Source: Auanema rhodensis (lineage: Eukaryota > Animalia > Nematoda). From it: a stretch of 64,000 bases of DNA. The DNA lies in assembly GCA_964057225.1 (NCBI GenBank), contig OZ059894.1:15934001-15998000 (forward strand), given 5' to 3'. The translations under genes were made by a program, and so were the position numbers. The notes beneath the pieces were generated by a model that did not search any database, had not been told where the DNA came from, and saw only the letters and a program-made list of their open reading frames with translations. Position 1 is the first letter of the stretch. Each line of letters begins with the position of its first letter. Shown here one piece after another: positions 1-64,000 of the stretch.

Positions 1-992
1 AAGAAGCAGTAGGTGAACTCAAGTCTATGGAGAGTGGGGAAAACTGACCAAAAGAACTAGAAGGAGAAGGTGTATTGGGTACAACAGATTCCCTGTAAGG
101 TACATATCCGGACTGCTGTGGTCTAGTGTTCAAACGAATTGGACCACCGGAACATCCTTTGAAGGACTGTTGCAGCTCTTTGCGAGTAATGGGTACCTTC
201 AAATAAGCAGTTAAATTATAGAAAATCTAATTTGGAACTTGCCTTCTTCTGCTGGTAACTACAGTTAACTTCCATGTCGACAACAAACTTCTCAGCTCTT
301 TTTGCCAACTCAGAAATGGTAGGTGTTAGGAAAAAGAACTAAAGGAATACAGAATTAATTGATTGTTCGATGTTTAAACTAACCTCGTGAAGAATGCCAA
401 CATCCTTTGGTACAATCTTCTTAGCTCTTTTGGGAAGCCCTAGTACTTGACCGACTGTGGGTGTTTGGTACTTTACTGAAGACAATTTAAAATATAAGAC
501 TCAAAATAGAAATTATAAAATACCTGGAGGAGCAACTTTCACGGGAGCGGAATGCTTAGGAAAGTTGGCATATGTAGCAGGAGTTTGAACCATATGATTC
601 ATGGACTTCACTGCTAGAGGAGAGTATGGAAGAGGTTGCTTTCCATAGTTTTGCTGATAATAATCCTGACTACGCTGAACTTGATTCGGAGTAGAAACAT
701 TCATAAGCACTGGCTGCACTTGGTTCATAGCAGTGTAACCCTGTTGATTCAATCCACAATCTCGTGCCATAGATGTCTGTTGTACTGGCATTTGTCTCAT
801 ATTCATCTGAGGCATAGTTTGGTATGGGAATTGTGAATATTGTTGCTGATATTGGAAAGTATTCTGATAATACAGTCCATCATTCACTGAACGTCCGGAA
901 GAAGATAAAGGCTTTTGATAAGGATTGAAATGAATGCTTTTATGATGATTGTTAACTTGATTGTCGTACATAGAATAAGTTCCGTAAGTCAT
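1..992 (-). CDS. Orphan Q/N/Y-rich, S/P-rich protein, left copy (3' end runs off the window)
   Basis: Mirror image of the spliced gene at 2558-3575; ATG at 992. Confidence 0.75.
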
Positions 993-3549
993 CCTCTGAA
1001 ATAAGTCGTAAGTAATACAACATGTATCTAAGAAACATGAACGAAATAACACGGAAGTCGAGCAGAACTCGGAAAAGGCAGTAGCAGACAAGCTGAAAGA
1101 ATGAAGATGATATATCTGACTGACATAAATGGTACAGGATAATAGTGGGAGGAGCTTACAGTCGGAATTACCAACTTTTTCATGAACACCATAGTAACTA
1201 TGAACTCTTGAGAATATAAATTGTGAATAAAAACACGAGTAAAAATGAACTAGACTGATTAATATCTGTTAACAATTTCCACAAATTTTAGATTAACAAT
1301 TTGTTTCCATACATTATTTGAAAACATCATCACCAATCGTGGAATATCATTATTAATTCATCACTAATAGTAACATATCATAACTTCAATCATTTTTTTC
1401 AATCAATTTTTTGTACACACTGAAAACAATTCCTTTTTACCTTTTTTTCAATAGTATGCAAGCTCCATAAGCTTTTTAGCAAATTAACAACTGATTTGTC
1501 GTATCCCAAACCACAAAGTCAAATTTATGTTCACAAAACAGAAGATGAAAGAGAACTTTTGACCAAGCAAGTTCAAAACACTAAGCCTACATTGTATTAT
1601 AACTCAGAGTATTTTCACGCTTGTTTGTGAGCCGATGTACATATTGACAGCCTGACCTGTTCCAAATGAACAAGCGGAATCATGCTTTGACAAGGGTGTT
1701 ATTTAATTTTTCTGCAACATGTTTGAGATTATGAACACATTTATTACAGAATCAGAAAATGGTATTTTAATTAATATTAACAAAAATATGAATGAAATCA
1801 TAACAATAGATATATTATTTGTTAATATCGCTATCACATTGAAATTATGCGGGAAGCAATATTGATTACAAATAAATACTTTGATCTATGAGAAACACGC
1901 GGATTTTCTGTAATCGAAATCTTGCCAATGTAGTAACGTTTGATATAATCCATAAATTTTTTTGATGTAAAATATTATTTGTTTATAAAGAAGCTGTCCC
2001 AGTGATTGTTATAATTTGAGAATAAATTTGACTTTGTGGTTTGGGATACGACAAATCAGTTGTTAATTTGCTAAAAAGCTTATGGAGCTTGCATACTATT
2101 GAAAAAAAGGTAAAAAGGAATTGTTTTCAGTGTGTACAAAAAATTGATTGAAAAAAATGATTGAAGTTATGATATGTTACTATTAGTGATGAATTAATAA
2201 TGATATTCCACGATTGGTGATGATGTTTTCAAATAATGTATGGAAACAAATTGTTAATCTAAAATTTGTGGAAATTGTTAACAGATATTAATCAGTCTAG
2301 TTCATTTTTACTCGTGTTTTTATTCACAATTTATATTCTCAAGAGTTCATAGTTACTATGGTGTTCATGAAAAAGTTGGTAATTCCGACTGTAAGCTCCT
2401 CCCACTATTATCCTGTACCATTTATGTCAGTCAGATATATCATCTTCATTCTTTCAGCTTGTCTGCTACTGCCTTTTCCGAGTTCTGCTCGACTTCCGTG
2501 TTATTTCGTTCATGTTTCTTAGATACATGTTGTATTACTTACGACTTATTTCAGAGGATGACTTACGGAACTTATTCTATGTACGACAATCAAGTTAACA
2601 ATCATCATAAAAGCATTCATTTCAATCCTTATCAAAAGCCTTTATCTTCTTCCGGACGTTCAGTGAATGATGGACTGTATTATCAGAATACTTTCCAATA
2701 TCAGCAACAATATTCACAATTCCCATACCAAACTATGCCTCAGATGAATATGAGACAAATGCCAGTACAACAGACATCTATGGCACGAGATTGTGGATTG
2801 AATCAACAGGGTTACACTGCTATGAACCAAGTGCAGCCAGTGCTTATGAATGTTTCTACTCCGAATCAAGTTCAGCGTAGTCAGGATTATTATCAGCAAA
2901 ACTATGGAAAGCAACCTCTTCCATACTCTCCTCTAGCAGTGAAGTCCATGAATCATATGGTTCAAACTCCTGCTACATATGCCAACTTTCCTAAGCATTC
3001 CGCTCCCGTGAAAGTTGCTCCTCCAGGTATTTTATAATTTCTATTTTGAGTCTTATATTTTAAATTGTCTTCAGTAAAGTACCAAACACCCACAGTCGGT
3101 CAAGTACTAGGGCTTCCCAAAAGAGCTAAGAAGATTGTACCAAAGGATGTTGGCATTCTTCACGAGGTTAGTTTAAACATCGAACAATCAATTAATTCTG
3201 TATTCCTTTAGTTCTTTTTCCTAACACCTACCATTTCTGAGTTGGCAAAAAGAGCTGAGAAGTTTGTTGTCGACATGGAAGTTAACTGTAGTTACCAGCA
3301 GAAGAAGGCAAGTTCCAAATTAGATTTTCTATAATTTAACTGCTTATTTGAAGGTACCCATTACTCGCAAAGAGCTGCAACAGTCCTTCAAAGGATGTTC
3401 CGGTGGTCCAATTCGTTTGAACACTAGACCACAGCAGTCCGGATATGTACCTTACAGGGAATCTGTTGTACCCAATACACCTTCTCCTTCTAGTTCTTTT
3501 GGTCAGTTTTCCCCACTCTCCATAGACTTGAGTTCACCTACTGCTTCTT
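1..3549. repeat. Large inverted repeat (palindrome): arms 1-1528 and 2022-3549, 493 bp unique spacer; left arm probably continues beyond the window edge
   Basis: Position x mirrors 3550-x. ORFs 513..1091(-) and 2459..3037(+) translate identically, and base 1 onward (aagaagcagtaggtgaactc) is the reverse complement of the sequence ending at 3549. The match stops at 1528/2022. Confidence 0.97.
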
Positions 3550-3575
3550 CTGGAAGTCTGTCGCCATATATGTAA
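2558..3575 (+). CDS. Orphan low-complexity protein, ~292 aa, 4 exons (2558-3026, 3075-3166, 3212-3307, 3354-3575), right copy
   Basis: TTTCAG (possible trans-splice acceptor) 3 nt before the ATG. Three 45-48 nt introns splice in frame (the third is GC-AG) to give MTYGTYSMY...PPVKYQTPTVGQVLGLPKR...KKVPITRKEL...SLSPYM*. AATAAA at 3790. Confidence 0.8.
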
Positions 3576-3650
3576 ATAGTTTATACTTGTAATTTAAATA
3601 TTTTTTTTATATTCTTCTTGTACTGTACTTATTTCCATTTACGTATCCAA

Positions 3651-3671
3651 ACTAACTTGTACTATACTAAC
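3651..3671 (+). promoter_or_regulatory. Candidate 3' UTR translational control cluster: two GLD-1/STAR-type ACUAAC sites flanking an FBF/PUF-type UGUACUAUA
   Basis: actaac 3651-3656, tgtactata 3658-3666, tactaac 3665-3671; also TGTAAATA over the stop codon (3571-3578). Confidence 0.45.
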
Positions 3672-4419
3672 TATACGACAACTCTCTCAAATTTTCTTTT
3701 GTTTTCGTCTCCAATCGGTGCTTATGTTCTGCCCTACAGGTAGTATTTCTTGTTTTCTCATATCCTATCATCAAATGATGTAAAAATCTAATAAAATCGT
3801 AATAATTTTTTGCTATGTCCAATTATTTCATCTGGGAATTGTATATCATACCATTTTAGAACTAACACTTTAGATATCTATTACATTTGTTAAATATAAT
3901 AAAACATGAACGTCATTATTTCTTTTTTCTATTATTAGCATCACCCTGCCTTTTCCAGATTTCACATGTATATCCCATTATCATTATTGTTAATTAGTTA
4001 TTCGATATGCTCTGTTCCAAGTCGAATAATCGTTTCTATTAATGAAAATATGAGAAATAACAAATCGTTTTGCGTTTTAAATATGATAAGAATAGGAAAG
4101 TGTTCATACTTACATACTTCAGAGTTTAAGTTTGGTTTATCAATAGGAATCGAAGATTAGTATTAAAATTCTTAATCAAAGATTATAGATTTCGTTTGCG
4201 TTGAAATGACTATGAAGTGGTGGAAAGAGTTTTTAACAGCAATTGATGAAAATACTTCAGAAAACTAGACAGTGGAAAAGCTTAGATTGATATGGAAATT
4301 AAAAGCGACATTTTATAGTGAGCTTTATTCTTTAATCTGTTTGATAAGGATATGTATATATGATAAGAATTTTATGTAGTGTTACTATATTCGACTCCAA
4401 TTTTACTTTTCGTTCAAAT

Positions 4420-5901
4420 ATGCTGGGTAAAATTGTGGCAATAAGCTTGTTATGCATAGGTGCAGTGTCTTCTGATTGTCGTGTTTGCACTTCAGGAGGT
4501 AGCAAGTCAGTTTTTTAGTCAAATTTGTCTTCTTGTTTTAAAATTTTCATATTTATGTTTGCAGGTGGTGTGTAGAAAAGGAAACATGTGGCGCATCTGT
4601 TTTAGGGTGCAAAACTCATATTTCTGTATCAATCTTACATTAAAATAATGTTTCAACAACCTAGTTCAGGATCCTCTGAATTGCCCTGTGCCAATGCACC
4701 CAGGATACGAATACAATGATACTTTTACAAGAAATGTTGTTTTGCCTCTAATCACTGGTGCGTACGCACTACCAGATGCCAGACAATGCTTAAAGTAATC
4801 ATTTGTTACAGTCAATTGCTTGATTGAATATATTAATTGAATAGTTGCATTCTTTTTATAGAAATGCTCTCCCCACTACGACGTTTGATACAAATGTGAT
4901 TGTACAATGTTATGCACATGGTCCACGTGAGCATTCTTAGAAAATGAGTGAGATGAATTGCATATTTTCTTTTCAGATGACACTTGCCATGCTTATACCG
5001 CTTATGATCATGTTAAACAGCAGATCTATGTTGTTTTCGAAGGAACTGAAGGAAACCTACAGCTATCAGAAGAAATTTTGGCTTTCTTCCAGTGTGTAAT
5101 TAATTATTTTTCCCTCCAACTGTTTCTTTTACAGCAAGAAAAGAAATTTCTACAATCACGGACACGTCTTCGAGTACTTCTATGACGCATTTAACTTCTT
5201 ATGGAGTGGAGGACTAGAATATGCAGTTCGCAGTTTAAAATTCCGCTATCCACAATATGAGTTAGTTGTAAGTTTAGCTATAACTACAACCCTTTGATGA
5301 ATTTCCACCTATAAGGCTGTTGGACATTCTATGGGGGCTGCTATTTGCTCTGTCTTTGCTTCATATGTGCTAGAGACTAAAATGTATAAGCCTGAAAATG
5401 TGAAGTTGATCACTTTTGGACAACCAAGAACTGGTGATCGTAACTTCTCCATGTGGCATGATAGTACTGTAAGTATTAAGCAAAATTTTTAATAAGTATT
5501 TCTATCTAACCCAGTTCTTGTATTCGTATCGCGTAAATCATCACCGTGACCCTGCTCCTCATGTTCCACCTATGGGAGGTGCTGATGAAGTCTTCCATCA
5601 TCGTCATGAAATTTGGTTTGGCAATACTAAATGATGTAGTGTTTCAAACAGTTGATTATAGGTATAACAACGACATGAGCATCGGTCAGTCATATCAGGT
5701 ATGCCTTGAAGCTGACGGACCACACTGTAGCAACAAACAGGTGATTTTTTGAAGAATATTAAAGAATTAAAAAGAAATATATATGTATTTTAATTAGAAA
5801 ACTTTTCTTTTTAGATTGATGATGTCGGAAAAGATCATATTGTATATTTCAATGTTAATATGGATGACTGGTCAGACCAAAATTGTAAACCATTTAACTG
5901 A
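4420..5901 (+). CDS. Secreted class 3 lipase (Lipase_3) with a Cys-rich N-terminal module; multi-exon
   Basis: Signal peptide MLGKIVAISLLCIGAVSS; spliced motifs VVFEGT, VGHSMGA (GxSxG), TFGQPRTG, YRVNHHRDPAPHVPP, DHIVYF. Confidence 0.93.
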
Positions 5902-6952
5902 ATCGATTACAATACCAGTAGTCAAATAAATATCTGTTTCATTCAACTTTTTAATGCATAGGTTTTCAATGATAGCTGAAATTCTACAACGCAATAGAAA
6001 TAATGCTTCAGCGCAAGCAAAATTGTAGACTTCTTGTTTCTTTATTTGCTAAGAACATAAATTCAAACAATACAAAGGGCAGAAATATATAACATGGAAG
6101 ATGAGTGTGGAAGTCTAAAAATTAAAATTTTATTCTACGAATTTAAAAATACCAAGAATCAAAGTATTTTGAACTTCGAATGACCCACATATTTTCTATG
6201 TAAACTAGTATTGCTTAGTACAGTACTTGTTTAAATTTACTGAGGAATGACGGAAACTCAAATTTCGAGAACAATTTGGCAGTTTTCTCCGAAAACTTTA
6301 AAAAGCTTCGATCTTTGCCCCAAAAATATTCTGAATTGTTAGTAAATTATATTTATTTGGTTAAAAGATTTAAAATAGTAACCTGTAAGATGTACCACAT
6401 AGGTCTCACTGTTTTATGATACGCAAGTATTATGATAGCTGAATATTGAAATCAACATGATGGTGTAAATAACAATGAACAACATATTCAATAGAAATTT
6501 TAGCTGAATACAAAAAAATATCAAACACAACCGTTTGTGAGCGTCTTAAGTTTGCTAACATGACGTGATTCGCGTGAATATTACATGATATGTTAACGTT
6601 ATGAAAAGAATACAATTACAATCATTCTATTCAAATAGTCAAGTTCAAGCGTTTTTTTGATTATTGACACTAATTAATCAAATAGATATGAATCATAGCT
6701 GAAGTACCGGTCGTTATTTGGTCGTGTGCCGAAGCTCAAATGCCAAGCTGATCTTCAACTGGCCTTTGACATGTCTATTCAGTTTCATCTGTCTTTTGTA
6801 CTTGGCAAATATACTCAACATGCTAGCATATATTTGAGATTATTTACTCGTTTCTCAGACTATTTAAACGGGACAGTATCTTACTTAAATTTAGTCTAAC
6901 TTTGACAGAGCTTCTAGCATAGCTTCAGGTTTTTAACGACTCCTCAGCGAAT

Positions 6953-7657
6953 ATGATGAAAATTTTATTCATTGCCTTTACATCTCTTCTTGCCCATATT
7001 ACTTCGGCTCAATATGTGCCTGCAGCTGCACAATCACCAGTAATATCATCTCCAACCATGGAAAATGGTCTTCAAGTACGAGATAAACGACAATATTCGT
7101 ACACATTTTACTATCTTTGTGGAAATCCACCTAATCAGTATCTTTCTTATTCTCGTAAGTTGAACTTTAAAGCAATTTGTATATAATATATTTTATTTGT
7201 AGCTTGTAATAACTGTGTCAACTGTAATTGCCAGTATTCATGCCAAACAACCCAATATTGCAGACAGTTTAATTCTGCTTGGACCTGTAACAATGGCTGT
7301 TGCACTGTAAGTTTTACATTTAATTCATTTTACTAATTTAATTTTCACAGGCCATGAATTATCCAACTCAAGCTCCAACCACTACCAACAGACCAGCACC
7401 ACTTTGCGGAGGACGCGAAGCATCTGGAGGATACTGCAGAGCCGGCAGTAGATGTGATGCTGGATTCCTCTGTACATCCGGAAATGTTTGTTGTCGTTGC
7501 TCATATGGTACAAGCATTGGTTAGTTTATTGGAAAACAAGAAAGATACTAATACTATGTTTTCCAAATATTTAGGTCCATGCGTTAATGGCAAATGTCCA
7601 GATAACTTCCAATGCAATCAAAATAACGAATGCTGCCCATACCAAGTAAGCGGATAA
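6953..7657 (+). CDS. Secreted cysteine-rich protein with nematode CC-type modules; 4 exons
   Basis: Signal peptide, RDKR furin-like site, then CNNCVNCNCQYSC...GCC, CGGREASGGYC...VCCRC and GPCVNGKCPDNFQCNQNNECC. Confidence 0.85.
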
Positions 7658-8112
7658 TCTGATCTCAAAATAATATGTTTTAACCATTCATTTCAATTTA
7701 TTTTGTTGTATAAAAATGAATTTAGACATCTTTATTACTCTTAACAATAAAACTATCACAATCTCTGTCGCGACATTTTAAGCCAAATATTACAATCGCA
7801 ATATGAAAATACACAAATACACATACAACACACACACACATTATGGAATAGGAGTATGAAGAATGATGGGAATGATGAAAAAAATTTAAAAACCATCTGT
7901 AAATCGCGTAGATCACCCATAGAACTTATCCTAGGATTCACTTAATTCAATAGAAAAATGCTAATTAATGCAATAATGCTCTACTACATGCTAAGCTTCC
8001 AGTAAAAATATAGAAACTCAGTAATATGATGAGAAAAAGCAATAGGTTCTTTTAAACCAAAAAGATTCCATCATAAGGAGACTCAACAATTTGAAATCCA
8101 ACTACGTGTGTA

Positions 8113-8139
8113 TTGATGATGATGATGATGATGATGATG
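8113..8139. repeat. (GAT)n microsatellite
   Basis: Run of tgatgatgat. Confidence 0.9.
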
Positions 8140-8908
8140 AAGATTTTGGAGATTTAGCACATGTCGAGAGGATGGCTGATCTGAGAAAAAAATCAAAAAT
8201 TAGCCAACTAGCCAAATGATTGCAAGTTACACACAAAGAAAATAAAAACAAATGAGTGTTCAGCTTGGCATGCATTGCTCAACGACATTAAGGTAAATCT
8301 AACGGATAACTATGCAAGAAGATTGATCAGAAAGTACAACATAGCTTGATAGCTGATTATAGAAGACAAGAACAGTATTAAATATATCATTTTGACTCAG
8401 GTTGTTCTTATTTATTATAAAGATAGCTCATTTATTAGGTGAGTTAAAATTTAAAAAAAGATATATATTTGTGATTAAACTTGACGTAAAAGTAGAAAAA
8501 ACTTAAAACAAAAAGTTAAATTATCACAAAGATGGATGTCAATGGCTGGAGGACAAGCTAAAGAACGAGCAATTTCACAAAATTCACCCAACAAACGGTT
8601 GTCTACGTATCAGTTTCAGCTTGTTGTCAAGCATATTTGACCATTGGCAGGCTTTTTGGGCCGCTGAAGCTTGTCAGTAAAGCTTATGATACGGTATCAA
8701 GATACATGGGTTTTTATAACGAAAATAGTTATGCAATAGTCATAACTATCTTAGTTATACTACCAATATGATTAGCAATGCTTTAACATTAGAATTGTAA
8801 GACACACTACATGCACTATAAAACATCTAAAAAATGATGATAATGTGTATGACGAATAGAACTGAAAATGAGAAAAAAATGGAGAGATGAAGTAAAGAAA
8901 CAGAGAAT

Positions 8909-8909
<1 letters not shown>

Positions 8910-8955
<46 letters not shown>
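8910..8955. repeat. (GA)n microsatellite
   Basis: Pure AG dinucleotide run. Confidence 0.95.
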
Positions 8956-8956
<1 letters not shown>

Positions 8957-9193
8957 AAAAAATAGACAGAGCAAGGAATGGAATTAGAATTAATTAGATG
9001 AGAAGAGCCGACGTAGAAAGAAATGGGAAGGGGCTGGGCAGTGGGGGTGACATGAATTTGTGTGAAAATTAAAACAGATAACGTAACAGATAAACTGAAA
9101 AGGGCAAAAGAGGGTAGAAATCTATACATATAAGGAACCTGGTGGTATAATAACATGCGGGTGTCCATATTTACGTGATTACGTGAAGCGAGC

Positions 9194-12100
9194 TTATAAC
9201 TCGTTAAAATGAGACACAACCTGTTGAAGACCAAGTTCTATTTTAGATTGCTCCCGGATCTCGAACTTCTTCACTTTTCCTGTTACAGTAAGTGGGAATT
9301 CATGCTCCTTCTTGAATAAGATATATCGAGGAATTTTAAAGTGAGCAATCTATAAAAAGTCCAATCAATTTTAAGTTTTATTGAATGGATCTTACTTTTC
9401 CTTTGCACCACTCCTTAATTTGTTCTTCGCTAATTTCACTTTCATATGATTCATTCAATCGAATCCAAGCACAAACCACTTCTCCATATCGTTCATCGGG
9501 AACTCCGACGATCTAAAATTACTTGGTTGAAAAAACAATTTCTGTTATATCTAAACTAACATGAGCATCTTCGATTCTGGGATGTTTAAAGAGGAATTGT
9601 TCAACTTCTGTCGGATAAATGTTTTCACCACCACGTACAATCATATCTTTTGATCTTCCAACAATAGAAATTGTTCCATTATCATGCATTACAGCTATAT
9701 CACTGAAATATATTTAATTCAAATGATATAAGTTGTTTGATAGCATTTGTTGAAGGCAAGTGAAAGCAAAAAGTTGCGTAAATTTACCCGGTATGATACC
9801 ATCGGTCTTCGGTGATTTCTTTTTTTGTTTGCTCTTCGCTATTCCAGTAGCAACGCATCACAGAATATCCACGAACGATAACTTCTCCCTTCTCTCCCCT
9901 TGGAACAATACAACCTCTCTTATCTACAATAGCTGCCTGAAATTGAAACATTAGGAAACCGAAACTAATTCTAAGATAACCTCAAGATGGTCCATTACAT
10001 GTCCTACACTCTTGATTCTCTGCTCTGGGTGATCTTCTCGTACCGACATGAATGATACAGGAGATGTTTCAGTTGTTCCATAACAAACCTTCAGATTTAG
10101 GTAATATGAAGCAGAAAGAGAATAGCAATGTTACCTGCATGTCATACATGTGCATCTCTGTGACAAGTCGTCGACAAAGAGTAATTGGACAAGGAGCACC
10201 GGCAATAAATCCAGATCGAATACTAGCATAGTTATATTGCTTATAATCTGGATGATTTAACATATCAATGAACATAGTTGGTGTACCATATAAAGCAGTA
10301 CATCTTAATTAATTATAGTTATATAATTAGTTTCATTCAAAATTGATCTATTACTTTTCTTCATCTACAGCTTCAAGAGCTGCTAAAGCTTCGAATGAAG
10401 GAGCTGGGAAAACGACAGATTGAAGATGAACAAGGGCGGCTAATACTCCAAGAACACATCCAAAGCAATGGTATAAAGGATTTGGGATACAGATAATAGT
10501 CTTCTGAAATTAGGAAAATTGTTGGAAGGAACGAAAATATTAAAGCATATATTTTATTTTTTTGCAAAAAAAATTATAAATCTATAAATAAAGTTGAAGA
10601 AATGGCTATGTTTAATGAAAATAAAGATAATATAATTTAGAAATATAGAAGATAAACATACTCTTTCATGATATCCAGCACGTAATCCAATGAAATAGGC
10701 ATTATTAAGTACATTGTGATGTGTTAATGTGGCTCCTTTAGGCTGACCAGTTGTTCCCTATAATAGACGAGAGGCATTAATTCTGAATTTGGATAATCAT
10801 TTAAAAACATACACTTGTATATTGAATATTGATGGGATCATCAGGCTGAGTTTCTCTTTCGATTTTTGCTAACTTCTGTCGATCTTCTTCCGTTCCCATT
10901 TTAACAACATCGCTGTACTTCCAGGCTCCACTGAAGATACGATATAAGAGTTTTAGAAAAAATTTTGCAACAACTGACTGATAGGCGTTGTCTTCCTTAT
11001 CGAAAATTATCAAATGACGGAAGTTAGGGAATTCAACTGATGTAATATCACTTCTTCCAGCTGGCTTGCTGGCGATTTCAGGAATAACGTCCTAAAGAAA
11101 TGTCTCATATTTCTCATTTTTTTGCTTTTGTAAGCATACCCTAACAGTCTGATAATATTTGGATTTCTTGAAGCCTGGTGGGGCAATGAGAACCTTAATT
11201 CCAACCTTATCGATTGCGAATTTAAGTTCTTCAGATTGGTAAGAGGGGTTGATGTTCACCTACAAAGAACAATGACTCAATTGTTTCAACAGAAAATCAA
11301 ACAATGAAGTCAAGAAAATGTATACTAACCATGACCATTCCAGCTAGAGCTGTAGCGAATTGGCAGGTAATCCACTCATACGTGTTGGGTCCCCAAATTC
11401 CAACGCGATCTCCTTTCTCTACACCAAGGTGGAGCAAACCCCAGGCAAGACGTTCCGCCTGAACAAATTCCCAATGTTAAGAAGAATATTGTTGCCATAT
11501 AGTATATTACGTCTTTAAGAAGCTGTTGGTAGGTTTTACGAATTCCATCTCTCTTAAATACAGCAAATTCTTTATCTGGAACCTGAAATATCAACATATA
11601 GCATAGTTACTAATTTCATAAAAATGAATTACCGTATACCTCGTTTACCTCTGAAATCTTCCCTTCCCTTTCTTATTAACAATTCATTTTGAAAAGAATT
11701 AAGAAAAAATCTAATATCAAATAAGGTGTCAATCACTCTCATGGGAATTAGAATAAATCTGCAGGATGTAGTGACTACACATGGACATGTGGGTTCACGT
11801 AAGTCCTTTGACCAATTCGAGTTTTATTAGTCTACAAGAGCGGTTGCTTTCAAATCTTGCACTAAATCTTTTTCTCTCTCATTCTGTTTTAAACTCGACG
11901 TTAATGTTGCATTTCGAGTAGTTGAACTTCTTTTTTGGCCAATGTGGAAAAAAAACTCATAACATACAGAAATGGTTGTTGCATACGTGAAACTTTAAAG
12001 GTGAAAAAAAAACCTACTCGGTCAGCCGATAGACGAAGACGCTCTCCAACAGTTTCAAACAGAAGTGGTGTCTGGCTGCAACCGTGAACATAACTTTTTC

Positions 12101-13618
12101 GACTGGGTTGAGCCTGAGCCATGGCAGTTTGAGCTGCCTCTTCTGCAGACAACGAATCGTCTAAAAAAATAAGGTAAAATGAAAAATTAAAAACAATACA
12201 AAAACATAAAATCATATGATTTTTAAAAGTCTTAGGATCTTAATTTAATTTAATTTTGAACCGGTTATCATTCGAAAGAGCACTGAATCATAGCGTACTG
12301 TGATGCTAATAAGGCAAGAACAAGTCCGATCGATCGACTCGAACCTCTGCCTAAATGTAGAAACTGACAGAATCAGGAAATGAAAGGTCAAGCGTCGTTG
12401 TGATGGAAGAAACTCTTGGTTGATAACGATTTAAAAGAATTGCTGATGACGTCCTACGTCCACATGGCTTGAACACACACATACAATGAGACAATGTAGA
12501 TACGACCATTTTTCTTAGGTGGTTTAACACACTTTTATAAAAAAACGTAATGGGTAAAGCCTTATAGGACTTTCATTTTCCTTGACTTCAGTTTGTCTTA
12601 TTATGTTTCTTGAACATTTGTTCTTTGTATACCTTTCGGTGTCCTACCAGCAGGACTTAAACTTAATCTCCATCTACGCGAGAAAAAGCCAGTAAGTGAG
12701 CTTCGTACTGACGATGTCATTGTGCAATATAGTTTAGATTCAGAATTCCAATTTAAACTAGCCGAACTAGGAATTAAGGTATGAAGCGACTATGATACTT
12801 GGCAGAAATGCTTTATATGGTGTAGATAGAGGAAGCTGGCAGTCAACCAACAAGCCAAGGAGAGATGAGTAGTGCGGAACAGGGGAGAGAGTATGAGAGA
12901 CAAACGATAAATCTGGACAGGATAATGAAATAAAGTTCGCATGGATGACAATCCCCTGTGGACACTAACACTAATGCACACTATCCTCGTATCTCACATA
13001 TTCTCGTGCTCTGCTTATTCGAAACTGAAGAAGTGATAGAACAGAGAATGGAAAACTCATAAAGTGAAGTGAAAGTGATAGAAACAAAATGGTTTGTAGT
13101 TAGCTAGAGAATGACAGGATAAGCCAATAAAACTGCAAAAAAAAGAGATAAAACCTTATACTGAATTAAAGAATTTCACAATGACAGCTAGTCTTTATTC
13201 TGGCTTCTTACTGGCCTTTAAGCTCTTTGTTGTCTTTCTCAGTCATATAACTTCTGTAGGTTCCATACTTCTTGGCAGACACCTAGGTATCAATCCTCTT
13301 CTATTCCTCACAGCTTTCCTATCTTTTCTCTCAATGGATTTCTTTTGATGATGTAAAATGACGATCGTCACATGTCTGGATGAATCCAAAAGAATTTGAG
13401 AAAACAAGAGATGAGAGAAATGACAAATTTGGGCACTGGGTATGTGCTGTATCGAGTTAAACAAGACAAAGAATAAAAAAGAAAAAATAACCAAAGAAAA
13501 TTATTTGAATAATTAAACTTAATAAATCAAAAATAATTTTAAAGTCATTGCTCATCGAAAACAGCTCTTTTGTAATAAAAATATTTTTCTTAAAACCTAG
13601 AAACGTACCTAGAAGCAT
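9194..13618 (-). CDS. acs-1: Acyl-CoA synthetase, ACSF2 family (acs-1 orthologue); many exons
   Basis: [32 protein letters not shown] (AMP-binding), [28 protein letters not shown] and the C-terminus IAHFKIPRY...VVSHFNEL* match C. elegans ACS-1 as recalled. The start is inferred from an exon at 13609-13665 ending ATG CTT CTA G|gtacgt, whose phase fits the next exon; the start is less certain than the rest. Confidence 0.9.
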
Positions 13619-16600
13619 TTTTTTCTCAATGAGTACAAAGACGAAGCTTGGTCGGTTGAGCTACCCTGGAAGATAACAATTATGAAAATAAACGTTACAA
13701 AACTAGAAACATAAACTGGCGAGAAGAATGAAGCATAATCCCAAGAAAATCGGCAAAAAACGTGGTTGAGATGGAAAAAATCCTTTAAGAAAGGAATAAG
13801 ACTGACAAAAGTTCCGGTTATTGATAGTCCAATTAGTAGCCAGAGCAAATCAATCTCGTTCCAAACTACACTTGCTATCGAGCTGTTACATGGACAATCA
13901 TGGTGTAGGTTACACCTCACACATGATCATGTTGAAGCTTGATTGGCAGCAGATCAATTACTTTCTTTTTCGATTTGGAGATCGACTGTCGGTGGACCTT
14001 ATCTCATAGATGAGATAGCCAATGTTTAGAAAGATTAATATTAAGAACGTTAGAGAACATATGAAGAAATTTTGTAATCTGTTAGATTTTTCGAGAAACA
14101 TCTTACTATTGAAAGTTCATAGGACGTTGAGGTGAGATAGGAATCTCAGAAATTAGGCACACGAGATCCCTCCTACTCCTACTCTTATGCCTCTTCGTAT
14201 CGGTAGATGGCCCTGATTTTTCATGGACATATATACACATACATGAACTTATGAAGAAGAACTAAGAGGTACATCATTGAATGAAGAAAAAAGAGTAACC
14301 GAGGCAGAGAGGTGGAAATAGGCAAACGATAGAGAGAGAAAGAGAGGTAAAGAAAAATAGAAAGAGAGGGAGATAGAGAAAGAGGAATAGAAAGAAAGAG
14401 AGGTGGGCTGTATGAAGAGAAAAGGCTAGATGGACCAGTCTATCAACTATTACTGTTTCAGGAATACTGAAAAAAAGTTTGAATAAGAGAAAACGTTTGA
14501 TGGCTTTAATCATTTTGATGTGTTCGTTGAATTGCAGTTTCTTTGTGTTTCTCTGATCCACGTCTTCCTCTTTTCAGACTCTATCTCTCTTTTTTCCTTT
14601 TTTTTTCTTTTCTTTAAAGACAAGATAGGCTAGTTAAATCTGTCAAGCTTTAATCTGAGTGTGTGGCACTTAGAAGGAATATGTGTGTATCTATATATTC
14701 AAAATATAGAAATAAACAAATATTTGTTATTAAAAAAAGGAAATGAATTGATGTCCAGAGCATTGGGAAAACACCCACACGGTAGACGAAAATCCAAAGT
14801 AAAAAACAAAAAAAAATTATTTTTGATGAAAATCACAAGATGGAAATGTGTGGGATTACAGAGACAAACAAATAGTAAATTAATTTAATCCGAATGAATA
14901 GGCTAATGTAAAGCTTTTGAAGTATCTCATGTCTCTATAGACCACAGCTGAACGACGTCTGATCATACGACGACGACAACGAGGACGGTAAATACGATGA
15001 TCATAGGCGGGGTTGAGCTAAGGGGCGTAGGGACGCCGACCGGTGGGGCTGATGTTAGATGCTGGTAATGATGTTTAAGTGGAAAAAAAGAAAACAGTTA
15101 ATAGGCTTTCAAAATGGAGCTGAATGGTAAAGTGCACAAAAGAAATGTGTGAGAGAAAAACGAAAACAGCAAGTTGTTAACACGGAAATTTTGAAGAAAA
15201 AGGTGAGAATTTGGGTCAAAGGCATGTTCATCTTTATATCAATCTTAACCCCTCGACTATAGACATAAGCGGCGAGCAGAAAAAAAAATGAAAAAAGGTT
15301 GTCGGACGAAGACGTTGTTTAGTGATGTGATGATGGATAATAAGTATCATTTGATAGACGAAGTAAATGAGAGTTCGTATGACAGACATGATGTAGCCAG
15401 AGCAATTGATGAGCGGGTATATGAAAAGGGTAGAGGATGGTGAAGGTGTGATCAAAGTCTTTAGCCAACGATGAAGGAAGTACATTTAAGGTCAGTATAA
15501 ATGTGTTTGTTATTATAACAATGATTTTTAAATTCTGGTTAATGATACGCACATCTTATATGAATTACTCTAAGATGAACAATTTTGTTTTTGATACAGA
15601 AAGAAATAAGGAAAACGATGTTGAAATGATGGTAGAATGCAGGTAGAAAAAGCTTTGAAATCTAGAAATAGTTTGGCTATAGCTAACACGTTTAGACACA
15701 TAAATTGATTGAATCAAGATTGTTTTGGATATAAGATGATTAGTTAATCACAGTGAATAACGCTCGTTAACTGGTACCCAATGAATAGCAACCCGATAAA
15801 ACCCAGCCGAGAATCAAAAAGCTTTCAAAAAATGATTCGATTAAGACATTTTTTCTGTTACCATAACTTCTAACATTACTTTGAAGCTTTGATGTAATCG
15901 AGCTATTCGAAAATTGTTCAACTTATTCCGAGAATAAGAGGCTAGGCTTGAGAAAGTTAATTCGACGATGCAACCTGAGCCACTGTAATTTGATAAAGAT
16001 GATGATGATCTGCTTGTCATTACGAGAGTAATATCATCTTAAAATAATTTTTGAATCGTTAAAAGAATATCATGAAATATCTCAAATGAAAAGTAAAGTA
16101 ATGCAAATATGTGAAATAGGGACAGTTGGCAACGGCAATTGTTTATTTCACAGGATGTTGACTGATAAGATGTGCTGAGCTTTTGGCTTGACACATTCGT
16201 ACCCTCGTTCCTTTATATGGACAGTAACTGAGCCATTCCCAAAAACGTACGATTTGGTGATAAGAATCTGCACAAGATTGTACGGACAAAGAGCAACACG
16301 AAAATGCAAGATGCGTTTATACTTATCAATAGCGTCATATATAGCCCGAAGCTAACAGTAAGATAGATAGTGTGATTCCAGGAGGTGCAAAAACGATGAA
16401 GATACTTATCGATACACAATTTCTTATAGAAAACAAGGAAATTGAATTTTGAACCTCACGAACATAAGATAGACATTTGTCGTTATTTAGAAGTTGCATC
16501 GAGCAGTTTAGTTATGGAGCAGATGCTGAATGATAAGCCACACACAATATGATTCAACTGATCATAGAACCTTAGATCAATTGACTATTGGGTGTCACCA

Positions 16601-17070
16601 GAGTATCATGGGCTGATGTTTAGCTGTGAAATAGGGTACAGTACATTAGATAGATGAAACTGATCTGGTTTCAACAAGAACACACATTTAGATGAATTTT
16701 TGATTTGAAGAAGGTAACAGGCAACACATCGAAAAATATGGTTGTTGGTTTAAGTGCAAAAAATTATAAGACAAGAAGACTTAGTGAGAACAAGATGAAG
16801 AATGAAGACAAAAACTAATGACAGACAAGATTAATTGTGGATGTTGTTGAATAGCACCCCCCAAAATGCAATTTTAAATTCAATTTGGAACATGGTGCAA
16901 CCTGTTGATGACAAATGTCAGTTATTAGCGACAGTCTATGTCATCACTCTTAGTGATTTTCTTACTCAACAAATATAGATGAGCAGCAATAAATACAGAA
17001 AAAAATAATTGAAAGAGAGTAATGAGAACCGGTTAGAATGCCAAACATCCAATCATTTCAGACAACTATC

Positions 17071-17071
17071 C

Positions 17072-17104
<33 letters not shown>

Positions 17105-17135
17105 TATCTATCTCTCTTATTCTATCTCTCTATCT
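17071..17135. repeat. (TC)n/(TCTCTA)n microsatellite
   Basis: Direct inspection. Confidence 0.9.
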
Positions 17136-17608
17136 CAACTTTTTCTTTTACTTCTAAGTTCTCCGTGTTATTTACCAGTATAGTCCATTTTAACCGCTTT
17201 CTTTATATTTCCTCTAAATATCTTATAGGGGAAAATTAATTTTGATTTTACTAACAGTTCAGAAATTAAGTGATCTCAATTACAATGCACGATGAAAGGG
17301 CAAGATCAGCAAAGTTTGCAGTTTGAACTATAGCTTGTACAACTTAATACTACAGGTGTTCAAACGTTAGAGATTTAAGATCAGGATATAAGGTATGAAC
17401 ATCAAGGTGCCAAGAAGAAGTAAATGACGTGATGAGTGTGATTAAGCAATATTAAAATGAATTGAGATTAGATTAAGCTAAATCAAGTTTTTTTCCTGAT
17501 TATATAGACATTATAATCAAGACTTCAATAATTATCTCTTCTGTATTGGATGAAAGAAACACAACAGAGGGATTAAAAGGCAAGAAGGCGAGAGGAAGAG
17601 AGAAAATC

Positions 17609-17670
17609 AGAGAAAGAGAGAGAGAGGGAGAGAGAGAGGGAGAGAGAGAGAGAAAGAAGAAAGAGAGAGA
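17609..17670. repeat. GA-rich microsatellite
   Basis: Direct inspection. Confidence 0.9.
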
Positions 17671-20600
17671 AGCAGTTCATTTATGTTCAGATGGACCGTC
17701 ACCATAGAAAGGACATAAGCAATCCTAAGAAGAAAAAGAAAAAAAGAAGAAGCGATAGTTGTAGATGAACGGATGAGCGGAAGAAGAGAAACTGGTTGGA
17801 CTCTGCGCAACTAGCCATACTAACATATCGAAGAAAAGATAGATTGATAGAGAAATGGCTACTGGACATACAATATGCGTAACTATATGAAGAATTTTGG
17901 CAAAAAAAAATCAAAAAGAAAAAAAAATGAATGAATGAAGATATTGAAATGAATTATTGGTATATGTTTTAGGGAGAGAAAAAAGAAGCACACATTGTTT
18001 TTGAAAAAATTACAAAACAAAATTGCGAAAAATGTATTATGTATGGAATAAAAAATGCGAGAAGAAAGTTTGCTAAAAGAAGAATGAGAAATATTTTTGA
18101 AAATAATAAGATTATTAGAAACAATGTAATATGCATGCAAGATCACTTACGACTCGCTAGCTAGATCGTCTAGCCCTTTTTACCTTGTTGTATCCGACAA
18201 CCTTAGACTAGATAACGAGATATCGGAAAGATGAATCAGTTATTATAGAGAGTAGATCTATTAGGTATATTGAATAATCTTCAAGAACAACCTAACATGA
18301 TGTCGATAAAACATATAGAAAACCATATATATATATATATATTTATAAGAATATATATTTACTATATAAACATAAATTGTTAAAAGTTTTTATTGGTGAG
18401 AGAGCCAGATGAAGGATTCACTAGATTAGCTGCATGCGTAGACAGTTACACATCGGTTAAACCCAGGTTATGAAGTTAATTTTTTCAACGAAACTTCCAC
18501 AAAAAAAAACTTGAAAAAAATCGGCTGAAATGTCTAATTATTTCTCCATCTATTCTCATTTTTTCTTGTCGTTTATCATTTCGTTAGGTACGAAATGGTT
18601 ATGATCCTAGATTCATGAAATATGTTCTCCAGAAAAAAGATGATCTCTAAATCCAATTGGAGATTGTACTTTTCGAACTGGGTACGAATCGTGAGATGAT
18701 GGGTGGCTAACTGTGACGTGTAACGAACACAAGTTTCGATGAAAGCGAGAACGATATTTGAACAGAGAATGACCGAGAGGGAAAGAAAGAGAACGAGAAA
18801 AAGAAGGATAGAAAGAGAGAGACATTATATCTTATCTCTCTTTTAATATTTTAAATTTCAATAACCTAAGCGCATGAAGATGATGAAAGATACACAGAGT
18901 CCTCTTTAATATGAACAAGGATTTATTTCAATCTGAACGTATTTGCTAACATTTTATGAAACTGTGCATATACGAACCACTTTGTAAATTATTCAATTAA
19001 TTATATGATTACGTCTCAGATTTGGCAGTTTGAAACTAAATGAATGGACGTACCTTTTCGTAATCATCTATCGTTCCATTTAGTCACCTTTCATGTTTTT
19101 CATTATCAAATTAAATTTATATACAACCGCTCAACATTTTCTTGAGATAAAAAAATGAAAAGTAAGACGTACCATAGCGATTATTGGGCGACATGATGCA
19201 CGTACTCTCACGTGAACAAGGTGAGGTAATACTGATAAGACAATACTTTGATGCATCTTGAATGCAAAAGAGAAAATTAAAAACAAACATATCGAAAAAA
19301 GCCTAATTGATTTCTTTATATCAATAATGAATTGCAAAGACATTGGGAACAAAAGTTTTGGGGACATGGGACATCATGATGTTTGAATCATTAGGGAGAG
19401 GAATTTTGCTTTTGTGTTTTTCTTCCAATTTTCTCGTGATCTCATCATTATTTTCTTCACAATTCATTTGAGCCGCCTTCACGCCGGAGATTTCGTAAAG
19501 ATAGTATAGAGTAGGTGGAGGAGGAGGCGGATGAGTAAAATGGATAACGTCAACCACGTTGACCACGACAAGCAATAGCAATATTATTGTTGTGCATGCT
19601 CTTCATCAGTTATATATATATATATATATAAATATATATAGTTAAGGAAAAGCATATGCTTTAGCAAATGATATGAAAAACCCACGCATATTTTCAAACT
19701 CTTTCTCTCCGTGCTATATCTCAATCTCAAGTCTATACGGCAATTTTTGCGGAGATTTTTTTTTCGATTTGATGTCTGTTCTTGTTCGTGTTCTTCGCCT
19801 TCTTGTTGTCATTGTCCGTTGTCGTTTTATGCTGTCATGCTTGATGTTCTTTTGCTCTATCAGAGATAAAACAGTTTTGCAGCCAGCATGTACATATCTT
19901 TTTTCATATTGAAATTTTGAAGTGTGACCATTTTCATACATAAACACATATATAACTCGCAACCTAATAGAACTCAAAGAAAAGAAGATCAATGAACTGT
20001 CAAGATTTCAACTGGCGATAAGAGATAGGAGAGGAGACGAAATGAGAATTGTTCCTCGTCTGTATACGTGGCCTGGTGATGCATGCTAGCACATCGCATC
20101 AAACAGAATAAGACGGAGGTTACGGTCAAACAGAATGATATTGATGATGATGATGAAGACGAGGGCATGGAAGAGGGAAGGAGGATGGCGGGAGGTAGCC
20201 TATCTGACCTTTTTGAGAACTTGGAGCAAACCTGTTTCAAACCAAACCCCCAAACCTAAGAAAAGGCCAAGGACAGGTAGTTTGAAGAAATACATTCAAA
20301 TCTTCATGATCATACTTGTTAGAGCAAAACTGTTTAAGCTTATCAAGTTTTTAATTTAGGCGGCATATGCTGATATATACCAGAGGTGGCTGGACAGCTA
20401 AGTTGCAAGGCTGAATCACCTATTTGCCATTTGGAGACGTACTAGAGTTCGTGCGGACGATCGGGCAACTGAAGGTTCTGAGTTCAGACAATCAAGAAAA
20501 GACAAGAACAGTATCTTTCAGCGAAATGAAAACGAAAAGTAAAAAAATACATTGAAAAGACGACTGTTTAATACCGAAAAACATTTGATAAAAATGAAAA

Positions 20601-23600
20601 ATATAAAATAATTTCAAATAAAAAAAATTGTAATGAAATTTGTGTATTTAGGAGATTGAATTGTTATAAATCTCATTGTGCAAGCAGGTCAAATTGCTTT
20701 TAAAATCGTTTCTAAAATGCAATGAAAGGAAAAGGGAAAAAAGATAAAATGAACTAATTGAAACGTTTAGAAGACATATTCTAAGGATCTTGTTCATCAG
20801 AACAAATTATTCATTAAAATCGTTAAGAAACTTCATTTACATTTTGAAAAATGTTTTTTTAAAAAAATTAGTTTTCAAATCAAATTGCTTTCTTTCTTTA
20901 GTATTTTGAACGATAGCAAAAAAATTGTTTAAGTTCCTTATTCGATTAAAGAACTATGAAACTAGATGTTTTCCTTTTTCGGCATCAAATAGTTCTGGTT
21001 ATCATCATTTATCTCTTCATTGTATTCCTTTCCATATTATGAATGAAAATATATGTAATCAATATCTAAACAAGATACTAAATACATTATGAATATGAAA
21101 TATTCTATCTTATAATTAGAATTTAATCATATTATACAGCATATTCTCATAATTGCTCATGCATACAGCATGTTCTCTTAAAGAATCATTAGCTTCGCTA
21201 CATTCCTTTTTCTTTCATTGCAAGTTGATAGAGGCTCTTGTACTTACGCTTTTGTACGGAATTAAATGAATGGTGTGATGCAAGGAAGACATGTCTACAG
21301 ATAATCAGATGGCGACCGCGACTTCGCAGCAATTCTTCACAGCTCGTTTCAATGTCTGGGAAATACGAGGGAGAAAACTAGGAAAAGTAAAGGATCTAAA
21401 GAACAGAGATTGGAATAAAAGAAACAAAAAATGGGAACATAACAGTGAAACCTAGACTTGTTATATGAAAGATTTTAGAAAATGAACGAGGGACCAATGG
21501 CAGTCTGAACATTTTAAAAGTATTCAATTGATTTCACAGAAAACTTTACTCCAATTTTGTAATTTTTTAATGTTTCTTTTGAAATATGCGAATTAAGGTC
21601 GTTTTGAACTGAATTTGCCTCGGATGAAAAAATGTATTTTCAGTTTGAATATGAGAAAGACCGGTTGCTTCCAAAAAAGGATTCCACAACTTGTATATGT
21701 ATAGTTTTCGTTTATTACATAACCTTTCGAAACTAAGTTCAAACTTAACAACAATGCACATTATGAAAAAGATTTGTATTAATCTAATTTTATCCTAAAA
21801 GTTTTTAAAATGAATTTATCTTAAACGGTCTGGTCACGGTATTGTAGATGGCATGCCGAATATTTTATAGATATAGATCTTTCGAAGGGCCAGAACCGTC
21901 GGTTTATGAATATGCCCATACCTTTGTCCAAACACAACGATGAATGTTAAGAAATAAGACATCCAGTTCTTTTTTTTAATACAATACATAACTTAAAGTA
22001 GGATCTGGTTGCATGCTAACGTCCACAAAAAGCGTAAATGGAAAATAAATTGATCTAACGACAACGTTCGGTCAATCAGTCAAGAAATCGAATGAGATGA
22101 AACAGCTAATGCTTGTATGATTGTGAAGATATAGCAGCTAACTTCTTCACTTTCTTCTCGAATTATGCAACTCAAGCTTGATACGATCATGAAAGAAATG
22201 TCGCTGTTGTTACAGCTTTGAAGATATTGCTGAAGAAAAATGATAAGAGTAAGTTGAGATCTATAGGATTTAGTTTTGAAATAATTTGTTTTCAATAGAA
22301 TATTCAAAATAACTAAATATAATAGCTCTGATGTGGATACAGTAATTTTATAGGACAAAACAAACACAAGATCTGAGATCATAGGCATAGACATGTAGGC
22401 TAAATAGAAAAACTTGGTCATTAAAGTAGCAAGAACTAAAAAAACATCAATATAAAATTCTTTAATTTAGTTTATATCTTATATATTATATAAATTATGG
22501 CTACATGTAAAATATAATCAGATCGTAATCATAACATATACGAATTCAAAATGCTCTTCTCGAATATCTTTTGGGATTACAAACAAAATATAATATAATA
22601 TAAAAAAATGAAATAAACATCTCCGAAATATATCAAACAATGATTTTGAAATTTCATCGAGTTGTCATTTTCTTTAAAAAATGTTTTTCACTTGTTTACT
22701 TCAATTAAATCTTGTCACTTTGCAGGATGAAATTTGTCTAAACCTCAAATATGGAAACTCATATTCGGGATTCTTATCTTTTACAACTTTTTTCAGATTT
22801 TCTTCTTTTTTTTTCAAAGAATATATTTATAAATTTCACTTAACTATCAGGTCAAAGTCTTATATATAGATATATATATATAGATGATTCTTTGTAGTGT
22901 TTGCGATGTTTGAGAAAAACTTAACAATGGAATCTGTAAAGTATTAGATCAACTTTGATATTTATTGTAAAAAAATTTGTTAGATGGCTACAAAGTTCCA
23001 AAACATTAGCCGGAAATAATGTTAAACTCATAGTATCAAGCAGATCACCTTTCTCTATTATTTTTTAATAAGCAATAGACATTTGAAATTGAGGGGGGGG
23101 GGGGATCTATGAATTCTGATAAAATGACAAAAACTCAGAAATAAAATCCATAGAAAGGTCGTTGAACATGATAGAAAACGAAAAAAAAAACAAAAGAAAT
23201 AGGATGCCTGTCCATTTATTCACGTGAGAGTATCATGAATATTTAACTATGGCCATTACTCTACAGCTGTTTCATATCAAACTACAAATAGTTGTGTTTA
23301 TCCGAGGATGAATATATTGAATTTATGAAAATCTGCAACTTTTTACTAAATATTCTGTACTATTTTGCTTCTCCTATGACATCATTCGTTTGATATACAA
23401 TGAAGTTTGATATATAGGTGAAACTTTGATCATTTCTTTCAAGGCCAAGTCTTGTTTTCCAGATGTTACTGTTTTATGAAGTTTCTTTTCATGGATATCG
23501 TTTCGATTGGAATTTTAATGTGTGATATCAACGTAAACATAATTATAACAATAATAATACTAATAATAATAGAAAATAACAAATAACAAAGTTAGATCGA

Positions 23601-24726
23601 AAAAGGAGATGGCTAATAAGATACACGAAAGATTGCACAAATAAGTTAAGGATGAAATCGTACATTAGGATCTGTCCGATTCCGACGAAGAATGTGAGGG
23701 ATTTGTGGGGCAAAGAAATATTAGGAAAGAACTGATGTCAGCTAAAGATTATTACAGAATCATATCCATATCTGTCATTTTTTTTGTCTGCCATACCGAT
23801 GACCCTGAATGTCCTCACCATTTTATTTGGATAACTAGAATAACTAATAAGCAAGTAATTATCGTATTATCGAGAAAAACTATACACTTCTTCATAGCTG
23901 ATATCTCAGACTTATTAATATATAATTGCTTGAGGGATTTCCAAGAAAATAATTGAACTTACATTTAAACTAATTCAAATATATTCTAAATTTGAACATT
24001 CAATAATCTAAAATTTTTTTTTTATTTTCGAGAGAAAGACAGAAATAAATTTCAAAAACAACTTGTATCTCTTCTCGTTTTTAATTTTTTTTTCTCATGT
24101 TCAACATATATATATATATTGCTTTTAGTAAGAACTTCTGATAAACTAAAAAAGTTATCGATTTTTCAAAAAAAGTCTTATTAAGTACGTGAAATTTATG
24201 TTCGCTGAACGATAGCAACCGGTTTATCATGATATTCCGTGTTTTTCTTAAAGTTCATATTCATCTTATAAAAAATGGGAAATATACTTTTCTTTTATTC
24301 ATATTGATAGTAAAATTAAGAAGAAAATGTTGAAAAGGACACGACACGCAAAAAGAATAGAAGACCTTCGAATAATGAAAAAAAAAGAATGAAATTTCAG
24401 AAAATAACGATTACTCACACTATTTTGAGAACAAAAGATTGTTCTTGGCCGAATTAAAATGTCTTTTCTACTGAACAATTTAGCTAATATATGTAGTTGA
24501 TTAGGTCCGAAGGATCATACTCCACTCGATCATTGGCCTTGCAAACTATTCTTGCACGTTCACACGTCAACTTTCAACGTTAAAATCATTCCAGTATTGA
24601 ATCTTTCCGATCTTTATCGATGATATCATAGAAATTCCCCGAATAGACCTAGGGTTCAGCATTATATAAAGGCCTCCTGGTAAGGTCTATCAAGCAGCTC
24701 GTTTGATAGCTACATCTTTCAAAGCA

Positions 24727-25178
24727 ATGATTTCTCATCTTCTCTTTGTTCTTCTAATCGTCCTCGTCTGCGCTGCTCTTAGCGAAGCTTATTATGGATA
24801 TGGTGGATACGGTGGATACGGAGGATACAGACGTAAGATTTCTCTTCATCCTAACATTTTTAAATGAAAATTATTCCTTTTTTCAAAATCTAAAATGCCA
24901 CTACTTTCCCGAATCAAACTATTCATACTTATTACTTAATGTTTTAGCCTACGGCGGATATGGTGGATATGGTGGATACAGATACGGTGGATACGGAGGA
25001 TACAGACGTAAGATTTCTCTTCATCCTAACATTTTTAAATGAAAATTCTTCCTTCTTTCAAAATCCAAAATACCGCTACTTTACCGAATCAAACTATTCA
25101 TACTTATTACTTAATGTTTTAGCCTACGGCGGATATGGCGGATACGGAGGATACCACCACTACCCATACTATGGATAA
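24727..25178 (+). CDS. Gly/Tyr-rich YGGYG peptide precursor (NLP-29/CNC-like antimicrobial or neuropeptide-like); exons 24727-24832, 24948-25007, 25123-25178
   Basis: TATAAA at ~24665. Spliced product MISHLLFVLLIVLVCAALSEA-YYGYGGYGGYGGYRPYGGYGGYGGYRYGGYGGYRPYGGYGGYGGYHHYPYYG*; the terminal Gly is an amidation signal. Confidence 0.9.
24806..25155. repeat. 175 bp tandem duplication of an exon+intron unit
   Basis: Introns 24833-24947 and 25008-25122 are both 115 nt and differ at only a few positions. Confidence 0.95.
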
Positions 25179-25489
25179 ACACCGCATTATACTCATAAAT
25201 ATCTGATAATTAAACTCATGTAATTAAATTGAAATATATATATATATTAACAAATAAACTTTCGTGCACATTTTTATTAGCACATCAACATTGTCAACAA
25301 AAAAATGATATACAAAATCATAACCGAGGGTTTGGAGATAGTGATCAACAGTCTAGTATCAGACTTGCAAGTAAACAGCAAGCTTATTAGTATAAAACAA
25401 GCTCTCTGAGTTCATGGTGAGGTCTAATAAAGCAAAAAAAAAACAAATTAAGAAATTGCCTCATTGAGGCAAAATCATATTTTTGGTCC

Positions 25490-28062
<2,573 letters not shown>

Positions 28063-28574
28063 TTTTAAGTTCAAATACTTTTGAAAAGAAGCCTTTTGAT
28101 CCTCAAGCTTTTGCTCGGATTGGCGAGTATACCTGACAAGTGGCCCTGGGCGAGCTGAGCAAAAAAATTGACTTGATATTTGATAAAGAGAAACTTTCGA
28201 TAATTTTTTTGTCAAGTTTAAAATCATCAAAAAAATATAGAGAATGAGCAGCAAATTATAAGAACGATCAGCTAAGACAAAAAAAGAAAAAAGAAATCCC
28301 AAAACGGCGGAACGCACGCATTCGACGCACACTGAGAATTCCGTGCGAGACCATTTAAATATATCCCCACCCCTATCTCCTGGTAATGCACTACGTCATG
28401 CTTCAAGTAAATTGAAGCATATGATAATTATTTCCATAGATTGATGAAAAATAAAACTTAATAGTGTTTTTTTGATAAACAGTTTTTCGAAATATAATTA
28501 AAATTTCTTATTTTAAGATCTATTTTTGAATTTCATGATTTGTATGACAAAAGATAGTTCTAGTTTCATTTCAT

Positions 28575-28592
28575 AATGTTCTAGAACATTTC
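28575..28592. promoter_or_regulatory. Heat-shock element upstream of aip-1
   Basis: Perfect 16 bp palindrome AATGTTCTAGAACATT containing TTCTAGAA, ~110 bp before the aip-1 ATG. Confidence 0.65.
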
Positions 28593-28697
28593 TTGTGCAC
28601 AAAAAATGCATATAAACTGGGAACTATTCTTAGATTGTTCTACTTGCCCCGATGTTTTCTAAATAATGAGTTTTATTTACAGTTTTTTTTAATTTCA

Positions 28698-29847
28698 ATG
28701 GCTGAACTACCGCATATTGGAAAACACTGCGGAGCTAGTTTGTGCCATCGGCTAGGTTTCATTGATTTTTTTTGTACATAGCTTTATTTTAACTGTTTTA
28801 GACTTTTTACCCGTTAGATGTGATGCCTGTTCAGGCACATATTGGTAAGTTAAATAACAGTATTTTGAGTTATGATTATTTGATTTATAGTATTGATCAT
28901 TTCACTTACGAAGGACATGCATGTAAGCAAGGCTATCAAAAGGTTTATAATTTCTGGTATATTTCTGCTTAAAATTTGATTTAGAATGTCCAAGTACCTG
29001 TTTGTCCTTTATGCGATAAGCCTGTTCCCACACCAAAGAATGTTCAACCCGACTATCAAGTTGGTTTTGGTTTAGTTTTGTCGTTATTTATAGTCTTTTT
29101 TCAGGTGAACGAACATATTCAAAACAACTGTGAAAAAATATCTAAGCCGAGAATTTTCACAAATAAATGCTCTATAAAGGGATGTAAAAAAAAAGAGGTT
29201 TAATATTTTTACCCGAATAACATTTTTAGTTTTGTTTAGCTTGTTCCCGTTATGTGCCCTTCATGTAATTTAAATTTTTGCCTATCTCATCGACATGAAA
29301 AAGATCATCAATGTGGATCGGCATCCTCTTCTTTATCGCAAGCAGGGTAATTTATATTCAATTTTGATATTCTTAGTCTTTTGTTTCAGAATGGCAGCTA
29401 TGGCTAGAAACAGTGCAAAAACATGCTCGACTGAAGCCAGGGAAAAACAGGTTAGTTCGATTCGATTTTATTAGATTAAAAGTTTCGTCTCGTTGTAATT
29501 TTTATGAACATAGAATGTATAAAGACTAAATTTCAACATATTTCGTGTTTTCGTTCTTTTCGGAGTTAATGACCTTTCGAATCAAATATTTCCTTTAACT
29601 TGATATTTGATTTAAAGGTATAACATATTATAGATGGCTTTGGATGAAAAACTTGCTCGTTCTCTGGCAAATATGAACAGTGGTAGTGGTGAAGATCAAG
29701 ATAGAACCATGGCAGAAAGGATGCAATGGGAAGAATATCAGTTCGTTTAACGTTTAAATATATCAATGAAACTATGTGTTTAGAAGAAATCGGGGACGCA
29801 ATCGAGCTGGACAACAAGCATCCAGTGATCGTTGCTCAATAAACTAG
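28698..29847 (+). CDS. aip-1: AN1-type zinc finger protein AIRAP/AIRAPL (ZFAND2)
   Basis: MAELPHIGKHC...LDFLPVRCDAC, VQVPVCPLC, second AN1 finger NFCLSHRHEKDHQC, UIM-like DEKLARSL, CaaX-like end CSIN*. Confidence 0.93.
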
Positions 29848-30612
29848 TTTGACCTTTCATATCTGTAAATATTGTATTATATTTTTATTCATTGATCTAA
29901 GCTTTTGTATATACATTGTCTAGAAGATTATGCTTTTCTCCTTTTCCTGGTTTCTTTTTCTGTGATACTTATCTAAATCTTTGGAATGAAGACCTTTAAA
30001 AGCGTCAGTTGTTAATCTGATTCCTTCCAAAGGGACATAAATTTGTTCACGCATCTCTTTCTGAAAATAATTACAACATCAGCTGTTTGATAATCAAGAG
30101 TAAAAGAGTTACAATGGTCTGCAATAGGTTTTTTTAATCGAAGTTGTTCATGGTGACGATGGGTCAGCCAAAGTCTTGTGGTTTTAAAAAAGCTTAACCT
30201 AATACATTTAAAGTTAACTTCCATCTAACTAACTTATTATCAAGAACGAAAAATCAGAAAAAAAACATTTAAAGTTAGAAAACTGTTGTAAATACATCTT
30301 TGAGAGACTAGTTGTGATTAAACGGTATCCAGAAATACCTTGTTCTAAAGCAAGTGATTACATGTTCTTTCTTCTCTGTCAAATTTCGATGTCAGTTGTT
30401 TTGCTGTCTTCTCTTAACATTGTCCGTAGTAACAGCGGTTTTAGCTTTCACACTTTTAACCTCATATTCCTAGTCTTTTTGAATAGTTTGCTTATTTTTT
30501 AAGCAATTAAGTGAATTTTATGTAAGAATTATTGATTCTTATAGAATTTCTTCATTTCTTTTAAAGAGTTTTATTATTTGAAACTTGTAATGGATTAATG
30601 ATTACGTAAGAA

Positions 30613-33600
30613 ATGTATCGTCGGCCATCAGATGACATCCGGGAACTGAGAAAAAGGTGAGCTAAATTTACTTTGAATGTATTTTTGTAAAGAATATAAA
30701 GAAGAAAAGAATGAATTTTTCATATAACCTTTTCAGAGGGTTGCCGTGGCTTGCTTCAGCATTCCTCCTTTTCTTACTTCTCATATTTGCTGGTTTGGTT
30801 TTTATAATTCTTTATAATCAATCGGGAAATAATAAAAATATTTTATTCAGATGGAAATATGTATGTTTATCGTATTAATACCTTTTATTTCTTTTCAAAC
30901 TTTAGAATAACTCTGATGAATATGAAGATATAGATGACAAAACAGATGAACAGCCAAAGATTCATATTAGTCCATTAGAAAAACATAATAGAACTTCAGA
31001 AGATTTATTGACGTCTTCTAACCAAAGCGAATCTTCAAACGGCTGGAAATCCTATACTATTGCTCCACAATCCTCAATCATTTCAACTAGTATACCAAAC
31101 ATCATTGCAAATCCTATTTCTGCAACGTCGGTCAGTAAACTGTTATATACGTCTTCCTATATTTCTACTACACCACTGAGTATTGCTACTACAACCTCAC
31201 CGTTTCTGCAAACAGCAACGTCGACATCTCCTGCACCTATTACAACAACCTTTAACCCAGCAGCAAAATCTCTATTTTTAACTACTACGGCTATTCCTAA
31301 GAGTTCAAAAATTGGCTTGAGTACTTCTGTATCTAATATCACTCTTACAACACCTACAAAGACAGTAGTCACAGTTAATAGCACTCTAAGTACTGTTTCG
31401 GCACCGAGTACCAGTACCACCACAACGACAACTTCTATTCCTCCTACATCTCTTCATGTATCAACTACTCCCACGTCTCTTCGTGTATCAACTACTCCAA
31501 CATCGGCAACCTTACCTCGACCCAGATTAATCCCAATCAAACCAACTAAATCAGTTTCCACTTTGCCTCCAACGTCTTCAACATCACCACATACGTCAGC
31601 TTTACCGCCTTCTTCAACACTAACGATTCCCACAACTTTGAGCTCATTAGAGTCTCTGTTGTCAAACTATAATGCCACTAAAGAAGCTATCCCAACTGCA
31701 ACACCTACATCACCCACAATGAAAATCTTACCAACACTTCTAGCTAATTCAGACATTATCACTAAATCAGTTTACAATGAAACGGAGACACCTAAGATTA
31801 TCGCGGATGATTTCCTAGCTTCTTTGAACACAAACATTACAAGTTCAGAAAATGAAACGCCAGATGATCTTGTGGATAACTTTGACAAAGACGTGAAAAC
31901 CTTATCATATTCAACTGCTGCTGTTTCTTGTCCAAATGAATATTGTTCTGAAATTGGAAGGTAATAGAGCTGTTGTTTAGTTTCTTAACACTTAAGTTGC
32001 AGGAGCATTCTACTTCGTGGAGGTAATGCTGTTGATGCTGCTATAGCTACAGATATCTGTATGGGTTCAGTACATCCTCATGAATCTGGACTAGGAGGAA
32101 GTACAACTATGATTATACATGAATCGTTTGTTTAAAAATTTCCATTCTTCATGCTTTTCTTGTTTTAGGGGATCAAAACCTGTTGTTATCAATGGTATTG
32201 CAACTTCCCCTCGTAGTGCAACATCTAATACATATGCTTTCAACGAAGATTTATCAATTAAAGGTTTATTTTAATCATAAAAGCTTAATCTATCTTGTTT
32301 ATTACGGGTTATTCTGCTGTAGCTTGTCCTGGAAATCTCGCTGCGCTATGGAAAGCATTTAGTCGTTATGGGTCTAGGAAAATAGGATGGCAAGATTTAT
32401 TATTACCCACAATTGATTTACTTGAAAGAGGTTTTCTCTTACTTTGAATGTCAGATTCACACCGTGTTCTAGGTTATCAACCGTCTGAAAGTTTATTAGA
32501 AGCATATGCAGAGCTATTGCCTGAGTTGAAAGCTGATCCTATAGCAAAGTTTGCTGAAATATAGTCAAATAATAACATTTTTATTTTAGAAAACGATTTG
32601 TCAATAAAATAAAGGAAGGTGAACTGTTCCATAATAGTCAATTGGCTCAAACGTTGCGTAAACTTGCTTCTTCTCGTGATCCATACCAATTATTTTATCG
32701 GGGTGAATTGGCTTCTCAAATTATTCAAGAACTACGAAGCTTAGGTAACTAATTATATTTATTATCTACTTCAAAATATATATTTGTAGGTGCTCTGCTA
32801 ACCAAATTAGATTTTGTCAATTATGAAGCTACAATAGAAGATGCCCAATCGGTCGAATTGCATGATGGTCGTATATTATCAGGCCCTAGCCCACCTTCTA
32901 CATTTATTCTATCACAACTCTCTATAAAGCATTTTTCTGGTTTGTGATTTTTTTGAGTAAGTTTCATAGTTTTATGTATAATACTTCCAGAAAAATATAA
33001 AGAAATGAAAGAAAAATCACCAACTATTGATTACATTAAGAATTTGCTTGATTTTCAGAGCAATATCACAAAGTTGCGAACAGAAATAGGTATTTGTTTT
33101 TACGAAGAAAAACTTATTTCAAAGTTTTTGTCTAGGCGATCCAACTTTTTCCCTAAAAACACAGTTGATATCATTGAATATGACATCATTAGATAAGATT
33201 GTTCAACTTGGAAAAGTTTTGGAAAATAGTCCAATGAGCACACAATCTGTTGATAAGCATAGACAAAAACGTCGGATATCTGTAAGACGGCATACAATTC
33301 ATTTCTACAATGAAGAAATTTTTAATTTTTAGAAAGCAGTAGATTATGTGTCAACACATATCAATGTAATAGATTCAAAAGGAATGTCTGTTTCTCTAAC
33401 ATCTACGTTGAATAAGAAGTATAAAATAATTTAATAATTGTATATAACAGTATATACATACTTAGATTTGGTGCTCAACGTCTTTCTGATCGCTTAGGAT
33501 TTTTCTGGAATAATCACATGGCAGAATTTTCACTTACTGATCTAGATGGAGAAGATATAAACTCCATACAAGGCTCTAAGAAGCCAAGAACTGTCGTAGT

Positions 33601-34072
33601 ACCCCTTATTATAACTAAAAATAATCAGGTAACATAGTAATATAAGATATATTTTTAATAAAAAAATTTAAAGATAGAGTTATTGTTTGGAGCAACAAAA
33701 CCTTCCTGCACTGAATTCCTTACAACTCAGGTTTGAATAATATTATGAGTATATCAAATTTGTATAATATGCAGGTGATTCTGAACTATCTACTTTTTGA
33801 TAAGCAAAAGGCTTTAAGCTTTCCTCGGTTTTGTGAACATGATTTTGGTCTTATTGTGGAATCATCTATATTTAAGGTAAGCTTATATGGTTAAATAATA
33901 TATTTAATTTATGTTTATATTAAAGAAAAATAGTGATATTCAACATTTGGAACAGAAATATGATGTAAAACAATCAAATGTTATCATGTATTTATTATAT
34001 AAGGAAAATAATACTATATATTCCATTTGCGATCCAAGGGACAGTAATCAAGAATGCTCATTAGGCTATTAA
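30613..34072 (+). CDS. Type II membrane gamma-glutamyltranspeptidase-like protein with a ~300 aa Ser/Thr/Pro stalk; catalytic motifs degenerate
   Basis: Short cytosolic tail and TM segment (WLASAFLLFLLLIFAGLVFIILY), long S/T/P exon 30906-31961, then CSEIGRSILLRGGNAVDAAIA, SGLGG, TSTLNKKFG, WNNHMAEFS and C-terminal DPR...GY*. Confidence 0.88.
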
Positions 34073-34345
34073 CTTGCTTTATGTACATAAATGTTTTCCA
34101 TAATTTTTTTTTTTTTTTTAATTTCAAAATATTACAATTCAATTATTTCAAATATATATTCATATACAACCGCTCTTCATCTTTCACAACATGAAAATGA
34201 ATATTTTAAAATTAAAAAAAAACATCCTTTCGTGTTATAGAAAATGTTTATAATTTTACAAAAAGAGATCAAAAAAATGCTTTTTATATTAAAATAAAAA
34301 TTAGAAATTTTGTACTGTGAAACATAATAAAAATATTATTTCATT

Positions 34346-34753
34346 TTATAGTAATCTTCCAAATCTAGGGTTTCCTCTAGGTCTATCGTTATAATATGGT
34401 TGAATTGGTACTGGAACTCCGTTATCATCTATATAGACATCTTGCTGTCTTCCCACAATGGGATCTCCTCGGAAACTTCCTATCAAATCGATCTAAATAA
34501 GAAATAATATTCAAGAAGACAATCATTGAAATCTTACAGCTCTTGGTGGAATTGGAGCATCTTCATCATTCAATTGATTATGTCTTTCAATTTTTTGTTG
34601 GCGTGGTATTGATGTACGAGAGCTTACATACAATCGTTCTAGCAATGATTCGGTAAAAACTTGAAAAAATAGACATATAATCTCATTATTACAATTATAT
34701 ATCTTACCAGTAGTAATACAAAACAATAAAATTGTTGTTTTATATAAAACCAT
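34346..34753 (-). CDS. Single-copy RFamide (FLP) neuropeptide precursor, 104 aa, FLP-31-like; exons 34753-34708, 34659-34538, 34492-34346
   Basis: Signal peptide MVLYKTTILLFCITTVFT; two canonical short introns; C-terminus ...PYYNDRPRGNPRFG-R-LL*. Confidence 0.8.
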
Positions 34754-35395
34754 TAAATATTGTTTTTGGCTGATTTGTTTTTAAACTAAGTTAAAAAGAA
34801 GATAAGTACAAGAATAATAATTAATTTAGAATTATTATGTTTATAAGATATAACTATAACTGTTGAAAAGTTGGATATTTGAATGGTGAGAAATAGATGT
34901 GTGTCTTTTGTGTGAATTATATTGAATATAACGTTAGACCGAGACAATAACCGACTTTAAAAACACGTTTTGAAGTTATTGTGAAATAAAACTAAAAGAT
35001 GAATTTTTACACATAATAATTAATAAATATGACGATAAAATTTGTCGTACTTGAAAGTACTAGTATCTATTATGTTCTGAGAATTTATTTAAAAATCTTT
35101 ATCGAAGTTTATTCAACAAATTAAAAATTACTATTTCTACTAAAACACGTAAAAACAAATATAAGTATCAGTAGCATAGATAAATAATTATTCTTCATGT
35201 GTACAGCTTCATCATGTTTTGTATTAAAATCAGATTAAGAAAGGAAGATACGGATAATGATGAGGAATTGTATGAGTGAAGAAAAAGTGTTGTTCTATTG
35301 TCTATCAACTGATGGCATCATTATCGGAGAGATTCTATAGAGAAAGCTTTTTTTAGGTCATCGTGCACTGATCGTATAACGTCATCATGTTTAGA

Positions 35396-37812
35396 TCAGG
35401 CTTGCTGTTCAACCAATGCTTCGCTTTGTTGTCCCAAAGTGGATTTTCTAACTACAATAGAAAATATGTTTTGAATATAACTATTGTATAAACTAACGGA
35501 ATAATCTTTGCTCTTTTGGTGGCATATGCTCTATAAGTGGCATATCCTTGGTTTCAGGAAGGAAACATTCAAACGCAAACATATCAATCATAGAGAAGGT
35601 GAGCATGACGCAGTATGGCAAGGCCAACCAGACATCTTGCTGAAATTATTAAAGATTATTTTTGATCTTGATGTTTTTCATTTTACAAGGTAGAATACGA
35701 AAGGTGAAACAATGACTCCAGCACGATTCCACAGTTGCAGGAAGGAATAGCCGAGATTCCTGACTGGTGTTGGGAACAACTCTGTGCCAACAATACCATC
35801 AGCAATATAAATCTAAAAAATAAAAAAAGATTTCTTCATTTAGTAAGAAAAACTATTTGTTTCTCGAATTCAACCTACTTGAGATGTCATAGAAGTGGCT
35901 ATCAAGACAGCAACACTAATTTCTCTTTGCAAAGTGTGATTCAAATCTAAAATTTGGAGTTACAAGAAGTATTTTTTCATTGTATCTCACCAAATGTATA
36001 AGCAAATATAACTAATCCCAATGAGAAGAAAATAATAACATGTCCAGCACTATGAATGAATTTTCTTCCAACAAACTTAAGTTTCAAGTCAGCATAACCG
36101 AATATCAAATTGCATGCATAACTACAAGAATCACTCTTTGCTCATGTAATATGAATAAATTTTGTTTAAATACCGAATTAATCCTGTATAAACTGCATTC
36201 CAATATATAGAACCACTAAGTTTTTCCATATTAAATAAAATTCCATAATTAATAATTGAAGTTGAAAAACTAAAAAGAAAAAGAAAAAAAAATATCATAT
36301 ATTCTCTAGTTACTTACTAACTAAATGCAAGTACAACTGTAGTTAAAGTTAATCTCCATGTACAAAACAGATGGTAATAAGAGTATTGGCGTCGTTTTAC
36401 ATTTGCTTGAAGTGCCAACTGAAAGAAGAAAAAGTTAAATATAGATTTTCGAATATTCTTTTTCATACTTGATATTCACTTAATAGAACATTTTCTAATT
36501 CATCGTCAATTAAATGTGTTTTGTTTGATGTTCTAAGCTGGCTCTTTACTATTTCTCTAGCTTCATCAACACGACCTTTAGTAACTAGCCATCTAGGTGA
36601 TTCGTGAACAAAAAACCTGAAATAATATAATTTTTTCATTTGATCTTTTGAATTATTCCGTTTGAATTCTATTTATGGATATCTTTTTTTGTTCTACGTG
36701 ACCGAAAAGTTCACGTCGTCAAACTGTTCGAATTCACATGAAATGTGTAACATAGTCAATGTCTGCTAATCTATTAAGTGGCCAAAAACATATCAAAAAT
36801 GATTTAATCTTTTCATATTTTGTTTTTATTTTAATGAATATTAAATATTACTTACAAGCAAATAATGAATGGAGGGACGCATAAACCAGCAGTTACATAA
36901 GCTAGTACATCCCAACTGTGGCTGAGATAGGCAATTAAAGCAATGATTGGAAAAGTTGGTGACCTGAAATTATTTCAATGAAAATTGGATTTTACACTGT
37001 AAAATGAATGAACCATGTGATTGTCATATTAATCCACATTCGATGTTTTTTTGGTATATTTTCCATAATAAATACATTGGAAACACTGTAATAGATCATA
37101 TTAGACTATAAATTTTTTAAAAATTCTTTTGAATCAAGGCTATACCTTACACTACCCCCAGTGAAAAATCCAACAATTGTTCTAGTTAGTGTAAATTGTA
37201 ATAAACTGTGTGAATGAGCAACAGTTATCCATCCAATAGCCATACCTGCTACTGATATTAACATTGACTAAAAATATTTAATGAAAAACAATTTCTTTGG
37301 ATGTCCTTAAGGTAAAATCTTACAATTTTTCTTCCAAAAGTATCACTTAGCTGGCCGAATACAACGGAACCAACGAGTACACCGAACATTTGAATTGAAA
37401 TACTATTTTTCACATTCTTTGTAGTATCACAAAAGTAATTCCACTAAATTTATAATTTTAAAAATTGTTAAATTTTTAGATCTTGCAATACCTCTGCATT
37501 TACTGAACGGAACTGATATGATAAGACTGGACTAGAACAGCTGGAATTCTTGTATATAGAACAGATTTCTTTGTCTTCAAGATCGGCTGAGAACTCCACA
37601 CCATCACAGCTGGCAATACGTGGTGAAGCTCCTGAAAATATGAAGAAAATGAAGAGATATCTACTGGAAAATCATTAATTACCAGAATAAACCATATAAA
37701 ACTGTGATGTTACTTGAGGAAGAATAATTGCTGCATTGAATATGCATATGATGGTCACGTACCATCCAATTTCCACATAATCATCAAGTCGCTTTTTAAG
37801 TTCAATTCCCAT
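35396..37812 (-). CDS. MFS transporter, SLC22/organic cation transporter-like; many exons
   Basis: N-terminal TM, Cys-containing loop and FRSVNAE-WNYFC, SDTFGRK, FVHESPRWL, FLPETKD motifs. Confidence 0.92.
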
Positions 37813-38127
37813 ATTGAGTCACTTCTCTTAATTTTTAAAAAAATTGAAGATATGTTTTTTTAAAGAAAAGATATTTTGAAACTATGTCTCATTTACATAG
37901 AATTAAATATTATATAATATATTGTATAATTAAAATAAATATTAAACATTTGTCTGAACAATAATTATTTTATAATCATTAAAATTGGGAACTAGTTATG
38001 ATATGACAAGCAAGTGTCTATGGTATGATAATTGATAATAACTGTTGTATGAAGTTGAAAATCAAATGATTCTTATCGAAAAAAAGACTTCAAAGAAAAG
38101 AAGTTCTTGAGAGACAAATGATCTATG

Positions 38128-38195
38128 AAAGAGAGAGAAAGAAAGAAAAAGAAAGAGAGGTAGAAAGAGAGAGAGGTAGAAAGAAAGAGAGGGAT
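38128..38195. repeat. GA-rich simple repeat
   Basis: Direct inspection. Confidence 0.8.
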
Positions 38196-38676
38196 AGTGA
38201 CTAAACATAAAGAGAGAAATTGGCAGAGGAATATATATGAAACTTCGAAGGCTTAAACTCTACTGTCTGACCGACAGTTTTTTCTTCTGTATTTCTATAG
38301 TGGGATGGGTTTCACCTTTTTGGAAAATTCTGCAGATTAGATTTCTACGAAATGAAGTGCACGTAGACAAAGAAATGAAATATTGCGTAATATTACATGA
38401 AGAAGATTACAATAAATTTATAAAAAAGAATTATTATTAGTAATACATCGGATAATCATTGAAAAATGGTTTCAAGGAAAAACATGATAATAGTTAAGCT
38501 GACGAGTATCATCACATGTACCATAATCTCAAATTAATTTATATGATTTTGGACGGTTTTTAATCGAAGAAATCTTCAACCATATTTAGAAGATTACTTC
38601 GACCGGTCCAATGGGAGAAATTGTTGAAAGAAAATAAGAAAAAAAGTGAGAACAAGAGTGAGAAAGCGAAATAAAT

Positions 38677-38711
38677 AGAGAGAGAGAGAGAGGGAGGGAG
38701 AGAGAGAGAGA

Positions 38712-38757
<46 letters not shown>

Positions 38758-38775
38758 AAGAAGGAGAAGGAGGGA
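38677..38775. repeat. (GA)n microsatellite
   Basis: Direct inspection. Confidence 0.95.
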
Positions 38776-39803
38776 ATCCAAAACAAAGACAGACACATAG
38801 TATATGAAAGAGAAGTAGATAGGGAAACTGGGTAACATTATAAGAGAAGCAGGGAAATTAAAGTTCATACTAGGTACAAAATGTACGGAGGTATTCAGAC
38901 GACACCAAATTGAATTAGAGTGTCATATGATATTCAAAGTAGCTTAGGTCACTACCCAATGTTAAAAGAATTTAATCGAATCATTTGATCAACTTAATTC
39001 TATGTATATATGAAACTAATCACGTTTCATAGTTTTTCTGCAATATTTTGATTTTAATTTCTTTCAAGTTATAGCTCTTTTTCTTTTTTTTAATTTAGTT
39101 TTTCTTTTGTTTCTAAACTATGAAACAAATAGTAATCCTAATTATATTTTCTTTCAAATAATGCTGTAATCCATTTTCCTTTGGCAATAAATTGTTTTTA
39201 TACTACTTAAATAGATTTTACTTTGAAAACATATTTACTGGACAACTCTTCCACAAATCCTCGAGATCTTTGAATATTTTCCTTTTTTTTAAATTAAACG
39301 CATGATGAATCTCGTTTGCTTTTTGGTCAATGTCTAATTCGATTATGCTCGTTCAAGGTCATCAGGATAAGAAATAACTAAAAAGTTTGAACTATAATCT
39401 TAACTATATGTGTGTAGTTTAAGTTTAATTGACAATGAATCAAATAATAGTGAGAATAGTTGAAAATAATAAAATTTTTCAAGATCTTTAAGATCTTCTT
39501 TTCATAATATGGGACATATACAATCATTATGATAAAGCATGAAACTAAAATAAAAAAAAACGCAATCAAAGTCACGTTGGCTCAATTAAGTTTATGAATA
39601 AATTTAATGAATCACGTTCCAATTGAGGATAATTGCCATATGAAAAGACGACATTGAAGTTGTTTGACCATGCCATATCCAGTCCAACAAATTAATTAAA
39701 AGCTTTCATTGACATTAAGAATAATTTTTAAATGGATTCAAGATGTATATATAAGGATTTGATATGAAAATATTATTCTAACGATTATTATTTTAATAAA
39801 AAA

Positions 39804-40905
39804 ATGTTTTTTTTACAATTAATTACTTTACAAATGTTTGTAATATACGTTTTAACTTGTGTTCCCGCAATATCAGACAAAGGTTAGTTTGTATTTTACT
39901 TGATTTCTTCAAATTTTTAATACATTTTTAGTTGAAAGAAGAAAAATCTCGCAGTTTACTCGCACCTTTGGAGGTTTTCTCCCATTAAATTTCATTAATT
40001 TTTTTAATTTCTAGGTGAAAATGTTAATAATCATGTAAAGGAAACTTCAAGCCTTTCAAAAAATAATTTAAAAAAGGATTTGAAGACAAACTTGAAAAAA
40101 ACTGATTTGAAAACAGATTTCAAAAAAGAGTTGAAAACGAATCCCAAAAAAGATTTGAAAACGGAATCTAAAAAAAAATTGGAAACGAATTCCACGACGG
40201 ATTTGACAACGAATTCCAAGAAAGATTTGGAAACGAATTCCACGACGGATTTGACAACGAATTTAACAAAGAATATAAAAACCATAACGTATTCATCTAC
40301 TAGTCGTCCTATCATTACTAGTACATTTCGACCAATATCAATTTCACCTCCTTTCACTGATGCTCCAGTAATATTGGAAATATCAACATCTGTAGCTCCG
40401 ACTACTACTGATAGAACTATGTTGAGTATGAAAATATTTATCTTAAAACTGAATATTTTAACGAAATCAACTTATAGATAGCAAATGTAAAAATTGCAAA
40501 ATAGAGGACATTGGTCGAATTATTCGTAATATTCCATCTGGAATTGAAGAAAGTATTCCAATTATCACGTAAGTTTATTTTATTTGTTTGTATCTGTACT
40601 GTATCCATGAGATGTGTTTAAGATTGATTGATAATGAGGAACATGATATATGTTTATCTGCGAAAGTTGTTTGTGAAGCTCAAAACCATAAAACGACAAT
40701 CATGGAGGTTAGTTCTGATAATAGAAGTTGAATACTAACAACTTTCTTATATAACTAGGTTGCTGATCGACCTTCTCTACGTACTGAAACAATAGAAGAA
40801 GATTCATTTCTCATAGTAGTTTGTACTGACAATCAATGGAAATCTTATGATGGAATAGGAATTGCAAATGTTAATTGTTATCATTTGGATACATTTATTG
40901 ATTAA
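39804..40905 (+). CDS. Secreted protein with a K/T-rich 8-aa repeat, a Thr-rich stalk and a C-terminal six-cysteine (C6-like) domain
   Basis: Signal peptide MFFLQLITLQMFVIYVLTCVP; spliced C-terminus CKNC...ICLSAKVVC...VVCTDNQW...ANVNCYHLDTFID*. Confidence 0.75.
40071..40266. repeat. Coding minisatellite, ~24 bp unit x8
   Basis: Units like aaaaaagatttgaaaacgaatcc; the last four units form a near-exact 48 bp dimer. Confidence 0.9.
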
Positions 40906-41344
40906 ATAAGTTTTTTTTAAGTTTTATATTTTTATGTTTGTAAATGTTATAAATAAATCAAATTTGTAAATAAAAAAAATTATTTTTTTTTACAATTGTG
41001 TGGTTAAAGCGGTCGCAATCCTGTACGCCTGTTTGTAATTTCATTTATTTAAACAACAAAAAAGGTCAATTTTGAAATAAAATAAAAATAAATATTTATT
41101 ATTTCTCTACATAAACTAAAGAAATATTAAAATAATAATTATTGCAAAGTACTAGTGAAATGTATTCTTTTCAAACATATACATATATATTTGAAAACTT
41201 AAATAGCGCATAATTTACTACTTTCATGAAACATACATATACTAATTATTAAATTTATAAATAATTATTAATTTATAATAAATTAAGAAGTGAATTTAAT
41301 TGAGATCATTAGAAGAGAAAAACCTTTCCCAAAATAACAGATAT

Positions 41345-44300
41345 CTAATATCCATAATTTTTCATGTCTATTTGTATAATAGGCATCTTATGACTCTTAT
41401 CATCATCATCATCATCTGAGCTTGAATCATTGGCATCTGTTCTTTCTGGTTGCTCAGGTAAATCAATGCGATAACTGAAGTAATGAAGTATTAGTAACTT
41501 AAAATATGTCAAAAATTGATTTACCCGTCGTGCATTTCAGCTACTTCTGTGGGTTCGAATGCTGGTTGATGTAACTCCGGAACGGAAGACATAGCCTGTT
41601 CTGGATTCACAGTTGGATCAAGCGTATCAACTTCCAAATCAGCACATTGTACATAGTCAATTTCGACCTAAAATATAATAATTTGGAATGCAACCATACT
41701 GTGGCTAGAGATTGAGTTAACAAACCTTGTATTGGCATTTGGCAACATAGCGAACAAATTTCTCTACTCTATCAGAATCTTCATGCTGTTCTACAGAAAC
41801 TGATCGTACTACTGTGTTTGAGACGGTTGCCAGTGGCATTGTGAAATCCACTTCACATCGTGGCAAGAAAGTCTCAGGCATTAAATCAAATGAAGATAAT
41901 TCGAAACGACATCTATAATTGTATTATGATAATAAAAATATCATTAATATTGATATACTTGAGTGAATGACTCTTATAAGCGGCATGATGCTTTTCCGGT
42001 AATCTTGGAATTCTCCAAACTAACGATCGGAAAACATGCTCATACTTTGCTTCACCAATAGCCACTTCAATCAAGTTTGGTTCATTCGATTGAACAGCTC
42101 CTAACAATCTGTCTTTCAAGTTCTAAACAAAGTTCAATTAATGTAGAAATCATTTAATTTTTGTTACCTGTACTTTTCCTGGTTTGAGTTTCTTTGAATG
42201 AACTGATCCAACTCCCCAATGTCGTTCTTCTCTAAAATCAGAATACATTATGAAACATTTTTAGAAATAATTACAATTACCTGAAAATGTAAATCCATGC
42301 TTCCGGAATAGGGAACTTGATCGCAACATCTTCACATGGAATTTGGCGTCGTGTGCTTTTTCCGCCTTTACTACGTTCAACTTCAGCAGCTGCCATAACT
42401 TCCATTCGAATCTCAACCTAAAATGAATTTAAGTTTATTCTTCATTCGTTAAATATTTATATTTTAATTAAAATAATTATACCTTAGATCCTGCAATTTT
42501 CATGATTGTTTTGATGTTCAAGAACTTTTCACGGTTACGTGGTGGTCGTACACGGAATCTCATTATCTGTATGATCAATATGTTATTAGTACGTGAAATC
42601 AGCTTTACCTCAAAGAAACATCCATCTGGTGGACTTAAACGAATAACTTGCTCTTTTTCAAATGCATCTTCATCAACAGTATTATGAAATTCTAGATTTT
42701 CAAATCGAATCCATCGTTCTGTATACATAGGTAAAATATCCTTTCTTCTTACAATTTCCTATAAATAATATAATTCGATTTGTGTACTTATATTCGAATA
42801 ATACTTTTCCTTGACGACGTCTATCATTTAGACCTATTTCTAAGAATGGTGATCCAGTTACAAAGGCTAGACAGAATAAGCGTACACGAGCTTTTTGGTC
42901 GGACACAATTCCATCTTTATCAACATAAGCAGAATATTCATCATAACAATGAACCTAAATTTAACATTTAAATATAAAATAATAAAAATAAAAATTAGTA
43001 GAACCTGCACTTCATCCTGTTTATAAAGTGGTTTTGTATCTCTTTTTGCAGAACATCTGAATAATATATCTTCTATTGTATTAACGAATGATCGAAGTTC
43101 TGGAGCATTTAGTGAACCAAATTTGAGCAATACATTACATTGAGCTGAATGCTCAAGCGGTAATCCATATTTTGTTATATGACCATCAACTAATCTAGAG
43201 ATTTGACCTAAAATTATATAATTTATAATATTCAGAATTAATTAATTATATGTTTTTATATGATTTAACTAAACTATAACTAACCTGGTCTAATTCCTAC
43301 TTTTTCCCTATATTGTACATATTGTAATTTAACCGTATGAATTTTCCCATATATATCATAGGCTTGAAGTGTTGTATCCGATAATGAATAAGTTGCTTGT
43401 AAGTGTAATTCCTTTGAAAATTATGAATATTTATTTTATTTTTTTATTTTTAACTTACTTGTATTGGCTTGCTATCTGTTTTACTATTATATAGAACCAA
43501 AACATGATCTTGCAACTTTACATAACATGGCTTCCAACAACGTTCAACCATAAACGACTTCTTCTTGATGGGGTGACTGAATATGATAATTATTTTTTAA
43601 AAAATTTAGTAAATATTCTTCTTACCGAACCATAAGCTCCCAGCCTTCACCTGCGAATTTCGGAATAAAATCTTCTAATGGCTGTGAATCATCTTCATCG
43701 TAAAGTGGTGTAGGTGTTCCATCATCTCCAGCCTTAATTAAATAATTTGTTATTATATATTAAATATTTAAATTATATATAAATATATTTAATATAATAA
43801 TACTCACTGCGCATTTGAAGTTATCCTCAAATCCTTCAGGTCTATGACTAACAGGGCTGCCTCCTTCTGGTGTTGGAGAGGACAAAGGTGGTGATTGTCT
43901 TGAAACGTAATCGAAATTAATTGGCTTTTAGAAGTATTCCGATTTACCTTCCAGGAGCATAGAAATCTACATCATCTTTTCCTTGGCACTGTTGTTGAAC
44001 TTCAACAGCTTTAGCTTTAGCAGCAGCAACAATATCTTCAACTGGGGCTACAGCGAAAGGATCATAAGTCTAAAAATCAAAAATTAATATTTTTTTCTCT
44101 TTCTTGTGTAAGTCTTACATCATCTATAAGACTTCTATCTGGAGGGGCAAATGGATCAATTTGAGTATCTGATTGTTGAACTACAGGTTCCTTATTGCTG
44201 AAGAAGCCACTTTCACTTGGTGGCAAGCAGGCTGTTGCATCAAAATCAGCCCAAGCAGGATGAGAAAGTACAGGATCACTTGGATCTCTATAAATCATAA

Positions 44301-47300
44301 AATGATGAATGATATAAAAACTAAGAAAAAAACATACAAATCTCCTTTTGGAGCAATGCTGTCTCGTTGCTGTGTTATCAGATGTGATGGCAATTCTAAC
44401 GATCCTCCAGAGTCTTGTTGAGCTTCTTTCAAAGAACTTCTAAAAGAAGAATTATAACAAACCAATAATAATAATAAACAAAACTCACTTTTTATGTGAT
44501 GGAATAGCTGATACAGAATCAGATCGTTCCAATTCCTCAGCTTTCTTCTCTTTTGGTGGAGGTGGTATTACAGGAGCTGTTTTTTCTGTTTCCATCTTAA
44601 TATTATAAATAACTTAACTGAGCTTGTGACTTTTGAAATACCTCCAAATTCATTTTTGCTGCTAGCTTTGCTGCCAGTTCTTGTGCAGCCCTATCCATAC
44701 TATCTTCTTCATCAGGATCAAACGTTGGAGATGCAACTTTTTTCCCTAAATTTCATGATAACAAATAAAATTTCATATAATATTATGCAAGTTACCTTGT
44801 TGTTTCAATTTTTTTTTCAGAATCTTTGCATTTTTCTGTTCCTCAAGACGCTTCTGAATTTCTCGCTGTGTTCCATTATGCACATAACCTTGTTCTCCTC
44901 TTTAAAAAATGCTTATTATCTCCTAAGAAATTAGAAAACACTTACCCAACATCAGCCAAATAGCTTTCATCCTTAATTTCGTTAGCAGCAGTAGTCTCAC
45001 TCAGTGTTTTTAATTGTTCCTCTGTGTTCTTAACTACTGAGCTAACCTAAAGTTATTAAGAATTTAAATAAACATATTTACTACGTTGTTTTTACTTTTT
45101 CGGTCATTTTCTTAAATACTGCCCAAGCATCTTCTTCCTTTTCTGGAATATTAGCTGGATGAGGCGCTTGAGGACGTTGTGGAGGACCTTTTGATGCTGG
45201 TGGAGGTCGAGGAGGAGCAGCTTGAACTTGTTGAGATTCTAAAATAGAAAACAATTAAAGCATCATGTGCAAGAACAATGCACCCTCTTCTGCGGTGGAT
45301 GAAACATCAGAAACATGAGTTGACTTAGGAGGAGCTGGCCTAGATGGTGGAGGTGGCCGAGGTGGTTCTTTCTTTTCCGTGATTTCCTCTGCAGGCTTTT
45401 CTACGTTGTTTTGTTGTTCATTCCAACTAAAAATAAAAGAACAATGTTTTTTTTTTCTTGAATTCTGAATACCTTGGAGCTACGAAATCAGGAACGTCAA
45501 ATGGTGGTGGCTCAGGACGATCTGGCACATTTTGGGAAGACGAATATGAATATTCTAAAATGTGAAATAAATAATTAATAATATAATGTAAAACAATTAC
45601 CAGTATTATTATAATTTTGATGATCAGATGAGTATGCTTGTTGGTCATCTTGCGAATATTTATAGCCTGATGGGTCATTATAAGATGTTTGATTATAATC
45701 ATACTGACTATTATAATCATAATGATTTTGATTACTTTCTTGATAATTTGATGTATCTGCATATTGAGTTGAATCTTGAGGCTGAGTACTATTCTGATGT
45801 TCGGTTGACTTATTATATTGCGCTGTTTCATTATATTGAGAAGCATCAGGATATTGTGTAGATGTTCCATAATCATCTGTATTATCACCGTTTTCTTGAT
45901 AACTAGAGTTGTAATCTTGAGTTTCGGCAGCTTGATTATAAGAAGTTTGATCATTGCCAGATTGATTATGGTCATATTGTTGATTTGAAGCATTTTGATC
46001 ATATCCTGTATAGGATGAATCATAACCAGGATAAGTTTGCTGATTGTATGAAGCTTGATCATCATAACCAGCAGTAGTAGATGAATAATTGGTTTGATCA
46101 TATCCGGTTTGATTATAGTTAGAATAATCATAGTTTTGGTCATAGTTAGAATTGTAGGTGTTACCATAAGAATCCGTAGCTTGATCATACCCAGCATGAA
46201 AAGCTGCAGTAGTATAATCATATTGAGTTGTGCTTTGATCATAATTATTTTGATCATAACCAGCATAATATTGATTATATTCTGTTGATTGTTGGCCATT
46301 TTCATAATATTGCTGATCAGCTTGATTTTGACTGAAATTTAAAAATATTTTATATCAAATTTAGAATATATATACATATATCAAATTTGAAATATAGTAA
46401 ATTCAAAGAAAACAAAAAAAATAGACTAATAACATACCTATAGTCATAATTTGAATCCGTAGGAACATAGTTAGGATCCGTTTCCCATTGTTGTGTTTCA
46501 TAATTCCAAATATATCCTAAAAAGTATTCAATGAACACGTTCAATAATTCAAAGGCTTCACCTGGATAAGCGTTTGGATCGTATGTTTGGTTTTCTGATG
46601 CTTCTCCTTCTTGTGCTGCTGCAACGTCTGACTCTGGCGCTAACGCAGCTTCAGTTTCTGGTACTGCAGCAGCTTCTTTTTCTGGTTCTGCAATCTCTGC
46701 TTCTGATACTGCAGCTTGCACCTGATGCTCAGCAGTATCCAGCTCATGCGTTGCAGTATCCACTTCTTGCGCTGTTGTTACTCCCTCTTGTGAAATCTCT
46801 TCACTAGTAGTTTCAGAATTCGATTGCTCAACGGCTTCTTCAGGGTTTTTTTCAATTTTATTTGAAGTATCTTCTACAGCAGCTTTGTGAATCTTCTGAA
46901 GATATATAATTTACAAAAAACAAATGTAAAGAAAACTTCTCACTTTACGAAGTTTCTTCCGTTCTTCTTGCATTTCTTCTGAGAATGTAGGTTGATCATC
47001 CTCTTCAGGCGACGACTGAAATAAAATATCCATCAATGAATTTCCTTGCATTAACAGGAATATTAAATTTATATTTGAAAATTTTCATATTTTTCCCAAA
47101 TCTTCCCTTTTACCATCAGAAAAATAATAATAATATATGTAGTATACGAATGAGAAACATTTGAATGAAAAATCTTTTTAAAAGATAAAAATTGATATAA
47201 ATTGAAATATGACGTATAATATCTATAATCTTATACATTCATATACATAAATGTAATGAGGATTGAATGAAAAAATCCTTATGCTTGAAGACTTAGGATA

Positions 47301-49551
47301 AATTATACAATAGATTCATGAAAAACTAATATAGACTAGTACTATTTCTATAACCCATGATATATGATGTAAGAAATCCAATACCACCTACTATGTTGAG
47401 AAAGTAAATGAATACATGTGAAATCATTATTGAAATAGGAAAATTGAGGCGTTAAATACGAAAAAGTTTTTTTTTCATCTTTAGAAGATGAATAGCTTTA
47501 AAACTCACAGATTGATTAGATTTCGAAGAACTAGCGACTGCGTTTTCCATTTGTAGTCGGTCTGAAAACAAAATAAGTTAGAAAAATAATTTAAATTATA
47601 AGCATGGTTAGAATAACTACGGAATTTCATGCTATAACTTCATCAGTTATTCTATGATGACCACGGATGTATGCAAAGTAGTCTCTCAAAGTAATGAAGT
47701 AAATGCTCATGTTTTCAGAGTAAAATGAGCAAAATATTCAGTGAAAATGTGTGAATTATAGTTTTTCATAGAACAAAACAAAAAAATATATTTTAAGAAA
47801 AAACAATTTGTTGATAAGGTGAAAATATCTATAGACTCGCCAATGCTCAAGGCAGCTTCGGGAGCTATAGAGGCACCATACTTGGAAAATCGATGAGTCA
47901 ACAGAGAAAGCGGAGGTGGAGGAGGAAAGAGAGAAAGAGGAAGGGAGAGAGAGAGAGAAAGATTATGTGACAGGAATGCGAGGTGCTCCACGAGAATGCT
48001 CCAATAGCAGAGATTGAATAGAGTACCAGTCATCCAAATGGCTAAGCATTTGAACTAAACCATAAGAAAACATGATCAAAAAACTTCAAAGAAGAGTATA
48101 GAATAGCAAAAAACAATAAAACAAATGTAACAAAAAGTTTTAAAAAGAAAAAGCTGAAATTCCAACCTTTCTGCTCTTCGAAATTTTCCCAATCCATGCT
48201 TGCACGCCGATGAACTACAGGATGTGGTGGTGCTTTGCTCTTATAAGCCGGATCTTCCTCCAGAATATCACCGTCATAGTTGTTAATAGGAGTTGTACGC
48301 CCAGATGCTTTACCTTTTGACTAAATTGATAATAAATGTTTTGCTAAAAAGGAATATCATAATGAAAACCTGAGATGGCATTTGTTGCGACATGTTGTCA
48401 CAAAAATCTGAATATGACATATCCGAACGTCGTCTACGTGAGCCTAAAATTGGATATAACGTTTGTAATAGTAAAATTCAGTAAATAAGTAAAATTTTAC
48501 ATTTCATATATATTTTTAGAATTTTCTTTAAGGTGGAAAAAATAAATCAACCGCATCAGCGTTGAAAATAAGCCAAATTAATTTGACGTGAAATTGACGT
48601 GAACTTGACGTACAATTTTTTGAATTACGAGAATGATCAAAAACAATTAGGCAAAAAACAACAAAAGGACCAACTCACTTGGAATAGAAACTTTGATTTT
48701 CTCATCAGGCTTTACATCGGCTGGATCTTGACCCCCAACAAAAGCAAAAGATTCAATAGTGCATTGTGAAGTTGGAGTTGTTGGACGGCGCCTTTGAACG
48801 GCGACATTATTATATTCACGACGAATGTCTTGTTCTTTTGAAGACTGAATATATAATATAGTAAAACACTAAGTTTTAAAGTTTAAAAACCTGTGTATCA
48901 TTTCCGATATTTCTTGAAAATGCTGAAGGTGGAGCTTTAGCATCTGTTGTATTTTCTTAAAAACATTAATATAATTAGAATAATAACTAAACTAATTACC
49001 TGACATAGCATGCTCAATTTCTAAATCAAGATCTTCGTCTTCGGCACGTATAAGACTTTTGTGAAGTTCTTGCTCTTGCTCAGAATGTCCAGGACCTGGC
49101 ACAGTCATTTTATACTTTTGAGTTTCACCTAATTGTGGATCGACATCTGTTTTTTTTGGTTTAATCTAAGTGCATATTTCAATGAAAATCAAATTATATA
49201 TGATTTCTTACAACTTCAATAATAGTATCATTAGTATCGCTATTCTTTAATCCCTCGATCTGATCGATGTCCAACTCGGGAGGCAGCTCAGGAGCTGTTG
49301 GAAGATCGTCACATTCGATTGATTGAGTAAATGAACGCATTGCGCGAAATGAGGCCGCACGGTCTAAACATAGCCAAATACAAACTTAATCGGAAACACA
49401 AAAAAGCTAGAAGCTGCTTCAGAAGATATGATGTAAATGCAATACCAGCGCCAGATGCGTCATCGTCGTTCGCATCGGATCCTCGAAAAGCATTTCGACC
49501 TCCATGTGGATTGAAGGGCTGATTGCTATAATTGTTCTGGCGCCAGGACAT
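41345..49551 (-). CDS. unc-41: Stonin (stoned B) endocytic adaptor with mu-homology domain; many exons
   Basis: N-terminus MSWRQ...RAASFRAMRSFTQSIE...APELPPELDIDQIEGL, YDQ-rich region, DPF motifs, stonin and mu-homology segments (AKYEHVFRSLVWRIPRLP), end MPIIQIDMKNYGY*. Confidence 0.95.
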
Positions 49552-52500
49552 CACACATCCGTCTTGAGTCGCTTAAAAATCAGAGAAAACATAATAAGTT
49601 AGTAAGAAGGGATAAGGAATAAGAAAAGAAAATCGAAATTATGATGTTTAACATGACAAATGAGAGTTGAAAGTACGAAAGATGAAATTGACGATAATAT
49701 AAGTAAAAGCTTAGACGTCTTAGTAATATATATATTGATATATACATCATATGTCAAATGGCAAAGAACATTCAAGGGGCACGTATGTATATGTACGTCA
49801 ATGAAGAAGAAAATACGAATTTTTAGAACGGGTTATAGGAAAAACGCAATTATTTTGATGATTTGTCGAGAAAAAACATTTGAGAGCAGAAGAACAAAAT
49901 AGTAAAAAAGGATTTTATTTATCATTTTGAAGATATTCTTTCAGATTTTTCTTGCATGTACTTGGGAATAAACTATGACACCACTGCATATTTTCTTTGG
50001 TCAAAAGTAAAAAAACAATTTATGTTTTTCGACAAACGACTGAAACTAGACGAAGCCGTTCACTAATGTGTTCCCAGCTACCGGGAATCGATGAATTTCC
50101 TTGGAGAAAGCTGTGATGAGCTTGGCCAATTCCCCAAGCTTTCTATTCAACTCTGCTTTCTGAAATAGCAGTAGAAAAACATGAAGAAAGTAAAGAAGAG
50201 AGAGGAAAGAAAGAAAATGAGTGAAATGAGAATAATAGCAAAATGAAAAAGAAAATGAGAAGAAGGAGCAACGTCGTTAAAGGCTTTTGGTCAGTAGCAT
50301 AGGATACACAGGAAAATGCAAATTACTTCAGAAGCTTGTAAGATCAATAAATCATGAACTGAATAAGTAATAAAGTAAGTTATAGGTTATTAAATAAAAT
50401 ATTTTAATGTTTTTAAAAAAAAAAGTAATTCATCTTGTTAATTATGAAAGATGAAATATAGTTAGAAGATGAGAAATGTATTTTTGAAGTCATTACTCAT
50501 CATTTGTTGCAAAAAAAAATGGAAAAATAGTAGTATCTATGTTTCACATACATATATAAGCATATATTATATATGGATATGTATGTATATATGCATATAT
50601 AAAACATTATTAACTATAAATATATGATATAATGTAAATAGTATAGCATAAAATAAGATGTTACTTGTAAAAGAAAAGTTATTTTTTCATCCAAAAAAAG
50701 AGCAGAAAATAAAATCTGAACAAAATATACGACGACAATGGGTTGTCATGCTAAGAAAGCCTTGCCAGAAGATCAATAAAGACCACCCAAAGGACAAATC
50801 AATATCCAAAAAGGAGTTAAAGCATGTTAAGATAATAATATTTAGTTGTTATCTAGACATTAATCAATTTTTTATTGAAAATGGAATATTTTAATTTTCG
50901 TATAATCTCAGAAAGTAGTGAAAATGAACTGAAGTGGAGTCAATGATTGGTCTATGTTCTTCCAGTTTTACTATGATGTCATTATTATATGAATTTAAGA
51001 AAAAAAGGATCTTAAAATAGATGAATATTTAAATAAATTAATATATAAATGATTTAATGAATAGAATAAATAAAAAAAACTTTAATCATATAAGTATATC
51101 TGTATATATTATAAGTCATGTCTGTATTTCTCATTTTTTCTAAGCTTTAGATCTGAGAGTAACAAACTGGGTGAAGCAAAGTAACGAATAGTGTGAAGAG
51201 AAAAGAAGACTAAAGGAAAGATAGGAAATAGACAAAAAGAAAACGAGAGAAAGAGATGGAATATTGAGGAATAAGACACAAAGAAATAGAAGAGGGGAAG
51301 AAAAAAAGAAGGGGGAAGGGGGGGGGGTGGAAGGGAGCATAGGAAGGGGGAATATTGCCAAGCTATAATGGGGAAGATCGATAGAGAGTTGCGCGGCTTC
51401 ACAGAGCATGAGAAAGAGAGAGTATAGAGGAATAGACTGGGAGACATACGGGATGCTTAGAAATAGAAGGAGAACGGCTCACCATTCGTCATTGGATGGA
51501 TAATCGATTTGAGTTGAAAAGCAGCTCTATAAGGAAGAAAGTGTGAAGCTGTTGAGATAGAGAATTGAGAATAAGCTGATGATGAGAATATGAAGACGAT
51601 CCAGCTTCAAAGTAGGTTGAAATGAAATAAGTTCTCATATCTATATATAGCATATTCTCAGCATAATTTTATAGTTAATACTTCAAAAATCTGGAGAATA
51701 AGAAAAAAGAAATGAATATCCATGAAAACTGAAAGTGAATATATTTTTTTTCTTTTGATATTCTAATGTTTTCCTTTCATTGAGTGAAAAGGTGAAACTA
51801 AAAAAGTTCATTTTCATAGATGATTAGATAGAACTTAGAAAGATCATACATTGAAAATCTGTAATTTTTAAAAATAAATAAATATTTATAAAAAATAAAA
51901 TATTTGCAGACGTACTTCCTATAAAAAAATAATAAAATAACAAATTATTTAAAATATTCTTTTTGAAATCCTTTTTCCCTCAATTAAACTTCAAAATAAT
52001 ATTCATACTGTAGATATTTCATATTTCATGCTTTATATAATCAGTTTTTCAATCATTTTGCCCAAAAAAAAAGAATAACTAGTACTTGAATTTCTTTTTT
52101 TAATATTTTTTTCTTTTTCTTTTATTCTTTTTAATATTTAATTAAAGATATACATATATACTTTCATTGTTTCACATTTGAATTTTGATCCTAATCACTA
52201 TCTCATCTCAGATATACGATATACATAGAAGTAAAACTTATAATTTTTGAATAAATTTAAGTATTCAAATAGTTTTTTATCTTATAAATATATATATTAT
52301 TTTATATTAATTATAATAGATTAGTTTTGTATTATATATTTTCTTTATAAACTAAATAATATTTTAAAAATTATACTATTTTTAAAATAAATCTATGTGA
52401 GATAGAAATTTGATTTCTAGTAGATGCTGATACAATTTTTTTTGATTTCATGTTGAAACATATGAATAAAATGACTAATTGCATTCCTTTGTATGTAGCA

Positions 52501-52867
52501 GCTTGACCCATACTTAGACAGAGAAAGTGAGAGAGTATGGAATAGAAGGAGAGAGAAACTGGCAATAGAGAAAGAAAGAGAGAGAAATTGGCAATAAAGA
52601 CAGAGAGAGAACTGGGAATAGAAATAGAGAGAGAGAAATTGGAAATAAAGAGAGAGGAACTAGGAATAGAGAGAGAGAGTCAATTCATAATATTTGATAT
52701 GTATTACATTTACAAACATATGTACATATTATATATTAATTGAAGTTTGAAATTAAGCTTTTTATGAATATTTGAGATAGTTTTACTTATAATCCTAATT
52801 ATTAAAACTTCATTTAATATTTTGATACCAGGTGTTCTTATATTTCTTTTAATTTCGTTTTCATCAA

Positions 52868-54477
52868 ATGCTCCATATTACTTTTGTGATCATGATGAAC
52901 GTTGTGATTTTTCTATTTTTTCTTAACTTTCAGAAAGTTTTGACAATAACTTGTGCATGTAAAGGATATTCAGAGTAAGTTTTCTATTTAGATACATATA
53001 CTATATTAGTTTGATTAAGATGTATGCAGACACCAAAGTCAAGTGATGAGGAGGTCTGTAATGGAAATTACTGTTTTCTGTATCGAGATTCAGAATATTC
53101 TATCAATTACCGAGCGGTAACTTGACACGTTTTTATTAATTTTTTTGTGTTTAAAAAATATAAATTTACTATTTAAAGGGCTGTTTGAGTACAGCAGAAG
53201 ATTTATCGAATTTTGGTTGTGAACGTAATCGAAAAGGCGGAATAACTTGTATATGCAGGTATAAGGATTTCAGAAATTTTGATCATATTTTTCAATATCA
53301 ATATTATTTAGTTCATCTCATTGTAATACAAATAGTTATAAAATTAATAAAGATGATATACATAATGCTACTGAATTAACATGTAACCTTGCATCAACTA
53401 GTGTACCACGAGAGCTCGGTCGTACTTGCCAAGGACATGTATGCTCAACAAATTTCTTTTTGGTTTATAAAATTTGAAAATTATTTTAAATTTTAATATT
53501 TGATTTTCAGCGGGTTAATAAGTATGATGACCTATTCACGGAAGGTATGACAGCAAGTTGTGATGGAGAATATTCAGAATTTCAAACAAGTCTACGTATT
53601 TGAAATTGAATAAAAAACTTTTTGAAAAAAAATTAATTTTCCAGGTGTTCGTAATGGACCATTGGAGGTAGCTGACGAATATTGCTATTTCATTCAAAAA
53701 AACGGTGACTTTGCACTAGCTGGATGTGTATGTTTAAAGGTATACATATATGTTATAAATATAATAATTAATGAATTAAAATATTTAATTATAAATTAAC
53801 TTATTTTCTTTTAGAATAAATGTAATACTCAAACTGTTAATCCAATCAAAATGGGTAATATACTATGTTATTCTCATGATGGATCACGTTCTGTTACATA
53901 TTGTCAAGGTATGTCTTTATATATATATATATATATATATACTATATCTATATATATATATAATATTTGAATAATGTATAATTTTATAACAATTTTAATA
54001 AACATATATTATTAATATTATACATATAATATAATAAATAATTTAATCTAATAATATCATAATCAACAAATCATTTATTTATCTTATACATAGATTTTTG
54101 ATAATTAATTTATTTTCTATTAAATCTTCTTATTATAGGTCAATTATGCTTTGCAACTAATTATCCTAATGATGATTATACTTCTCGAGGATGCATATCG
54201 TCAGATCAAGATAAAGCTCTTTTTCTTGTAAGAGTTATTTGGTCCAAGAAAGAAAGAAAAAGGAGAGAGAAAGAGAGAGATAGAGGGAGAATTGAAATAA
54301 TATTCAAATTGAAAAATATTTTTTCAGAGAGTTAATGGTAAAACTAATACGGAATATTGTGATTATGACTTATGCAATGGAATTCACTTCGAAAATGAAA
54401 CAACATTATGTAGAACTCCTCTATTCATTATTTCTATTCTGGTTTTTTCCCAATATCTGAGCAACCGGATTTCCTAA
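52868..54477 (+). CDS. Cys-rich cell-surface protein with three tandem three-finger (Ly6/uPAR-like) modules and a probable GPI-anchor signal
   Basis: Signal peptide; repeated C..C.G..C...GC...C.C....CN pattern (ICSSSHCN, VCLKNKCN, YCDYDLCN); hydrophobic C-terminus PLFIISILVFSQYL. Confidence 0.78.
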
Positions 54478-54702
54478 AAAAAAATTAAAATCTCAGATAA
54501 TAAAGATTATTTATTGTTTTTATAAAAAAATTGGATTTATAAACATGTATGTCTGTATATGTAAATTGTGATACTAAAATCAAAACTAATATTTATACAT
54601 ACATGTATATAATTCTGATTCCAATAAAATACAGTTATGACTTATGTATTTCAGAAATTGTTATTAATAATAACAAAACAAAAATTTATTGAAGAATATA
54701 CA

Positions 54703-54950
54703 AGTTATGCTTCAGAAAAAAACTTAGTTATAGATCGAGCTTTGTGCTCAGAATCATTTAAAAATATTTTTAATGAATTAACAGGTTCCTAATCTCCAAT
54801 TTTGTTAAATCAAAAAAGATTATTCAAAATAGTCAAAAAAGACTATTTTTCCTTATAAATTTAGAAAATAATATTAAAATTAGTTTTAGTTAAATTAACA
54901 AATCTGGGGCCTCTAACATAGGGGTGTGCAACCTTTATTGTACAGGACTG
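54703..54950 (-). mobile_element. Degenerate, truncated copy of the MITE at 60325-61023 (left end only, inverted)
   Basis: Reverse complement aligns to 60325-60372 and ~60478-60652 with substitutions; ends ...acaggactg|ta. Confidence 0.85.
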
Positions 54951-55325
54951 TATTTATTTATAAGAATTCTTATTTCTCTTGTTAATACGCTAATGATGTC
55001 TCCGTTTTTTCAGAAATTTGCAAATCTGCAAAAAAAAATGCTTTCCGTTCAAATGATTCACATCTTTTGAATAAAATACAATCATAAATACGAAAATTTG
55101 ATTTCAAAAGATCTGTTTGGATCATAAATGGAAACACCACGTGCTAATTAAGGAAATATTTCGACGACAATTTATTTCAAATCGTGCAGTATGCTTTTCA
55201 ATTAAAAAAATTATTTTGTTGTATATTACTGTAAATAAATTGAATTTTTTCCACTTTTCTATTAGTAATTATTATTTCAATCGATATTAATAATAAAAAT
55301 ACAAAAAGAATTATAATTCGTTATG

Positions 55326-56672
55326 TTAGGCAATCTGTGATATTCGTGCCAAATTATTTGGAAAAACAAGTAATTTCTTACGAACTCGAATCAAACATTG
55401 ACGAAGATTAGCACTACATGTGCATAATAGTATTGGTGGCAATAATGTTAATCCATCACTAACAAATGGTACAAGACTTAGAAATAAATTATTTTTTTCT
55501 CCTTTACGGGAAAATGTCATATTTACAATCTGAAAATGATTATAAGTTTTAAATTAAAATACATTTATAATAATTAAAATATAATATATAAATGTTTTTT
55601 TATTTAATTAATAGTTATTATTTGAGTAATTTTACTTCAAAATAATATAATAATTTGATTATAAATTTATTTTGTTTTCTTATCTCTCTTCTTCTTTTTT
55701 TTTTTGATCAAAACGCATTAGTGTGGATATTTTATTGAATTAACATGGTGTAAACCACTTACAGTAACACCTACGGCACAAGCTTGAATAATAAAATTTA
55801 TTAAGCTCATCACTAATAAATTTGTTTCAGATTTTTTTGTACCAAGAGTTCTGCGCTGAAAAAATTTTTGAAAAAAATAATTTAGTTATTATGTGTAATC
55901 AAACCAAACAAAGTTTGCATAATGCAGCAATATTACATATCGCACTAATTATAGTAACCACTATCATAAATGGTATAAGAGATATTGGAACTTTATCTAC
56001 TCCCTAAAAACGATATTGAGGTTAAAAAAGGTTTTAAAGTTTCTAAGTTTGGATACCTCCCATTTAGTGTAGAAAGCATCAGAAGCACTATCATACATGT
56101 ATATTGATTCATATAAAAGAATATTATAATCAAATACAATTGGACCAAAACAGGCAAGTAACGTAATAGGAATAGTTATAAATTCCCATATCTTAAATAA
56201 ATATAAATAATAATTTTGATAATATAACAACTGCTTATATGAAACATACTTTTTCATAATCAAATGGAAAATATATCATAGAACATCGATTAATTGATGT
56301 TAACATAATCATTGAATATTGAATATAAGCAAAATGATATTGTAGAAAAGTAAAATAGTTTAAACACGGAATAATATTTGATTGGAAGAATGGGGAAAGA
56401 ATACAAGACCAACATGTATTGTTAGGTAAGCGTATAGTTATAAATTGATTAAAAAATGTCCATATATTCTATAAAAAACATATTATATCTATCTATCTAT
56501 CTATATATTATATAAATCTTACAATAATAGTTGAAGCTAAATAAAGTTTAAAGAATGATGAATTGAAAAGCTTCCAATTACGGATAATAATTCTGGCTAC
56601 AATGACGTAACATATCATAGCTGCCATACCATATGTTGTGGTTATTACAAATTTAAAAGAAGTTAGTGACAT
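55326..56672 (-). CDS. Serpentine chemoreceptor, Srg family; ~6 exons
   Basis: YG in TM1, FNSSFFKLY, ITIRLP, QYHFAYIQY, SINRCSMIYFP, ETNL, VPFVSDGLTL..P motifs; 7 hydrophobic segments. Confidence 0.9.
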
Positions 56673-58988
56673 TATTGTTTCTTCAATAGAAGATTTAACC
56701 TGAAATGTTGAAGATAAAACATTATTCAGATATATGATAATAGAGAAAATTGCAAAAGAAATTTGATGTATCAAAGCTTTCAATAAACTTCGTCAGTGTT
56801 TTTAGATCATAAAATTCTTGCATACATAAAACAAGAAAAAAAAAGCTGAATGAACAGCAAAGAAATTAAAGTGAAATCATAACTAGAAGTTAAGATGACC
56901 GAGAGGTGGAGCATAAGATTAAACTGAAACTAAATATCTAGATCACTTTGATATAATATCATCGCAATCATGACTATTTAATTGCTTATAATATTGAAGA
57001 AAATAACTTTTTTTTTAAATATTTGGGAAAAGTTATGCAATTTATATTGTCATTAATACAAATATTATGAAAAATAAAAAGGTAAATAAAATGCATTAAT
57101 ATGGTTGAAAAGAAATAACATTTTCAACTATGTCTGAATATATAACTATATATATATATATATATATATTTATTTTTTTTCATATAAAATACAAATGTAC
57201 TAATAAGAATCAAAGCAAAAAAAAAACCAATTAAGAGCAATAGAATAGAAATATTTTGAAGTACTCTATGAAACACATTTTTAAAGAAAATATATTCATT
57301 GAAATAATTAATATTATAAAAATTTAATGTTTAATCTATATATAAATGATTACAATAGAAACATAATAAATTGTCTGTTATATGTGAATCCAAATATATT
57401 AGAGCTCATTCATGTGTCTGCAAAATAAAATTGATAAAATGAGAGGAAAAAGAATGGTATTCTGATGAATTATAAAGTAGTTCAACATTATCAGTTTGAA
57501 TCTTTTATTCTTTAAAAGTTTCATTTTCTATACCAAAATTGAACTATTTGAATCTTGTTAATAGAGTTATGAGCTAGAAAATGAGAAGAAAGAACAAAGT
57601 ATATGAAGTTCATCAAGCGATAATCAAAGATAATTATTGTGAGATGATAATTGCTTTGTATTCAGATTCACTTCACAAGACTTGAAACAAAAAAAAATCC
57701 TTTTTTGGAGAATTTCAAGCTGATTCTAATTGAAGTGTTCATTATTCATAATTATTTCTATTCATAAAAGTTTTAAATAGATTTTATAAAGCTTTATATA
57801 GTAAAATATGAATAGATAACTAATAAAAGAAATTCATCTCAGTATAGTAACTATAACAAAAGTTTCGGAAAATAAAATATTTAAAATCAGAGAACATTAT
57901 TTGATAATTATAATAAAATAAATATGAAAATGATTTTATCAAATATTCTAATACACTTGAAGAAAGTGATGAAAGAAGGAACAAAATGATATAAGTCGTT
58001 AACTATTCTTATAGTATAGATCATTCCATATAGAAATATTTATAATAATCATAACTATTTAGAAATAGAAATGTATAACTTAAATGAAAATTAAAGTCAA
58101 TTTACTTTTCTTTTTTTTTTCAAATTACACAGCATCTAAAACAAAATATTAAAAAAAAATCTTTTCATCATCCTAACTATGTTTAACTAAATTTTAGAAA
58201 AAAAAATTTGAAATACTGAATGATAGTTGAACAAGTGTATGACTCTTCCTTCCTATCTTATAGTTATAAACGAACTCCAGTTAAAGAAGAAATGGAAATG
58301 GAAATAAAATTTAAATAGTAATTTAAGTGAATATTCTTTATTATAAGTATATATAACTATATAAATATAACTTTATGTATATGGATAAATAGATATAATT
58401 ATCCAAAACCCTTTAATTGAATATGATTATATCAATATCTACCAAATTACTAATGATTAAAAGAATCAGAAAATAAATTATTTATATATAATGAAGAAGA
58501 ACATGATGTATAATTAGAAAAGTTTATATAGTTCAAAGTTTTCCATCAAATGATCTCACAACACTTTCCAAAATATATTATTAACTTTTTTATATTTATA
58601 ATAATAAAATAATAAAAAAAGACATATAAATTAAACTATTATTTAATCTAATAAACAAAATATTGTATTCAATTACGTAAAATAAACATAATTATAACCT
58701 ATTGTATTCTTTTTTCTGCAAGTTGTACTGATAATATTAGACATATTTGTGAATATCTGGATTGCGATCATGTTTAACAAAATATTTTCTTTATTTATTA
58801 AAAATTTTAAATAAAATTTAGTACAATTAGTCGTTTTCAAATACAACAATTGAATATTATAAAAATTATTTTTCATATTTTATAAGCTATATGGAGAAGA
58901 AATGATTTTTAAACTTATTGCGAACAACAATTACAGATTTAATAATTTACAGGAAGAACTACATAAAGAGAAATAAAAAAAATAATAA

Positions 58989-58989
<1 letters not shown>

Positions 58990-59020
<31 letters not shown>

Positions 59021-59043
59021 AAAAGAGAGAAAAAGAGAGAGAA

Positions 59044-59074
<31 letters not shown>

Positions 59075-59094
59075 AAGAGAGAAAAAGAGAGAGA

Positions 59095-59148
<54 letters not shown>
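58990..59148. repeat. Long (GA)n microsatellite
   Basis: ~160 bp AG/GAAA run. Confidence 0.95.
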
Positions 59149-59151
<3 letters not shown>

Positions 59152-60324
59152 AATAATTCTTTGTGAGTGAACTGTGAAAGTAAGTTAAGCAATAATAGAT
59201 AATTTGAAATTAAAAAAAAAACAATAAAAAAGTAAAAAAAAAGAAAAAAAATATTTTAGGATATGTATCTTATAATATTGTTTATTTATAAGAAATTAAA
59301 TATACATATATTATACATATAGTATAAAAATAAAAATTTTTAATGTAAAAAAATAGATATTGTTTCTTCATTTTTATAGTTTGCATAGCTTATAGACGGT
59401 ATATAACAACATTTAATTATCTTTTTTTATTAATATTTATCTCTATTTCTGTTTTTTTTCATCGAAAAATACTTTGAAATCCTATCATGTCAATTTTTTT
59501 AGAAAGCTTCTATGGGAACTTGTGAAATCAGATCCTGTTTTTAAGTTCCTTCATTCACCAACAATAGAAGTAAAAAGCCTTAAGATATAAGTATAGAACA
59601 ATTCCATTTTCTTTTTATTATTTTCTTCTTTTAAAATTTTTTTTCTTTTCAATTTCTCTCTTAATTTATTTAATTGTTTAACTTCTCTAATTTGTACTCT
59701 AACAAATGTTAATTTTTGCATATTTGAACTTATGCTCTGCCCTTAGTTAATAAATTGTTTTTAAAAGTTTACTTCCCTCTTTTCCTTAAAATATAAATTA
59801 ATGTTCTGCCTATTTAAACTTTAAAACTTGATTGTCAATTCTAATAATTTAATAGCTAATTCATTCTTAAATCATAGTTATTTCAAATTGTTTCATCTAT
59901 TTTATTATTTATATATTTTTCTTTTTCATTTTTTTGAATAATTTTTTGACTATATCCTAAACTATTCATATTTTAACTTATCTATATATAAAGATATTCT
60001 TTTGTGCATCAAAAAGATTTTTCCCAGACAAAAAGGAAAAAGCGTTGAGCCATGTGCTTCGTTGACCACAAATTTCGCCTCACAAGCTGAACAAACTGAA
60101 TTATCTTCCGTTTTCTGAAGCTGACAATTACGAAAACGATCATTGTCTTCGTCCATAACTTAGAGTTGTTTTACTCAAACATTATAATTAAGTTTTGAAG
60201 AAAAATGTTTTAACATGACAATAGAAAAACGTTTTTGAATCGGCATAAAATTTTGTATAAGCGTTACTTAGAAGAATTTTTCTTTTACGTAGTAGAGTGA
60301 CGTGAAAATATTCTATAATATATA

Positions 60325-61023
60325 CAGTCCTGTGCAAAAAACCTCGGACAAAAATATCTTAGAGGCCCCAGAAACCCCTTCAAACTACAAAAAAATTTTT
60401 TTTTTAATTTCATAAGTTTCGTAATGTCACATAGTATATATTCAGTCAAAATATATGTTAATATAATGAAAATTGATTTCAATATTTTTTTCTAAATTTA
60501 TAAGGAAAAATAGTGTTTTTTGACTATTTTGAATAATTCATCTTAATATAACAAAATTTGAGATTAGGAACATGTTAATTCATTAAAAAATATTTTAAAA
60601 TGATTCTAAGCACAAAGCTCAATCAATAACTAAGTTTTTCCTATGGCATAGCTTCAAACAAGTAAGCTTCAGCATCTGAATCTTACTGAATATCTATGAA
60701 GATAACGTGGTTAACATACAACCAAATTCTCCCGTTTAAAAGAAAAATAGACGTTTAGTGTACTCCTAACATTCTATCAAAAGATTATTTCTGAAGTCTT
60801 GATGAAACTTCTGAAATTCAAGAAAGAAGACTTCTAGCAGTTTATGAAAATTTCGGAGACTCCAAAAAATACTTTTGAACATGATTTTCAAAACTTTAAA
60901 GATTTTTTCTGAATTCATTATCAATTTTTAACACTCAAAATGTATTTTTTCTGATTTTTTGTAGTTTGTCTGAGAAGGTATAAGGGATTCTAAAAGTTGT
61001 CCGAGGTTTTTTGCACATGACTG
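60325..61023. mobile_element. Non-autonomous Tc1/mariner-type DNA transposon (MITE), 699 bp
   Basis: 27 bp TIRs cagtcctgtgcaaaaaacctcggacaa / ttgtccgaggttttttgcacatgactg (1 mismatch), CAGT termini, TA on both sides, subterminal inverted caaactacaaaaaa; no transposase ORF. Confidence 0.92.
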
Positions 61024-64000
61024 TAGTTATATGAGTATATATAGTATATAGTATATAGAGATATATGTGAAATGTTGTTGATCATTATAAATCATTCTAA
61101 TTATGTATGAAAATGATAGAACTTGTACAAAAAAAAAATTGATGGATTTGAATTTTGCAACGATTACTACAGGCTTTAGGGTTTTTAAAGTATTTAGCTT
61201 TCATTAGGTAATAAATGGCATTTCCAGGCATTGTTACTTTTATTTTTCTTTATTGTTTAGTCTAAAGCTTGTAAACAGGCTTAAAGAGAATAAGTGTGGC
61301 CCGCTATTGGCGATAAAAGGTTCTAAGTAGAAAAGATATAAAACTGATGCTAAAGGGGTGGTAGGGTGGGCGAATAAAAGTTTTTGTTGTGGTAGAGTAT
61401 GAGGATAGTGCGAAGAAGAATGCCAATTGTGTTATGTCTGTGGGTAATGATGACGTCAGAGTATGATATAGAATAGGATGAACTTGAAAGAACTTCAAAA
61501 ATCTATATGATATACGATATATAAGTCATTTAGCAACCGAGTATATGATGCTTACAAATACAAATTAAGAAAAAGTTTACGTGAATATCACGTGATACAA
61601 TAAGATTTATGCTAATTTATAAAAAATAATAAGAAGATGGGAAAAATGATTGTTTTGATGAAATATTGTATATATCAGAAGCCATTTATATATATTTTTT
61701 TCATATTTATAATAGTTCAAATTACCTAAATATATCTTAATTATACTGAATAATGAATTACAAATTGTTTTTTTTCTGCACAGCTTGCAATCTGAAATTC
61801 TTATTTTTAAAGCAAATTCTGTCGAAAATGACAATACAATAATGTTTTATCTAATATGTTGTATATATAAAATTGAAAAAGTATCTGAAATTCCGATAAT
61901 TTTTTAATTTTTTCTTACAAATATTCACAATTTTAATTCTGGCTCATGTACCTCATTGTCGTTGAAGTTATGGCCATTGTTCAACAAAAACGTTTTAAGC
62001 TAGTTATGATGTCATATGTCCATATCCTTTCTTTAGTTCATTATTATAATATATAGTTTTTTCTTCTCATAATTTATACATTTTCTTGTTTAAGCCACTA
62101 AATGAAGTAGAGAGAGAGGGAAAGAATATGGGGGTGAATGTATTGTATTCTGATGTCAACTAGTGTCTCTATTCAATTTCGAATTTTCAATGCTTAGTTT
62201 TTTTCTTTTTTTTCCATAATAACACGCTTGAAAAAAAAATTGTCCTTAGACCAAATTCACTCGTTTTTTTCCTTTTACATGTCCAGAAAGTAGTCTAGTT
62301 TTCTACTAAATGAGTATTTTCATACCATGTTTGTCTGATATCGTATACATCCATACATATGTGTGTTTTCATTGAATTTTTCGTATTTTCACTATTTTAG
62401 TTAAAGAAATGCTGTTTGAGTTAGTAAATTTATACTAACTATATGTTGAATTTTCATACAGAATATCTCGTATAATCTTAGATCTTCAAGCGTTAGTCGT
62501 TAGCTTCCCGGCTTTATTAGCTTGTTGCTAGCCACCTCAGCTATCTAGGTTACGGAGATCAGTCACCCATGATTACCCTCTCTAGACCTTGAAAGTCTAG
62601 AAAAGACAAAATTTGAATTTATTATTTTCTTACAAAATTCATTGTTGTTTTTCATTTTGGCATAAGTTCTTATATGAATCTAAATTAAGTTAAAATATTT
62701 GGAATCTAATATATATTTTTTTAAAATTCTTTATTTTAAAAAAAAATTAAGGCGATAATTTATTTTATATTTATCTTATTGACTTACTTCCGTCTTGTTT
62801 TTCTATCTATCTCTTTGGTAAAGTATTAAAAAAAGGAAAAAACAGCAGAATGTAAGATCTTCACGGACGATACAACGTGCATATTCACGCGTGGGATAGA
62901 AGCATGACAAGCTGCTGAAGTAAGCGATGTAGCGTGTTTAGCCAGTAAGAATGAAGAGAGAAGCTGAAGCCAATTAAAAAATCTGAAGAGCCAGGAAGGA
63001 GAGATATGGAAATAAAAGAAATTTTGATAATCAGAATGAAGTGAAATGTTTACAGTTGTTCAATTCAATTAAAGAATTGATGTGATGGCTTTCAGATTTC
63101 ATAGTTTAAAAATAACATTGATCTAATTAAAAACAATTTTTATTGCACAAACTATTTGTATTTATATAATGTTTATTTTCTTTTTTTTCATTAATTTTAA
63201 TTATTTTTTTATTATTTCTATGCTTATTACCTGAATGATATCGCTTAGCCATTCTAGGAGAGCAGGCGGTTAATGCTCTTGCTGTCTCTCTTTCTCTTAC
63301 TTTGTCATTTTCTTTCACTACCCTTCTTCCAATTGTTCTCTAAGTTGCTCTCTTTGAATTTTGCTACTGACCCTTTCCGTCTATGTTAGATTTTCGAGAA
63401 GAAGAGAGATAAAGGGATATACTAGCTCATATAACCCTCGGGGTGTGGTAGGTCCAGAAGTGACAGAGAGATAGAAAGAAAGGGGAAATATAGAGGGAGG
63501 GAAAGAAAACGAAAAGAGAGAAGAGTCGAATGTTGTCCCCGCATACATATATACAGAGAGAATGTTGCCAAGTATTGATCTCTTTTTCTCTTCCTTTCCT
63601 TCTCTCTCCAATTTTCTTTAGCACTCAGTGCATCTCTCCGTTTCCTCTACATGGGGTAACAGGAGCCAGACGGCCGATGGCACCAGAGAGACAGAGATCA
63701 CGAGGCAGAGTGAGTGATGAGAGAAACAGAGCGAGAAAGAAACAGAGAAAATACGATACAAGCTGTCTGAATGTCAGTAGTGAAGAGACTGATTGAGAGT
63801 GAAAGAAGCAGAGCCAAAGCTAAAGCCCGTAGAACCAAGGCTTTCCGAGGTGAATGGATGTGAAGCCGAGCAACCGACTAGCTGACAGGGAGAGAGAGAT
63901 CAGAGACGCAGATGGCACACTAGGCATAATGCCCGAGGGCGAATAGTCGCTCTGCTACTGCTTCTCCTGCTACTCTACAAAGAAAGCAAGCAAGCAGGCT

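Follow-up and report, generated by a model that had tools for sequence, protein, structure and literature searches.

A head-to-head palindromic gene pair with letter-identical 1.9-kb arms in the nematode Auanema rhodensis

Palindromic gene pairs are known from Caenorhabditis, where Zhao and colleagues described the hsp-70 pair F44E5.4/F44E5.5 and the hsp-16 locus T27E4.8/.3-.9/.2 (Zhao et al. 2007, PLoS One 2:e262; PMC1803023). Such pairs can be 100% identical, are separated by spacers of 126-414 bp, and are conserved between Caenorhabditis species (PMC1803023). Here, we analyzed a stretch of 64,000 nucleotides of the Auanema rhodensis genome (the window; contig OZ059894.1, here C1, positions 15,934,001 to 15,998,000), at the left edge of which lies a pair of genes arranged in the same manner. 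The locus is a clean example of this known Caenorhabditis type of arrangement and constitutes no new phenomenon or category. What the locus adds is a fully resolved, gene-bearing palindrome outside Caenorhabditis.

In a base-by-base comparison with the left flank added, the palindrome consists of two perfect arms of 1934 bp each that are 100% reverse-complementary. The left arm, on the minus strand, covers window positions -405..1528 (C1:15933595-15935528) and carries gene copy A; positions 1..1528 fall inside the window and the remaining 405 bp lie to the left of its start. The right arm, on the plus strand, covers 2022..3955 (C1:15936022-15937955) and carries gene copy B. Between them is a central spacer of 493 bp (1529..2021, no strand), and any position x in one arm mirrors position 3550-x in the other. 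The initial annotation of this DNA had described arms of at least 1528 bp around a 493-bp spacer and had ended the feature at 3575. The spacer length was exact, while the arms proved longer; position 3575 is a stop codon, and the arm continues to 3955. That annotation had also noticed no mismatches between the arms, and alignment of the arms together with extension to the left of the window bears this out, as there are none in 1934 bp. Complete identity between the arms extends to the introns, the 536 bp upstream, and the 380 bp that follow the stop codon. A repeat search inside the window alone returned arms at 1-1533 and 2017-3549, and with 1.5 kb of extra left sequence the arms reached 1939 nt with 483 nt between them. 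This 1939-nt alignment contains only two mismatches, both at the inner tip, which leaves a perfect length of 1934 bp.

All four borders are sharp: identity of 100% gives way to random similarity, and the sequence outside shows no decayed homology. Borders of this sharpness are also what a single young event is expected to leave. Outside the arms, the left and right flanks differ from each other, are each unique, and share no inverted similarity; the left holds a SART-1-like gene and the right other ORFs. The four junctions show no meaningful microhomology; the longest, at the inner tip, is no more than 3 nt. When we searched the 181-Mb genome with the whole arm, exon 1, exon 4, and the conserved block of the 3'UTR, each gave two copies and none further, and within 274 kb of contiguous sequence around the locus the palindrome is the sole non-satellite repeat longer than 600 bp. 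The GC content of non-coding arm DNA is 0.27-0.31, compared with 0.30-0.34 in the spacer and flanks, and the GC enrichment of the conversion type that was sought in non-coding arm DNA was not found. A perfect inverted match of 1934 bp cannot arise by chance, and the head-to-head palindromic gene pair is a real structure.

The spacer has no second occurrence anywhere in the genome. We found no inverted similarity between its two halves, its DNA fold is not special (z -0.33), and it contains neither an open frame longer than 60 aa nor a transposase-like ORF. An Rfam search of window positions 1-6000, spacer included, gave no match. Together with the mirrored upstream sequences on either side, the spacer makes up a shared upstream region of 1.56 kb between the divergent copies, of which the central 493 bp are unique.

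Each arm holds a complete gene unit, with 536 bp of upstream sequence (estimated at about 540 bp in the initial annotation), a four-exon gene of approximately 292 aa, and a 3'UTR with two AATAAA signals. Copies A (minus strand) and B (plus strand) are divergent, and transcription runs outward from the centre. The upstream region of copy B (2022..2557, plus strand) was duplicated with the gene, and its mirror in the left arm is at 993-1528. At its end, 3 nt ahead of the ATG, stands a ttatttcag acceptor that resembles a trans-splice site. Exon 1 of copy B (2558..3026, plus strand; 469 nt, phase 1) encodes a Q/N/Y/M-rich N-terminus, exon 2 (3075..3166, plus strand; 92 nt) a basic PKRAKK motif, and exon 3 (3212..3307, plus strand) is 96 nt long. 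The intron that follows (3308-3353, plus strand) is of the GC-AG type, with the donor gcaagt. Exon 4 (3354..3575, plus strand; 222 nt including the stop codon) encodes a conserved GGPIRLNTR motif and an S/P-rich tail. Downstream, at 3754..3850 on the plus strand, lies the conserved 3'UTR block, which includes the AATAAA at 3790. On the minus strand, exon 1 of copy A (524..992) was recovered as a 100% identical genome match at C1:15934525-15934992, and exons 2 (384..475) and 3 (243..338) are the mirrors of 3075-3166 and 3212-3307 in the perfect arms. Exon 4 of copy A occupies 1..196 of the window (genome match C1:15933978-15934196, 100% identical); its final 25 nt and the 3'UTR lie to the left of the window.

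The initial annotation took the gene for an orphan, which is not strictly the case. One clear ortholog was detected, CAI4220774.1 (P0001) of Auanema melissensis. In a HMMER search, this protein was the one true match to exon 1 (E 1.7e-13). Two other HMMER matches of exon 1 were to repetitive, compositionally biased proteins and were treated as spurious. Word-index protein searches with exon 1 in its open frame, with the whole of CAI4220774.1, and with its residues 188-327 returned the A. melissensis protein or nothing. Exact-product look-ups with the exon-1 ORFs of the window and of the A. melissensis contig gave no further contigs, and a cluster look-up gave a single member. The ortholog has the same four-exon structure, with exon lengths of 571/95/96/222 nt against 469/92/96/222 nt here, and thereby confirms the four-exon model that had been read from the window for each divergent copy. 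Exon 3, of equal length (96 nt) in both species, aligns over the full length of its translation, and protein identity is 45% for exon 1 (against residues 1-190 of the ortholog), 67% for exon 2, and 62% for exon 4. The A. melissensis gene likewise has a ccttcag 3 nt before its ATG.

Between the two species, synonymous sites are saturated (pS 0.73-0.96) and dN is approximately 0.35. As judged from coding sequence, the comparison shows a protein under purifying selection and, with it, a primarily protein-coding gene. At the DNA level, few stretches can be aligned, and these are 72-83% identical. The 3'UTR block is better conserved than any coding stretch in this comparison, with 83% identity over 102 nt to positions 1786-1883 of the A. 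melissensis contig and approximately 60 nt that are nearly identical. Folded as a consensus of the two sequences available, the block forms a weak structure (-5.25 kcal/mol) and shows no compensatory pairs. Since its 3'UTR is conserved above its protein, the gene is a reasonable candidate for a post-transcriptionally controlled regulator. The protein itself is mostly disordered. Pfam searches with the four exon translations and with the A. melissensis ortholog gave no family match, and nothing usable was retrieved when the ESM Atlas was searched with exon 4. AlphaFold2 modeling of CAI4220774.1, with the exon pieces as alignment rows, gave a model too poor to base a fold search on (mean pLDDT 51, pTM 0.20), in which a helical stretch at 198-269 is all that stands out. 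It is probably a nuclear protein. The output of a sigma-70 promoter and terminator scan was disregarded, as it is irrelevant to a eukaryote.

In A. melissensis, the ortholog occupies an unscaffolded short-read contig of 1956 bp (CALQYR020003680.1) by itself, where the gene is flanked by 480 bp on its upstream side and 354 bp on its downstream side, compared with 536 and 380 bp in the arm here. The 3' end of this contig aligns to approximately position 3910 of the window, 45 bp short of the end of the arm. The A. melissensis assembly was built from short-read de Bruijn-graph contigs with 3-8 kb mate-pair scaffolding and has an N50 of 405 kb (PMC9984802); it comprises 7,511 scaffolds, including many short contigs. 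A small singleton contig in an assembly this fragmented is by itself no proof of a repeat.

How old the duplication is, and whether its arms have been actively kept alike, can be weighed from these observations. The reading we lean towards, with somewhat better than even confidence, is that the inverted duplication is old and that its arms are held letter-identical by arm-to-arm gene conversion. The fuller version, in which the palindrome is ancient and common to A. melissensis, with 1.9-kb arms kept letter-identical by conversion across saturated synonymous divergence, we hold more tentatively, at a little under an even chance. A perfect two-copy repeat is expected to leave a contig whose extent nearly equals the arm, and the 1956-bp contig therefore hints at a collapsed repeat in that species too. 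Under this scenario, the inverted duplication would have taken place before the split from the A. melissensis lineage, and conversion between the arms would then keep both copies identical, as in the hsp-16 and F44E5.4/5 palindromes of C. elegans. The practical effect would be two identical, jointly regulated doses of a protein that is lineage-restricted, mostly disordered, and probably nuclear, with an mRNA that may be controlled through the strongly conserved 3'UTR element.

The strongest competitor is a real but very young palindrome, in which one inverted duplication, by template switching or fold-back repair, has yet to acquire a substitution and conversion is not needed. We regard this as a serious possibility, although clearly short of probable. 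It accounts for the complete lack of differences across 1934 bp that include introns and intergenic DNA, and for four sharp borders without decayed homology outside. Newborn duplicates in C. elegans are, moreover, often adjacent and inverted (PMC2728529). If mutation in A. rhodensis is assumed to proceed as in C. elegans, at 2.7e-9 per site per generation, arms without a single difference have a probability of 5% or more only for ages of up to approximately 2.9e5 generations. Palindromes of demonstrated old age, the hsp-16 locus among them, can also show perfect identity (PMC1803023). Furthermore, the A. melissensis ortholog lies on a singleton contig nearly equal in extent to the arm, and if that contig is a collapsed repeat, a young origin would require two independent duplications with the same borders. 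A recent inverted duplication and gene conversion were the two readings already offered in the initial annotation; they were the right pair, and the hint from A. melissensis favours conversion.

The same annotation named an amplification fold-back chimera as the main alternative. Perfect identity is the expected product of an assembly or amplification artefact in which a fold-back chimeric read or a mis-join creates a false inverted copy, but the locus fits that origin poorly. A fold-back read would mirror everything from the turning point to the end of the read or contig, whereas the mirror here leaves a 493-bp centre unmirrored and stops after 1934 bp, and the unique sequences that flank it outside are unrelated and hold different genes. 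No sequence similar to the spacer occurs elsewhere in the genome, the site lies 15.9 Mb (close to 16 Mb) into a contig of 24.7 Mb, far from either end, and no second duplication of this sort occurs within the surrounding 274 kb. A false copy would need two precise chimeric junctions with consensus coverage, and we consider it very unlikely.

More doubtful still as an account of the locus, although compatible with the other readings, is a hairpin-RNA function, in which a transcript across both arms would form a 1.9-kb dsRNA stem and supply endogenous siRNAs for regulation of the gene. Complementarity between the arms is perfect, but the genes are divergent and their own transcripts run outward and cannot hold both arms. 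The earlier suggestion of a read-through hairpin consequently fails for read-through from the genes themselves and stands only for a transcript that enters from a neighbour. The nearest long ORFs on the left (L004 8566-8880 and 9124-9480) do lie on the plus strand, are aimed into the palindrome, and end 115 bp before the arm; read-through from them would cover copy A in antisense, the spacer, and copy B in sense. Against this, two AATAAA signals stand at each arm end, there is no sequence mark of a promoter for a spanning transcript, and purifying selection on the protein shows the gene to be primarily protein-coding. The overall shape of long inverted termini flanking a short centre is shared with foldback-type and long-TIR DNA transposons, mobile elements whose terminal inverted repeats are very long, but an origin of the locus from such an element, with capture of a host gene, is extremely improbable. 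Elements of this type are expected in multiple copies, with target-site duplications and without host-gene structure, whereas this is a single locus in 181 Mb with no target-site duplication at its outer borders, no transposase-like ORF in a spacer whose longest open frame is 60 aa, and in each arm a host gene that is spliced in the ordinary way and has its ortholog in A. melissensis.

The gene is conserved, selected, and lineage-restricted, with a 3'UTR more conserved than its protein. Should the hint from A. melissensis hold, the two species would provide a two-lineage system for measuring the rates and tract lengths of arm-to-arm conversion at a locus of PCR size. If the palindrome is both ancient and shared, it would represent an actively maintained palindrome of a lineage-restricted regulator outside the stress response whose 3'UTR is unusually conserved, and selection would appear to act on the paired arrangement as such, by way of dosage or shared control.

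Among known systems, the ampliconic palindromes of primate X and Y chromosomes resemble this locus in their near-identical inverted arms, unique spacer, genes in both arms, and proposed concerted evolution. Their arms, which carry germline-expressed gene families, range from roughly 10 kb to over 1 Mb, and the type is not matched here, where 1.9-kb arms carry one gene each and the genome holds no further paralogs. The initial annotation had drawn a likeness to ampliconic germline genes, for which the small palindromic gene pairs of Caenorhabditis are the better comparison (PMC1803023). Newborn inverted duplicates in C. elegans (Katju and Lynch, as summarised in PMC2728529) are, like the pair here, adjacent and inverted, with zero synonymous divergence and a complete gene. 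Those duplicates are read as young, whereas the repeat unit of A. rhodensis may be present in a second species as well and would then be old. With the pairs of Zhao and colleagues, the locus shares kilobase-scale arms that contain whole genes and intergenic DNA and lie adjacent on opposite strands. Arm identity reaches up to 100% in those pairs and is 100% here, with spacers of 126-414 bp and 493 bp, respectively; their orientation is divergent or convergent, and here it is divergent. In both, identity between arms within a species (100% here) is far above the identity of orthologs between species, and gene conversion is the proposed means of maintenance. The presence of the palindrome in a second species is established for the Caenorhabditis pairs and only hinted at here, through the A. 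melissensis contig. Unlike those pairs, the one in A. rhodensis is not a heat-shock locus; its gene has a conserved 3'UTR and encodes a protein that is lineage-restricted and mostly disordered, and the host belongs to a different rhabditid lineage.

The start of the window falls within an inverted duplication that continues past it on the left (negative coordinates below). In the first 8 kb, a repeat search returned one inverted pair, 1–1533 versus 2017–3549, and the arms grew to 1939 nt each once 1.5 kb was added on the left. Base-by-base comparison of these arms found two mismatches, confined to the inner tip, and gave perfect arms of 1934 bp at −405 to 1528 and 2022 to 3955, separated by a 493-bp spacer (1529–2021); the entire palindrome is 4361 bp. 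The initial annotation recommended aligning the arms and extending leftward. Its spacer figure was matched exactly, and the arms of at least 1528 bp that it took to be identical are perfect beyond what the window displayed. Sensitive self-BLAST of the 30 kb around the palindrome revealed no inverted similarity, even weak, outside the arms. In Smith–Waterman comparisons against shuffled sequences, the two spacer halves were no more alike than random, and the outer flanks, compared over 400 and 1500 bp, were also at the random level.

The duplicated unit is a single complete transcription unit and nothing more. In the right arm, copy B (+ strand) has exons at 2558–3026, 3075–3166, 3212–3307, and 3354–3575 (stop codon included). 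It is preceded by 536 bp of upstream DNA, ending with a ttatttcag acceptor 3 nt 5' of the ATG, and followed by 380 bp of downstream DNA, where AATAAA occurs twice, at 3790 and about 3898. Short introns with a terminal ttcag separate the exons; intron 3 (3308–3353) has a GC donor (gcaagt), where the orthologous intron of A. melissensis has GT (gtaatt). The left arm is an exact mirror of the right (x maps to 3550 − x), so copy A (− strand) and copy B are transcribed in opposite, outward directions, in agreement with the divergent four-exon genes first described, and their ATGs are 1565 bp apart. Searches with exons 1 and 4 found no paralogs in this genome besides these two copies.

Homology searches were run on single exons of the spliced model. 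Pfam gave no family for the exon translations, a word-index protein search gave no relative, and an ESM Atlas search gave no usable match. An exhaustive HMMER search with exon 1 recovered one convincing relative (E = 1.7e-13), a 327-aa “unnamed protein product” (CAI4220774.1) from Auanema sp. JU1783, which is A. melissensis. With this ortholog, the gene is not a strict orphan, as it had been labeled. The short, ttcag-ending introns and an ortholog found in Auanema alone place the host among the rhabditid nematodes. The two genes agree in exon number (four) and phases, with exon lengths of 571/95/96/222 nt in A. melissensis versus 469/92/96/222 nt here. In the alignment, the translations of exons 1, 2, and 4 are 45%, 67%, and 62% identical to the ortholog; MAFFT put the short exon 3 in the wrong place, and its identity, about 56% across all 32 codons, was counted by hand from a separate translation. 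Judged from this sequence comparison, the gene is protein-coding and under purifying selection, because synonymous sites are saturated (pS 0.73–0.96) while dN is about 0.35, and it appears confined to a narrow lineage. The AlphaFold model of the ortholog is poor (mean pLDDT 51), with a helical stretch only at residues 198–269. The protein would be mostly disordered; besides its Q/N-rich N-terminus, it would have a short helical core and a basic PKRAKK motif.

Between the two species, DNA conservation peaks outside the coding sequence. A 3'UTR block (window 3754–3850 versus 1786–1883 of L009, the A. melissensis locus) is 83% identical over 102 nt, of which about 60 nt are nearly identical, and spans the AATAAA at 3790. 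In this genome it is present only in the two arms, its mirror copy lying left of the window. Such conservation points to post-transcriptional control. The block's weak consensus fold makes a structured RNA less likely than a binding region for a protein or miRNA.

The surrounding sequence has features of its own. An exon of the SART-1 family (tri-snRNP; 5299–5529, + strand, of the left flank, L004) lies about 4.5 kb beyond the left edge of the window, with a Pfam match (PF03343, E 6.7e-06) that is below the curated cutoff for a single exon; it could anchor a synteny search for the orthologous site in relatives. Elsewhere on the same contig (C1), two 171-bp satellite arrays (C1:15748071–15756915 and C1:15758931–15764691) face opposite ways, with about 2 kb between them. 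Adjoining units of the first, very uniform array are about 99% alike, and identity between the two arrays is about 88%. Tandem copies about 99% alike, with a period of about 200 bp, fill 5.5 kb at C1:15882924–15888426, and a 174-nt tandem repeat (two copies, 95% identity) lies at window 24806–25154. A dispersed family (82–88% identity) is found at window 54757–54903/60453–60599, window 60427–61025, and C1:15788267–15788811; one inverted pair, its members 5.5 kb from each other within AT-rich DNA (GC 0.21–0.29, 50–62 kb), may represent transposable-element ends.

At a mutation rate like that of C. elegans (2.7e-9), the probability of finding no difference across 1934 bp drops below 5% once the copies are older than about 2.9e5 generations. 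Therefore, either the event is younger than this or the arms have been homogenized. The initial annotation offered these same two readings; perfect identity demands one of them, and evidence internal to the locus leaves the choice undecided. Sharp arm borders fit one young event, but they are also seen in the conversion palindromes of humans and Caenorhabditis. Non-coding arm DNA has no GC enrichment. The A. melissensis assembly consists of short-read de Bruijn-graph contigs with 3–8 kb mate-pair scaffolding and an N50 of 405 kb (PMC9984802). In it, the ortholog, the one clue from outside the locus, is alone on an unscaffolded 1956-bp contig (CALQYR020003680.1). Upstream of the gene, this contig has 480 bp (536 bp in the arm here), and downstream 354 bp (380 bp in the arm); the contig's 3' end falls at window ~3910 in the alignment, which leaves 45 bp to the arm end. 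A perfect two-copy repeat collapses to exactly such a contig, omitted from scaffolds. Chance would not easily place both contig ends so near the arm borders; however, that assembly includes thousands of small scaffolds, which weakens this interpretation. On balance, we lean slightly toward an old palindrome kept by gene conversion; a young duplication is less probable.

The palindrome itself is very probably real. A fold-back chimera or assembly artefact is quite unlikely, judged from locus anatomy: the mirror image of a chimera runs from the turning point to the read end, whereas here the 493-bp center is unmirrored and unique in the genome, the arms end sharply after 1934 bp, and the outer flanks, both unique, are unrelated to each other and carry different genes (SART-1-like on the left, other ORFs on the right). 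Two exact chimeric junctions would be required, both carried into the consensus, at a site 15.9 Mb into a 24.7-Mb contig (genome of 181 Mb, 112 contigs). Among repeats longer than 600 bp, direct or inverted, the palindrome is also the sole non-satellite one across the surrounding 274 kb of contiguous sequence; the assembly is not locally littered with such structures. A hairpin locus feeding endo-siRNAs, which is compatible with the other readings, is unsupported and has a very slim chance of being correct. It needs a single transcript through both arms, but both genes' own transcripts run outward, so of the read-through first envisaged, only that from + strand ORFs on the left, which end 115 bp before the palindrome, could supply one. 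A transposon is highly unlikely, given the single locus, with no target-site duplication and no transposase.

The locus thus holds two identical, complete, divergent gene copies with a common 1.56-kb upstream interval. This arrangement would double and co-regulate gene dosage, arm-to-arm conversion would erase differences as they appear, and the mRNA may be regulated via the conserved 3'UTR block.

Comparable pairs are known from C. elegans, where newborn duplicates are often adjacent and inverted (PMC2728529). Zhao et al. (2007) described paralog pairs, divergent or convergent, in nearly perfect arms holding whole genes and intergenic DNA (PMC1803023). In their F44E5.4/5 palindrome the spacer is 126 bp; in the hsp-16 locus it is 414 bp, and the arms are 100% identical (PMC1803023). 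The palindrome structure is kept in C. remanei and C. briggsae with diverged sequence, and gene conversion was proposed to maintain it (PMC1803023). Primate ampliconic palindromes work similarly but differ from the present locus in scale and gene content. Of the four features that define the Zhao type, our locus has three; the fourth is the arrangement in a second species, and here the A. melissensis ortholog is on its lone 1956-bp contig. The present palindrome belongs to a type of structure already described in C. elegans.
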